Assembly (NCBI GenBank): GCA_951406725.2
Contig: OX597822.1
Span: 60,698,001-60,762,000, forward strand
Source: Octopus vulgaris
Taxonomy: Eukaryota
Direction of reading: 5' to 3'
DNA: 64,000 nt
Shown: one piece after another, positions 1-64,000 of the stretch
Layout: the number at the start of each line of letters is the position of its first letter
Position numbering within the stretch: position 1 is the first letter of the stretch
Translations under genes and position numbers: made by a program
The notes under the pieces: model-generated
The model's database searches: none
What the model saw: only the letters and a program-made list of their open reading frames with translations
Told to the model about the DNA's origin: nothing

Positions 1-785
1 GACACAATGCAGCAATGGATCACAGACTGGCAACTGAAACTGACTGTGGACAAGTGTACCACCATGCATTTTGGGAGAAAAAACCCTGCGTTCACATACT
101 CCCTCCACAACACTGATATCAAGAAATCCTCTTGCGAGCGTGACCTAGGCATCACTGTCAGCAGTGATTTGCGTTGGACAAAGCATATCTCTAAAATTGT
201 CAAGAAGGCCGAGGGTGTCTTGGCATCACTCAGCAAAACTTTTGTTAGCCGCTCTCCAGCCATCTATTTAAAACTGTATACAGCTATGGTACGACCACAC
301 TTGGAATTCGCATCATCGGTTTGGAACCCCTATCTTGCTCAGAACATTGACCTCCTGGAATCTGTCCAGAGACGTGCAACCAAACGCATACCCTCCATCA
401 GACACCTACCATATTCTGAGCGCCTTGTTTCCCTGGGCATGGATTCACTGAAGCTCCGGCGTCTGGCGACGGACTTGGTAAACACCCACAAAGTTATCAA
501 CCACCTCACCAACAACAACACTGAACACCTTTTTGATCTCCATGTGTCTAACACACGTGGACATGCCTACAAAGTCAGAAAACAACACAGCTCCCATGAC
601 TTTCGGAAACATTTTTCACGCTCAGAGTTGCTGAAGCATGGAATAAACTGCCTGCGTCAGTTGTTGACTGCCATGACACTGCATCCTTTAAGGCCCTCAT
701 GCTTTCCGAAATCCGCCGATTATATATACACTTTAGATGAGTTGTAGTGCACCTGAGCACTGTACACAATTATTATTATTATTAT
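1..785 (+). mobile_element. CR1-type LINE 3' portion (RT C-terminus, 3' UTR, (ATT)n tail), truncated by the window edge
   Basis: ORF 7..747 has CR1/L2-type motifs (ERDLGI, LYTAMVRPHLEFASSVWNP, LESVQRRATK, TRGH); ends in attattatt; same family as 56221..59030. Confidence 0.9.
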
Positions 786-1330
786 ATATATGAGTTCTAT
801 TTCATCCTTTACTTTGCAGGGTTCCAAAGATTTCTAATAATGATTCTTCATCGGTAGCTTACTATTGTAAGTATTTTTTTTAAATATGAAAATGCTACAA
901 GTATAAGGTTTGTTATGAGCATTTATAGAGCACGTATCCCATATAAACTCAACAAACAGTTAAAGAAGGAGAAGAGAGGGCGTTAGAAGTCTTATAAAAT
1001 TTTAATCCATGCATACGATCGTCTCCAATGGTAATATTAACATGTAATAAACATGGAAAAAAATCAAAAATTAATTTAATTAAAATCATAATTAAATTAT
1101 TTACATATTACTGTTCTCCTCAGTGCGAAAGAAGAATACATCAAAAAGAATAAATCAGAAGGATATTATATTGTTACAGAAGTCTAGATGGAGTGAGTGT
1201 CATATAACGTATTCAGATATTCATAATATTATGAAAGATGAAATATAAAAACATGCTTAGGTAGTGTTGAGTCTAGTTGTGCATGAACTATAACTGACGC
1301 GGCTAACGGATATTTTGAAATATAAGTGAA

Positions 1331-2882
1331 CTAGCAAACGCACCCGTCCTTTGGACAGTTTAAGTTGCTTTCGTGGTATTTTTTTCACCAAATAATTGAA
1401 CTACCGAGAAGGTTTATGTGTAGCATGGCAATCTGTTTCCGATTAACCTAGGAACGGAAAACCAAACTGAAGGCTGGTTATTATGGAGGTCGTTGCACTC
1501 TTAATGATCATTGAACATATAAGTTTGCAAGCGATGTAAAGTAGAGCTACTGAAGTGTTTTGGGAGTAGATTACGGATAATGACTACAAAATATAGTTGT
1601 TCTACACGAAAGCGAAATTTCTTGTCAGAAACAGCCACATAAATGGTGTAAGGAAATTGAACGAAAATGTTGAAACTTCCCCTCTGCGAGTTTCTTTTTT
1701 TTTCTTTTTCGGAGAGAAAAGCTAACAAAAGCCCCTTCATTCTATCTTCCCACATAGCGTGCACATAAACTAACAACGAATGCTGCATGAAGTTAAACTG
1801 TTATGGAGCTTCCTGAAAGATACGTATAGCTTTCGCTAGTGGAAGCAAAACTCTTATTTAAAGGTTGATTCGTTGGGACGAATCATATGTGAGTTTTTAA
1901 AAAAGGCTAGAATGACAATGCTAAAACGTATTTGAAACAATGGATAGTAGTCGAAATATCATAATGGATGGGTAAATAAGCATCCTTAAAGTGAAACAAC
2001 GATATCAAAGTTTTAAAAAAAAGGTATCAACAAACAGAAGAGAGGGAAGGGGACATCACTTTTCAAGTAACTCAGAATAGGTAAAGTTTAATGCAGTTTA
2101 AATATGTAGATTAAGATAGTTTGGTATTGGATATTCATCATGTATACGTAGTTTTCCTAGTCAATTGAATTACCGTCGTAAGTGGACAGCAGAAATAAAC
2201 AGACAAAATCCTTTCACTTTTATAAAAAGAAAGATTAGTTATCGGCAGCTTGCATGAGCTTGCTAGCGCTTTTGGTTTCGTAAGTTTATGCAGCCGTGAA
2301 AAAAATCGATAATGCTTTTGCAGCAAAGTTGCATCTCACAACGATGATGTCATTTGAAGTATTATGTGCCAGGAAAAATTCAACATTTTTGTTTAATTTT
2401 CAAACTTTTTTCGAGCTTAAAAGCAAAATTTCACAGCGACTAAAAATGTGAATTATAGCCCTTCTCAAGGGCTACATGCAGATGTAATTTCTTTTCCTGA
2501 AGAGGCTTACAATGTGATCAGAAAAAAAATTAAAAGAAAACTCGTTTTTTCAACAATGAAAAATCTTTGCTTAGTAGCCTGAATTTCGCGACAAAATTCA
2601 TGATTATAAAGCACAACAGCCCAAAGTGCATGCTGTTGGGCGTTAGATACCAATCTGGAGGGGCTTAGAGCCCCCTTGAATCGATAAAAAATCACTCTTT
2701 TCACCATAGCAACCGCATCTTTCCAGATGGCGAGTTTAACCTACTCAACTCTCTGCCTCATCACGCCTTCTATGCCTGTGTCAATTTTCAGCTCGATCCG
2801 ACCACTGGTCTGGCCGCCAACCTCTGACGTAGCAAAATGTGCACACAATTTTGACCCAAAGCCTCTTTTATATATATATAGA
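1331..2882 (-). mobile_element. Helitron-like element with decayed helicase remnant
   Basis: On the minus strand it starts TC(TA)n and ends with hairpin ctgtcc-aaa-ggacgg then CTAG|T; ORF 1501..1788 contains VVIIRNLLPK, resembling the RepHel/Pif1 VMLLRNL.P motif. Confidence 0.6.
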
Positions 2883-3442
2883 AAATGTTTAAAAAAATAA
2901 TCTCTCTATATGAAGATAAGCAATATAGTGATTTACATTCCATATAAAGCATGGTATACAATGAAAAAAAATGAAAATAAATTATGGTGTATATTAAAAA
3001 GAAATTTTTTTTTTAATTTCTAGAATAAGAAATATAAGTAGTTAGTATAATTTTATATAAGTTACTTGAAATTTAAAAGACAAAAATATTTAGGGTTGTT
3101 GGGGAGTGATTATTAAGTTAATATAATGGGGAAAAAAGTTTTATTATTAGTTAAAAAGCATTATATTCGTTTGTGTGAAATAAGTCTAAGCGGAAGGATT
3201 AAAAAAAAAAGAATAGTTGTTAATATTACAGAATTGAGAGAGAAAATACGTGCTGTGGTTAAAAATATTGAAAAAAAACGTACAGTGATAAAAGAGTTTA
3301 TTTGAAATGTTGAATAAGGTAACAATGAAGGGGAGATAAGGCTAAGGTAACTTCGTAAGAAAGATTTTTCGAAAAAATACGTTTCTATATTTTAATATTA
3401 ACTATGTTAGATATTTTTAAAACATTACAATATGAATTGAGA

Positions 3443-3590
3443 ATCGTACTGTAGAGTTATTATATACCCTACAAGAGCAACCTGCCTCCTCCTTTGCATA
3501 ACATAAAAAATACTTTATCAAGTATCCACAATGCAAGGGAAGAGGCAGGTTGCCTCTTGAAGGGTATGTAATAACTGTCCAATGCGATAC
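3443..3590. repeat. Short imperfect palindrome, MITE-like (about 55-bp arms)
   Basis: gttattatataccctacaagagcaacctgcctc is inverted as gaggcaggttgcctcttgaagggtatgtaataac. Confidence 0.6.
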
Positions 3591-4136
3591 CTAGACCTAA
3601 TATCTGTAATAACAGTAATGAAACATCGGACAGCAGATTAACCACGTCTCACACCAATCCAGTTGCCACGCCCAGAGATAATAACCAAACCGGGACCAGC
3701 ATCTCAGAGAGCGTCACCGAAGATCTCGATACCACCGCCACAGATAATGAACAAACAATAGATGCAGATAGAGTGACCAGTACAGACGCCGCACCTGGAA
3801 ATAATGATCTATCAAGAATCAACGACTTGGAGGGGGTATCTGCCATTCCCAGTTCCGCCACCTCAGTTGAGGACCAAACATTCATCTTCGACACCGATGA
3901 GATGACCAGCCCCGAGCCGTATGTTGCCAGGAGTGCGAATAGGGCCACATCGATGTTTATAAATATATTGGTTCGGCGAGTACTTCGTTCAAGAAACGTT
4001 TTTTTAACCACTAGTCCTCCTTCAGAGTTCCAGAAAGACGGTTTGTCACGTCCCTGGCCCGCCATGAGTGGTACCTCAAAGATCAAAGGACTTCGAGTGA
4101 TGTCAAGTGGAAATTAATTGATTTTCCGGGCCCGTG

Positions 4137-4320
4137 TAATAATAATAATGAAATTATTGTATACAGAGCTCAGGTGCACCACAACTTGTCAAAAGTACGT
4201 ATAAAGCATGTGCAGTAATGTACAAATGTCTGGAAAGTGAACAGTGTATGAGTCAGATACGTGCTTGCGTGTGCATGGAGGGGAGAAAATCAGGTGCAGT
4301 GTTGGCGAATCACCTGATTT
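4137..4320 (-). mobile_element. CR1-type LINE 3' UTR fragment
   Basis: (aat)n-gaaattattgtatacagagctcaggtgcaccacaacttg matches the tail at 56221..56400. Confidence 0.85.
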
Positions 4321-4999
4321 TGTATTAATGGAAAATCTGTATCGCGGACAGAGCCAAAATTCTTAAATATTTTAAGAAGCCTGGCGCATTAAACAGCCGT
4401 AAAGAAGTATTTTCTAAATGTATCCACTTCAAACGCTACTTACTAGAAAATTGGATCTCCCCGTTTGATCATTAGGCCATTTAAAAAAAATTTTATTATC
4501 TCTCAGTTTAAGGGAGATAACCCGTACTCATTAACGTTTTTTCGTATTCCCCAAGCTCTGAGCGTTTCCTCACGTCTGCGATGTAGACATTTTAAAATTT
4601 TGTATTCATATAGAGCCTAAAGAGCTGTCCACAAAGCTTTAGTTTTGTGGGTGTGAAACCTTGGGTAACTCTATGTCCAAGATATAAAATTTTGTTGTAA
4701 TAATTCCTGCTCTATATTTTTAGAGTGTGCTTTTATTAACTGTGTGTGTGTATAAGCTATAGTTTGTGACTTACCGTCGAGTCCGTTGAAGTTTTTTTTG
4801 TGAAAGAGTGCATGGCGGAAAGACAGTGGTAGTAGTTATAAAGTGGTTCTATAAAGTACTAAAAAGGAAGCGAGAGGATAGATATTTCTGACGTGTTTAT
4901 AACCTGAAATATTTTTTTTAAATGCTTTGTTGTTAATGACAACAAATATAAGGGAGATAACTTGACGTATTTAAATGAAATTGTCCAACGCTTTTGTAC

Positions 5000-5610
5000 G
5001 ATGTCGGAAGCTATCCAGCTTGATAAGTTACGTTGAACACCTGCTGTCGCATCTGGAACGAGTACAGCTATCAGCTGGATCTATAATAAAGATGATACCA
5101 CCAACTGGACTCTCAAAGGAAGGTAAGGCATATTTTTACTGTACGGTTGCAGTACTGAAAGAGTGTGTTTGGAGGACTAGAATGGAAGGTTCTGTGACAG
5201 GGTCCTTCATCTCTGGCCCCGGTTTGCTGTCTTACTTCAGATACCATCTGAAGAGCAAGATGGGGTTGGAGAGGAAGACCCTGCCACCGAGTGAATACGA
5301 GAAACGATGGAAGGATGTGATGAGAAAGGTGGGTGTTAGTAACCCAGCTTAATCATTGATGAAAGGAAAAGATAGTCGCTGGGCCTTATAGGCTGCCGGG
5401 TTCGATCTTTTTGAACTTTTATTCGTTTTCTTTCTTTGTTTTTGTTTTTTAAAAAAAGTTCTAGTTTAAGGTAAAAATTAATCGTTATATAAAATATTTT
5501 CTGAGCAAATTTTTAACATAATGCCCAATCGAACTCATTTAACATATTTGTATTTGTTTGTCTTGTAATGCCCTTTTCTATGTACGATCTGTTTGATCAT
5601 AATAAAGATT
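5000..5610 (+). mobile_element. L1/Tx1-like LINE ORF2 C-terminus and 3' UTR
   Basis: AVLKECVWRTR...LLSYFRYHLKSKMGLERK...KRW is homologous to the 27070..27990 copy; T-rich UTR with aataaa near 5600. Confidence 0.65.
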
Positions 5611-5939
5611 TTATGTCATATGGCCTCTCGTGTATAGGTGCATTTGTGAGTATTTTAGGTATCATTCTGAGGGAATGATTTACCATAAAATACTGCAAAG
5701 ATGTACACTCTCTCTTGTGTAAATTTCTGCTTAGTTAAGGTAGTTCTTTTATAGAATGATTTATTGCATATATGAGAGTGAAATGGCTTCTCTCCTGTAT
5801 GAATGTGTTTGTGTCAAGTTTCGGATCAGGACTCTCACATAACTTGGATTTTCTCCGTTGTGACGAGGATTTTCCCATTTTGTTTTATTATATATATATA
5901 TATATATACACACAATGGCTTCGAGATGAGTAGGGGAAG

Positions 5940-7220
5940 CATCTTTTTAAACAAAAGCCCTTTGGAAAAACGTTTAATTTATTTTTCACTTCATCCTTCT
6001 CATTGTCCCACTCCAGATCGATTTTAGTCAATTTTTTTGGCACTACGCACTCAAAAACCATGGGGAAAAGCCTTTACAGGTAAAAAAAAAATTGTAAATA
6101 TTTTCAAACGAAAATGTGTGATTTAAGGGAGAGTTTGCTGTTGTTTCTCGTACATCCCACGACCACCTTCCTCGTTTCTTTGTCTTTCTATGTATTGATG
6201 TTTTTCAATATTTTTCTCCCTATAAACCCATTTACGCTATAAAAAAGAATTTTGAAAATTTACGATTTTTTTCAAACCCTTCCTTCCCGGCTTCTTTCTG
6301 TTTATAATATTAGAGAGCCTGATAAAGTTAATGATAATAATAATGAAATTATTGTATACGGTGCTCATTTGCACCACAACTTGTCAAAAGTGCATAAAGC
6401 ATATGCAGTAATGTAGAAATGTCTGGAAAGTGAACAGTGTATGAGTCAAATACATGCTTGCGTTGTATGGAGGGGAGAAAATCAGGTGTAGTGTTGGCGA
6501 ATCACCTGATTTTGGAAGTTTTGAAGGATGCGGTGCTTCGACAACTAACAACTGATGCCGGCAGTTTGTTCCATGCTTCAGCAACTCTTAGCGTGAAAAA
6601 GCGTTTCAGAATGTCATGGGAGCTGTGCTGTTTTCTGACTTTGTAAACATGTCCACGGGTGTTAGACAGGTGGAGTTTGAAAGGTGCTCAGAGTTATTGT
6701 TAGTAATGCTAGGATTTAACCACAGTAATTTAAAAGAAAGGGGTTTGTAAAAGATAATATATTTTGATAGCATACCTTTCTGTTTGTAAGTATGTTTTTC
6801 TTACACACACGCTCACACTCGCTTGGTTCAGGTGAGAGCTTAAAAATTTAGATTACTTTTTCCTTTTTTTATTTTTGTTGCTTATATCCCAGTATTGAAC
6901 CACTTATGTGTTAATTCCTCTTCACCATTACATAAAATGTGTTTATGGGGAGAAAAATATTGAAATATATCAATGCATGTGGGAGTAACAAAGAAACGAG
7001 GAAGGTGGACGTGGGATGTGCCAAATCTCTCTTAAATCTCACACATTTTCATCTAAAAATATTTACTATTTTTCTACTGGAATGACTTCTCGCATGGTTT
7101 TTAAGTCCGTAGAGCCAAAAAATTGGCCAAAATTGGGCCCGAAGTGGGGTGAGGAGGTAAGAGGCAAAGTGAAAAAAATATCATAAATCTTCAAAACATT
7201 TTTTTTTCCATAGAGAGATG
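5940..7220. repeat. Old foldback/MITE-like element with about 290-bp diverged inverted arms, interrupted by a CR1 fragment
   Basis: catcccacgaccaccttcctcgtttctttg (about 6153) is inverted as caaagaaacgaggaaggtggacgtgggatg (about 6989); a related arm occurs near 55790..55990. Confidence 0.6.
6331..6710 (-). mobile_element. CR1-type LINE 3' fragment
   Basis: Closely similar to 56221..56600 including the (aat)n tail. Confidence 0.85.
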
Positions 7221-7552
7221 ACTCCTATCATTTCGAAGGTCATGGTGAAAACAAAATTGGAAAACTCCCCCATCAGAACTGAGAAAATCTAGCTTATGTG
7301 GGTGGGCATCCTGATACGAAACTCTACCTCCAGAAGCATTTAAACATACCAGATCACTGCTACAAGGTAAAAACCGCCAGAACATCTAGGCAGACCACAA
7401 TGTTAATACAGTACCAACAGTACACAAGAGCACAGGCACACACTAAGACACATCCACTTTAACACAATACCAAGAACAGCTACTGCCCCACCAATATACA
7501 CGGTCATTACATTACCAATATAAACGCGACATAGCTACACAAGTGTGTCAAG

Positions 7553-8125
7553 CCCCCGACTTTGTTTCATAACTTTCAGAAAAATTAATATATTTGATGA
7601 AATTTATCTACAAATATGCTTCAGATGGTGTAGATTCTGATTAGATTGGAATTTCCCACAAGTCTGTTTTGTTTTCTCATGACTTTCAGATAATGGCTAT
7701 CTTTTATTTATTTTTTTATTTTCTACAAATATTTTTTCAGATTATATACATTACAGTTATATTGGAATGTAATGTAGAAAATAATGCTGGGCACCCATAC
7801 ATACATACTGACACAAATTTTTCAAAATTTCAATTTTCATCACTGTGTTTGTAGTTAGAGCCCACCAGTTTTCTTTTTCATATGAAATGTTGATACAATT
7901 GTAATCTACAGTATCTGAAAGGTATTTGTAGAAAAGTTCATTTAAAAAAATATCTATTTTTCTTAATGTTACGAGGAAATAAAACCCAACTCACACAAAT
8001 TTTCCCACCACGCAACAAATTCTAATATAAACAGAATCTACACCACCTGGAACATATTTATAGAAAATTTTATTTTAAAATATACATTTTTCTGAAAGTT
8101 ATGAGGACGCAAATTCGGTGGGGGC
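7553..8125. repeat. MITE-like element with about 90-bp inverted ends
   Basis: cataactttcagaaaaat...ggtgtagattctg is inverted as cagaatctacacc...atttttctgaaagttatg; related units at 55295..55560. Confidence 0.55.
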
Positions 8126-8404
8126 ACACATGTGTAGGAATGTCTATAAAAGCAACCCCTGTAACATAAATATACATAGTCACTATCTCATCAATATTTT
8201 AACCACCATGAATATCAAAACATTACTCAAAAACTACTACAGTAACAATACACATAGCCCACTCTACTATGAACACACACACACACTATATAATCTAGAT
8301 CAGTTGTTCTCAAGCAGTGCACTATGGAGCACTAAAGTAGTGCAATGAGTAGCCAGATGCAGTGTGGATAAAAAGCACTTCCCACCTCGCCTGTGTTTGT
8401 GTCA

Positions 8405-9135
8405 CATAAAAAGCACTAAATCCACTCTGCTTAGTGGTTGGTGTTAGGAAGGGCATCAGCTGTAAAAATCTTGCCAAAGCAGTCACAGAAGTCCAGTGTA
8501 GGCTTCAGCCTGGCTGGCTCTTGTGGTACTGTCCCACTCATGCTAGCATGGAACATGGATGTTAAATGATGATGATATTAACTCTATAAAAAATTCAAAC
8601 TAAAGCTTCAGTGTCTTGAACATGGCTGTGTTATGTACACAAATATGGTTAAGCTAAATGGCATACTTAATGTATGGCATCTAGATAGCATACTTAATGT
8701 ATAAGTATTGTTGATCAGCCAGTTACCACAATATTTGACCTGAGCTAGAATTTCTTGTTGATTTGTTGTGTTGAAAACGCAATAAATATCAAAGAGAGAT
8801 GAAAATTCACCCCAGCATAGGTCACTGAGTGCCATGACCAAGGGGGCCCCCAAGTTCGGTGCCACTTAAAAAGCATCCAATCCACACTGTAAAGTGGTTG
8901 GCATTTGGAAAAGCATCTATCTGTAAAAACTATGCTAAAACTGACCTCGCCTGTGCTTGTGCCATGTAAAAAGCACTCAGCCCACTCTGCCAGGTGGTTG
9001 GTTTTAGGAAATACATTCAGCTATAAAAACCCTGCCAAAACAGACACAGAAATCTGGTGCAGGCTTCTGCCTGGCCAACTCCTGTCAAACTGTCCAACCC
9101 ATGCCAGTTAAATGATGATGATGGTGGTGATGATG
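8405..9135 (+). mobile_element. Two copies of the RTE-associated 3' tail / SINE repeat
   Basis: aaaagcac...gtggttgg..ttaggaagggcatc...cccatgc.agcatgg..(gat)n, as at the end of the RTE at 26390..26563. Confidence 0.7.
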
Positions 9136-9645
9136 CAAAAGGCCACATGTTGTATTTGTAGTTGAGGCAATTTGCAATTGCTTTGTAAATTTTTTCCTTT
9201 AAAGCAGTTTCTTATTAACTTTCCATGAAGGCACACCAGTAAATTTTATATTTCATCTCCAGTTTGACAAAAAGATTGAGGAACTCTGTTCTAGATGCAT
9301 CAACAATACAATAGATCAGTGCTTCTCAGACTGACAAATACCAGACACTATCAGCCAAAATATTATGGGAAATATTTTGTTTCACCCTTCTTTAATAATG
9401 AGAAAATAAAATATAGTTTGCATCAATATGATTTTTCTTCTTTTGCCATGCTGATGGACAATTTTAAAGTCATCTCAATTTTTAAATATGGCATTTTGTC
9501 TGCCCCTTTTCAATACTCACCAGAACCATAAGAGAACAGCCATTCCATCCTCCTCCACACACCTCCCACCATGAGAAGCACTAAACTAGAACATGAGATA
9601 CCATGAGGCCTTCTTAGCATTCACTCAAACTGCTCAACAGAACTA

Positions 9646-10168
9646 CCGTAAATCTTCAAGTATAGTCCGCCCTTGAGTAAAATACACAGGGGATTTTTAG
9701 GGGGCTGTACTTCTGAAAAACCTAAACCTTGTGTATAATACGCACTCCTTCTCTAACTTGAGTTGTGCGTAATTAAACCAGCAGCACCTAGTCGAACAAA
9801 CACTTTCGCGCATGTGTAATACAATAATGGTGATGTTCTTAACTGTTATATGGGAATGTAAATATGTTTGCAAATTGTTTTTTTTTACATGTTATTCTGT
9901 GTTCTGAATACTTTTATTTTAATAAATGTTGCTTACTGCAAGTTATGGATAATTCTTTTATGACTTCATTGCTTTTAGGCTTAGCTTAAGGTATTTTCGC
10001 ACCTGACATCCCAAAATGCATCTGAATAAACATTGCCAGACAGCAAATAGAGACTTGGACATTGCTTAGAAAATACTTTTATTTTTTAACCTCGTATAAA
10101 GTACGCACTAGGGATTTTGACCATTAAATTTTGGGAAAACAGTGCGGATTATACTTGAGGATTTACGG
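9646..10168. mobile_element. Tc1/pogo-type MITE
   Basis: TIR ccgtaaatcttcaagtatagtccgc / gcggattatacttgaggatttacgg flanked by TA on both sides. Confidence 0.8.
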
Positions 10169-10479
10169 TATATCATTCTTTTCAAAAACAACTTTCCATC
10201 TTACAAAACAAAAAAATATTGAAGATTACATTGCATAATGTCGTCCTAGGTGCACTACATCTAAGGAAAGACTGGACGTTCCTGGCTGGAGCATTTTTTA
10301 TCTTATGTCTGTTTAATAAAAGCTGAATTGTTGCTAAACAGTAGTTCTACTTTTCATGAACCCATTAACTGCAACATATCTTGATTTAAATTCATCTCTT
10401 GCGTACACAGTTCTCTTATTTGTTGCTCTTATGTAGTTTCTCTTGCTTAAACTTCAGCAAGAAGTATTCTTATTTCTTA

Positions 10480-10702
10480 TTTCCTTATTGCCTACAAGGG
10501 GCTAAACATAGAGGGGACAAACAAGGACAGACAAACGGATTAAGTCGATTACATCAACCCCAGTGCGTTACTGGTAATTAATTTATCGACCCCGAAAAGA
10601 TGAAAGGCAAAGTCGACCTTGGCGGAATTTGAACTCAGAACGTAGCGGCAGACGAAATACCGCTAAGCATTTCGCCTGGCATGCTAACGATTCTGCCAGC
10701 TC
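10480..10702 (-). mobile_element. tRNA-derived SINE
   Basis: Reverse complement gives gagctggcagaatcgttagc (A box) ... gagttcaaattccgcc (B box); many related copies (about 22070, 30450-30745, 43790, 59430, 62515, 62750, 63680). Confidence 0.8.
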
Positions 10703-12809
10703 GAAGTATTCTGTGGCCATTTGAATAGTCATTTTCTGACCCACAGAATTCATCCATTCCATGTGTCCTTACAAAGATACATACAGTCCCAATACCACAG
10801 ATATTTGGAGGACCACCACAAATAGTCTCTGCACTATACATTCATAGTATTTAACTCTATATGAATAAAATATGTCACTATATCACATATAACATGACAC
10901 AATTCAGAGCACCATAATAACAATACAAACACTAAAGTAGCATAGTATATAGGATACTGTGTGTACATGCTACTGTACACTATGTCAACATAGTATAGGA
11001 CAGTAACATTGACTGGACACTACATATATGTTAGGGAGGGCGTCCAGCTGTAGGAACTGCCAAGCCAGCCTGGAACCTGGTGTAGCTCCCCAGCTTACCA
11101 GTTTCAGTCAAACTGTCTAACCTATACCAGCATGGAAAGTGGACTTTAAATGATGATGATGTATATGGTTTAAGGCACTACATGTACTTGGTATAAAGCA
11201 CTGTATTTACATATTATGATACAATATCAAGGTAGTATAGCTTATTGTATTAACATAACATGTAATATGTTTGCATTGTCTAGGACATTATATCAACATA
11301 ATTCAAAATCCAGTTTGTACATAGTGTATATGGCATACTATATGAATATAGTATAGGATGCTATTTGTATATAGGATACTATGCACATATAGATTGGAAT
11401 GACTGTGATAAAGCAAAATGTTTAGCATTTCATTTAACAAACTATAGACCTTAAATCTTCACATTATGGCTTCCTCAAGTTGAGATTTCTTGATTACAGA
11501 AATTGTAAAGTGTAACCACTAATTTTAGGATACAGTCTATACAGAAACTTGAATAAATTTTAACTATTTCAAAATTATACTTTCTTTTTAGCCAAAAGAC
11601 CATTGAACAATTCGAAAATCTACAATCTCAATACATGCATGCATATTGTAAGAAGGTGATTTGAAGCACAAGACATAAACAAAGATCGGACTCGGTAGTG
11701 AGTTTCACATTCCACTGAGGGTAGCATAATGTTGGGTGTCAACCTCAGGATAGGCAAGAATGCAAAATACAAGCCAGAAATAATATACAGAAAACAGGTA
11801 TGGTATTTGATACTTTATAGAACATACACACATTTCAACAAACCACCATAATAATTACGTAACAGATGTAGAAACATGCAATCTTGCACTTTACTTCATC
11901 AATGCTCTGTAATAAATACAATGACTGATGTTTAAAGCTCCAAATATATACACTTTTCCCATTATGCAAATTAACAATTTCACATGCCATACCATATAGC
12001 AAGAGACATTCATAGTATTTAAGTACATCATAAATGTACAAGGTTACACCCCTCCCAAATTTATGAAGATGCAACCAAGTAAATTTTTTTTATAAAAACA
12101 ACTAATGTAGTTATTAAATAACTGTACCATAATACAGCTATCTGTGTATGTATATCATATTAGAGTGCTAACAACAGGTTCCTAAATCTGTCTTGCTAAT
12201 TTGTTACACTGTGGAAAGGGGATGGTAAAAGTGCATGATAGAGAGAGAGAAATTCAGATGAATGCTGCTGGCACACATACTCACACAGCTGTTTCTCTGG
12301 TATCTTCAGTTACATTAAAATACCAAAGGGGTGATGAAATGGTGTGCAATGGATAGAGATTCAAACAATTATCGGCACATTCACACACACATACAAATGC
12401 TGATATGCACATGCACACATAACAATTAGCTGTGTGAGATAATTTGGGGTATGTGTATATATGTGCATGTCATTAGTATTTGTATGCATGTGTTCACAGT
12501 CTTTGAGTTTCTCACAATTCACCTGATGATTTAATGCCTCCATCTTCAGGCAAGCCCTTGTGAAGATTGAACAATAGCATTATTTCACAATTTTCTTGTT
12601 TTTATATATATGTGTGAGTGACTTATAACATTTAAAATGTTATATCGATCTTTAATATTTAGAAATGTGTATTGATTTAACAAACAGCTGGAAAATTTAT
12701 TATCTAATTAAATGTGTTGTTCATATTCTTTAACCTGCTTGATTAGTGTAGAAAGAAAGTGTAGTATATTTTCTATATTTGAGGAAGAAAATATTAATGA
12801 ATTTTTCAG

Positions 12810-13145
12810 TTATATATTTAAGAGATGAGGAATTATGCACATTATTTACATTCGACAGATATATGTCATCTTGTTAGTTGTTAACACACTTTGGGTGATA
12901 TACCCTCCAGCCTTCTTCGGGTGTCTTGGGGAAATTTCAAACCTGGGTTCTAATTCCTAAGGTATTTTTCTATGTTGTTGTTGTTCAGGTAACTGCTTGG
13001 AATCGAACTTGGAATTTTGGGGTTAGTAGCCCGCGCTCTTAACCACTACGCCATATGCCCATGGGCATATGGCATAGTGGTTAAGACACCTGAAGAAGGC
13101 TGGAGGGTATAAGCAAAATGAGGACAAATATCTGTTGAATGTAAT
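12810..13145. mobile_element. Foldback element with tRNA-like head and decayed hammerhead ribozyme
   Basis: Palindrome centred at 13061/13062; the minus arm has tggcgtagtggttaagagcgcgggctactaacccc...gttcgattcc; CTGAAGA-aggctg core at 13090 and a decayed inverted copy at 12884..12925. Confidence 0.65.
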
Positions 13146-13999
13146 GAATTTTTGTTCATGCATGCAACCATCTTCAGATTGATGGTGGTAAAATAAAGTT
13201 GTAATCAGTTTGTTGTGAATTGATAAATAATTGAATGCACATACAAATAGGTGAATAAACTACTTGAGTAGTGTCTGGAATTATTCTTTATATAACTTAA
13301 GAAGAAAAACAAACAAGAGATAAAGTGAAGTAACAATTTATTGGGATCTATTCATGAGGAAATATTGTTTTGTGATTGGTTAACAAAAAGTAACATGAGA
13401 TTATAAAAAAAAAAGTTTACACATTAATGGGGATTTTACAGCTGAAGAAACAAAATTGCAAACTTTTGGTTTAAAAATATTGTTATACTTCATTGGCTGT
13501 AGTATATAAGATCAATACAATTTAAACCAACAAAATTAATGCTGTTTCTGGACAAATCATATCAACTTTTATCATTGAAAAATGACAAAAATATATAGGT
13601 TCTATTTTAAGAAGAAAACAGAAGTTTAGCAAAACAAGCATTGTGGTGGAAAAAGGAAAAGAGGGTATTATAAAGAATCTAGATAAGGAGTAAGTTAAAA
13701 GAATAGCTAGAGAGAAAGAGAAATGGCAGGTGGTTTCTAATGGCATAAAAAACATAAGATTTTAATAATCAATAGTAACACATTCAATAATTAATCATAA
13801 TAGGCATGGTGCCTTTGAGGACAACATGAACTTCATATATTTTCCCAGATATTTTACCTAATTTGTTTATAAGTAACAAACTATTATAATTCTTCACCTT
13901 CACCATAAAACTAAACATAAGAAATGTTTAATTTTATAGGTTTATATAGGTTATACTACTAGAATGCTTCTACCTTCTAAATTAAATTCCATTATATAA

Positions 14000-14211
14000 C
14001 TAATGTTCACAGAGGGTTGATGGTCTTTTCCCAGTTTTGCTAAGTCTCTTTGATATTTTTTTAGAATAGTCACGGTATCCAGCATCTTCCAGTTTATTAT
14101 TCACTATCTTCTCAGATTCTTCCAACTTTTCAGCCACTGTCAATTTCAATTCATTGATTTTTTGTTGTAAAAATTCTGTGATCAGCTTTCTCAAGTGTTT
14201 CTTAGCTTCCT
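14000..14211 (-). CDS. CFAP119: CFAP119/CCDC189 coding exon 9 (terminal, coiled-coil: EAKKHLRKLITEFLQQK...STLCEH*)
   Basis: Acceptor ggtttag|ag, phase 1 compatible with the donor at 19727; coiled-coil plus basic tail as in the CCDC189 C-terminus. Confidence 0.8.
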
Positions 14212-15354
14212 CTAAACCATGTAGGAGAGAGAGTAATTAAATGATGGAACAGTAAAAGAAATAATTATTTAATTATCTTTGAGATTAAAAATCAAATTAT
14301 TTCATAAACTAACTGCAATTCTAACAAAAAATTTTCTACAGACATTGATTTACACAGATTACCAGCTGTGTCAATCTCCCTGGTCTCAGATGGTTTGGAA
14401 GCACTGCCCTTCCATCTTAGCTAAAACACAATAATTAAAAGATATAACATCCAATAAGTAAGTGGTCAAATGAAATTAGTATTCTGGATAATTTTTGGTC
14501 AGTAAGTGGCCAAATGATCTCAATATTCTGGCCAATAAGTCATAGCTAATAACCAGTCAAATGATTTCAGTATTCTGATAAATAGATCAGAGCCAATAAA
14601 CAGTTAAATATTTTCAATGTCCCGATCAATAGGCGACAACCAATAAACAGTCAAATAATCTAACTTTTTTTATTTATAATACACACAATATACATAAAGA
14701 TTTCTTCAGCTGACTTGAAGGAGACATTTGAACTAGATTGACTTTGTACCCCAGTATATAGCTGATATAGAGATGAAATAACTGAGTGTATAAAGTAGAA
14801 TAAAATATTGGATTAGCTGTTAATGCTGATAGGTGAGGGGTTTAGATCTAGGCTGATGTTTCATGCAAAAAACTCTTTATTCTACATTACTACAGTTTAT
14901 CTTGCTGCCAGAAGAACTAAATAAGAGATCAACTGGAGGTGTTTGCTAAGATGGATTGCTATACTATCCTATTCAGGTGGATACATAGTTCACATCCAAG
15001 TAATACCATATATAAACATCATAAAACTACATCTTAGTGTCTGCTGCCTAGAAAACATTTACATACACATTTTTTTTTTTGTTTTTTTACGCATCCCTTT
15101 CATTCCTATTTCACTTGGTTTGACCCCCCACCCTATAACCATTCAATGTCTAAAAAAAATTCTATTCTATTTTTATAACTAAATAGTATTAGGAATTGTA
15201 TTTTTAAAAATGTTAAAATATTTTGTGCATTGTAGAAATATGACCAATTTATTGCACATAAATTTTAACAACAACCTTTGACAATATACTGTACTTGAGA
15301 GAATCTGTCGAGCCAAGTGAGATTGTAGACATGGCTGATGCTTGTGTTTCATAA

Positions 15355-15552
15355 CTGGCACCCATGCTGCTGGCATATAAAAAGTATCCACTACACTCTC
15401 AGAGTGGTTGACATTAGGAAGGGCATCCAGCTGTAGAAATCATGCCAAATCAGATTGGAACCTGGTGCAGCTCCCCAGCTTACCAGTTTCCGGTCAAACC
15501 ATCCAACCCATGCCAGCATGAAAAACAGGCATTAAATAATGATGATGATGAT
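15355..15552 (+). mobile_element. RTE-associated 3' tail repeat
   Basis: Same motif set ending in (gat)n. Confidence 0.75.
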
Positions 15553-16555
15553 TTCACAACATTATTTACATTTCTCTTTCACAATGTATAATGTGATCAT
15601 CTACAGTTTATTAATGGAGTGCATTAGCATATTGCATTTCATTAGACAGCAATATCTAAGTCTCTAAAACTACATTATTCAATGTGTTCTTCCTTTCTTT
15701 AAAATGACAGGACATGATATGAGGTGGGGTTTGGCTGCAACTCCTAGCAGGTTGCACAGCAAGTTAGAAGCTCCCTTTTTGTTTGGTGTGTACAATAAAT
15801 GCCTACACACTACTTATTGTGTATATGTTGTTTGGTATGAATAATGTGCAAGTTGTTTGGTGTATATATTTGTATATGTTATTTATCATCATCATCATTT
15901 AATGTCCATTCTCCATGCCACTATGGGCTGGACAGTTTAACAGAAGCTGGCCAGCTGGAGAGCTACCTGGGCACCATTTTGTCTCTTTTAGCAAGGTGCC
16001 TTTACGTGGTACTGGTACAGGCGCATTTTACATGGCACCAACACAGGCACTCTTATGTGACACTGGCATGGGTGCTTTTACATGGCACCAGCACCCACAA
16101 GCCCACAAAACTAGGAGCTCTCAGCTGAGAGAAAGCCATATAGGAGATGCCTGTATGTATGGACAGCCACAAGTTTACTTAGTTTGACATGACTTCTCAA
16201 GCAGAGCAAACTGCCAGAAGTCTTGGTCCCTTACTCATTGGTGTGTAAGTGGGTATACATATTTTTGGTGTGACCATTGTTTAGTATGTAAATGTGTATT
16301 TTGTTTGGTTAGTATGTGTGTGCATGTTGTTCAGTCTGCCTAAAGTGTGGTGTATATGTCATTTGGTGTATACAATGTGTACATATATTGTTTGATGTGT
16401 ATAATGTCAGTATATGCTTTTTGATGTGTTCATATATATTGCTTGGTGTGCATATGTTGTTAGCATGTATGCATCCTGTTCGGTGTATATAATGTGTGTA
16501 TATGTGTATATAGTGGCAAAAAGGCAAAGCAAATAGAAATATACACACACAAATA

Positions 16556-16915
16556 GACACCCCATAAAACATCGTTTTATGTTTATTCTAACTTGTAAAG
16601 GTTTATATTTTTTATTAATTATTATTTTACATTTCAGGTTCTATATGTGAACCTCTTGACAGGACCCTTCTCTTTGCTAAGAGAAGTGTGGAGTATAACC
16701 CTCGTTGCAAGGCCTCTGACATAGCAGAACAAATTTATGTCAGTCCCAGAACAGATGTCAGGCATCTCCACAAACTTGGTTACTATGGCAGAACAACAAG
16801 AAGGAAGCCACTTCTTCAACCAGCCAACATCAAGCAGAGAAAAGATAGAACTAGTGTGATGGTTGAGAGGTCACTAGCATTTTGAGACACTGTCATATTC
16901 TCTGATGAGTCTAGA
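16556..16915 (+). mobile_element. Tc1 transposase fragment
   Basis: LHKLGYYGRTTRRKPLL...KQRK followed by VIFSDES. Confidence 0.75.
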
Positions 16916-17332
16916 TGCTGTTGTGTAAGGATATATATGTATGTAAGGTAAAAACTAAGAGAAAACAGTCATTCTAAACATAAATGAAACATTTATTTTA
17001 TACATTAAATGTCTAAATATCTGTGTTGTTAAGTTTATAATTTATCAGAGTACCTTCAAGAATGTATAGTTACAAGATATATATTACAAATAAGAAAATG
17101 GAGAAACACATTAGTTGGGTTATCAGCTTTAGGATATTAGAATGTTGTCTTATTTAATTAACAAAACTACAACCACAATAACATACATATATACAGTATA
17201 AAATTCAATACATTTAAGATAAGAATACAAACAGTTATTAAAAAAACATTAATATAAATTGTTAACTATTTGTATTCTTATCTTAAATGTATTGAATTTT
17301 ATACTGTATATATGTATGTTATTATGGTTCTA

Positions 17333-17508
17333 GTGTGTACAAAGGGCAGGGACGTGATCGACGTGGGCTGATGACCTACGCCTACCGGGAATTCCTCGTT
17401 CACGGGGTTGGTTCCAGGCCCCGATCCCTATCACGGGAGGTGATTCAGAGGTTTCCCGACCCTCTCAGGCCGGGGGGAGATGCGCCCGCTGATACCTCCA
17501 GTGTAGCG
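17333..17508 (-). pseudogene. 18S (SSU) rRNA fragment, 3' region, dispersed copy
   Basis: Reverse complement reads cgctacactg...gatagggatc...gaacgaggaattcc...acgtccctgccctttgtacacac, conserved eukaryotic SSU motifs. Confidence 0.92.
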
Positions 17509-17632
17509 AAGGTATCTCCAGGGATACAGGCATCCAGTAACAGGACCTCCGTAATGCTATGATGGACCGTGAAGTCTGGCGTAACACAGTAAATTCCATT
17601 GTCTCGACCACAGTCGAACAATGATGATGATG
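17509..17632 (+). mobile_element. RTE-type LINE extreme 3' end with (ATG)n tail
   Basis: Encodes DLRNAMMDREVWRN (RTE C-terminal DR..WR motif) then (atg)n and the second TSD copy. Confidence 0.75.
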
Positions 17633-17929
17633 ATGGTTCTAGTTTTGTTAATTAAATAAGACAATATTTGTCTTAATAATATACTAAAGCTGATAAACTA
17701 ACTAATGTGTTTCTCCATTTTCTTATTTGTAAAATAAATTAATGGTAAAATATTTCTTTACCTTCACCCATTTAATACAATAAGTGAGTTCATTGCATTG
17801 CAATTAAAAACACTTGTGTATTAATAATTTAGGTAGTATACCAACAGTATATTGGATAAGTATTATCCCTTAGTAGGTTGGATCCACAACCCCTAACTTA
17901 TTTGGTATATATATATATATACACACACA

Positions 17930-19448
17930 CACCCAGAACCACGCTAATAGCTTAAGAGTGAAATTTAGGATTTCTCAGGTTTCTGAGAATCGATTTTAAT
18001 AAAACTTTTCCCAGCCGGTTTGCACACTATGCAACACCATTGTTATGTTTTGATTATTCTGTGTAACATCCTTTCTGTTTTTACTTCAGATTCTTCAGCT
18101 TTTGAATGAAAATAGCCCATTAGGCATTTTTTTTCTCCAGAAAACGAAAGGTAATGATACATATTAAGCATACATTGAGTATATATTTAACAGAAAACCA
18201 TAACAATATTATAACATTTATTGACATAATGAATCATTTAGCCATGTGAGCACCATTTCGACAGATAACTTCAAAAACCCTATTAATCATGGAATCTGTC
18301 AATTTCTTAATAGTAGCAGGTTGGACTACCTTTGCTGCAGCTTTGATGATCGCCCATAAGACATCTTTCAATGTAAATTGGTGTCCATTGGCATAAACAT
18401 CTTGTTTAATGATGGACTAAAGATTTTTGATAGGGTTGAGATCCAGAGATGCTGGTGGCCAAGCTATCAACCTTTCACCTTGTATGATGTAAAGGCCTAG
18501 TAATGTTTGGGTGGTCCTAGCAGAGTGAGAGGGAGTGTTGTCATGCATGAATACGAGATTCCTTAAAAGCGACAGCAGTATGTCATCGAGCCAGGGATCC
18601 AAGACCTCCTTCAGGAGATTGCAGTAGGTGACTGCAGTCACTTTAACCCCTTCAGGCACCCTGACTGAGCCAACAAGTCTATCTCCAATGGTACCAGCCC
18701 ACAACATGACTCCTCCACCCTATTCTTGACATCGTAAATGTTGGTGTCGCTCGTCTCCAAAACAGACCCAAACATTTGCCTAAACTATCAGGTCCATTAA
18801 GGGTCGCCCAGGTGTCATCAGTGAACAGAACACAACTCATGTCTAATGTCATGTACTTTTGTGCCCATTGAAGCCTCTCCAACTCCTGTGACATGGCATT
18901 AAAGGAAGCAGTTTCAAGAGTTCTTGCATGGAAGCCATGGTCCCAGGGATGCGATTTCTGGTGGTTTTCAGTACATGAGAAAGTTCAGAAATACATGAGG
19001 AAGTCCAGTGAAAATGGCTTTGTTTGTTTCTCCAGGTTTCCCATGTAACTTATGGCCAATATTCCTTAAGGTCCCACAATTGGATCATTTCTTCCGTGGC
19101 GAAGGGTTCTTCAAGAATCGTCTAACCATGTCCACATGACAACCTAGCTTCTCAGCAATGATATGAAGAGAGGTCCCTTTAGCACTTTCCTTGATGACGA
19201 CAGACTTTACTTCATCATTAATGCTTTTTCCACTCAATGTTCTCATAAAGGAAAGATACTATTAGCGCGGTTCACCCAAAAAACGAAGAATCTGAAATAA
19301 AAAAGAAAGGACGTTACACAGAATAATAAAAACATAACAATGGTGTTGCCATAGTGTGCAAACCAGCTGGGAAAAATTTTATCAAAATCAATTCACAGAA
19401 AACCAAGAAATCCTAAATCTCACTAAGCTATTAGCTTGGTTCTAAGTG
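17930..19448 (-). mobile_element. Full-length decayed Tc1-family DNA transposon
   Basis: About 180-bp TIRs; broken transposase with VLFTDD, FMHDNTPSH and WPPASLDLNPIKNL motifs. Confidence 0.9.
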
Positions 19449-19726
19449 TATATAGGCAGACACACACACACAGAGTCACTATGTTTCCATTGATAAACTA
19501 ATAGTAGTGGCTTAGTGGATATGAACATTACTATCCTTAATTTAGAAATATAAATCTCTAGTTCAAACCTAGTGTGGAATTATGTACGTATCTTAGAATA
19601 AAGGTACTTGATAATGATTGGAGATAGAACCAATCAAAATACTGTGTAGATATGCATAATGTAAATATGAGATTAATAGTCTGTAAAAATTATCTTCTGA
19701 ATCTATTTAAGGTACTGCTAACAAAC

Positions 19727-19840
19727 CTTTTTCAGCAATCTTTTCCAACTCCTTTTGTTCAATGTTTTCATCTCCTGAAACAAAATCTGAATTTCTAGAT
19801 TTCATGTTCTTCCTCTCCTTTTCAGGATCAAAATCTGTTT
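19727..19840 (-). CDS. CFAP119: CFAP119 coding exon 8 (acidic linker ...DFDPEKERKN...ELEKIAEK); acceptor could be at 19840, 19834 or 19774
   Basis: Donor aaag|gtttgt is phase 1; three in-phase AG acceptors; open frame joins exons 7 and 9. Confidence 0.7.
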
Positions 19841-20029
19841 CTTCATTTGAAATTTAAAAAGAAAAAAAAATCTTGAAAAGCTTTGGAAAACAAATTTTCA
19901 GGAAGACAGCTGTTTTATATTTGATTCACATTTATTTTCTCTAAATAAAAACCTTACAAATGAATAACATCTAACCTAACCTCAATTTAGTTTTTACATA
20001 TTTGTGTCTATTTTAGTTTTCTTATAACC

Positions 20030-22027
20030 TGACTACATCATCATGTGCTAGAAGGAATAACTTGACAGTGTTAGAAGTTATAACAATAGTATTAGAAAGT
20101 GCATGGGAGGAGAGCCTGTCCAATATGAACCTGACAGAGGGGTTGGCTAACTGAATCAACTGTAGCTTAGCAGATAAAGCAATTAAGGACATGAAGACAA
20201 GGAAAGCCTCTGGCCCATTGAAAGTCACTGCTGAGATGCTTAAAATCTTTGGTGAGGTGGGGTGGGATATAACCTGGTCACCCATATAGTTAATCAGGCT
20301 GTCCACAAGGGAATCATACCCAATGGTTGATGTAGCAGCATTATAAGTCAACTGCTACAAAGACAAAGGTAATGCCCTAGACAGAAATAATTACAGAGGT
20401 ATCAAATTACTGGACCAGGTGATGAAAATTGCAGAAAGGGTCTTGGCTCAATTAATTAGAAAGAGAGTTAGCATAGATGAGATGTAGTTTAAACTTGTGC
20501 CAGGGAGAAGCACCACCAATGCTATCTTTCTGGTAAAGTAACTGCAGAGGAAATACTTGGCCCAAAATAAACCGCTGTTTCTGGTTTTTGTTAACATGAA
20601 GAAAGCCTTTGACAGGTTTCCTGTTCTCTGTTCCCTTATCTAGAGGGATAGATGAGTGGTTTGTGAGAGCTGTATGAGCCATGTACAAGAATGTTGTTAG
20701 TAAGGTGAGAGTTGCCAAGGAGTTTAGTGTACAAGTAGGAATCCACCAGGATTCAGTCCTTAGCCCCCTCTTATTTATCATGGTCCTCCATGCCATAACG
20801 GAGGAATTTAAGACTGGCTGCCCTTGGGAGCTCCCCTATGCTGATGACTTTGTTCTTATTACTGAATTACTACCAGAACTAGAGAAGAAATTTCAGGTAT
20901 GGAAGCAAGGTCTGAAATCAAAGGGCCTTAGAGTTAATTTAGCAAAGACCAAAGTATTGATAAGTAGGAAAACAGGCAAATTGCAGATCCCTTCAGGGAG
21001 ATAGCCCTGCTCAATATGTAGAGATGTCAGGAGAAACTCCATAAGATGTACCCAGTGCAAGTTATGGACACATAAGGGGTGTAACAGTATCAATGAACGA
21101 CTAATGGAAAAGGTAACCTTTGCATGTGGCAGATGTGCAGGTACATTAAACACTAAGAATGTACAAAAAATAGACTCCCTCATATGCCAGTGAGGATCCC
21201 TAGAAGTAGTAGACAGTTTCCATTACTTAGATTACCAAGTTAGTAGTGGGAGTGGTTGTTCCAAAAGCATAGCTGCTAGGATAAGAATAGGTTGGGCAAA
21301 GTTCAGAGAGCCTCTCCCTCAGACTGAAAGGCAAATTGTATGATGCCAATGTACTAACAGCTATGCTACATGGCAGTGAGACATGGGCTGTGGCTATTGA
21401 GGATATGCAAAGATTTGAAAGAAATTAAACCAGTATGCTTCGTTGGATGGATAATGTCAGTGTGGATATATGACAGTATAAATGATTTGAGAGAAAAACT
21501 GGGTATACGTAGCATCAGATGTAGTGTGCAACAGAAAAGATTGCACTGGTATAGCTATGAAATGCATAGGAATGAAGATAGTTGCATCAAGAGGTGCCAA
21601 TTTCTAATTGTATGGGGAACATGTGGAAAGGATAGACCCAGGAAGACATGGGACAAAGTGGTGAGAAAGGATTTACAGACACTAGGACTCAAAGAAGGGA
21701 TGACAGGGAACTGAGACTCTTGGCAGTTTGCTGTGCTTGAAAAGACACATCAAGCTAAGTAAAAGCATGGTTGCCCTTGCATATAGGCTTGCCTCCTGCA
21801 ACCCTTTCCAGCTGAGCATCCCTAGTCTTGTGGGCTCGTTAGTGCTGGTGCCACATAAAAAGCACCCAGTACACTCTGTAGAGTGGTTGGCATTTGGAAG
21901 GGTATCCAGCTGTAGAAACCATAGCAAAACAGACATGGAACCTGAAGAGCCCTTAAGCTGGTCAGCTCCTGTCAAAACCATCCAACCCATGCCAGTATGG
22001 AAAATGGGCATAAAATGATGATGATGA
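20030..22027 (+). mobile_element. RTE LINE, 5'-truncated and degenerate
   Basis: NYRGIKLL, GIHQDSVLSPLLF, YADD, GKDRPRKTW; shared 3' tail with (gat)n. Confidence 0.9.
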
Positions 22028-22257
22028 AAGTAGTAAATTTCAAATTTTGGCCAAGGCAGTAATTTCAGAGGAGGGGATTACATCAACCCCAGTGATCAAC
22101 AGGTACTTATTTTTTCAACCCTGAAAGGATAAAAGGAACAGCTGACCTCAGCAGAATTTGAATTCAAAATGTAAAGATGGATGAAATACTGCTAAGCATT
22201 TTGCCTGGCATGCTAACAGTTCTGCCAGCTTGCTGTCCTATGAACAATTGTAATCAT

Positions 22258-22580
22258 TATCATCATCGTTTAACATCCGTTTTCCGTGCTAGCACCGGTT
22301 GGATGGTTCGACCGGGTTCTGGGAAGCCAGGAGGCTGCACCAAGCTCCAGTCTGATCTGGCAGTGTTTCTACAGCTGGATGCCCTTCCTAACGCCAACCA
22401 CTCCGTGAGTGTAGTGGGTGCTTTTTACGTGCCACCGGCACAGGTGCCAAGGGAGGCTGGCAGCGGCCACAATTGGTTGCTGCCTTTTATGTGTCACCGG
22501 CACAGAAGCCAGTCAAGGTGGCGCTGGTATCGGCCATGTTCGGATGGTGCTTTTTACGTGCCACCGGCACAGGTATCACA
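22258..22580 (-). mobile_element. RTE-associated 3' tail repeat with internal short tandem units
   Basis: (cat)n start, ggatgcccttcctaacgccaaccac, repeated gtgctttttacgtgccaccggcacag. Confidence 0.75.
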
Positions 22581-23849
22581 GAGAGAGATCTAACTTCATA
22601 TCCTAGCCTGTAGTTGGAATCAATATAACTAAATTACCAATTAGTTGAAGGTTAATATATTATTAAATCACAAAACCATTAAGTCAAATATCATTAGTCA
22701 AATCTACATATACAGACCTGACTGTGTGATTAACAAGTTCAATTCTCAATCACTTAGTTACAAATTTGATCTCAGTAGACAACACCTCCCTGAAGTCTAT
22801 TCTACCATAGCATCAGAATCACCGTCTTTGAGAAAGAAACTGGTTAGAAGCTGAGTGGAAGCCAGTCAGACAGTACTTATTCTTCTTCTGAACACTGAAT
22901 CCACAATGCAGTTGAATATCACGACCTTACCCATGACCAGGTAGAGATATTGAATTGCTGTAAATACTTAAGGCAAGTCTCACTAATTTGTTGCAGTTTC
23001 TCCAACTGTAGCAATACATGAGTCATATGTTAGCAGAGTCCTCACTGTGGTAAACATTCAAAGCAGGTTTTAATATATTATTGTGGTTCTTACTATAGCA
23101 ACCCACAAGTCACGTATTAGTGGAATCCACCCTGCACAAACATGAGATTAAGCAGAGTCTATACTGTTGTAAAAATTTAGAGCAGGATTCAGGAAATAGT
23201 TGTGTTCCTTCCTGTTATAGTAACCCATGAGTCGTGGTTTCTTCTTCCATTTCCTATCAGCCTCAGAGGTCCTACTATGGGATGAGAGAGAGAGAGGGTG
23301 ATATTATCCTTAAGGGGAGAGAACCGATTTTAAGTTTATATTTTATCTGGTGTTTTAGTTTTTTATCGTAAGAGATCTTTTTCCTATGAGTGAAAGAGCA
23401 AATAATGTATCCATATTTCCATGAAATCCATTTATTAGATATTTCAGTAGCAGTAGATAATGCCATTTTGCCATCATTATGGGCCCTTCAGTACAACATA
23501 ACTTGATAATTTGAAATTAGTCTATAGTCTTTTAGTCAGTGCTTTATTAACACGTCATCAACATGATATATTATCTCTGGACATTAACAGTTTAACACAA
23601 TCTAAACACATCCATTTTAAGTTAGATGTGTTAATTATCAAATTAGTAAAATTTATAAATTAACGTAAGTTTACGTGCTGTGAAAAGAAATGAGTCTTGA
23701 GACCTTATATGAGGAAAAATATTTATGAACACTATCCTTTCATAATTGCAAAGTATTATGAAGGCTGAATAACTTGTGCAAACTTATGAATTTGCAGAAT
23801 TAGCTAACACTTGCTACTGTTTTCAAAATATGAAACAATTGCTGCTTAC

Positions 23850-23907
23850 CTTGGTTTGTAGTGGAATCAGGCTCTCCAATATAGCTCAAAACTAAATCAA
23901 GCCGCAC
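23850..23907 (-). CDS. CFAP119: CFAP119 coding exon 7 (VRLDLVLSYIGEPDSTTNQ)
   Basis: atcag|gtg ... caag|gtaagc; matches CCDC189 VRLDLSLTY directly after KYVFT.Q. Confidence 0.9.
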
Positions 23908-24000
23908 CTGATATTGATAAAGTGATTAATACTTCATTATAAATATATACATGATCATAAATTAATGTGTGTAGTTATGCACAATTAAATATATACATTT

Positions 24001-24064
<64 letters not shown>

Positions 24065-24489
24065 GCATGGAAGATGGACGTTAAATGATGATGATGATGT
24101 GTGTGTATGTATTGGAATTACTAATGGATTATTTATTTTTTTATTAAGGATTTCCTTAATTCTTCAGTTATGGAACTACCAACCACTATTATCTTTTTAC
24201 AATGAACACTCCTTAATTCTTGAACGAAATGGTAACTACTAATATCCTTGATTAAAGATATTTTTTATTTATTCCTCTCTCTCCGACAACGGAATAATTA
24301 GCTTGTGGAAATCCTTGGTTAATAACATATGCATCACAAGATTAACTATTCTAGAAATAGCTGTAAGAGACTTAATGTATTTACTATAACTACTGTTATA
24401 TGTTTAAATCATAAATTAAATATTCTAAAGTGATACCCCATGTTTTGCTCATTTATTATTTCTCTATTTCTAATATATATATCTGACAG

Positions 24490-26563
24490 TGTCGGCTATA
24501 GCCTGGTCACTCGTATAGTTAACCAGAGATACACGAAGCAGTCATACCCAATGACTGGTGTAGCAGCACTATAGTCAATTGCTACAAAGATAAAGGTGAT
24601 GCTTTAGATACAAATAATTACAGAAGTATCAAGTTGTGGACCAGGTAATGAAGGTCACGGAGAGGGTCATAGCCCAACTAATTAGGGAGAGAGTCAGTTT
24701 AGATGGGATGCAGTATGGGTTCGTGCCAGGGAAAAGCACCACTGATGCTGTATTTGTGGTAAGACAGCTGCAGGAGAAATACCTAACCAAAGATAAACCT
24801 CTGCACCTGGCTTTCGTTGACATGGAGAAAGCCTTTGACAGAGTCCCCAGATCCCTTATCTGGTGGTCAATGAGGAAACTAGGGATAGATGAATGGTTAG
24901 TGAGAGCTGTGCAAGCCATGTACAGGGATGCTGTCAGTAAGGTGAGGGTTGGCAACGAGTACAGTAAAGAATTCCAGGTAGAGGTCCACCAAGGTTCAGT
25001 TCTCAGCCCCCTCCTATTTATCATAGTCCTCCAGGCAATAACAGAGGAATTCAAGACAGGATGCCCCTGGGAGCTCTTTTATGCTGATGACCTTGCTCAA
25101 ATTGTTGAGTTACTACCAGAACTCGGGGAGAAGTTTCAGGTGTGGGAACAAGGATTAGAATCGAAGGGCCTTAGAGTCAACCTAGCTGAAACCAAAGTCC
25201 TAATAAGTAGGAAGGCAGGCAAACCACAAATCCCTTCAGGTAGATGGCCCTGCTCGATCTGTAGAAAAGGCGTAGGTAGAAACTCTATAAGATGTACCCA
25301 GTGTAAGCTATGGACACATAAGAGGCACAGCAATATCAAAGGAAGGCTAACTGGGAAGATAGTTTTTGTATGTGGCATATGCTCAGAAGCAATAAACACT
25401 GAAAATGTGCAGAGAACAACTTCCGCCACATTCCAGGGAGAAAAACTAGAAGTAGTTGATAGCTTCTGTTACCTAGGTGACCAAGTCAGTAGCGGGGGAG
25501 GGTGTGCTGAAAGTGTAGCTGCTAGAATAAGAATAGCTTGGGCAAAGTTCAGAGAGCACTTACCTCTGCTGGTGACAAAGGGCCTCTCGCTCAGAGTAAA
25601 AGGTAGGCTGTATGACATATGTGTACGAACAGCCATGCTACATAGCAGTGAAACATGGGCCATGACTGCTGAGGATATACATAAGCTCACAGGGAATGAA
25701 GCCAGTATGATCTGATGGATGTGTAATGTCAGTGTGCATACTCAACAGAGTGTAAGTACCTTGAGAGAAAAGTTGGACCTATGAAGCATCAGATGTGGTG
25801 TGCAAGAGAGATGACTGTGCTGGTATGGTCATGTGGCAAGAATAGATGAGGATAGCTGCATGAAAAAGTGCCACACCCTAGCGGTTAAGGGAACCTGTGA
25901 AAGAGATAGACCCAGGAAGACCTGGGATGAAGTGGTGAAGCATGACCTTCGAATATTAGTGGACTTTTGGAAATATGCTGTGCTTGAGAAGACCCGGCAA
26001 GCCAAGTGAGACCATAACCACGTGGCCTATACTAGGGGTGTAACCAGCCACTTATGCATACCTTTCCTTCATTGGACACTAAACTCTGCTTGCAAAGACC
26101 TGTTGAGGTAAATGAAATCGAAATCAAATTCAATGACTGGCATCCGTGCTAGTGGAGCACTAAGAGCATCATCCGAGCGTGATCGTTGCCAGAGCAGCTA
26201 ACTGGCTTCTGTGCCGGTGGCACGTAAAAAGTACCATTCAAGCATGACCATTACCAGCATCGCCTTACTGGCACATGTAAAAACATTCGAGCGATGTCGT
26301 TGCCAGTGCCGCTGGACTGGCTCCTGTGCAGGTGGCACATAAAAAACACCGTTTGAGCATGGCCGTTGCCAGTACTGCCTGACTGGCATGTAAAAGCACC
26401 CACTACACTCTCGGAGTGGTTGGCGTTAGGAAGGGCATCCAGCTGTAGAATTCTGCCAGATCAAGATTGGAGCCTGGTGTAGCCATCTGGTTCGCCAGTC
26501 CTCAGTCAAATCATGCAACCCATGCTAGCATGGAAAGCGAATGTTAAATGATGATGATGATGA
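24490..26563 (+). mobile_element. RTE LINE, 5'-truncated, with a 359-aa RT ORF and an embedded Cys/His finger
   Basis: QYGFVPGKST, FVDMEKAFD, HQGSVLSPLLF, YADD, YLG; 3' UTR ends in (gat)n. Confidence 0.92.
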
Positions 26564-26779
26564 TGTCTACCTGCTCTTGAATGAGCAACTTCTAGCCATT
26601 TTTGAGGGTAGCATCAACACCAACTTTTTCTCAGCTGCAGTTCAAGCTTGAGTTTTAGTAGTAAATCAAACCAAGCACTTAAAGTACATACTTAATACAT
26701 TACGACATCAGACGAATATCCATTCTGCATGCATGCATATGTGAGTTGTAGGCAGACAGACCAACAATCAGACAGATAG

Positions 26780-27990
26780 ATTTCTTTATTAGCCATGTAG
26801 GGCCGAATACAGAGGGGACAATATAATGTAGAATTTTTCTTTTTCAAAATCAATCAAAAGGGAACAGAAAACCCATTTTTTTGGACGCGTAAACAGAGAA
26901 ATAACACAAAAGTCATTGTTAACAATTAGAGTTCCCAAAAGGGGGAAGAACTGTAACATTAACTAGGTTTATCTGTGGAAAGAAAAACCTATGTAAAAGA
27001 ACCATGGTAACCTCAGAAACAAAAGGGCAAACATTAACATGAGAGCAAGATGCTCTTTCTCTCTTTGTTTTATAGGATCATGCTCAAGGTGGTTCCATCA
27101 TCTATTCGTACCATCATTGCCACATTCACCCACCTTTTGTTGACCTTTTCATTAGACAAAACTTCCTTCTCTTTTCTCACTTTCCTCTTCAAGTGATACT
27201 TGAAGAAGTTGATGAGAGGTTGGCCAGAGAGGAAAGTGTTTGTCTCTAAACTTTTTGCATGAGTCCACCACACACATTCTTTCACCATAGCCACCAGTAC
27301 AATGGAAACTACCTTGTCTTACCAGTTGAAGGAAGGTGGCAGGACAATATTCACAAAAGACTCGGCTGACAACTGAATTCGTCCCACACATGACAGCAGC
27401 TATTCGACATAAGCTCACAGATCTGAAATGCTTAGACATTGCATGAGTGTGTGCAGAACGGTTTCATTGCTCTGACCGCATCTCGAGCAAGTCAGTCCTG
27501 TGTTTCTTGACCCATGCCTGTAGAGCTTATCCCAAATGGACAATGCTTCCCGATAGCACTGCCACGTCAGTGATCTCTGGAAATTGTCCATAGTTCCGGC
27601 CCAAAAGTGGTCCTGAAGAGGCAGGCCAGGTATTCCTCATTGGCACCCAGGTTCTCCCTAAGAATGTCGTCGCACCTTCACTAATCCTTTATAGAACGCC
27701 TTTATGGAATTGAAGTCACACAAGTTTGATCCCAGACAGCAGAGTTGCTCAAGAGCATGGCAACACTTGCAGTGCCATTCACCCAGCCTCGGTTTCTATT
27801 TGATCCACGATTGCAGTTCAGTCAAAGAGATGAGCTATGGGAAGGTATGTCTCACAAACAGCAACCAAACCTGTTTACCATCATCTATGAAGTGCTGGAA
27901 ATGTCGCAGTCTCAGCACATGTCTGCACATCATTAACTATGGCATGCCCAACCCTCCACACATAGATATAAGAGTTGCAAGCATGGCTGT
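26780..27990 (-). mobile_element. L1/Tx1-like LINE 3' part, frameshifted
   Basis: MVKECVWWT...LINFFKYHLKRKVRKE...KRW, homologous to 4975..5352. Confidence 0.65.
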
Positions 27991-28529
27991 ATGGTGAAGC
28001 TCATTTCAGCCACATATGATTCTTTTCAGCTTCTCAAACCCTTTAGAAAACTCATCCAATAGTTCTCTTGGCCTCTTTGCCAAGTAGCTAATGAATATCT
28101 AGCAAAAACTACATAGGGAGTTTTCACATACAAAATATCCAATTTAGAGATAGTCAAGTCAAAATGTTCACATCTTTCTATATACTCAAAGATGCTGGAA
28201 CTCACTTGAGCTAACAAAGTCTTACATTTATGTGGAATTTTGTCCTGGTAATGTGAACTGTACAACATATACACTGCACTAGATATATACTACAAGATAT
28301 CTTTATATATATCATCATCAGATGATGATGTGGTCTTTTGCAAAGACCACATAGTTTGTGTGAAATAGCTATTTGGCAGGCTGTACTTCTACATATTCAT
28401 GAAAGCTGCTTACTGTCTCACCCTATGAACTGGCCATAACTAACATTCTCTAAATACTCTACTGTTCTATAACTCAGAGTATGCTTCTTTTGGATTTATG
28501 ATTTAGTGACAATATATATATATCAGCAT

Positions 28530-28817
28530 TGCCTATCGTTACCAGCATCGCCTTACTGGCTCCTGTGCCGTTGGCATGTGTAAAAAGATTCGAGTGAGGT
28601 CATTGCCAGTAACGCCTGGCTGGCCCCCGTACCAGTGGCATGTAAAAGCACCCACTACACTCTTGGAGTTGTTGATGTTAGGAAGGGCATCCAGCTGTAG
28701 AAACTCTGCCAGATCAAGACTGGAGCCTGGTGCATCCATCTGGTTTGCCAGCCCTCAGTCAAACTGTCCAACCCATGCTAGCATGGAAAGCGGACGTTAA
28801 ACGATGATGATGATGAT
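28530..28817 (+). mobile_element. RTE 3' UTR/tail copy
   Basis: Closely similar to 26250..26563. Confidence 0.8.
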
Positions 28818-29013
28818 ATATATATATAAAAGTAAATAAATGGCACAACGAAGTACCGATATTTACTGGAAAATAGCGAACGTAATAAATACGACGCTAA
28901 TGTATAGCTTCACTGCGTATGTACTAGAAAAAATGCATGTGTGCAACAAACATGAAAAAATTGTCTTACCTCTAGGGAGAACATCTGAAAAATGAAATAC
29001 CTAGAAATGGATA

Positions 29014-29085
29014 ATGCGGTACCGGTTTCAGATTTTTCAAAATATGTCTGCCCACATATATTTGATTTATCCTCATCAGCCACAT
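29014..29085 (-). ncRNA. Type I minimal hammerhead ribozyme (predicted)
   Basis: atgtgg-CTGATGA-ggat...atct-GAAA-ccgg-TA-ccgcat: stem I pairs fully, palindromic ACCGGT helix III, GUA cleavage triplet. Confidence 0.8.
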
Positions 29086-29443
29086 ATACCTCGACAATAT
29101 TTCAAATGTTGCCACATCTATGCCAGTACACTCGACTGAACGCCAAAACATTGACAGAACGAGAACAGTGAAAAAGTTTCAAAGAAAATAGTAATGCAAT
29201 ACGAGAGTATTGCTTTCCAGTAAAGGATAGCCCGTGAGGGTAAAATTACTGGAAAGCAATACGAGAGTATTGCTTTCCAGTAAAGGATAGCCCGTGAGGG
29301 TAAAATTACTGGAAAGCAATACTCTCGTATTGCATTACTATTTTCTTTGAAACTTCTTCACTGTTCTCGTTCTGTCAACGTTTTGGCGTTCAGTCGAGTG
29401 TACTGGCATAGATGTGGCAACATTTGAAATATTGTCGAGGTAT

Positions 29444-29515
29444 ATGTGTCTGATGAGGATAAATCAAATATATGTGGGCAGACATATTTTGAAAAATCTG
29501 AAACCGGTACCGCAT
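29444..29515 (+). ncRNA. Type I minimal hammerhead ribozyme (predicted; one stem I mismatch next to the core)
   Basis: atgtgt-CTGATGA(29450)-ggat...atct-GAAA(29500)-ccgg-TA-ccgcat. Confidence 0.72.
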
Positions 29516-29770
29516 TATCCATTTCTAGGTATTTCATTTTTCAGATGTTCTCCCTAGAGGTAAGACAATTTTTTCATGTTTGTTGCACACACGCATTTTT
29601 GCTAGTACATACGCAGTGAAGCTATACATTAGCATCGTATTTATTACGTTCGCTATTTTCCAGTAAATATCGGTACTTCGTTGTGCCATTTATTTACTTT
29701 TATGTATAATTTTACCCTCACGGGCTATCCTTTACTGGAAAGCAATACTCTCGTATTGCTTTACTATTTT

Positions 29771-29833
<63 letters not shown>

Positions 29834-29835
<2 letters not shown>

Positions 29836-30136
29836 AGGCGCAATGGCCCAGTGGTTAGGGCAGCGGACTCGCGGTTGGAGGATCGCAGTTTTGATTCCAA
29901 GACCGGGTGTTGTGTGTGTTTATTGAGTGAAAACACCTAAAAGCTCCACGAGGCTCCAGTAGGGGGTGGTGGTGACCCCTGTTATACTCTCTAGCCCCAA
30001 CTTTCTCTCACTCTTTCTTCCTGTTTCTTGAGTAATGCTGCAATGGACTGGCATCCCGTCCAGCTGGGGGGAACACATACACCACAGAAACCAGGAAACC
30101 GAGTCCATGAGCCTAGCTAGGCTTGAAAAGGGTGCA

Positions 30137-30140
<4 letters not shown>
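29834..30140 (+). mobile_element. tRNA-derived SINE
   Basis: ggaggcgcaatggcccagtggttaggg A box, degenerate B box ttttgattcc, A/TA tail. Confidence 0.8.
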
Positions 30141-30187
<47 letters not shown>

Positions 30188-31202
30188 TATACGTGTGTGT
30201 GTGTAGCTAAATATATTTAACCACATGTAAATATATTACTGATCTATTCATTAGAGTGTGCTTGTTTTTCGAATACATGATGCATGGACAATATATATAA
30301 TACGCACACAAAATCTGACATACACCTTACACTAAATATACAATACTTCAAAAGGAACATGTCAGTGGTGGCCTAACTAACCTATTGGCTAAAAGGAAAA
30401 GAAAAATATTTACTACAAATGTCATATAGGCAAATCTAGTTCAATGTAACACTGGTTTCATATTTTGGAGCAAGGCCAGCAATTTTGAGGGTGTTGGTAA
30501 GTGAATTACATCGACTCCAGTGCTCAACTGGTACTTATTTTATCTATCCTGAAAATCAGCAATTTTTGGGAGGAGTTAAGTTGATTACATCGAACTTAGT
30601 GCACAACTGGTACATATTTTATCAACACCGAAAGGATGAAAAGCAAAGTTGACCTCAGCAAAATCTTAACTCAGAACACAAAGACAGACAAAATGCTTAG
30701 CAGCATTTTGTCCAGTATGCTAATGATTCTGCCAGCTTACCACCTTCTAGTTCAATGTAATATTAATACTTATACAGATGCTGTAACATTAGTCTGAAAG
30801 ACAGCAGTCTACTGTTTGGTGTATATCAACAACACCAAGGAGCTTCGATATAAGTCATTCCACCTGCAAGAAATTGCAACCAAATATTCCTTAAATGTGG
30901 ATGACACATTAAATAGTGTAGTATTGTAGAAAATAACAAGTTGGTTACCTTTGATTATAGCTCTTTGAGATTGCAGCTGATCAAGAGCTAAACAACATTC
31001 TAATTTCCAGGCTACTATCAGAGCTGATTTCTTTGGCTGTTGATGGCATTGTTATTGATGGTCAAGTTGTTAGGATTATAATCCTGCAGGCCAATTGGAC
31101 AACTGTTCATATCTTGCCATGGTAGGGAATATATTTGAGGTATTTAGAAGGTATCAGAAGATAAAGAGAAGAGCTTATATATATGTAAAAAAATAAACTT
31201 AC

Positions 31203-31319
31203 CTGTGAAGTGAATACATACTTGTAGAGTTTAAAGTGTCTAAAATATGTATTTGTCATATAACAGGCTATTTTCCTAACATCCTTTATTGAAAACAGTT
31301 CAGTGCTGTATGGTGGACG
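31203..31319 (-). CDS. CFAP119: CFAP119 coding exon 6 (RPPYSTELFSIKDVRKIACYMTNTYFRHFKLYKYVFTSQ)
   Basis: tttgtag| ... cag|gtaagt; RPP.S...F and NTYFRHFKLYKYVFT are the CLAMP/CCDC189 signature. Confidence 0.95.
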
Positions 31320-31844
31320 CTACAAATAGAAACCAATAAATGACTGGTGGCCAGTTATTCTTGTTGTTTAGTTCAGGTTAGATCTGATCAAGTAGACCTA
31401 TAATCGAAGGTGTTCCAGCTATGGCCATTGCATCTGTTATTCATACAGGGTTTATCTAGAGTAATTATCTAATGCATTCTTTTACTCAGATGGTGAGAAA
31501 GGTTAAAAACTCACACAAATTGTTCGAAATAGAGGCCAATGTTCCTTAGATTCCACTCTACTATCCTAGAAAATGACCATATTGAGAAATGTAGTCATAG
31601 ATACACCATGTCTAATAAGTTGGAACACTTTTCATTATGTCAGATGGATCGATGATTACTTGGAGTCAAACAACAACTACTACAACAATTGCACACCTTA
31701 CTTAGTATCACAATGACAGGACAACATTATCCATATCAAAACATTAATTTTACCTAGTTAACCCGATTTTCCAGTGTAAGTAAAGGGAAAACTGGAGTAC
31801 TATCCTTTAGCTAAATTATAAGCACAGAAAGGAACCTGATCACT

Positions 31845-32255
31845 TATGCGGAGGCCAATATAAAATAAGATATCTGAGGACCAAAGACAGATTTATGTTT
31901 ATAAAAAAACAGATAACTTTATTTATCAAAAATGCTATGACGATAAAAATAAACCTTCTTTTTTATAATGTTATTCAATAAAGTCACCTTCAGCTTCAAT
32001 AACTGCTTCTATATGAGATCTAAATCATCTACATGCTCAAATCAAGTGGTCCTGATTCATTTTGGACATTACCCTTGATTATGGCAGCTTTCAAAGAATC
32101 TTTGGTGTTATGGGCATATTCCCTGACCTTTCTCTCAAGAATGCTCCACATGTAATAGTCCAATGGATTGCAATCTAGGGAATTAGGAGGCCAAATGTTA
32201 GGGGTTATGTGATCATGAAAATTTTCAGCCATCCATTCTTGTGTTACTAGAGCCA
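31845..32255 (-). mobile_element. Tc1/mariner-superfamily transposase 3' fragment
   Basis: WPPNSLDCNPLDYYMW motif in ORF 32029..32322. Confidence 0.8.
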
Positions 32256-33300
32256 TGTGTAATAGTGCAGTCTTACTGAATGTTGCCAGGAGGATTGACA
32301 CCAATGTCACTTGGCAGAGCATTCAAAAGATGGTCAGGAATTGTGATAGGTGTCAATTCATTGACCCTGCTCTGGATGTGCATGAGCAGAGAAACATCTC
32401 AGTAGAGCATAACTGGAGACGATTGGCAGTGGATGTGACACACTACCAGCAGGGGACATATCTCTCGATGGTCGACTGTGGGCCAGGTCGGATGGCCATT
32501 TGGAGGGAATTGAAGACAGGTACTGCAGACAAGCAGGGCCCTGTGGATGAATTGCTAATGGAAAACAGCACTGCATTTCATTCAGAGACAGTGACGGAGA
32601 TGCTTGATAAGTGGAATGTACACCATTTCTTCAGAGTAGTTTACAGGCCAAGTGGAAATGGAATTGTGGAAAGACATAATTGAACGATCAAGTATGGTGG
32701 GGGGGGGCACATCTTGCCACTTGAAGCAGTGTTCTGGTACAATACATCGCCTCAATCAGGATAGACTGAAGAGTCCGTGCCACACAGAGCGATGTTCAGA
32801 TATGAATGGTGGCATCCAAGTAAACCATCAGAATGATCTGTGGAAGAGAGAGAGCCTGTCTTCGCAGAGGTGGGATATGAAGTCTGGATCAAGCCCCCAA
32901 AGGCAAGCTGCACATTTCAGTGGAAAAGAGGAACAGTGGTGGCTGTTAACTCCAAAAATAACATTTCTGTAGATGGAATACCACGTCATGTCTTGGATGT
33001 TCACAGGATTGTCACTTTGTCAGACAACAAAGATGGGCGAGAAGAAGAGAATGAGACTACTTTTCAATGAAGATCACAGCATGAGAGGTATCAACCTGGG
33101 TGGGTGGCAGATTTTGATGTGGAGTAAAGTGAGGAGGTGATCTTTGAGATCAGCGGAGTGGGTGGAAATGAAATGAGCCAGAAGGAAAAGGCTGTGACAT
33201 CAACAGTCAAGGGGCTTGAATGGAACAGGAAGGACAAGAGAGGACATGAAGAAAGAAAGACCAGGGTCATCCTCTTTTGCCTTGGGGGTTCACAACAAAC
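32256..33300 (+). mobile_element. Gypsy-type LTR retrotransposon integrase remnant
   Basis: VRNCDRCQ zinc motif, WRRLAVDVTH, YRPSGNGIVERHN. Confidence 0.8.
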
Positions 33301-33319
33301 GGACATGAGGTGAGTGAGC

Positions 33320-33990
33320 TGATAGGGATAGGTACTAGCAGCTGCTATCATTAGGTGCATGGGCTGGGCACGAGTTTTGGATTGAATACAGCTGGACAGC
33401 AAAACGACAAGAAGGCAGGCGAATTCGTTCTTATTTCCCTGCATTACAGTTCCCTCATACAACAGGTACCAATGCATGACATTACAAGTCAGAACATTTT
33501 TGAAAAAGTGCAACAAGTTCTGCATGAACATAATTTTAATTTGGCAAAGCTTGTTTGTTTAGCTATTGATGATGCTGCAAACATGGCTGGTACACATAAC
33601 AGTGTTGATGTCAAGTTACAGACAAAGATTCAAAGCACATGCCCAAATTCAATATTTGCCCATTTCCATGGTTTCATTCATCAGCAAAACTTGTGTTAAA
33701 AGATTTAAAAACTGGATCATGTTATCAAATTACTTACAAAGACAGTTAACTATATCCATGGCTGAGCATTGAACCATCGTCAGTTCAGCCAATTGTTGGA
33801 AGATGTGGAGTGTGATTTTACTGATGTTCAATAATACGCTGAAATACGTTGGTTATCGTGCTATAAAGTATTGAAAAGATTCCATTTGAGAAAAGAAACT
33901 ATTTTGTTTTTAGGAATGAAGGCCAGAATACAGAGGAACTGAAGGAGGAAAGTTGGTTTCAGTAGCTGGCCTTTGCTGTGGATATTGAGA
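33320..33990 (+). mobile_element. hAT (SPIN/GTF2IRD2-like) transposase fragment
   Basis: LAIDDAANMAG, HGFIHQQNLC, then EIRWLSC..VLKRF in downstream broken frames. Confidence 0.75.
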
Positions 33991-34765
33991 CTCGGCAGTT
34001 AGACATGCCCGCTTTAAGATATATATATATACATACATACACATAGAGGTGTAAACAAACACACATATTTATAAACACTGACAAACAAACACACATATTT
34101 ATAAACACTGACAAATATTTGTAAATGAGTTGTACAGATATAAATAATGTGACTGGCAGAATGAGATTGTGTATAAACTGTATAATCTGGCAGAATGAGA
34201 TTGTGTCAGAAAAGGAAAATTAATGTACTTGCTGTGTCACTCAATGGAGGAACATAGGACTGTAATATATTTCAGAGGGATACCTGTCATTGAATAATCC
34301 ATATAAATCATGCAACATATATTAGAGGATCTGTCACAGGTAGTAAGACATATATCAATGGGATAGTCATATACCACCACATAATATATATGGACACTGT
34401 AGCATATATTAAGATGTTGTGTAAATTATACAGACAGTGTGCTTATATGTTAAAGGATGTGATATAGTCACCATGACATGCATTAGAAGGAATGTAATAG
34501 ACCATTTGAGAAATATAAGCAGGGTATGTCATATCCAGTATCATATGTATTACATATTATAGACAGTGAGACATATATCACAGGTAGTGTAACTTTCAGT
34601 CACTTTGAAATATAATACAGAGTGGTTTAACTCACAAAGACACCAAAGAATATATTAGAGCGAGTGTCATAGTGTGTGATATTTTATAGGGAATATCACA
34701 GTATGATCTGTATTGCGGACAGTGTCTATGTATGATACATATAAAATAAAAGGATTTTAACTTAC

Positions 34766-34836
34766 GCAAACACTGTGACATATGAGAAGGTCTTTGAAAT
34801 AGGTAAATGTTTTTTCCATGTTGCCAAAAGGGCTTT
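34766..34836 (-). CDS. CFAP119: CFAP119 coding exon 5 (ESPFGNMEKTFTYFKDLLICHSVC)
   Basis: ctttttag|aa ... tgc|gtaagt; matches CCDC189 TPLGNVEECYRYF..LFCH.V. Confidence 0.93.
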
Positions 34837-35497
34837 CTAAAAAGAATAAAATAAATTTTGTATGAAACGCAGTCTTTTGACTAAGGGAAAAGATTAATTT
34901 ACATAGATATACTGAATAGTAAATATTGTTGTTACTATAGTTGTTGTGAAGGTTGGACTGATGTTGGGATATCCTTGGTTAACTAGACAAATAGTAAGGA
35001 AATTGTTAAGTATTGGCTGTTTTTGTTTAAACTAGAAAAGAGAGATATTGTTGGTGAAATTGTATTTTTGGGTCAAGATTTTAAGTATTGACTGCTTTTG
35101 ATCAAAGAGGTCTGTGATCAAAAATGTTCCAAAAGTCATCAGCCCATTTTCTTTTCAAATAGTAGAATGTGATTTGAAATAGATTTGGCTGCTATTACTA
35201 ACAAACCAAGTGACTGTATAGAGACTTTGCTGTTGTTTCATACCAGGTTAATTGCTATATAGCCCCAGGTGATCCCTGATTGTGTAGATGCATGATTTAA
35301 ATAATTCCAACTAAGATCATCTAATGTTTCCTCAGCAGAGTATATTTAGGTTCACATTATCTAATGTTTTTTCTAATGAGGTAGTGTGTGATTTAAATAA
35401 ATTTCTAGCAGATCAAGCAATAGCATAGAGGCTCCCTTGATGATTGACTTACCAGAAAATTGTCTTTGATTGTAACATTGTTGTTATAATGTGAAAG

Positions 35498-35800
35498 CCT
35501 ATGGCTTAGCAGTTAGGGTATTCAGCTCACAATTGTAAGGTCATGAGTTCAATAACTGGTGGTGAGTTTTATCCTTCAGCAAGACACTTTATTTCTTGTT
35601 ACTCCAGTTCACTCAGCTAGCAAAAATGAGTAGGCCAGCCTTGTCACACTCTGAGTCATACTGAATCTCCCTCAGAACTATGTTAAGGATACATGTGTCA
35701 GTGGAGTGCTCAGCCACTTGCAAGTTAATTTCAGGAACAGGCTGTTTCGTTGATTGGATCAACTGGAAACCTCATCATTAAAACCAACAGAGTCTCAGTT
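35498..35800 (+). mobile_element. tRNA-derived SINE
   Basis: tggcttagcagttaggg A box, gagttcaat B box, cagcaagacactttatttc body. Confidence 0.7.
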
Positions 35801-36547
35801 GTTGTAATAAAGTATATTATGACATAGAAACGGATATTACTTCCACAGACCACAATGATCAGCTGATTCCTATGATGGTGCACACAGATGAAAGATAAAT
35901 CATCTGGACAGAATACCAGTTTATATTTTGTATATGTAATGTCTTGTACAGAATACATACAATATTCTATGCTAAATTAATATAATATCCTATATAATGT
36001 ACATATAATATCCTCTCCTTTTTTACTATTCTGTTGATATAGAATCCTATACTTGTACATTAGTGTATAGGTTATGCTATTCCAAACTATATTGGCACAG
36101 ATTCTTACATTTTGTACATATAATATAATTCTTACACTATTCTATACTTTATTACAGAATATATAAATAGCTAATACTGCATATACATATAGAGATAAAT
36201 ACCTTGTTTTATATACACCTTCATGGACATAAAAAGAGAGATCAGTTAAACTAGTTTCCATCTTGTGAACCTGAGTAGAATCTTCAATTGTTTGACTGTC
36301 CCTGGAGACAGTACTAGCTAAAATCTATAGATATATTCAGTAGTATATATAGCACTGAAACAGAACACAAAGATCTATTACTCTGCTATACTATGTACCA
36401 TGATTACTTTATTTTCCAGAATATTGTGCCAGACAATATTCACAGTAAGGGTTAGCAACAGAAAAATTATCTGAGCATAGAAAATCTGGGACAATGAAAT
36501 TCCATCTGACCCACTGAAATTATGTATGTATATATATGTGAATTAAT

Positions 36548-36584
<37 letters not shown>

Positions 36585-36957
36585 CTATCTGTCAAAATAA
36601 ATAAATAAATAATGATATATAGTTATTGATGAGGGATTATCAATCCAGGCAAAATACTTCATAAGCTCTCTGTTGGCACACCAGGCTAACAATATTGTTT
36701 GGATTAGCAAAAAACTCCATGGTAGAGTCCGAGGTTATAGTTCATCATCATTCTATAATTGTCAATTTATGATTGCACTCCCAGTCAAACTAATCAATAG
36801 ACCAATTGAGAAACCTATCAGTAACAAACCTATAATGACTATTGGAAACAGATGTAAGCTAAATTTACTCTTATAAAGGAAAAATATGTAATGACCACTA
36901 TTTATATCTTATCTTGTAAATTGTGTGTGTGTGTGTGTGTATAGATATGTGTGTAGG

Positions 36958-37029
<72 letters not shown>

Positions 37030-37268
37030 ATTAATAATAATAATAAAGAATATGGAGACTATTATTAATATCAAAATACACACCAGACAACGCTTACTGT
37101 CCAGTGAAGAGTACAAGGAATTACCCATTAGAAGAATTCACGATGTGACTAACAACTAAGTGTAGTCACAAACATTAGATAGTGATCGTTGTGGTTAGCC
37201 ATTAACTGAAACTTAACTGAGAGCTAATACGAAATCCACCTGGATAATATGTCCCTCCAAACTCACTT

Positions 37269-37336
<68 letters not shown>

Positions 37337-38502
37337 ATGTATGTATCTTTGTTCTGTGGGCAATGTCATGGCAGTCCTATAGACCCTTACAAAGAGAACC
37401 AAAATCCTTTGTGGCAAAACATATTCACCTTTCAACTTTGAGGTCAGAAGAGTTTGTACAAGTCACTGTGTAACTGAGATAAAGGGCTCAGTGTACTTTA
37501 GGGGCTCTCCATATATGTCAGTGGCTCAGGCTCTCTCAATCTATTAGGCATGGTGGGAGCTGGTAGAACAGGTCAATTTTTGAAGTATTGATCTTGAAGT
37601 CTGCTGCACAAGAAGACTGGTCCACAATGTTTTGCATGTCCTCAACATTGCTGGCCATAAATGCTGACTCATCTGTGTAGAAAAGCTCCCTAACATACAT
37701 TTCCTTGATTTTGGTGAATGCATAAAGACACGCCAAACTGAAGAGCTTCCCACCTGTTTTGGTGTGGATAAAAACCAAACCTGGGCACCAAACCAGTTTT
37801 CTGTTAATCATTAATTAACGAAGTTAACATTTTCTTTAACGATTTAACTTTTAGGTTAACTTTGGAAATCATTATCAGACTAATTAACTTCTGTTAACTC
37901 AAGTCCACTAACCCAAAAATTTGGTAAAAACCAGTAAACATTTAAAAGTTTCTATTATTTTCAGATAATTGTAATATTTCATAATCATAATTTTATTTTA
38001 AAAAACTTGTCTTTCTATTCCAGGACTACCACAGACAATGGTAGCAACTTTGTGAAGGCCTTTGTCCAGTTTGGAGCAGAGGCAGACAGACTGCCAGACC
38101 TGATGATGCTGCTGAGTCTACTCTGTGGATGAGCAGAAGTTAGAGTGTGTCTCCCTGGAAGACTTCGTGGCTGTGCGTGTGGCTAAGCCTGACGATGTCG
38201 ACACAGTCGTTGGCAATCCCATCAACCTGCCAGCACACATGAGGTGTGTTGCCCATACCTTCAGCCTAGTGGCCAGCAAGGAATGCAGATGCTGCATTGC
38301 AGAGTGGAATGTTCAAGAGGCCCTACAGGGCTGCCATGGCCAAGGCACGTGCCCTCTGGAACCAGCAAGATCATAGCACTGTAGCAGCAGACAGCATCTA
38401 TGCTGAGGTGGAGAGGAGGCTGGTTGTCCCCAACACACAAGGTAATAAATTATTAATAAAATAATATTATATCATATTATTACAATATATATATATTATA
38501 TA

Positions 38503-39210
38503 TGAGGCGTTTAGTAACAGACCATCGTAAGCGCCACAACTTAAAAACCAAGAAAAACACAAAGTTTCACAACTTTCAGAATACGATATCTTGGCAAGGA
38601 ATGAAGTTAGGGAGCTGGTTTTGGTCTTAAAATGACCGTGAAAACCTCCTCTAATTATTCAACCTTTGTAAAAATTATTTATCTATGTATGTATCTGAAA
38701 GCTGAAACAATGACTGCGTCTTACTCATTTTGTAGAATATACAGGTACTACAAAACGGTGTATCACATTGCATATTTTAGCCATAATACCTAGAAAAAAC
38801 AGACCCTCAAAGGTATTGCTTGAATTTTAATATACCCAGGGAAGTATCTTTAATAGGTAAGTAAGACAAGATAATAGCCCATTGTCATTATGATGGTAAT
38901 GAGGAATATTAGAAAATGAGCCATAACACCTCAAAATTGATACAGGGATCTCACCAAAGTTATTGATTGAGCATGTGTGCTTAGGATGGTGCTTTACTAA
39001 ACTCTCTGGTCCAAGTTTGGGTGAGCAAGAGTCATGTCAATAGTGTCAAGGTGCAAATTTTTTCAGTCGGATTTTCGACCTTATTGCAAACCTTACCAGT
39101 CCTTCCTCCCAACTTTTTCGGATTCTAGACAGTAAGACAAAGAAAATGATATACAAACCTCAAAAATGGCTGGGGTGGTGCTTACGACACTCTGTTACTA
39201 AATGTATCTT
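38503..39210. mobile_element. MITE nested in the hAT element
   Basis: Inverted ends tttagtaacagaccatcgtaagcgcc / ggtgcttacgacactctgttactaaa in a TA-rich site. Confidence 0.65.
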
Positions 39211-39488
39211 ATAATATTATATTTTAGTGGCTGCAGCAATCACTTGTGCACAAGCTATTGGTAGAACCAGTATGTAATATTCGGAACACTTTGATGAACT
39301 TCAGCTTCTAGACACATATTATATTATAAATCCTTCAAAACACATATCATATTATATATTAATTATTAATATAATACTAAAATAATATTATATATACTAA
39401 ATTATAAAATAAATATTGACATTTGATTTGACAATATATTTTTTACTAGCCTGTTTCCTTACAAATTTGAATTTCTAAAATTTGCTAA

Positions 39489-39880
39489 TCTCTACATATA
39501 TAAAGCTGAAGTTGTCTGTGTATGGCAGGTTTGGTAGCCTTCAACTAACACTATCTCCTCTGAGACCCTGTGGTGCAAGTTGACCAAAATTGAGAGTATG
39601 ATAGAAGAAGGCTTGCTCTTCCTTCCATAGAAGAAAAAATTCAAATCGGACCACGTTAACACCAAAAATTATTTACATCAAAAAGGTGTTTTTTCTCTAT
39701 GAAAATCCCTATTTTTTACAATATTTTGACTGCTGTGTTGCCATTTTTTGGTGTATTTCAACCAAAAGAATATTCACTTAAAGAGAATAACAAGCTACAT
39801 AATGCAAAAATTTTACTTTTCAAAAATTCCAATTCTAAAGGGTCGAAACAAACCTGAGCAATGCCGGGCGATACTGCTAG
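39489..39880 (+). mobile_element. Non-autonomous Helitron
   Basis: A|TC ... subterminal hairpin cctgagcaatgccggg ... CTAG|T, no TSD. Confidence 0.8.
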
Positions 39881-40872
39881 TTCTCCATTATTTCCAGGTC
39901 ATATCACCTGAGGCTAAAGCACTCGACAAGATCCAGGGGAAGAAACAAGCCTACCTTGAGACTCTGTGCCAATAGCAGCTGCGACAATTTGAAGTCCAAG
40001 TGCCTCATCTACTGCAGCCCCTTAGTCAACACACTTTTTGCAGGCATTGACAAAAGGTTAGGACCCTCCTGGAGGATGAGGAATACCAGCTGGCTGCTGC
40101 CTTCCACCCGTTTCACCTCATCTGGTTGTATGACAACATCAAGGTCGCTTTATCAATAAACATTTAATACTAATATTGTTACATTTGAGTTTTTTTACCC
40201 TTTTCTGACTCTAAAAGCCTTTAAAAACCTAAAAAAGAGCCAAAACTATGAAATTAGCCTTTTTTAGGTCTTCTAAAAGTTAAAACTATAAAATTAGCAT
40301 TTTTAATTCTAAAACAAAAAAATTATAGTCTTTCGGTTCTTAAAGCCCCTAAAGAGGCCAAAAAAAAGGCTGATTTTATAGTTTTGGCACTTTTTAAAGG
40401 TGTTTTTATGTGTGGCTTTCGAGCAAAAAGTGATTTTTTGTTTTTGTTTTTTCTATGATAGAAATTAATTTTAAGGGTTTATTGATAACTTACATTACAT
40501 TTTTAAAGAATTAACTGATTAACAGTTACTGAAGTTAACTTTTTGGTTAATGGATTAATGGTTAACGAAGTTAACTTTTCAACTAAGGGTACCCACCTTT
40601 GGTAAAAACCCCCTTGTGCAGAGTGACCATTATGGTGTCAAGTTAGCTGCACTGTAGAGAGAGAAGAGTGCAGGAGCAAGCATGCACCCCTGCTTCACAC
40701 CATGGCTTCACTAAATTCTCCATTGTATCATGTAGCTTTACCTGCAGCAGATGTCATCACTGCTGTGGATCAAGAGCAGGTCTTAATAGCCCACATGTAA
40801 GCCTGCCAGAGACAATTACTGAACACAAACAGGCAACATCAGCATACAATGGACAGCCGATATATATATATA

Positions 40873-41045
40873 TAGGAAAAAAAGCAACAAGAATGGATTA
40901 ATCCATTCTTGTTGCTTTTTTTCCTATTTGTAATCACCCCACTTGTCGTATGGTTAACACCATATAGATTTCCGGTGCATCCTAGTTAAGGACCATATTC
41001 ATGTGAATTCATTAGAATTCACTTGAATCTCAATTACTTAAACCA
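40873..41045 (+). mobile_element. Short hairpin-capped relative of the 53341..54498 element in (TA)n
   Basis: Palindrome centred on ggattaatcc, then taatcacccca...ggtgcatc...ccatattca...cttgaatct, homologous to 53341..53485 on the minus strand. Confidence 0.75.
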
Positions 41046-41099
<54 letters not shown>

Positions 41100-41271
41100 T
41101 ACATATACATACTTACATACATATGTATATACATATGCATATATGGGTACAGGGCATAAAAAAATGTAAGCAACAAGAAAAACGAGACAGGCAAAATAAA
41201 GAACAATCCGTTCATCAGTTATCCACTGTTTCATCTACTCCATATTTTGAACATTATATATATATATATAT

Positions 41272-41482
41272 ATCACCTTGATCACCTTGACCGACCAGTC
41301 CGTCGGGCGTACATTTGACACCACTGGTCACAGCATGCTGTCCACTCCTCTCTGGATCGCGCCTTTTTCATCCATGTGATCCCAATCGTCCTCCTGAAAT
41401 CGTAACTCCACCGTCGTGGAGGCCTTCCGAGTGGTCGTTTCCGTTCGCGCAGGTACCATTCAACAACTGCAGGTACCACTCG

Positions 41483-41486
<4 letters not shown>
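41272..41486 (-). mobile_element. RTE LINE 3' end
   Basis: EWYLRERKRPLGRPPRRW...ARSREEW. Confidence 0.75.
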
Positions 41487-41522
<36 letters not shown>

Positions 41523-41544
41523 TATATATATATATTTATATAAA

Positions 41545-41840
41545 GGGTAAAGATTCCATCCCCCTTCGGTCATGAATGACTACGGGACTGCACCTAAAAA
41601 GTTACCCTCCAAACAAGTCTGGGCAAGGTTGTTTATGGAAGACCAGCGGTTGCCCATGGATACCAGTCTCCCCCTCCATACCACTGATGTTATCCAAAGG
41701 AATACAGCTTGGCACCAGTGACATCAGAACTCATTTCTACAGATGAGTGAACTGGAGCAATGTGAAATAAAGTGTCTTGCTCAAGAACACAACACACAAC
41801 CCAGTCCAGGAATCAAACTCACTACCTCATGATTGTGATG

Positions 41841-41842
<2 letters not shown>
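41545..41842 (-). mobile_element. tRNA-derived SINE (a second copy at 42490..42810)
   Basis: Shared body ggtcatgaatgac...gaccagc.gt.gcccatg...aaataaagtgtcttgctcaagaacacaac and B-box remnant. Confidence 0.75.
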
Positions 41843-41887
<45 letters not shown>

Positions 41888-42145
41888 CTGCGAATATTGT
41901 CTGGCATCACATTCTGGAAAATAAAGTAATTATGGTATTAGCCTTCCTGAAGTACCCAAGATTCATTAATGAGCAATGGTGAGGGCACCTTTGGGGCCAC
42001 ATACCCATCTTCATTATGTAGTTGTAATATGGAAGAAGAAGGAGGAGGAGGAGGTCATCATCATTATCATTCACAACAACAGAATCAATATGACATAAAC
42101 TGATAGAAATCACTCTATATCTCAGCTTTTGAGTATTTAACTTAC

Positions 42146-42315
42146 CCACACAAGCTTCATGAACAAGTTTTACAATGGAAAAATGGGCAGACAACTGTTC
42201 AACTGTGAACTGTTCTTCTCTAGCAAATTGCACAGCATATGTGTAAAGGTTGAGTAGAATTTTTTCTTTGTGTTGTTCGGAGGAATTACAGAGATTGAAA
42301 ATTTCAGCAAGGATA
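42146..42315 (-). CDS. CFAP119: CFAP119 coding exon 4 (ILAEIFNL...LLNLYTYAVQFAREEQFTVEQLSAHFSIVKLVHEACV)
   Basis: gtctttcag|t ... gtgg|gtaagt; matches CCDC189 LDLF.HALIFCRQQGFSLEQTSA...LHKAC. Confidence 0.93.
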
Positions 42316-43224
42316 CTGAAAGACAGAGATTTGAAAAAGAAAATATATTATCAGACCATCTTTCAAAACAAATTATGCAATCCAAAAAATTTGTTACTGA
42401 TTTTATTTAAAATTCACTAAAACTTTTGTGATATACCAGGAGTTGTATCTTGGCTTGCTTTATTTACAAAGTAAAGACCCCCACCATCCCCACCCACCAC
42501 CCCTTGGTCATGAATGACCATGGGAGTGCACATAGAAAGTACCCCTCTGAAGCACAAGTCTGGGTAAGATAGTTTGTGAAAGACCAGCAGTCGCCCATGC
42601 ATACCAGTCTCTCCTTTCCATGCCACCAATTTTGTCCAAGAGAAAGACAAAGGCCGATACAATTTAGCACCAGTAATGTAGCAATTTATTTCTACAGCTG
42701 AGGGAACTGGAGCAACCTGAAATAAAGTGTCTTGCTCAAGAACACAACACACAGCCCCATCTGGGAATCAAACTCACAACCTAATGATTGTAAGCCCAAT
42801 GAGTCATGGACCTTCACTCATAAACCTTATTTAGGTACACATATATCCTAAAAATTTTGAAGGAAGAAAAAGATACAAGTATATTATGAATATAATCATC
42901 AATTGATGTCTGTTTTCCATACTGGCATTAGATGTTTCGTTTTTGGACTTGGTTTGCAAGATTCTTTATGTGAGTTTGTGTGTTGAAGCATATTTTGCTG
43001 TGTCTGGGGAGTGTATTATTTAATACACTCACTGTTAAAGTTTCCACTCATTTACTTATTTATTTTTTCTGGAAAAACCTTACCAGTGAGTGTGTTAAAT
43101 AATAAGATACTAAAAGAGAATGACGTACCCCAGACACAGCAAAATTAGTTAGATGGTTTGACAGGAAGTGGAAAGCCATAGAACTGCATCAAGCTCCAAT
43201 GTTTATTTTGGCATGGTTTCTATG

Positions 43225-43580
43225 GCTGGTTTCAGGGAAACAAGCACCATGGAACAAATATTTAATCACAAAGTCTTTGGGGGATAATACCTAGAACATC
43301 AAAAAGAATTATACATGTCTTAAATGATGTCTAGAACATCAAAGAGAATTATACATGCCTTCAATGATTTCTAGAACATCAAAGAGAATTGTACAAGTCT
43401 TCAATGATGTCTAGAACATCAAAGAGAATTATACATGTCTTCAATGATTTCTAGAACATCAAAAAGAATTACACATGTCTTCAATGATTTTTTAAAAAGT
43501 CTCTGACGAGGTTTGGCATGAAGTGCTAAGGGCCACAATGAAAAAGTACAACATCAGCCCATAACTGATTGAAGTCACCA
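43225..43580 (+). mobile_element. RTE RT fragment containing a 5 x 40-bp tandem array (43291..43490)
   Basis: ctagaacatc recurs at 43291, 43331, 43371, 43411 and 43451; flanks encode YLEHQKELY and DEVWHEVLRATMKKYNI. Confidence 0.75.
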
Positions 43581-44037
43581 GACAGCCACTCCTGCGCCTA
43601 ATGTGTTCATTATTTAAAACATGAGATGCAATTTGAAGAAGACTTGGTTGTTATTTGCAGCAAGTCGCATAGATGTTCCTTTGTTGGCTCATGTTAAGTA
43701 CAGTTTGTTACAGCATAATTATAAGTAAATAGCAATGATGGAAGTAGAAATATTCCATCTAATGTAGAAATCTAATATATTATTTAAAGAGACTAAGGTG
43801 GTGAACTGACAGAATTTTTAGCAAGCTGAAAAAATGCTTAGCAGTATTTCATCCATCTTCACAACTTAAGTTCAAATTCCACCAAGGTCAACTTTGCCTT
43901 TCATCCTTTTAGGGTCAACAAAACAAGTACCAGTTGAGCACTGGGAGGTCAATGTAATTTGCCTGAAATTGCTGACCTTGTGCCAAAATTTGAATCCATC
44001 ATTTATAGACTAAGGCAGTGAACTGGCAAAATCATTA

Positions 44038-44872
44038 TAGGCGCAGGAGTGGCTGTGTGGTAAGTAGCTTGCTTATTAACCACATGGTTTCGGGTTCAGT
44101 CCCACTGCGTGGCACCTTGGGCAAGTGTCTTCTACTATAGCGTCGAGCATTGTGAGTGGATTTGGTAGTCAGAAACTGAAAGAAGCCCATCGTATATATG
44201 TATACTAGCACTATGACCCGGCAACACCAGGTCATAGTGCTAGTGCATGCATGCGCACATAAACGCGAGTACTGTCCAAATCTCCAACCAATCACATACA
44301 GCTAGCTGGCATTCAATTGGCGTATCAAGTTTCAGGCATTTTGATTGGGTTTTGGATAGAAAATTCACAAAAAAGTCACTTCTATTGATTTTTTAATGGC
44401 TTTGCAGAGTGACTGGGGAAATGTAAAGATGTGCACGACCATCCTTGGATGGTTTTGAATGACCATAGAAAGTGCGAGCCCTCTAACTGAAAAATTGTGG
44501 ATTTGTATAAAGGACACACACACAGACATTTTACCGTTTATATATATAGAGATGTATATATGTGTGTGTGTTTGTCCCCCCAACATCGCTTGAAAGAAAC
44601 TCATTGTATATATACGGAAACTGAAAGAAGCTCATTGTATATATATGTATATGTATGTGTGTGTATATGTTTGTGTGTCTGTGTTTGTCTCCCCAACATC
44701 ACTTGACAACCGATGCTGGTGTGTTTATATCCCCATAACTTAGCAGTTTGGCAAAAGAGACTGATAGAATAAGTACTAGGCTTACAAAGAGTAAGTCCTG
44801 GGGTCGATTTGCTCAACCAAAGGTGGTGCTCCAGCATGGCTGCAGTCAAATGACTGAAACAAGTAAAAGAGT
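44038..44872 (+). mobile_element. tRNA-derived SINE with central microsatellite, interrupted by a Helitron
   Basis: ggcgcaggagtggctgtgtggtaag...gggttcagtccc head; tail ccagcatggctgcagtcaaatgactgaaacaagtaaaaga; a related copy at 46528..47020. Confidence 0.8.
44205..44552 (-). mobile_element. Non-autonomous Helitron
   Basis: Minus strand A|TC(TA)n ... terminal hairpin ... CTAG|T. Confidence 0.75.
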
Positions 44873-45265
44873 ATGCCGGACAAAATGCTTAGTGACATTC
44901 CATCCATTTGGGTTCAAATTCTGCTGAGGTCAACATTGCCTTTCGTCCTTTCAGGGATTGATATAATCACCTAGCCACCACTCCCAAAATTTCAGGTCTT
45001 GTGCCTATAGTAGAAAGGATTACCAATATATACTAAAGCAATCCCACTTTATTACAATAAGATTATAAGGAACAGAAGATGGTACTAGAGAGCATTGATA
45101 AGCAGAAATGTTCTAAAGTTGAAATTAATGCATTAAAGGTACTAATAAAAGCAATCACTATTATAGCTAGAAAAGTAGCCCCTAGTATGACTGGTTCCTT
45201 TACCTAAGATAAATTTGCAGAAACACCAACATAATAAAAGCTAATTTTCAATAATACATACTTAC

Positions 45266-45331
45266 TTTTTTACATCATTCAGTTTTTCAGCATTCTTAAG
45301 CATTGCAGATTGCTTTGGGCCCAAGTCTGCC
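45266..45331 (-). CDS. CFAP119: CFAP119 coding exon 3 (ADLGPKQSAMLKNAEKLNDVK)
   Basis: ccacag|g ... aa|gtaagt; phase 2 at both ends fits its neighbours and creates IVIWADL. Confidence 0.85.
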
Positions 45332-46664
45332 CTGTGGTAATTTCAATAGTAAAAACATTAATATACTATTCAGCAAGTCCCAAGCCATTCCAGTCACATG
45401 TAAAATTATTTCCCTACTGATAAAGAGCAATGAACAGCAAACAATATATTAATCAAATACAAGCTAGGAAATAGTTGAAAGAGCCACAATATTTAATTTT
45501 TATTGTTTTTGCCTAATTTCTTTCCTTTATGATACTATTTCACACATCCAGTGTTCTCTAATATATTATAATTTTTGTTTAATTTGTTAAAATTTCTCTG
45601 TCTCTCTCTCTCTCACTTCTACTATCCCTCCAGCTGGGGTGAGAGTAATATTAGGCATAGAGATGGTGAGGGCGGTAGTAGATTGACAGTTGTGATGGTA
45701 ATGGGGTGATAGTAACAGTATGAGCTGTAGTTGTGATAGAGGCAGAGGCAACAGTGGTGCTGGTGTTGGTGGTAATGGTAGCCGAGGCTGTCAAGGATGA
45801 TGGTGATAGTAAGTGATGTGAAAGATAGTGGTGATGGTGGTGGAGGAGAAGGCAACGAAGTCAAAGGTATTGATGGTGGTGGCGTCAGAAGTCTGGTATG
45901 TGTATAGCAGTTGTGGTGAAGTTGGTGGTGGTACTGGTGATGGTTGAAGACAATCAACAGAAAGAGAGAGAGAGAAAGAAAGAGGTTAGACAGAAAAAAA
46001 AAATTGTACTGATCTTCAGATGGGAAGACAAAAAATGTTTATCATTCAGCTTTGTACTAAGTTCCAAGTCGACAAATTATATCATTGTTTTGATGAAAAT
46101 TGTTCATTGCTTGAAAAATATTGGTCAAGTTTAATAAAATTTAATATGTACTCAATGCATGAAGTGTCATTGTCGGGCCCAAGGCCCAATAAAGTGCCCT
46201 CTCCAGGAGCTAGCTTAAAAGCCATCCAATAGAGCAGCTTCTAAGCTAGTTATGTCTATTTATTTTTATCATATCATCACTCAGTTTGAAAATATAGTTT
46301 TGTTTACACAAACTTTCTAATTAAAAAGAAAATGGGCCAGGTTGAAATTGAGGCAGCCACTTGCAACATACATTTCTTGAAGAATGCAGATGATTTTATT
46401 CATAACAACATAACAAACTTCATATTTCTATCTCAACACTATATAACACCAATATCTTCTTAGATTAAGTAGAGATTTCTGGTGTGCTGGTGCTGTGATG
46501 GACTAATGTGTTATTGAAGTGCCTTCAGGTGCAGGCATGGTTGTGTGGTTAAGAAGTTTGCTTTGCAACCATGTAGTTAGAGATTCAGAATGTTTTTCTT
46601 ATATTCCTGGGAACTACCAATACCTTGCAAGGGAATATGGCAGAGGGAAAATGAGCAGAGCCCC

Positions 46665-46725
<61 letters not shown>

Positions 46726-47639
46726 AGTGTGTGTGTACATGCACACATGGCTTTATGTTTGTGTCTATATTTTACCACTTGGCAACTAGTGTTGATTTAT
46801 TGTTGGTTTGTTCAAGTCCCCATTCCTTTGTGGATTGGTGAAGAGACACGATAGATGTTATCTGTCTCTTTTCATACCAGACCTAAAATATTACTGAAGC
46901 CAATTTCATTCACTAAACTCTTCAAATATTATTGAGGCCAATCTCATTCACTAAACTCTTCAAAGTAGTGCTCTAGCATGGCCACAGTCAAACGACTGAT
47001 ACACGTAAGGGAAAAGAATAAATACGTTTTGGAATGTTGCAGCGCTTGTGCATATTTTAGAAAGTTGACCTTATATAAAAGTTCCGATATGTTGTTCGTA
47101 TGTTTAGATATTTCTGAGAGTGTTGGTATTGTAGTAGCATTCTGATATGTTGTCGATGTGTTTAGATATTTCAGAAGGAGGAAAGGTTGTAATATTATTC
47201 TATGGTATTACTCTCAGAAACATCTAAAGATACGAACAACATATCAGAACTTTTATATAAGGTCAACATTCTAAAACACGCACTGCAACATTCCAAAATA
47301 TATTTATTCTTTTCCCTTACATGTATCAGTCATTTGACGGTGGCCATGCTAGAACGCTACTTTTAAGTGTTTAGTCAATGAAATACCATATGTAATAATA
47401 TGTAATATTATTCTATGGTATTACTGATGTATTTGAATATACCTGGAAGTGTTGCAAAGGCGGTGTGTTGGTTTTATAGTAGTGTTCCAAAGTATTGTCT
47501 TTGTGTCTAAATATTTCTAGGGTGTCGCAGGGACTGTGTGTGATGCTATTGTTGTAATCTGCTTGTGGGTTTAGATATGCATGGGTAATGGAGTGGCTGC
47601 CTGTTGTGCTAAATCAGATCTAAATAATAGTAAACTTAC

Positions 47640-47671
47640 CAAATAACGATCTGAAGCTGACGACCAGGTTG
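47640..47671 (-). CDS. CFAP119: CFAP119 coding exon 2 (QPGRQLQIVIW), 32 nt
   Basis: ttttctccag|caa ... tg|gtaagt; W codon split with exon 3. Confidence 0.8.
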
Positions 47672-47912
47672 CTGGAGAAAATTAAATAGAATGTAGTTAA
47701 CCAAAGAGTTAATTAGTTAAAGATTTAAGCATATCTAGATATGACCCCCTTTTTTTAATCATTTAGTCAGAGAAAGTAGGATAACTCTAACAGACATTAT
47801 AGGCTCTCCTTGATTGATACAGATAATGTTTAAAATGTCTGAACTTTTCAGTCTGTAAGAAACATATAAGACATATGAGGAAAAAAAAGTTGGTCTCAAA
47901 GTTTTGGGTGGA

Positions 47913-47993
47913 GGTAAAGATACGCACATCACCCGTTTTTGGCGTAACCCTAACCCTAATCGCCGAAAACGGGTGGTGTGCGTATTTTTTACC
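47913..47993. repeat. 81-bp palindromic mini-element with (TAACCC)2 core
   Basis: ggtaaagatacgcacatcacccgtttttggcg / cgccgaaaacgggtggtgtgcgtattttttacc around taaccctaaccctaa. Confidence 0.75.
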
Positions 47994-48709
47994 TTTGCCA
48001 TATTTTGAGCATGTTAAAGTTCTTTCATATGCAAGACATTTTTTTTTCTAAGACAGTAAGAAATACATAAGTGCAAGTGCCACTATGAACATCTGCTATG
48101 TTTGTAGATAAACAAGAACTTGCTGTTAGTTCCAAATTTTCTGCTTTCTTCAAAACAGTTCAAGTAAATCCAATGTTCACAAACACGCACTGCACACACC
48201 TCTTCTTTGACTTTGTTATCAATTTCAATACTTGGTAAACGACTTAATTTTCATCCTTAACATCATTTCCTGTTCCAACTATCTACAGTCAGTCAACCTT
48301 GCTTCCTACTTTTTTTTGTTGTTATTTTTAATTATTTGAATGCCGCATAAACATGAAGAAACTGGTATTCATTCATCACATTACCTATTTATTTCCGTTT
48401 TGAGCAAGTTTTTAAAATGATTTCCCAAGTGGTTTCTGTTAGAGTTTTTCTGGAGTTTTGTAGAAATATCTTTGAGAGAGAGAAAATAATGAAGTATCTT
48501 TCAATAGACTAACCAAAGTAATATTATTGCTTACTGACATATTGTAAAGTTAATTTAGAGATTAAAGTGGTGAGGCTGTACAGCAATCTGAAACATGAAA
48601 AATACGGAACGTTTACTTATTAAATAGAAATAGTTTATGTAGACCGCTCGACTTCTCCCGGGCCTATCGACATACTAATTTATTATATTTTGTAAAATTT
48701 TGCACTTAC

Positions 48710-48730
48710 TGATTTTTGACTACAAGCCAT
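48710..48730 (-). CDS. CFAP119: CFAP119 probable first coding exon (MACSQKS)
   Basis: ATG...tca|gtaagt, phase 0, compatible with exon 2; lies just downstream of an X-box. Confidence 0.65.
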
Positions 48731-48808
48731 AACTAGCTTCGTCTTATTCAACTGTTAACTGTAACGGTTTTTTTCTCAGTCGATGTCAAAGTTATCTCCC
48801 CTACACTT

Positions 48809-48823
48809 GTTGCTATTGACAAC
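48809..48823. promoter_or_regulatory. RFX X-box motif
   Basis: GTTGCT-ATT-GACAAC fits the GTNRCY-N(0-3)-RRYAAC consensus, about 80 bp upstream of the ATG of a ciliary gene. Confidence 0.65.
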
Positions 48824-51800
48824 GAAGCGTTCTGTATTTTTCAGATTTCAAACAATTGATCATAAATATTTTTTATTCACTATTGCAACTACTCTGCAAC
48901 TAGCTACCGTGGCTTTTTTTCACTATCACTGCACTATACACCTGCAATACCACTTACACGACATCACCACTACTCCTGTAACTACTATCACTTTATCACC
49001 ATTGTCACGGCACCATCATAACTATCACTGTCAAAACCCCACCATTACAATTACATTGCCACTGCCGTGTCCATGTAACAATCTCACTACTAACAGTCAC
49101 AACACCGCTACAACCACTACACCCACACTGCCACTACCACCACAAATACCACTATTACAAAATCAACACTACACTATACTCTTCTGTCACCACCACTACC
49201 ACCACCACTCTAATGTCTACATTAATTGCTCTACCAATGGAAAGATCTGCCAGTTCATTGAACGAGGCACCTATTGTAAGTCTGTTGAATATACTTTATT
49301 TTCTTCTTAAAACACAGTGGGGTACTACTTAAGAAGAGTGGTCCCGGTGTGCGCACTCGCGTACTCGCGCATCCGCGCTAGCTAGTCGTGACTAGTCGAT
49401 CCTACAACGACTACCTAGCAAAATAAATAAAACACAAAATAAATAATTTTGGTAATCTTTCGTTTCTAGTAGACCTTTCCGTCGATTTCCGTAAAAAAAC
49501 TTCTTTTTTTTTTTTACATATGGACTTGCGGCAACTTTTGAAGTAATGAGAGCGAAAGAGACTAAGAGAAATCGAGGCGATCTTTCGTTTGTAGTAGCAC
49601 GTTTCCGTCGATGATTTCTGTAAAAAACTTTTATTTTTTTTACATATGGCCTTGTGGGAACATTTGAAGTAATGAGAGCGAAAGAGACTAAGAGGAAGCG
49701 ATTTTATGACGAGGGAATTTCTTTTGAAGTTATCAAAGCATTGATGTACATGTGTGTATGTGTGTGTGTTTGATGGGGTGTGGGAGACAGACAGTATGTT
49801 GTGTAAGTGAAGTGCTTCTGTTAGTGTGTGTGAAGAGACAGAGTAATGTGTGAAAGAGAGAGATAACTGAAATTTTTTACTCGGTGTATGTGTATATGTA
49901 TGTATGCATGTATGTGTGTGTGTGTATGTATGTGTGTATGTATCTATGTATGTGTGTGCGTATGTATGTATGTATGGCCGATTCAGTGTACACTGAATCG
50001 GCCATACATACATACACACATACACACACACACATACTTACACACACACATACATAGATACATACTCACACACACATACATGCAGACATACATATATACA
50101 TACACCGAGTAAAAAATTACACTGAATCGGCCATACATACATACATACACACACATACATAGATACATACACACACATACATAGATACATACACACACAC
50201 ACATACATGCATACATACATATACACATACACCGAGTAAAAAATTTCAGTTATCTCTCTCTGTCTCTTCACACACACTAACAGAAGCACTTCACTTACAC
50301 AACATACTGTCTGTCTCCCACACCCCATCAAACACACACACACACACACACACATGTACATCAATGCTTTGATAACTTCAAAAGAAATTCCCTCGTCATA
50401 AAATCGCTTCGTCTTAGTCTCTTTCGCTCTCATTACTTCAAATGTTCCCTCAAGGCCATATGTCAAAAAAATAAAAGTTTTTTTACGGAAATCGACGGAA
50501 ACGTGCTACTACAAACGAAAGATCGCCGAAAGCGATTGTATGACGAGGGAAGTTCTTTTGAAGTTACCGTGCATGGGAGCATTGATGTACATGTGTGTGT
50601 GTTTTATGGGGGTGTGGGACACAGAAAGTATGTTGTGTAAGTGAAGTGCTTCTGTTAGTGTGTGTGAAGAGACAGAGAGAATAATGTGTGAAATTTTTTA
50701 CTCGGTATATGTGTATATGTATGTATGCATGTATGTGTGTGTGTATGTATGTGTGTATGTATGTATGGCCGATTCAGTGTTTACATTATTTCGAGTTAAA
50801 ACGAAAGATTACCTTTGCCTGTTTATGTAACGGTCTGCTATGTAGAAAATAATGAGGTTGACTCAATGGAATAATGACAGTGATCGAAGATATAGACAAA
50901 TTTTTTTTTTAATCGTTATACATGCCTTGTCGACTGCTACTGTGCAGCCTTAATGTCTCTGTTGATGTGATGATGGTGAAATGGTAAGAAAAAGACGGGA
51001 GAGTTATAAAATGAGGAGGAGATATTCTTCTCATGAGAAAAGAGTTGCATGCAAAGGAAAAAAAAGTTAATAGTCTATAGATGTGCACAGAAACTGGGTG
51101 CAAGCATGCATATATATGCATGTGTAAACATTGTGTTGTGCAGCAAAAGGAACGAACAGTACAAATGTGTAACGAAAAGTGACAAAATCCTATTGGTAAT
51201 GTCCTGTGTGAAAAGTCTATGCTGAAAAGTGAGAAAAGGTTAGTTCTCTTGGTTGGGTAGCTGTCCTAAGTGTTGCATTTATGTATGGCAACTGTTTCCC
51301 TCGTGGATCTGTGCATCGGGTTGCAGTACATGTGGAATGTAATTAGTGTGTGTCCATTGAATCGGTGACTTCATTCCTTTCGTGTTGTGTTGGGCATGTG
51401 ACGATGGCGTTGTGAAAGTTCGTGTCCTATAATTCTTGTTGATGCGACTGGCACGGACTGTAATTGTTTTCAAGAGTTCATGCGATGCGAAAGCAGTAAG
51501 TCTTTGAAGTCGAGCTCACCAAATGTAATGGATAAGGTAACGAAGACTGCAGTTCTGTGGCTCCGGGGTCAGCAATTGTGGCAGGGTTGTTGTGTTCGAA
51601 TCACGTTGTGGGTAACCAGTTGTATCGTTGTGGTTGATGTATTCTAATAACGTCTCTCTGCCGATGCTCGATGCTGACAATACAGAATGTGAAGGTGGCA
51701 TTGTCACTTCTTCATTTCGGCCGAGTGTAGAAAAAGAGGTATATCACTGTGACACCTATTGTTTTCGTGTGGTGTCTGTGTAGACGCGGAAAAGTTTTAA

Positions 51801-53488
51801 GTCAAACGGAAAACACATCAATTGACTTAGCAAAGCCATGTTGATTCTTAAGTTTGGATGAGTTCGTGTGCCGTGGGGAGAAGAGAAATTTGGCATTTCG
51901 GAACTGTCCCTTCGTCTCAAAACAACACAAATCACTGTCGGATGTTGCTACATATCGCTGGTCACAATGCGCTTCCTCGCATTGTTGTAGATTCTGAGTG
52001 ATGCCACCCTGAGGCTAGACGGGTGGGGTTGCCCATTTAAAACTGTGTCGATCGTAGTAACGTGAAACGAAGCCTTTTGCTCAAAACCTTTTCCTTTACA
52101 TGCAACTCTTTTCTCATGAGAAGAATATCTCCTCCTCATTTTATAACTCTCCCGTCTTTTTCTTACCATTTCACCATCGTCACATCAACAGAGACATTAA
52201 GGCTGCACAGTAGCAGTCGACAAGGCATGTATAACGATTAAAAAAAAAAAATTTGTCTATATCTTCGATCACTGTCATTATTCCATTGAGTCAACCTCAT
52301 TATTTTCTACATAGCAGACCGTTACATAAACAGGCAAAGGTAATCTTTCGTTTTAACTCGAAATAATGTAAACACTGAATCGGCCATTACATACATACAC
52401 ACACACACATACACACACACATACACACACACATACATACACACATACATAGATACATACACACACATACATACATGCATACATACATATACACATACAC
52501 CGAGTAAAAAATTTCAGTTATCTCTCTCTTTCACACATTACTCTGTCTCTTCACACACACTAACAGAAGCACTTCACTTACACAACATACTTTCTGTCTC
52601 CCACACCCCATCAAACACACACACACACACACACATGTACATCAATGCTCCCATGCACGGTAACTTCAAAAGAACTTCCCTCGTCATACAATCGCTTTCT
52701 CTTAGTCTCTTTCGCTCTCATTACTTCAAAAGTTCCCGCAAGCCCATATGTAAAAACAAAAGTTTTTTACGGAAATCGACGGAAAGGTCTACTAGAGACG
52801 AAAGATTGCCATAATTTTTTTACACAAAGTAAATAACTTTTTGGCACTGTCATGCTCTTAGCTGTCAGAAGTGAAAGTAGAAAAATCTGACGTCAACTTC
52901 GTGTATTTACGTCAGGTTTATACCTTCGTTAATTTACGCCGTTTATTTACGTACCACCACGCTGTTAGGTTTATAAAACAATTGAAGTTCAGTTTAAAGT
53001 TTATAAATAAATACATTTCATTCCATGTTCTGTTTAAACTTTATAAATAAATATATTCTTGCATTATTCATTATTGTTTTTAAAAAAGAAATCACACCAA
53101 ATCTGCACAAATGACCATCCCCACCACCACGACCGCAATCACACACCAATCATACACACGTGTGTGTGTATATGTGGCTATATGTCTGACTAATGTGTGT
53201 GTGTCTGTATTTATTGTGTGTGTATAAGTAGTTATATGCTTATATTATCCATTATAGTAATATTTGTCTGTTGAAATCCGTTTTAAGGCGGTCAATAGTT
53301 TAATTAAAGATGTGTCTATATATATATATATATATATATACAAAAAGCAATAAAGATTCAAGTTAATTTAAATGAATTTACTTGAATATGGTACCTAACT
53401 TAGATGCACCAAAAAAAACTATACTGATTTAACAATACAGTAATGTGGGGTGATTATAAGCGAGAATGAAGCAACAAGAATGGATAGG

Positions 53489-53578
53489 TTTTAGTACAAT
53501 CGTTTCATACAAGGACAGGTTTTATTAAAAGTTGCAAAATTACAGCATATAAACGTGTCCCGTACTCATCAGCTAAAA
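53489..53578 (-). ncRNA. Type I hammerhead ribozyme (predicted)
   Basis: Inverted copy of 54379..54469. Confidence 0.8.
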
Positions 53579-54378
53579 TACATGTGAGTTCTCTAGACAT
53601 CCTAGTGGTTGAGGCTATACTCATGAAGTAATGTAGATAATTAAGTAACATAAACAGATTTCAAAAGTTCATTAAAGTTCTTTAAAGATGATGTACAGTC
53701 TTATCACAGAATTTTAAAAAAGTCTTAATAGTATCACAGAGAAGGTGACCTAATCCATAGTTCACATATGAATTTCCAGAGATATGATGAGGGATTACAT
53801 ACTCACAGAAGAAAAATTTATCCATTGTTAATTACAACGAGGTGGGTTTCAATTCCTGCTTATTAGCATTACAGAGAGGGTGAATTAATCCTTTGTATAG
53901 ATGCACAATTTCCAATGGTGTAGGTGTAAATTTCCAAGGAATTTCATATTCACAGGCGATAAATTTATCAATGGTTGAACACAATGATAAATTTATCGCC
54001 TGTGAATATGAAATTCCTTGGAAATTTACACCTACACCATTGGAAATTGTGCATCTATACAAAGGATTAATTCACCCTCTCTGTAATGCTAATAAGCAGG
54101 AATTGAAACCCACCTCGTTGTAATTAACAATGGATAAATTTTTCTTCTGTGAGTATGTAATCCCTCATCATATCTCTGGAAATTCATATGTGAACTATGG
54201 ATTAGGTCACCTTCTCTGTGATACTATTAAGACTTTTTTTTAAAATTCTGTGATAAGACTGTACATCATCTTTAAAGAACTTTAATGAACTTTTGAAATC
54301 TGTTTATGTTACTTAATTATCTACATTACTTCATGAGTATAGCCTCAACCACTAGGATGTCTAGAGAACTCACATGTA

Positions 54379-54469
54379 TTTTAGCTGATGAGTACGGGAC
54401 ACGTTTATATGCTGTAATTTTTGCAACTTTTAATAAAACCTGTCCTTGTATGAAACGATTGTACTAAAA
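54379..54469 (+). ncRNA. Type I hammerhead ribozyme with extended stem II (predicted)
   Basis: ttttag-CTGATGA(54385)-gtacgggaca...tgtccttgtat-GAAA(54452)-cgattg-TA-ctaaaa: perfect 6-bp stem I and GUA site. Confidence 0.82.
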
Positions 54470-54498
54470 CCTATCCATTCTTGTTGCTTCATTCTCGC

Positions 54499-54546
<48 letters not shown>

Positions 54547-54640
54547 CAGCAAAATTAAGGAACGGCCATAATAGGCCGTTCAACCCACTAGAAATAGCAG
54601 CCAAGGCTTCAACCTGAATCTTTTGCTACCCTATATTGAA

Positions 54641-54699
<59 letters not shown>

Positions 54700-56220
54700 A
54701 TATATACATGTGTATGTGTATATATACATGTGTATACATATATACATTTGTAATGTATACACATGTATATATACACATGTATATATATATATATATATGT
54801 ATACACATGTATATATATATATATACATGTATAGACACATCTTTAATTAAACTATTGACCGCCTTAAAACGGATTTCAACAGACAAATATTACTATAATG
54901 GATAATATAAGCATATAACTACTTATACACACATACAATAAATACAGACACACACACATTAGTCAAATACACGAAGTTGACGTCAGATTTTTCTACTTTC
55001 ACTTCTGACAGCTAATAGCATGACAGTGCCAATTTTTTTAAAACAAAGTAAATAAAACACAAAATAAGGATCGACAAGTCACGACTAGCTAGCGCGGATG
55101 CGCGAGTTCGCGACTGCGCGCACCGGGACCACCGCTCTTAAGCAGTACCACACAATGGTGGACTGACGAATTGTTAGAACTCTTCGTTCGATGATCAAAC
55201 CCCGCCAGCATCATCTTTCCCCTTCCTCCTTCAGGATTTTGATAGCCAAACATTAGGATTGATGGTATCGACTAGCATAACTACAGGTGCATATCCCCAC
55301 CCGACTTTGTTGCCTCATAACTTCCAGAAAAATAGATACTTTTTAACGAAATTATCAACAAATAATCGCTGAGATCCTGTAGATAGAGAGTATGTAAAGA
55401 TTTGTTGGAAAAACATTTTTGGAGGGGTTAGGGAGAGGAGTTTCGGAAAATTCACACGACCCGACATTTTTCCCTTCATAACTTTCAGGAAAATGCGTAT
55501 TCTTTATTGAAATTTTATACAAATATTTTTCAAACGCTGTAGATTACGATTACAAAGAAATCTGTAGGCAAAACCTTTTTGGTAGGGGGCTTGGTGGGGA
55601 GTTTCTGGAAAACGGAATTTCGGATCAAACGGCCCGCATAAGTTGGAATTTCTCAGTTTTGAAGATTTTTTCACATCTTTTCATGAAATATAGGAAAAAA
55701 AATTTAACCAAAATTTTCTTTAATTCATGATTTTTTGTCTTTCACTCCAATCACCCCAGTCCGGACCGATTTTGTTAACTTTATTTTTCTTCACTACGCC
55801 CTTAAAACCGTAAGAGAAAAATTTTCGGTTAAAAAAAAAAACTTAATAATTACAGAGGAAAATGTATGATTTAAGGGAGATTTGGCTGTCATTTCTAGCA
55901 CATCCCAAGACCTCCCTTCTCTTTCCTTTCTCACTCTCACATCAATTGATGTTTTTCCATATTTTTCTCCCTATAAACATGTTTTATGGATGATGCCAAA
56001 GTAAGACACGCGTAGTCTATTGGACACTACTTAAATGCAGAGGTCACGACGCATCTATGTAACGATATTTATATCGTTACATAGAAGTAATCTAGTTTTA
56101 CCAACATGGTTAACAGTATTGTATTTCGGGACGGTCATTTCTTTTTTTTTTTTTGCCAAATAAACACACACACTATATTTTTTCTTTCTTCACTCATTTA
56201 TTACTGTTCTTATTTTATTA

Positions 56221-59030
56221 ATAATAATAATAATAATAATAATAATGAAATTATTGTATACAGTGCTCAGGTGCACCACAACTTGTTGGACAGTGCATAT
56301 AAAGCACGTACAAATGTCTGGAAAGCGAAGAATGCATGAGTCAGATACATGCTTGTGTGTGTATGGAGGGGAGAAAATCAGGTGTAGTGTTGGCGAATCT
56401 CAGAAAGCATGGAAGTTTTGAAGGATGCAGTGCTCCGACAACTAACAACTGATGCCGGCAGTTTGTTCCATGCTTCAGCAACTCTCAGCGTGAAAAAATG
56501 TTTCCTGAAAGTCATGGGAGCTGTGCTGTTTTCTGACTTTGTAAATATGTCCACGGGTGTTAGATGGGTGGAGTTTGAAAAGGTGCTCAGAGTTATTGTT
56601 TGTACGATGGTTGATAATTTTATGGGTGTCTGCCAAGTCAGTTGCCAGACGTCGGAGTTTCAATGTGTCCATGCCCAGGGAAGTAAGGCGTTCAGAATAT
56701 GGCAAATGCCTGATGGAGGGTATTCTTTTGGTTACACGTCACTGAACGGCTTCCAGACGATTGATATCCTGGGCAAGATAGGGGTTCCAGACCGGTGATG
56801 CAAATTCCAGGCGAGGTTTTACCATAGCTATATAAAGCCGCAGATAGATAGTCAGAGAGCGGCTCACAAAGTTTTTGGTGAGTGATGCCAAGACACCCTC
56901 AGCCTTCTTGACAATTTTACCGATGTGTTTTGTCCAATGCAAATCACTGTCGACAATAACACCCAGGTCACGTTCACATGAAGACTTTTTGAGACTAGTG
57001 TTGTGGAGGGAGTAGGTGGACGCTGGGTTTCTCCTCCCAAAATGCATAGTGGTACATTTGTCCACAGCCAGCTTGAGTTGCCAGTCTATGATCCACTGCT
57101 GCATTGTGTCCAGGTCTGCTTGCAATAGAGATCTATAGTGTACAGGATCTGACCTCTTTATTTCGAGGTACAGCTTGATGTCATCTGCATATTTCAGCAC
57201 TGTGGAATTCTTTAAGTTGGCATCTATGTCATTAACATATGCAACAAATAAAAGGGGGCCAAGAACAGATCCCTGTGGTACACCAGATGTTATCTCATAG
57301 GGCAAAGATTGCTGTCCTAGAACTGTGACAACCTCTTTTCGGTCGAAAATAAAGGACTTCAACCAGTTATAGAGTTCGTCTCTTACGCCCAACGCAGAGA
57401 GCTTCACCATAAGTCTTTTGTGTGGCACAGAGTTAAAAGCCTCAGCAAAGTCCAGGTAAACAAAATCCACCCAGGATCCGCGATCAGTGATTTGGGTAAC
57501 GTCCTCAAGAAACTCGATGAGTTGATTACAGCAGCTGGAGTTAGGAATAAATCCAAACTGTGATGGCTGGATGAGGCTGTGAGACTTCCAGAAGTTCCAG
57601 AGGGTTTCTCTGATACAGGATTCCATCAGTTTGGCGATGCAGTTAGTAAGACTAATGGGGCGATAGTTGACAGGCGATGTGCGGTTGCCTTTTTTGAACA
57701 GAGGGATAACACTGGCAGTTTTCCACTGTTCTGGAGTAACACCATTGTCAAGACAAAATTGGAAGAATAGAGAAAGTTGGCTTAGAAGAAAGTACCCACC
57801 GCGTTTGAGAAGTACGTATATAACACCATCGAGACCAGGAGAGGCATAGTTGCGTTTATTCTTAAGGTGGCGTTGTAGCATTGCTGGTGTAAATTGCATA
57901 GTAGATATAGAGTCCGATGTCAGTGGTGATGAAGTTGGAACATTTTGGTCTTCGACAGTAAAGATGCCGGCATAACATCCAGCAATGATTTCTGCACATT
58001 CTTCGGGATTGCCAGTAATCTGTCCTGTGTGGAGATTGCGAAGGGGACCAACTGGAGAGTGGGGTCTCTGCTTTGAGTGCACATACTTCCAGAACACTTT
58101 GCTGTCAGGGTTAGTTGCAATGCGTTGTTCAAATTCAAGCACTGCCTTTTTTGTCACCTGCTTGAGGTGGTTGGCTGACCTATTGCGCTTTTTCCTGTTG
58201 CCCTCTGATTTGTGCAATTTGTATTCCTGTTCAGCATTACGGCGTTCTTTCCTGGCAAGTCGGACTGCTGCAGTCTCCCAAATTGTACTATTGTGTGTTT
58301 TTTTGTGCTTGCGTGGTACTGATGCTGCACATGCTGCACATGCCGCCCATATTGAATTCAGAATGTTCTGGAGTATAGTGTCCACATCTTCAGAGGCATA
58401 AAATTCGAGCCAGTTTGGGCGTTGCAGCTCAGTTCAATAAGAGCTCCAGTCTGCTTTATTCCAGTCAAAGCGGGCAGTCTGAAGATGGTTGTGTTTTTTG
58501 TTACAACCAATCAGAGATAAGTCGACCATGATCATGGAATGATCAGAGTTACCTAAAGGTTCTTCAGTAGTGACACTAATGATTGTTTCAGGAGATGCAG
58601 TAAGTAGCAGATCCAAAGTGTTGTTGCCCCTTGTTGGGGAAGTAACAACTTGGAACCAATTTGAATTCAGCACCAGTTCAAGGAAATCGTCTGCACTTTG
58701 TGGCCAACGGAAGGCCTCCCAGTCAATCTCAGGGAAATTGAAGTCGCCTGCAATATAAACATACACGGCTGTTTTCATGGTAGCAGCTCTGAGGATATCA
58801 AAAAGCTGTGTGTCTTGACGATAATTTGGGGGGGGGGGGGGGCCGGTAAACGACTCCAAGCAGAAGTGTTGACGTGGTCATGTGTATACTGCAGAAAAAT
58901 ACTTCCTGCTGAGATTGGTTCAAATCATTACTTTAACTCGTGTCCATTGTCCAGAAATATCTGTGACTTCTTCAGCGACACTTCGTTTTCGTGTGTGTTC
59001 TTGCACCACTTCAAAGGTTATTAGGTTTTG
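56221..59030 (-). mobile_element. CR1-type LINE, most of ORF2 (APE endonuclease + RT), disrupted
   Basis: AGDFNFPEIDW, PTRGNNTLDL, SDH (endonuclease); NYRPISLT, GVPQGSVLGPLLF, YADD (RT, ORF 56739..58385); (att)n tail. Confidence 0.95.
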
Positions 59031-59049
59031 GTAAAACTAGATTACCTTT

Positions 59050-59325
59050 AGATGGATGGATGAATGGATGGATTGGATTGGATTAGATTGGGTGGCTGGA
59101 TGGATAGGTCTGGTGGTTGATGTATATATATATGTATGTATATGTTGTTTATACATTATGTAGATGTCCTGTTAGACCGATCATACCATGATAGACCGGA
59201 TGGATGGATGGATTGGATTGGATTGGATTGGGTGGATAGATGGATGGATAGGTCTGGTGTTTGATGTGTATATATTTGTATATATATGTTGTTTATACAT
59301 TATGTAGATGGTCTGTTAGACAGAC
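59050..59325. repeat. Tandem duplication (about 140 bp) containing GGAT/GGATT microsatellite
   Basis: ggataggtctggtg.ttgatgt...gttgtttatacattatgtagatg occurs twice. Confidence 0.7.
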
Positions 59326-60438
59326 CTATCATATCATGTCTACTTAATATAATGAACACCAGTAAAGTACTGGGGTTCATCATATTAACTAACCCCTCCA
59401 TTCAAAATTCTTGGCCTTGTGCCTAAATGAGAAGTCCAAGGCTGGTGGATTGATAGAATCATTAGCGCATCAGAAAAATGCTTTGCAATGTTTGTTCCAG
59501 CTCTTTACCTTTTGGGTTCAAATCTTACTGAGGTGAACTTTGCCTTTCATCCTTTCAGAGGCTAATAAAATAAATTGCAAGTCAGTTACTGGAATTGACG
59601 GTATTTACTAACTTGTCATTACCACCACCCTCAAAATTATTGGTCTGATGCCTAAAACAGAAACCATTGTTGTTATTACTATTGCTTAGTAACATTTCTT
59701 CAGCTTTTTGTGTTCTGAATACAAACTCCACTGAGGTTTACTTTACCCTTTTGTCCTTTCAGAGTGATAAAATAAGTACCAGTTGAGTACAGTGGTTGAT
59801 GAAATCAACTCCCACCACCACCACCACCACTACTACTAATACTGCTACTACTACTAACAAAACAACAACAAATGCCCTGATGCAATTCCAGCCATTGGTT
59901 CTCAGGGCTCCTGATCTTAACTGATTGGAAGTGTTATCATGTTTTGTCTTGGTGTAAAAGATAGGCTACAGCAAATATTCTGCTCAATACCACAGATTTG
60001 CTTGTCTGTTGCATTTGAGCATCTCTTAGTGGCTGATGATAAGTGCATCTCTGATTACGAGCAGAAGTAGTGAGAGAGCAACATGTGTTGAGAGCAATTC
60101 TTTAGAGTTTGAATAATTCACCTCTGGAAACAGGAGTGTCTTGTTCAAATGCTTAAGCAACCCTTATTCAGGGACCATTTGAGCAGGATGGGCTTGTCAA
60201 CCTGAAGAAAATTCTAACTGGCCCCTACCTGCAAGGTCATGCACTGTTCATCTTGATAAGAGATCACCATGTCATGCACATATGGTTGTGATGCATCACT
60301 ATTCATCACAACTACCAGGATGCTTTCTTCTGTTTCCCTGAACTAGCAAGTTATGCATCACTTCTACCATAATCCACCTGACGCTCTGATGTGCCTAGAT
60401 TTCCTATCATCATCTTTACTGTGTCCATATGCTAAATA

Positions 60439-60980
60439 TTGGTTTGTCCGGAAAGCTCATGCCAATTTATAGTAGCTTGGTTGAGTCCATAAAATAGGAC
60501 TTGACTACACCTCCATTTAGAGCACAGTTTGAGCTATCTTTTCGTGGAAGAAGGTTTCTGTTCCTATAACCTGTGTTAATTCTGTAACCCTTTAAAATGA
60601 AAGATAAGAAAGTTCATTTTCGGCACTTGATGCTTTGGGAACCAGACAAAAATTGCTGCAGCTTGGTTGAAATGTGTTACCTCACCCTCCATATTCACAA
60701 GATATTGCTCCTTCAGATTTCCACTTATTCAGGTCTCTGCAGGATAGTCTTAATGGTAAAAATTTCAGTTCCTTGGATGATGTAAAAAGATACCTTGATG
60801 AATTCTTTGCCATAGAATGACTTCAATTCTGGGAAGAGGTTATTTTCAAGTTAAAGGAAAGATGGAGATGCATTGTGCAACAAAATGGTTCATATGTGGT
60901 TGATTAAAAATGTAATGGCAAGTATTTATTGACCTTTTTCTTTCCTTTAAGAATTGGCACAAACTTTCCGGACAGCCCAA
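60439..60980 (+). mobile_element. Internally deleted mariner element
   Basis: TIR ttggtttgtccggaaag / ctttccggacagcccaa with TA flanks; MKDKKVHFRH start and HPPYSQDIAPSDFHLF motif. Confidence 0.88.
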
Positions 60981-63900
60981 TACTTTCAGTTAATCATCCA
61001 GCTACAGAACTACTTCCATGCTTTATCTGCATTTTCTTTATAAACATATGGGTATTTAAGTTTAATATCACTTCTGTCAATCAGTCTGTTGTCCTTCATA
61101 CTCTAACAAAATAATTAAAAAGCAGTCATTTCTTACTATATATCATGTAATAATTAACAGTTTAGTTAACTACATTGCAATTTATTTCTCCAGCCAAAAT
61201 CTCACCGTATCAAGATTGTTGTTTGGTAAGTTTGTTGTTATCTATATCAAACTTAAGTATGTTCTATCTGTTACAATACAACAGGCAGTCTCTGTAATGC
61301 TTCAAACACATCTAAGTAAATCAGTAAAACACCAGAGCTCTAATAAAAAACACCAAAAATACAGACACTGGAAACAACTCCAGTCAAAGCTAGACACATG
61401 TACAACATACAATGATAGCTCAACATGCTAGAAATGGCAACTAGATCTCTCTTATACAACACCCTACCATCTTAAAATAAAAGTGAACACATTGGACAGT
61501 CCTGGATTTTTTGCACACAGGAAAAGGAGTAGATAGTCATAGGTATTCTTCAGTTAGGTGCTGATAAGGCATATAAACACATCAACAACATGCAAGAACT
61601 CTACTACGGCAACAAGACAAATCCCACTGAAACACTACTACTGTACCAACAACACACCACCACATTACTACAACATAAGCACCACACCAAAACACTACTA
61701 CAACACCAGCACATAACACTGTTATAACACCAAAGCATGTATACATGCACTACAACCCAACCTACCCCTTCAAACACCCAGACGCACTGACACTATACAA
61801 GAACACCACTGCTGCAATATCAATCCATACTGCCACTATAACACTCCGGAAATATCTAGGCACAAATAGGATAATCTAGAACACTAATATAACACCAATA
61901 CATACAGTCACACAATCACTACATAACCAATACATAAAATCACCACACCACCAATTCACATGGTTCCTACACCACCAGTGCAAAGCTTGTACAGCACCAA
62001 CACACTAGCAGGCTATCCAATGCTACATAGCTCATTCAGCACCCCAAACGTCTAGATATAGCAATATACAAGAGCATTATGGACTAACAAGGGAGCTTCT
62101 CTGTGATCATTCAACATACTAGAAACAGCAGCCATATTTCCCTCAAACCTCAAATTATCTTAAAAAAGAAGTGCACATTGGATAATGTAATATTGAATAT
62201 GTTGTCTGAAAATAATATTGGATGGCTATGTTTGGAACATCACTGCACGTAGCTCTGCATAATTGAGAGTTACTCTGTGATACACAGTAATAACAACAAG
62301 ACCTCCAACTCTATACTCAAAAGGCTGGCATCAAGTATTTGAAATAGATATGACAAATTTAATTTCTGTCAATACTGTTTGATATATAAATGAATAACAC
62401 AACACCCTCTTCTTCTGATCAATTAATTGGTATTTCTAGTCATCAAATATCAAACAGTTGACTCTAGTTAGCCACTACTACACAAAAATATCTGTCATTA
62501 TATTTAGAGATATTTAAGGCTGCAAGCTGGAAGTGTCATTAGCGCGCTGTGTAAAATGTTTTGCGGTATTTCGTCTGCTTCCACGTTCTAAGTTCAAATT
62601 CTGCTAAGGTTGATTTTGCCTTTCATCCTTTCAGGGTCGATGAAATAAGAACCAGTTACATACTGGGGTCGATGTAATCAACTAGCTCCCTTCCCCAAAA
62701 AATTTTCATGGCCTTGTGCCTAGAGTAGAAATAATATATTTAGAGATATTTAGCTTGGCAAGCTGATAGAATCATTAGAGTGTCAGAAAAAAGATACCTT
62801 GTGGTGTTTGTTCCAGCTCTTTATATTATGAGTTCAAATCCCACTGTGTTTAAATTTCCTTTCATCTTTTCAGGGTTGATAAAATAAAGTATCAATCAAG
62901 TACTGGTGTCAATGGTATTGACTTAAACTTTTCCCTCAAAATTACTGAGTTTGTACTTAAATCCGAAACATTTATGAATTTACAGATAATACCTTGTGTG
63001 TACACAAATAGATGTACAACTGCTACTATTGTACTTAGAGTTCCATGTAGTTTATCATATTCCAGTCTGCTACCAGTATGGTAGTTAGGTAATTACTGCC
63101 TCTCCATCTATCCATCTCTTGACATTAGTTCACTGTAACAATGTAATAAAGTTCCTTGATGATCCATTCTGGTTAAGCATCCATATGTGCTTGGAATGCA
63201 GGTTCCAAGCAACCATAATAGTGAAATGTACATAAGAACTAATATGTAAACCTGTCTTTATTTTTATTTCTCCTACATTTAGTGATATAAAAAATTTACT
63301 TGTCCAACTTATTCAAATAATATTTTAGGAGAGAGAATTTGTTTTTATAATAAATGATTCTATGTGTGAATGGAATGGTTTGAAACTTCATGAGATATAT
63401 ATTTAATTTTTCTCACTTTTGTCTTTTGTTGCCTATGTTGAAATAACCACAGGAATGACTTGAACCCAGAACAATCAGAAACACTTATGAAAGCTCCAAC
63501 ACTGAAAAAAGTAAAAGAGTAAGTATCTTTTGTTGAAAACTGGAATTCATCATACTAGCATTTCTGCAGATTCACCCTTTGCAGTGGAACCAGGTATAGT
63601 GTTTATTTTCTGTCCTTCATAGTTTTCAGTTTAAAGGAGAGTTGCTTTAGCATCTATAAATGAACAATGCCAGAAATTTGTGGGGAGGGTTTGATTAAAT
63701 CAACCCTAGTTTTATCAACCCTGGAAAGATAAAAGACAGAGCTGACCATGGCAGGATTTGAACTCAGAATGTGAACAGCCATAAAAAATATCACTGTGTA
63801 TTTTTATTTTCTGATGCTTTAACTATTTTGCCACCTTGTGCCTCTATAAATAATGGAATCTCTTCTGTATTAGATAATATTTCCACTTCCATCTAACTCT

Positions 63901-64000
63901 ATCCTCTGCTTCTTTTAATCTTACTGTAACAAACTCTATTTAAGCCAACACAGAAACTTCTACACATAATCCAAGTACAGATCCCTTGTATGCTTACATG

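Follow-up and report, generated by a model that had tools for sequence, protein, structure and literature searches.

An antisense 18S rRNA fragment joined to the end of a likely RTE-type LINE within one target site duplication in Octopus vulgaris

How did a fragment of small-subunit ribosomal RNA come to lie, in reverse orientation, beside the truncated end of a LINE retrotransposon within a single target site duplication (TSD) of the Octopus vulgaris genome? The window considered here is the whole stretch of 64 kb that was analysed (contig OX597822.1, positions 60,698,001 to 60,762,000, forward strand), and all positions refer to it. The segment 17000-17900 was compared with four contig sets (X1, X2, X5 and X6), representing 4 of 24 sequencing runs; X2, X5 and X6 are the three DNA runs, and X2 was covered to about 80%.

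Structure of the insert and its target site

The insert is bracketed by two identical copies of an 11-mer that is found nowhere else in the window, in agreement with the 11-bp TSD that the initial annotation had placed at 17324 and 17633. The probability of a chance match is about 4e-6 when 20 offsets are allowed, and 2e-4 when only the 8 letters not common to the tail are counted. Because the first three letters of the TSD are also those of the tail unit, we give its length as 8-11 bp. The last two nucleotides of the left copy are assigned to the 18S piece as well, since 18S-like pieces from the DNA runs begin at 17333 (three of the nine listed, which then diverge from the window) or at 17332 (one of the nine). 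This 2-nt overlap between 18S and target is weak evidence, as it is expected by chance about once in 16-24 cases (4-6%).

Both the 18S piece and the LINE end are enclosed by this one TSD and neither has its own, the best inner repeats being 4 nt long as against 11 nt for the outer duplication; the claim of a single insertion event is supported by this arrangement. The 18S piece runs opposite to the LINE, and the truncated 3' end of the RNA adjoins the 5' TSD. GC content is 62% in the 18S segment and 21-26% in the flanks. The chimeric 18S/LINE structure inside one TSD is real.

Table 1. Features of the insert and its host repeat (positions in the 64-kb window)
Feature	Position	Strand	Remark
Left TSD copy, original target	17324..17334	+	Last 2 nt double as the opening 2 nt of the antisense 18S piece
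18S rRNA fragment, truncated at both ends, antisense to the LINE	17333..17508	-	Rfam RF01960 match; at least 5 private transitions
5-nt filler	17509..17513	+	Unlike the LINE family sequence and the Rfam 18S consensus
Alternative to the filler: 3 nt together with LINE letters from which 1 nt is deleted	17509..17513	+	
5'-truncated 3' end of a high-copy, likely RTE-type LINE	17514..17632	+	Last 36 codons, then (TGA)n
Right TSD copy	17633..17643	+	First 3 nt (ATG) overlap the tail repeat
Palindromic AT-rich repeat that took the insertion	17077..17739	.	354 bp without insert; left arm represents the empty site

Read on the minus strand, the left arm of the surrounding palindrome aligns unbroken to the right arm minus the insert, with mismatches at 2 of 11 positions across the target, so that its proposed role as a record of the empty site holds. 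In the DNA runs, the letters that would turn the left arm into the TSD 11-mer account for 95-100% of depth at position 17176 and for about 10-30% at 17170, so that the target is a normal allele of the palindromic repeat. Summed depth in the DNA runs is very high over the palindromic element and over the sequence rightward of it (17740-17900). This depth points to a repeat family, and both segments likely belong to such families, candidates being MITE- or foldback-like elements.

Identity and decay of the two parts

The 18S segment was recognised by a minus-strand match to Rfam family RF01960 (102 bits, E 1.6e-28), whose high-confidence part covers 17334-17508 and model positions of about 1496-1668; the whole piece corresponds to about 1496-1669. 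It is the only rRNA-family row in the window among 68 rows at E<=1; a gathering-mode Rfam scan with fast filters returned 0 matches and missed it. The reading as 176 nt of antisense SSU rRNA is thus confirmed, two of the 176 nt being also part of the TSD. The piece spans what we take to be helices h41-h43 and the 3' strand of h28. Far from the Rfam consensus in sequence, it keeps the helices, with about 11 pairs marked as favourable substitutions (counted by eye), and so derives from a working but divergent 18S. In the Rfam CS line the final columns of the match are unpaired, so in this one case the RNA was truncated where the consensus turns single-stranded.

The three DNA runs cover the 18S part at summed depths of 5,000-276,000, which identifies the piece as host-type. 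A foreign 18S, from food or a parasite, was considered and ruled out by the high depth in three DNA runs under three organism labels. The window differs from the 18S found in reads at no fewer than five positions (17364, 17377, 17378, 17443 and 17467; 40 of 68 rows listed). Each of the five listed is a C>T or G>A change on the side of the window, and four of the five lie at CpG positions, the decayed CpGs being 17364, 17467 and, jointly, 17377-17378; the CpG bias has a p of about 0.005, calculated post hoc from the rows listed only. In X1, contig record 2 (162 nt) matches 17333-17494 with 0 differences, placing the private allele in reads, and the contigs on both flanks are also without differences (records 1, 2 and 8 cover the piece and both flanks); X1 may be the assembly's own sample, which limits the weight of this exact match. 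The private transitions and the exact allele in X1 argue against rDNA pulled into the assembly. The 18S piece is a decayed genomic copy of host-type 18S.

Under the clock implied by PMC13282606, a distance of 0.065 corresponds to 18 My. With 1-5 changes in 174 nt, which are minimum counts, this clock would date the insert very roughly to 2-8 My ago.

Between 23 and 30 contigs per DNA run cover position 17443. Nine listed low-depth 18S-like contigs (over 17332-17505) are unlike the window copy at about 6-12% of sites. The octopus genome may commonly contain scattered 18S pseudogene pieces.

The boundary of the LINE part was set by family contigs whose junction with the window is at 17514 and which extend upstream of it as LINE coding sequence (54 in X2, 31 in X5, 46 in X6 and 1 in X1). 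Because they join there and not at 17509, we assign 119 nt to the LINE and treat 17509-17513 as filler. The initial annotation had described the 18S as fused directly to about 124 nt of an RTE end; the likely RTE-type tail stands, but the LINE part is shorter and the 5-nt filler lies between the two.

The tail translates into the C-terminus of a LINE protein with APE and RT domains, with 94% identity to P0002 over 90% of 40 aa; the three matches found have identities of 94%, 86% and 78%. The 36 codons contain one in-frame stop, and (TGA)n starts at the stop codon, as it does in all five loci listed out of 13 taken. A search from P0004 yielded 230 relatives, the long ones of about 1,040 aa with an APE endonuclease and RT. 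The P0004-linked proteins of 985-1060 aa (PF14529/PF03372 plus PF00078, on contigs of 3.2-4.8 kb) are relatives and not the host's own full element. No C-terminal CCHC knuckle was detected by regular expression in the 46 proteins of at least 1000 aa. RTE-clade LINEs have a single ORF of about 1,000-1,100 aa with an APE endonuclease and RT and no C-terminal CCHC knuckle, and they end in a short, microsatellite-like tail, as (TGA)n is. On this architecture, the tail family is likely an RTE-type LINE.

Summed depth on the tail reaches 0.6-3.2 million in the DNA runs, as against 26 on unique flank in X2; these values are not copy numbers, but the family is clearly large. Within the 64-kb window we found no other copy of the tail or of the 18S piece beyond (ATG)n runs. 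Other LINE RT remnants occur at 20365-21714 and 24618-25715 (+) and at 56739-58877 (-), with 24-35% identity to the tail-family proteins. Inverted 57-nt arms at 15493-15549 and 15885-15941 end in (ATG)n and are likely two SINE or LINE tails lying head to head.

Origin of the chimera

We propose, with a probability of roughly 0.6, that one insertion event gave rise to the insert through twin priming, in which a reverse transcriptase of likely RTE type copied two different RNAs. Twin priming was among the mechanisms named at the outset and now leads them. The LINE endonuclease would have cut both strands about 11 nt apart in the AT-rich palindromic repeat. The bottom-strand end would have paired with the (UGA)n tail of the LINE via ATG and been extended by 119 nt, and the top strand's 3' end would have formed a 2-nt pairing in a single-stranded part of 18S rRNA just 3' of a helix. 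Extension of the top strand by 174 nt would have written antisense 18S on that strand, so that priming on abundant sense rRNA would yield the antisense orientation without any antisense transcript. Host end-joining may then have linked the two cDNA ends, adding 5 nucleotides, and the inserted copy would have decayed, mostly at CpGs. The insert is probably a one-off, a single dead by-product without function.

Twin priming is supported by the opposite orientation of the two parts, by the 3' truncation of the RNA, by the truncation where the consensus is unpaired and, weakly, by the 2 nt in common with the target. The 11-bp TSD fits the peak of 10-12 bp for RTE TSDs (PMC4245944, PMC6007223) as well as the 10-20 bp of TSDs seen with LINE inversions (PMC4245944). 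The 3-nt overlap between tail and target and a TSD that begins with A also fit animal RTEs, for which both have been described (PMC6007223). Against it, there is no T-run at the position 10 nt upstream of the TSD, P-10 being G. The twin-priming model predicts microhomology between the two cDNAs (PMC2912911), and the filler found at the inner junction in its place counts against it. Against it also, 5' inversions in human cells were nearly confined to human L1 (PMC4245944), the RTE and L2 chimeras of PMC4476161 were of the template-switch type only, no contig listed bridges either junction, and the letter of the window at 17443 is not seen in the three DNA runs. From the sequence of a single copy, an RNA template is in any case indistinguishable from a DNA template.

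Within the part of the LINE RNA that was not copied, at 16-23 nt upstream of 17514, the letters CGCACACT resemble the junction end of the 18S piece at 17500-17508 (CGCTACACT in sense orientation). The uncopied LINE RNA could have tethered the two cDNA ends; this idea is post hoc, and the 8 pairs with a bulge may be due to chance. A flanking source for the filler was tried and rejected: a 7-letter minus-strand match, comprising the filler and one base on each side, occurs at 17759-17765, but 6-30% of controls reach the same.

Alternatively, end-joining at the truncated 5' end of the RTE copy may have copied or ligated rDNA or free rRNA cDNA, in which case the orientation would be random. We regard this as unlikely. 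The inner filler and the 2-nt outer overlap would be ordinary end-joining scars, the nine low-depth 18S-like contigs listed suggest that scattered rDNA pieces are common, and extra 5' sequence is common in non-L1 LINEs (PMC4245944). For R2, snap-back or extra-template junctions, including junctions with U6, have been reported (PMC11371274). Weak points of such a capture are that the piece lies wholly within mature 18S and ends where the consensus turns unpaired, and that the 5' extras of ZfL2-2 came largely from flanking DNA (PMC4245944).

A rather more doubtful proposal is that, by template switching or after RNA ligation, the enzyme left the RTE RNA during first-strand synthesis and went on to copy an antisense 18S transcript. 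Untemplated letters are expected at a template-switch jump, which favours it, but a rare antisense RNA would have to be chosen over sense rRNA, which is far more abundant. According to the available text of PMC4476161, L2 and RTE form chimeras by template switching alone.

The chimera might also have been copied from a pre-formed source: an RTE stub would first have landed, in reverse, within an rDNA unit or an 18S pseudogene, and a read-through transcript would then have been retrotransposed once or many times. We consider this very unlikely. We know of no promoter that the antisense 18S piece would provide. None of the 32 contig pieces listed spans either junction (there were 15,411 further pieces and 465 further loose ends), the listed contigs at 17514 run into LINE coding sequence, and the letter of the window at 17443 has no depth in X2, X5 or X6; contigs drop rare paths and a filter takes out some of the rRNA-like ones, so that a missing 17443 letter or joint is not equivalent to absence or to an empty allele. 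The junction pattern gave 0 matches in metagenome contigs, where octopus DNA is not expected. In its favour, the filler would simply be an older 5' junction, and 28S-derived SINEs have been proposed (PMC5786205). The notion in the initial annotation of an 18S-derived, SINE-like family finds no support in the 17443 letter or in the junctions of the contigs listed. A small octopus retroposon family with an antisense-18S head and an RTE tail, of twin-priming origin and amplified from a transcribed source copy, is very improbable; were it true, it would stand as the first SINE-like element derived from 18S.

Separate insertion of the two parts at the same place, or a misassembly, would account for the lack of a spanning piece among the contigs listed, yet we give these as little credence as a pre-formed source. 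There is no inner TSD, and the TSD copies match each other in full, whereas the left arm departs from them at 2 of 11 positions. A misjoined rDNA read would carry rDNA letters and not CpG-decayed ones, and X1 contains the decayed allele with both flanks free of differences. Among the contig joints listed, none crosses 17335-17643 as an empty site would.

Relation to known chimeras and neighbouring features

Twin priming on two RNAs, the reading that we prefer, has close precedents. Doucet et al. (2015) described inverted U1, U2, U5 and U6/L1 chimeras formed via twin priming, which accounted for 7 of 30 retrotransposon-associated snRNA copies (PMC4476161). The octopus insert shares with them the single TSD, the opposite orientations, a 3'-truncated RNA at the 5' TSD, truncation in a single-stranded stretch, a 5'-truncated LINE and, perhaps by chance, letters common with the target; it differs in that its partner is 18S rRNA, which is also truncated at its 5' end, in that the LINE is RTE-type and in its invertebrate host. 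According to Law and Burns (2026), 5S, U5 and tRNA/L1 chimeras are mostly antisense, and of 18 28S/L1 chimeras 83% are sense and 17% are not (PMC13174262). These also combine an RNA fragment, rRNA in the 5S and 28S cases, with a truncated LINE in one TSD, with twin priming proposed for antisense cases, and their 28S pieces of 50-482 nt bracket the octopus fragment in size; 18S is not mentioned in the text and six supplementary files of that study. Because inverted RNA/L1 chimeras have been published for U5, 5S, tRNA halves and some 28S, the antisense orientation is not exceptional, and the earlier statement that such chimeras are normally sense-sense was overstated.

Other systems resemble the insert in part. 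Among the tailless retropseudogenes of Noll et al. (2015) are two 5'-truncated 18S cases in human (PMC5322556). They likewise arose by internal priming on single-stranded parts of structural RNAs, but stand alone and were primed at the first nick, whereas in the octopus insert a LINE tail at the other nick accompanies the RNA copy. SINE28 and RTE-tailed SINEs (Kojima 2018, PMC5786205) join an rRNA-derived part or an RTE-derived 3' end to their units, features that are both present here, but they form high-copy, near-identical units and the octopus insert is known from one copy; the term '18S' has 0 occurrences in the available text of that paper. An RTE-clade LINE is already known from Octopus vulgaris, RTE-2_OV, whose features include a zinc finger and about 600 nt of 3' UTR (PMC9115989). 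Our tail family has no 3' UTR, its tail beginning at the stop codon, and is therefore likely distinct from RTE-2_OV, from which it is set apart by description only.

We found no report of an 18S/LINE or an inverted RNA/RTE chimera in the literature, a search that lay outside most subscription papers. Relative to the chimeras known from the available sources, the use of 18S as partner and of an RTE-type LINE in a mollusc is new, and the overall kind is already published. If twin priming holds, an RTE-type RT is able to start synthesis from the second nick, and to do so on a foreign RNA, which the available sources describe for mammalian L1 and not for RTE. Its very high-copy tail family would make the octopus genome convenient for counting such chimeras and for testing how they form. 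Being one decayed copy without likely function, the insert is of interest only to retrotransposon specialists.

Several other features were noted in the window. An exon at 42141-42320 (-) belongs to a CFAP119/CCDC189-like gene (PF14769), with 98% identity to an Octopus sinensis protein and 88% to one of O. bimaculoides (4 matches, all Octopus). Long inverted repeats at 17929-18110 and 19271-19449 surround broken transposase-like frames (ORFs 18417-18984, -), presumably a decayed Tc1/mariner element, and 16640-16940 looks like another such decayed transposase-element fragment. Young tandem duplications are present at 29196-29322 (60-nt units, 100% identical), 43291-43490 (five 40-nt units), 49455-49701 (two of 126 nt) and 59058-59321 (two of 144 nt).

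Follow-up and report, generated by a model that had tools for sequence, protein, structure and literature searches.

Head-to-head inverted pair of a 426-nt hammerhead repeat in an octopus CFAP119 intron: a likely non-autonomous PLE derivative

An intron of the Octopus vulgaris gene CFAP119 contains a single insertion of a high-copy, protein-free 426-nt hammerhead repeat. The insertion combines an inverted pair, a tail on one arm only, an AT-rich target and a ribozyme, which together make up the published signature of Penelope-like elements (PLEs). It is thus most likely a non-autonomous derivative of a PLE, of the kind known as non-LTR retrozymes. It was probably pasted into a (TA)n tract by a PLE reverse transcriptase (RT) and endonuclease, from an uncleaved RNA longer than the unit. 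The whole 64-kb stretch of DNA that was analysed is referred to below as the window.

Anatomy of the insertion and its ribozyme motifs

The segment 28826-29773 is a head-to-head inverted pair of an ORF-less, cyclic 426-nt unit, located inside a (TA)n tract. In the cycle numbering adopted here, h1 corresponds to position 29707 and the cycle comprises 426 positions. The features are the following:

23923-31202, minus strand: host intron of CFAP119/CCDC189, between exons 31319-31203 and 23922-23851
28813-28825, no strand: left (TA)n target remnant
28826-29248, minus strand: minus arm, h1-h423, about one full turn, without tail
29014-29085, minus strand: intact type I hammerhead motif, with a 6-bp stem I, CUGAUGA, long stem II, GAAA and palindromic helix III ACCGGU
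29249-29308, minus strand: duplicated junction piece of 60 nt, antisense h1-h56 plus a short sense part
29306-29773, plus strand: plus arm, h26-h426 followed by re-entry (tail) over h1-h67; 468 nt, more than one unit
29444-29515, plus strand: second hammerhead motif, with a private G-to-T at 29449
29707-29773, plus strand: tail-like extension of about 67-70 nt, in the plus arm only, containing a 10-bp hairpin
29774-29833, no strand: right (TA)n tract, about 30 repeats

The inverted repeat (28821-29223 and 29306-29708) covers 403 nt with 98% identity, and the arms differ at 6 of 398 sites. A direct repeat of 42 nt (29306-29347 and 29732-29773, 98% identity, spacing 426 nt) bears out the claim of the preliminary description that the plus copy re-enters its own start after 426 nt. 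The same description had presented the locus as two permuted 426-nt copies, which holds for the plus copy with its re-entry; the minus arm has a certain length of 423 nt, or up to 428 nt when one mismatch into the TA tract is allowed, without any re-entry, and the 60-nt piece at the centre of the pair, a tandem duplication (29193-29252 and 29253-29312), had been missed. Furthermore, the minus copy had been placed 26 nt earlier in the cycle: an offset of 25-27 nt (h1 versus h26) was found, blurred by a 3-nt microhomology, but the start sequence of this copy is present twice, at 29308 and 29248, because the 60-nt piece is duplicated. The 5' ends of both arms face the centre and both 3' ends adjoin (TA)n, flanks within which a target duplication is unreadable.

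Over 56 nt, the junction piece matches the complement of the tail copy at 100%, and at h54, where both arms differ, it has the same letter as the tail copy; it switches at a 3-nt microhomology and at a 10-bp hairpin. Judged from these letters, it may be either a fold-back product or an assembly artefact.

No further copy of the unit is found within the 64-kb window. The unit has a GC content of 36%, and its longest ATG frames code for 37 aa (plus arm, sense) and 59 aa (the others). A Pfam scan, covering 144 of the 545 stop-free frames of at least 45 aa of the window, retrieved no family for the 18 frames overlapping the element, in agreement with the earlier statement that the unit has no ORF, and no GIY-YIG family among all 144 frames. 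A MITE reading of the 403-nt inverted repeat was rejected, since the arms are the same unit in different registers and not the termini of a larger element. The flanks consist of two SINE-like repeats: the left one (28510-28812) has seven further matches in the window and the right one (29834-30140) none, the latter having a tRNA-like head by reading, in which ARAGORN finds no tRNA.

Both arms contain CUGAUGA, a long stem II, GAAA, the palindrome ACCGGU and GUA, with hammerhead core pattern matches at 29450 (plus strand) and 29079 (minus strand). The minus copy has the type I order of helices I, II and III around the core CUGANGA ... GAAA ... UH, with predicted cleavage after the GUA at 29022-29020, and is the sole match to a strict type I descriptor in the 64 kb, simulated windows giving one match per 100. 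In the plus copy, the G-to-T at 29449 breaks the core-proximal (first) stem I pair, at a position where the family depth is 99% G in two DNA runs. Thus, of the earlier proposal of one hammerhead per copy with a palindromic ACCGGU helix III, the motif stands in both copies, that of the plus copy with a stem I mismatch. The self-duplex of helix III has a predicted energy of -8.3 kcal/mol.

Rfam gave no hammerhead match in the whole window at gathering score, and the 35 matches obtained at E<=10 include no hammerhead family, so that the ribozyme call rests on motif, fold and family variation. A pattern scan of metagenomes found one locus only (L001), which shares just a 20-nt pattern within a sequence of 55% GC and was taken as a chance match, and the scan of viral contigs gave none.

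The family in public sequencing runs

A run search listed 24 runs, 20 of them with part of the unit, with four organism labels; none of the listed runs is on record as RNA. Four runs were analysed through all their contigs, and for two of these runs, X14 and X16, an RNA origin is no more than a guess. In two DNA runs, with two organism labels, 1383 and 1252 contigs matched the unit. The depth summed across the unit ranges from 1.7e4 to 3.5e5, a value which is not a copy number, versus 31-136 for the single DNA-run contigs listed. The unit is thus shown to belong to a large, high-copy family. Depth peaks over 29536-29695 and is lowest over the ribozyme; this unevenness may reflect 5' truncation or divergence.

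The cycle junction (h426-h1) is covered at a depth of 7.2e4-8.8e4, and the bins of the tail-to-body junction (29328-29359) at 2.5e4-8.8e4. Five of the six joints listed step back roughly a unit length: DNA runs contain four of these, and the fifth comes from a guessed-RNA run, in a single contig with a depth of 7.7 which covers 29657-29753 and then 29328-29430. None of these six joints from the four runs changes strand, and the central junction is thus not seen there; none of the contigs listed spans the whole stretch or two ribozymes. The cycle is a property of the family which is present in DNA, and says nothing on its own about circular RNA.

Family variation was studied on 40 listed variants out of 89. 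None of these lies in CUGAUGA, GAAA or helix III, and only 5 of the 40 break predicted pairs, versus 14.1 +/- 2.4 expected (1 in 10000 draws). Outside the ribozyme, pairs are broken by 4 of 31 listed variants, versus 10.6 expected (6 in 10000 draws). Three pairs (29468:29488, 29362:29615 and 29629:29702) vary on both sides, as judged from frequencies and not from linkage; the count of compensated pairs is weak when taken alone (300 in 10000 draws; outside the ribozyme, 1072 in 10000). The variants of the family thus appear to spare the predicted fold. Moreover, indels of 1-2 nt are frequent (in X1, 40% of the depth at 29656 carries one), which fits a non-coding RNA.

The arms carry the same minority letter at 6 of the 8 sites where the read majority differs, and therefore derive from one source lineage. 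The insertion is recent, its arms being 1.5% apart; a rough age of about 2 million years would follow if the arms were identical at birth and the calibration quoted in PMC13282606 holds.

Several loose ends of contigs were also recorded. Behind 29771, two contigs of X1 pass beyond the tail end into sequence that terminates in telomere-like CCCTAA repeats, which could be a telomeric insertion or one into an adjacent repeat. In X14, before 29528, one variant of the family extends the palindromic helix III to 10 nt and might be able to fold as a monomer. Further loose ends, before 29488, suggest a subfamily whose stem II is of another kind.

Origin of the insertion and the RNA template

The layout of the locus has several counterparts in the PLE literature. 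PLE insertions are described with an inverted 5'-truncated copy, a tail of 30-40 bp at one end and a bias towards microsatellites (PMC8557442), and with head-to-head inverted pLTRs whose junctions are palindromic, the pLTRs being sufficient in trans (PMC3846280). The minimal hammerheads of PLEs come in pairs, one per strand, at distances of 100-700 bp, and their helix III is palindromic (PMC4209133). The protein of an anole PLE nicks and extends both target strands at AT-rich DNA, two internal RT start sites bound the tail, and unprocessed, uncleaved RNA is the dominant substrate (PMC11167929). A 2026 preprint argues that retrozymes are non-autonomous PLE derivatives, from co-occurrence and likeness to pLTRs in vertebrates (10.64898/2026.07.22.740005). 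In Octopus vulgaris itself, some PLE families have been active in recent times (PMC13282606); the parts seen of PMC8967140 and PMC8490949 add nothing specific.

A GIY-YIG endonuclease would have nicked the TA tract, and a cDNA primed from the right flank would have begun at the tail end and run for 468 nt, past one unit, crossing the ribozyme without leaving a scar. For the other arm there are two possible sources: a second cDNA with its priming on the left flank, at a start site that gives no tail, or the first cDNA copied by folding back. The two arms would then have been joined via the 3-nt microhomology, with an extra 60-nt fold-back round at the tail hairpin. A 5'-to-3' reading of either flank leads into the antisense of the unit, the arrangement expected of two cDNAs primed by the target. 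The length of the plus arm requires a continuous template of more than one unit over the unscarred cleavage site, which may have been supplied by tandem read-through, by a jump or by a ligated circle. Most probably, transcription had read through a tandem source locus, or else copying had jumped between two RNAs.

A tandem precursor, a template jump and a circle all predict the observed DNA and are not distinguishable from it. Moreover, the differing inner ends of the arms are microhomology junctions, and no proof of a circle. The preliminary description had taken the permuted registers as the signature of a circular or tandem template: copying from more than one unit is supported by the 468 nt of the plus arm, by the high depth over both cycle junctions in DNA runs and by the guessed-RNA contig that joins 29753 to 29328, but the registers themselves are inner ends of the head-to-head junction.

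Concerning the autonomous partner, no PLE-type ORF with RT and GIY-YIG is found in or adjoining the element, and a 47-codon frame across the tail has no match in 1.84 billion proteins. The RT frame at 24618-25712 was rejected as PLE partner, its motifs being LINE-type by reading. This plus-strand frame belongs to a LINE fragment and has a Cys-rich, PHD-like insert after the RT domain; another LINE fragment, with an endonuclease and RT pair, lies at 56742-58877 on the minus strand.

It is possible, though rather unlikely, that the same element and the same PLE machinery employed as template a ligated 426-nt circle, made from a multimer that dimeric hammerheads had cleaved; copying around this circle would give one turn in the minus arm and 1.1 turns in the plus arm. 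The best point for such a circle is that the minus arm stops within about 3 nt of one turn, which is a single post hoc observation; such a length also follows from copying around a looped cDNA with 42-nt direct repeats, as we infer. Both arms cross the cleavage site without a scar, one guessed-RNA contig goes back by 426 nt, with 97 nt on its short side, and a guessed-RNA contig has a longer, still palindromic helix III, all of which would suit a circle; the same cycle junction is nevertheless present in DNA runs, where no circle is needed. The strong fold of the unit (z of -7.4 linear and -6.5 circular) also speaks for a circle, but z <= -7 is reached by 3 of 34 control stretches of the window. 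Nor does the fold favour the circular form, with -119.2 kcal/mol versus -118.0 to -126.2 kcal/mol for the linear permutations; as the permutations differ by at most 8 kcal/mol, a circle-specific fold was discarded as a test. Since the genomic unit is already continuous at the GUA site, RT-PCR over that site is not diagnostic of a circle either.

In the published record, circles of 170-400 nt have been demonstrated for coral, mussel and axolotl retrozymes (PMC7229834), while against a circle it can be argued that minimal hammerheads cleave poorly (PMC4209133), that 8 of 9 Xenopus dimers did not cleave and one did (10.64898/2026.07.22.740005), and that the anole PLE employs unprocessed RNA (PMC11167929). 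A fuller version of the circular template is held to be doubtful: a large octopus family of 426-nt ribozyme circles, with a fold conserved far beyond the ribozyme, on which, at this locus, a PLE enzyme would have primed synthesis from each strand of the target, using two start sites and making exactly one turn on one side and 1.1 turns on the other. If true, it would be direct insertion-level evidence of PLE proteins mobilising retrozyme circles.

Two of the control stretches with z below -7 contain perfect local inverted repeats, near 40850-40900 and 49950-50030, and fold-back structures are not rare in the 64-kb window.

It is improbable, on the other hand, that the unit is the solo pLTR of an autonomous PLE, in which reverse transcription starts internally near the 5' end of the mRNA, copies the pLTR and jumps to a second mRNA, creating the apparent 426-nt cycle anew in many insertions. 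Internal initiation near the ORF start has been demonstrated for the anole PLE (PMC11167929). PLEs can have 5' introns. These are resembled by a splice-donor-like site at 29560 and an acceptor-like site at 29663, but no joint skipping from 29560 to 29663 occurs among the six listed, contigs showing presence and not absence. Similarly, a 24-codon frame from an ATG at 29702 stays open through the tail; against it, the tail frame has no protein match (1.84 billion proteins), and the ATG is variable, with A>T at 12-21% of depth, as well as paired in the fold. Furthermore, no recognisable ORF-like continuation was seen among the 21 listed of 197 loose ends, and the depth of the tail-to-body junction, which is family-wide, also argues against a solo pLTR.

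Host gene and relation to known elements

The host gene was identified by an exon match to the CCDC189/CFAP119 protein of Octopus sinensis (100% identity, 82% of the query), and eight exons of CFAP119 were mapped on the minus strand. Residues 1-7 do not join on directly to the exon at 47671 and are taken as a separate exon, not located; by this count of coding exons, the element lies in intron 6, with its minus-strand ribozyme sense to the pre-mRNA, as had been claimed.

In the minus-strand transcript the antisense arm is transcribed before the ribozyme arm, and the fold of the whole insert (-770 kcal/mol) pairs 80 of the 81 ribozyme nt with the opposite arm. All 15 tested ribozyme stem pairs have a probability of 0.0 in its presence, versus 0.83-1.0 in its absence. 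As it is predicted to lie buried in an arm-arm duplex, the ribozyme is unlikely to cut the host pre-mRNA, as is also expected from one ribozyme per strand with a dimer-type helix III, and it is predicted to be silent at this locus. Thus, of the two effects envisaged earlier, cutting of the transcript finds no support in view of this predicted capture, while folding of the transcript is upheld as a prediction, in the form of a duplex of about 400 bp. That the intronic ribozyme serves the host by cutting CFAP119 pre-mRNA is most improbable: the intact copy does have the orientation of the pre-mRNA and a correct predicted fold when alone, but all its tested stem pairs are predicted to be lost to the opposite arm, a dimer would need a partner in trans, and the insertion is young.

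Two other observations concern the surroundings of the gene. Short plus-strand exons at 61194-61226 and 63454-63519 resemble the N-terminus of an O. vulgaris CFAP119-like protein, P0004 (64% identity; E 6.9 for the first and 0.002 for the second), and possibly belong to a paralogue divergent from the minus-strand CFAP119. In addition, a 3' fragment of eukaryotic 18S rRNA lies on the minus strand at 17323-17640 (Rfam RF01960, 106.5 bits; absent from the window-wide gathering scan), in a single copy in the window. It runs into what we take to be the 3' end of an RTE-type LINE, and may represent an rRNA-LINE chimera in a CFAP119 intron.

Among known systems, as described in PMC7229834 (Cervera and de la Pena 2020) and 10.64898/2026.07.22.740005 (Li, Clavereau and Pollet 2026), metazoan non-LTR retrozymes share with the octopus unit the ORF-less cyclic organization, one type I hammerhead, a GC content under 45%, high copy number and the dimer-type helix III. 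The size of 426 nt had been called close to that of metazoan retrozyme circles: it falls inside the 51-972 bp range given for retrozymes by Li et al. (10.64898/2026.07.22.740005), but just above the demonstrated circles of 170-400 nt (PMC7229834). Retrozymes form tandem arrays with two ribozymes on one strand, whereas the octopus locus is an inverted pair, known from DNA, and falls outside the definition of an active copy given by Li et al. (10.64898/2026.07.22.740005).

The pLTR and tail of EN+ PLEs (Penelope/Poseidon, Neptune, Nematis) show the same head-to-head inverted pair with a palindromic junction, tail on one arm and AT-rich or microsatellite target, as well as a minimal hammerhead whose helix II is long and whose helix III is small and palindromic. 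They differ in encoding an RT/GIY-YIG ORF, which the octopus unit lacks, in their tail of 30-40 nt (PMC8557442) versus about 67-70 nt, and in the closing pair of helix II, usually G-C in EN+ PLEs and G-U or A-U in octopus; unlike theirs, the octopus tail runs back into the body of its own unit. Finally, Chlamys non-autonomous PLEs such as MRC1 (PMC8557442) are equally short and non-coding, with pLTR-like and head-to-tail insertions, but belong to another lineage and have known autonomous partners, unlike the octopus unit.

The octopus unit is a further example of a known element type. The literature listings examined showed no report of a cephalopod retrozyme, although supplements of papers may list one. 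The link between animal retrozymes and PLEs has so far rested, in 10.64898/2026.07.22.740005 and PMC7229834, on shared ribozymes, co-occurrence and sequence likeness; an ORF-less cyclic unit with the insertion layout of PLEs represents independent support for it. For the host, the likely consequence is long intronic double-stranded RNA and not cleavage, long RNA duplexes being substrates for ADAR editing.
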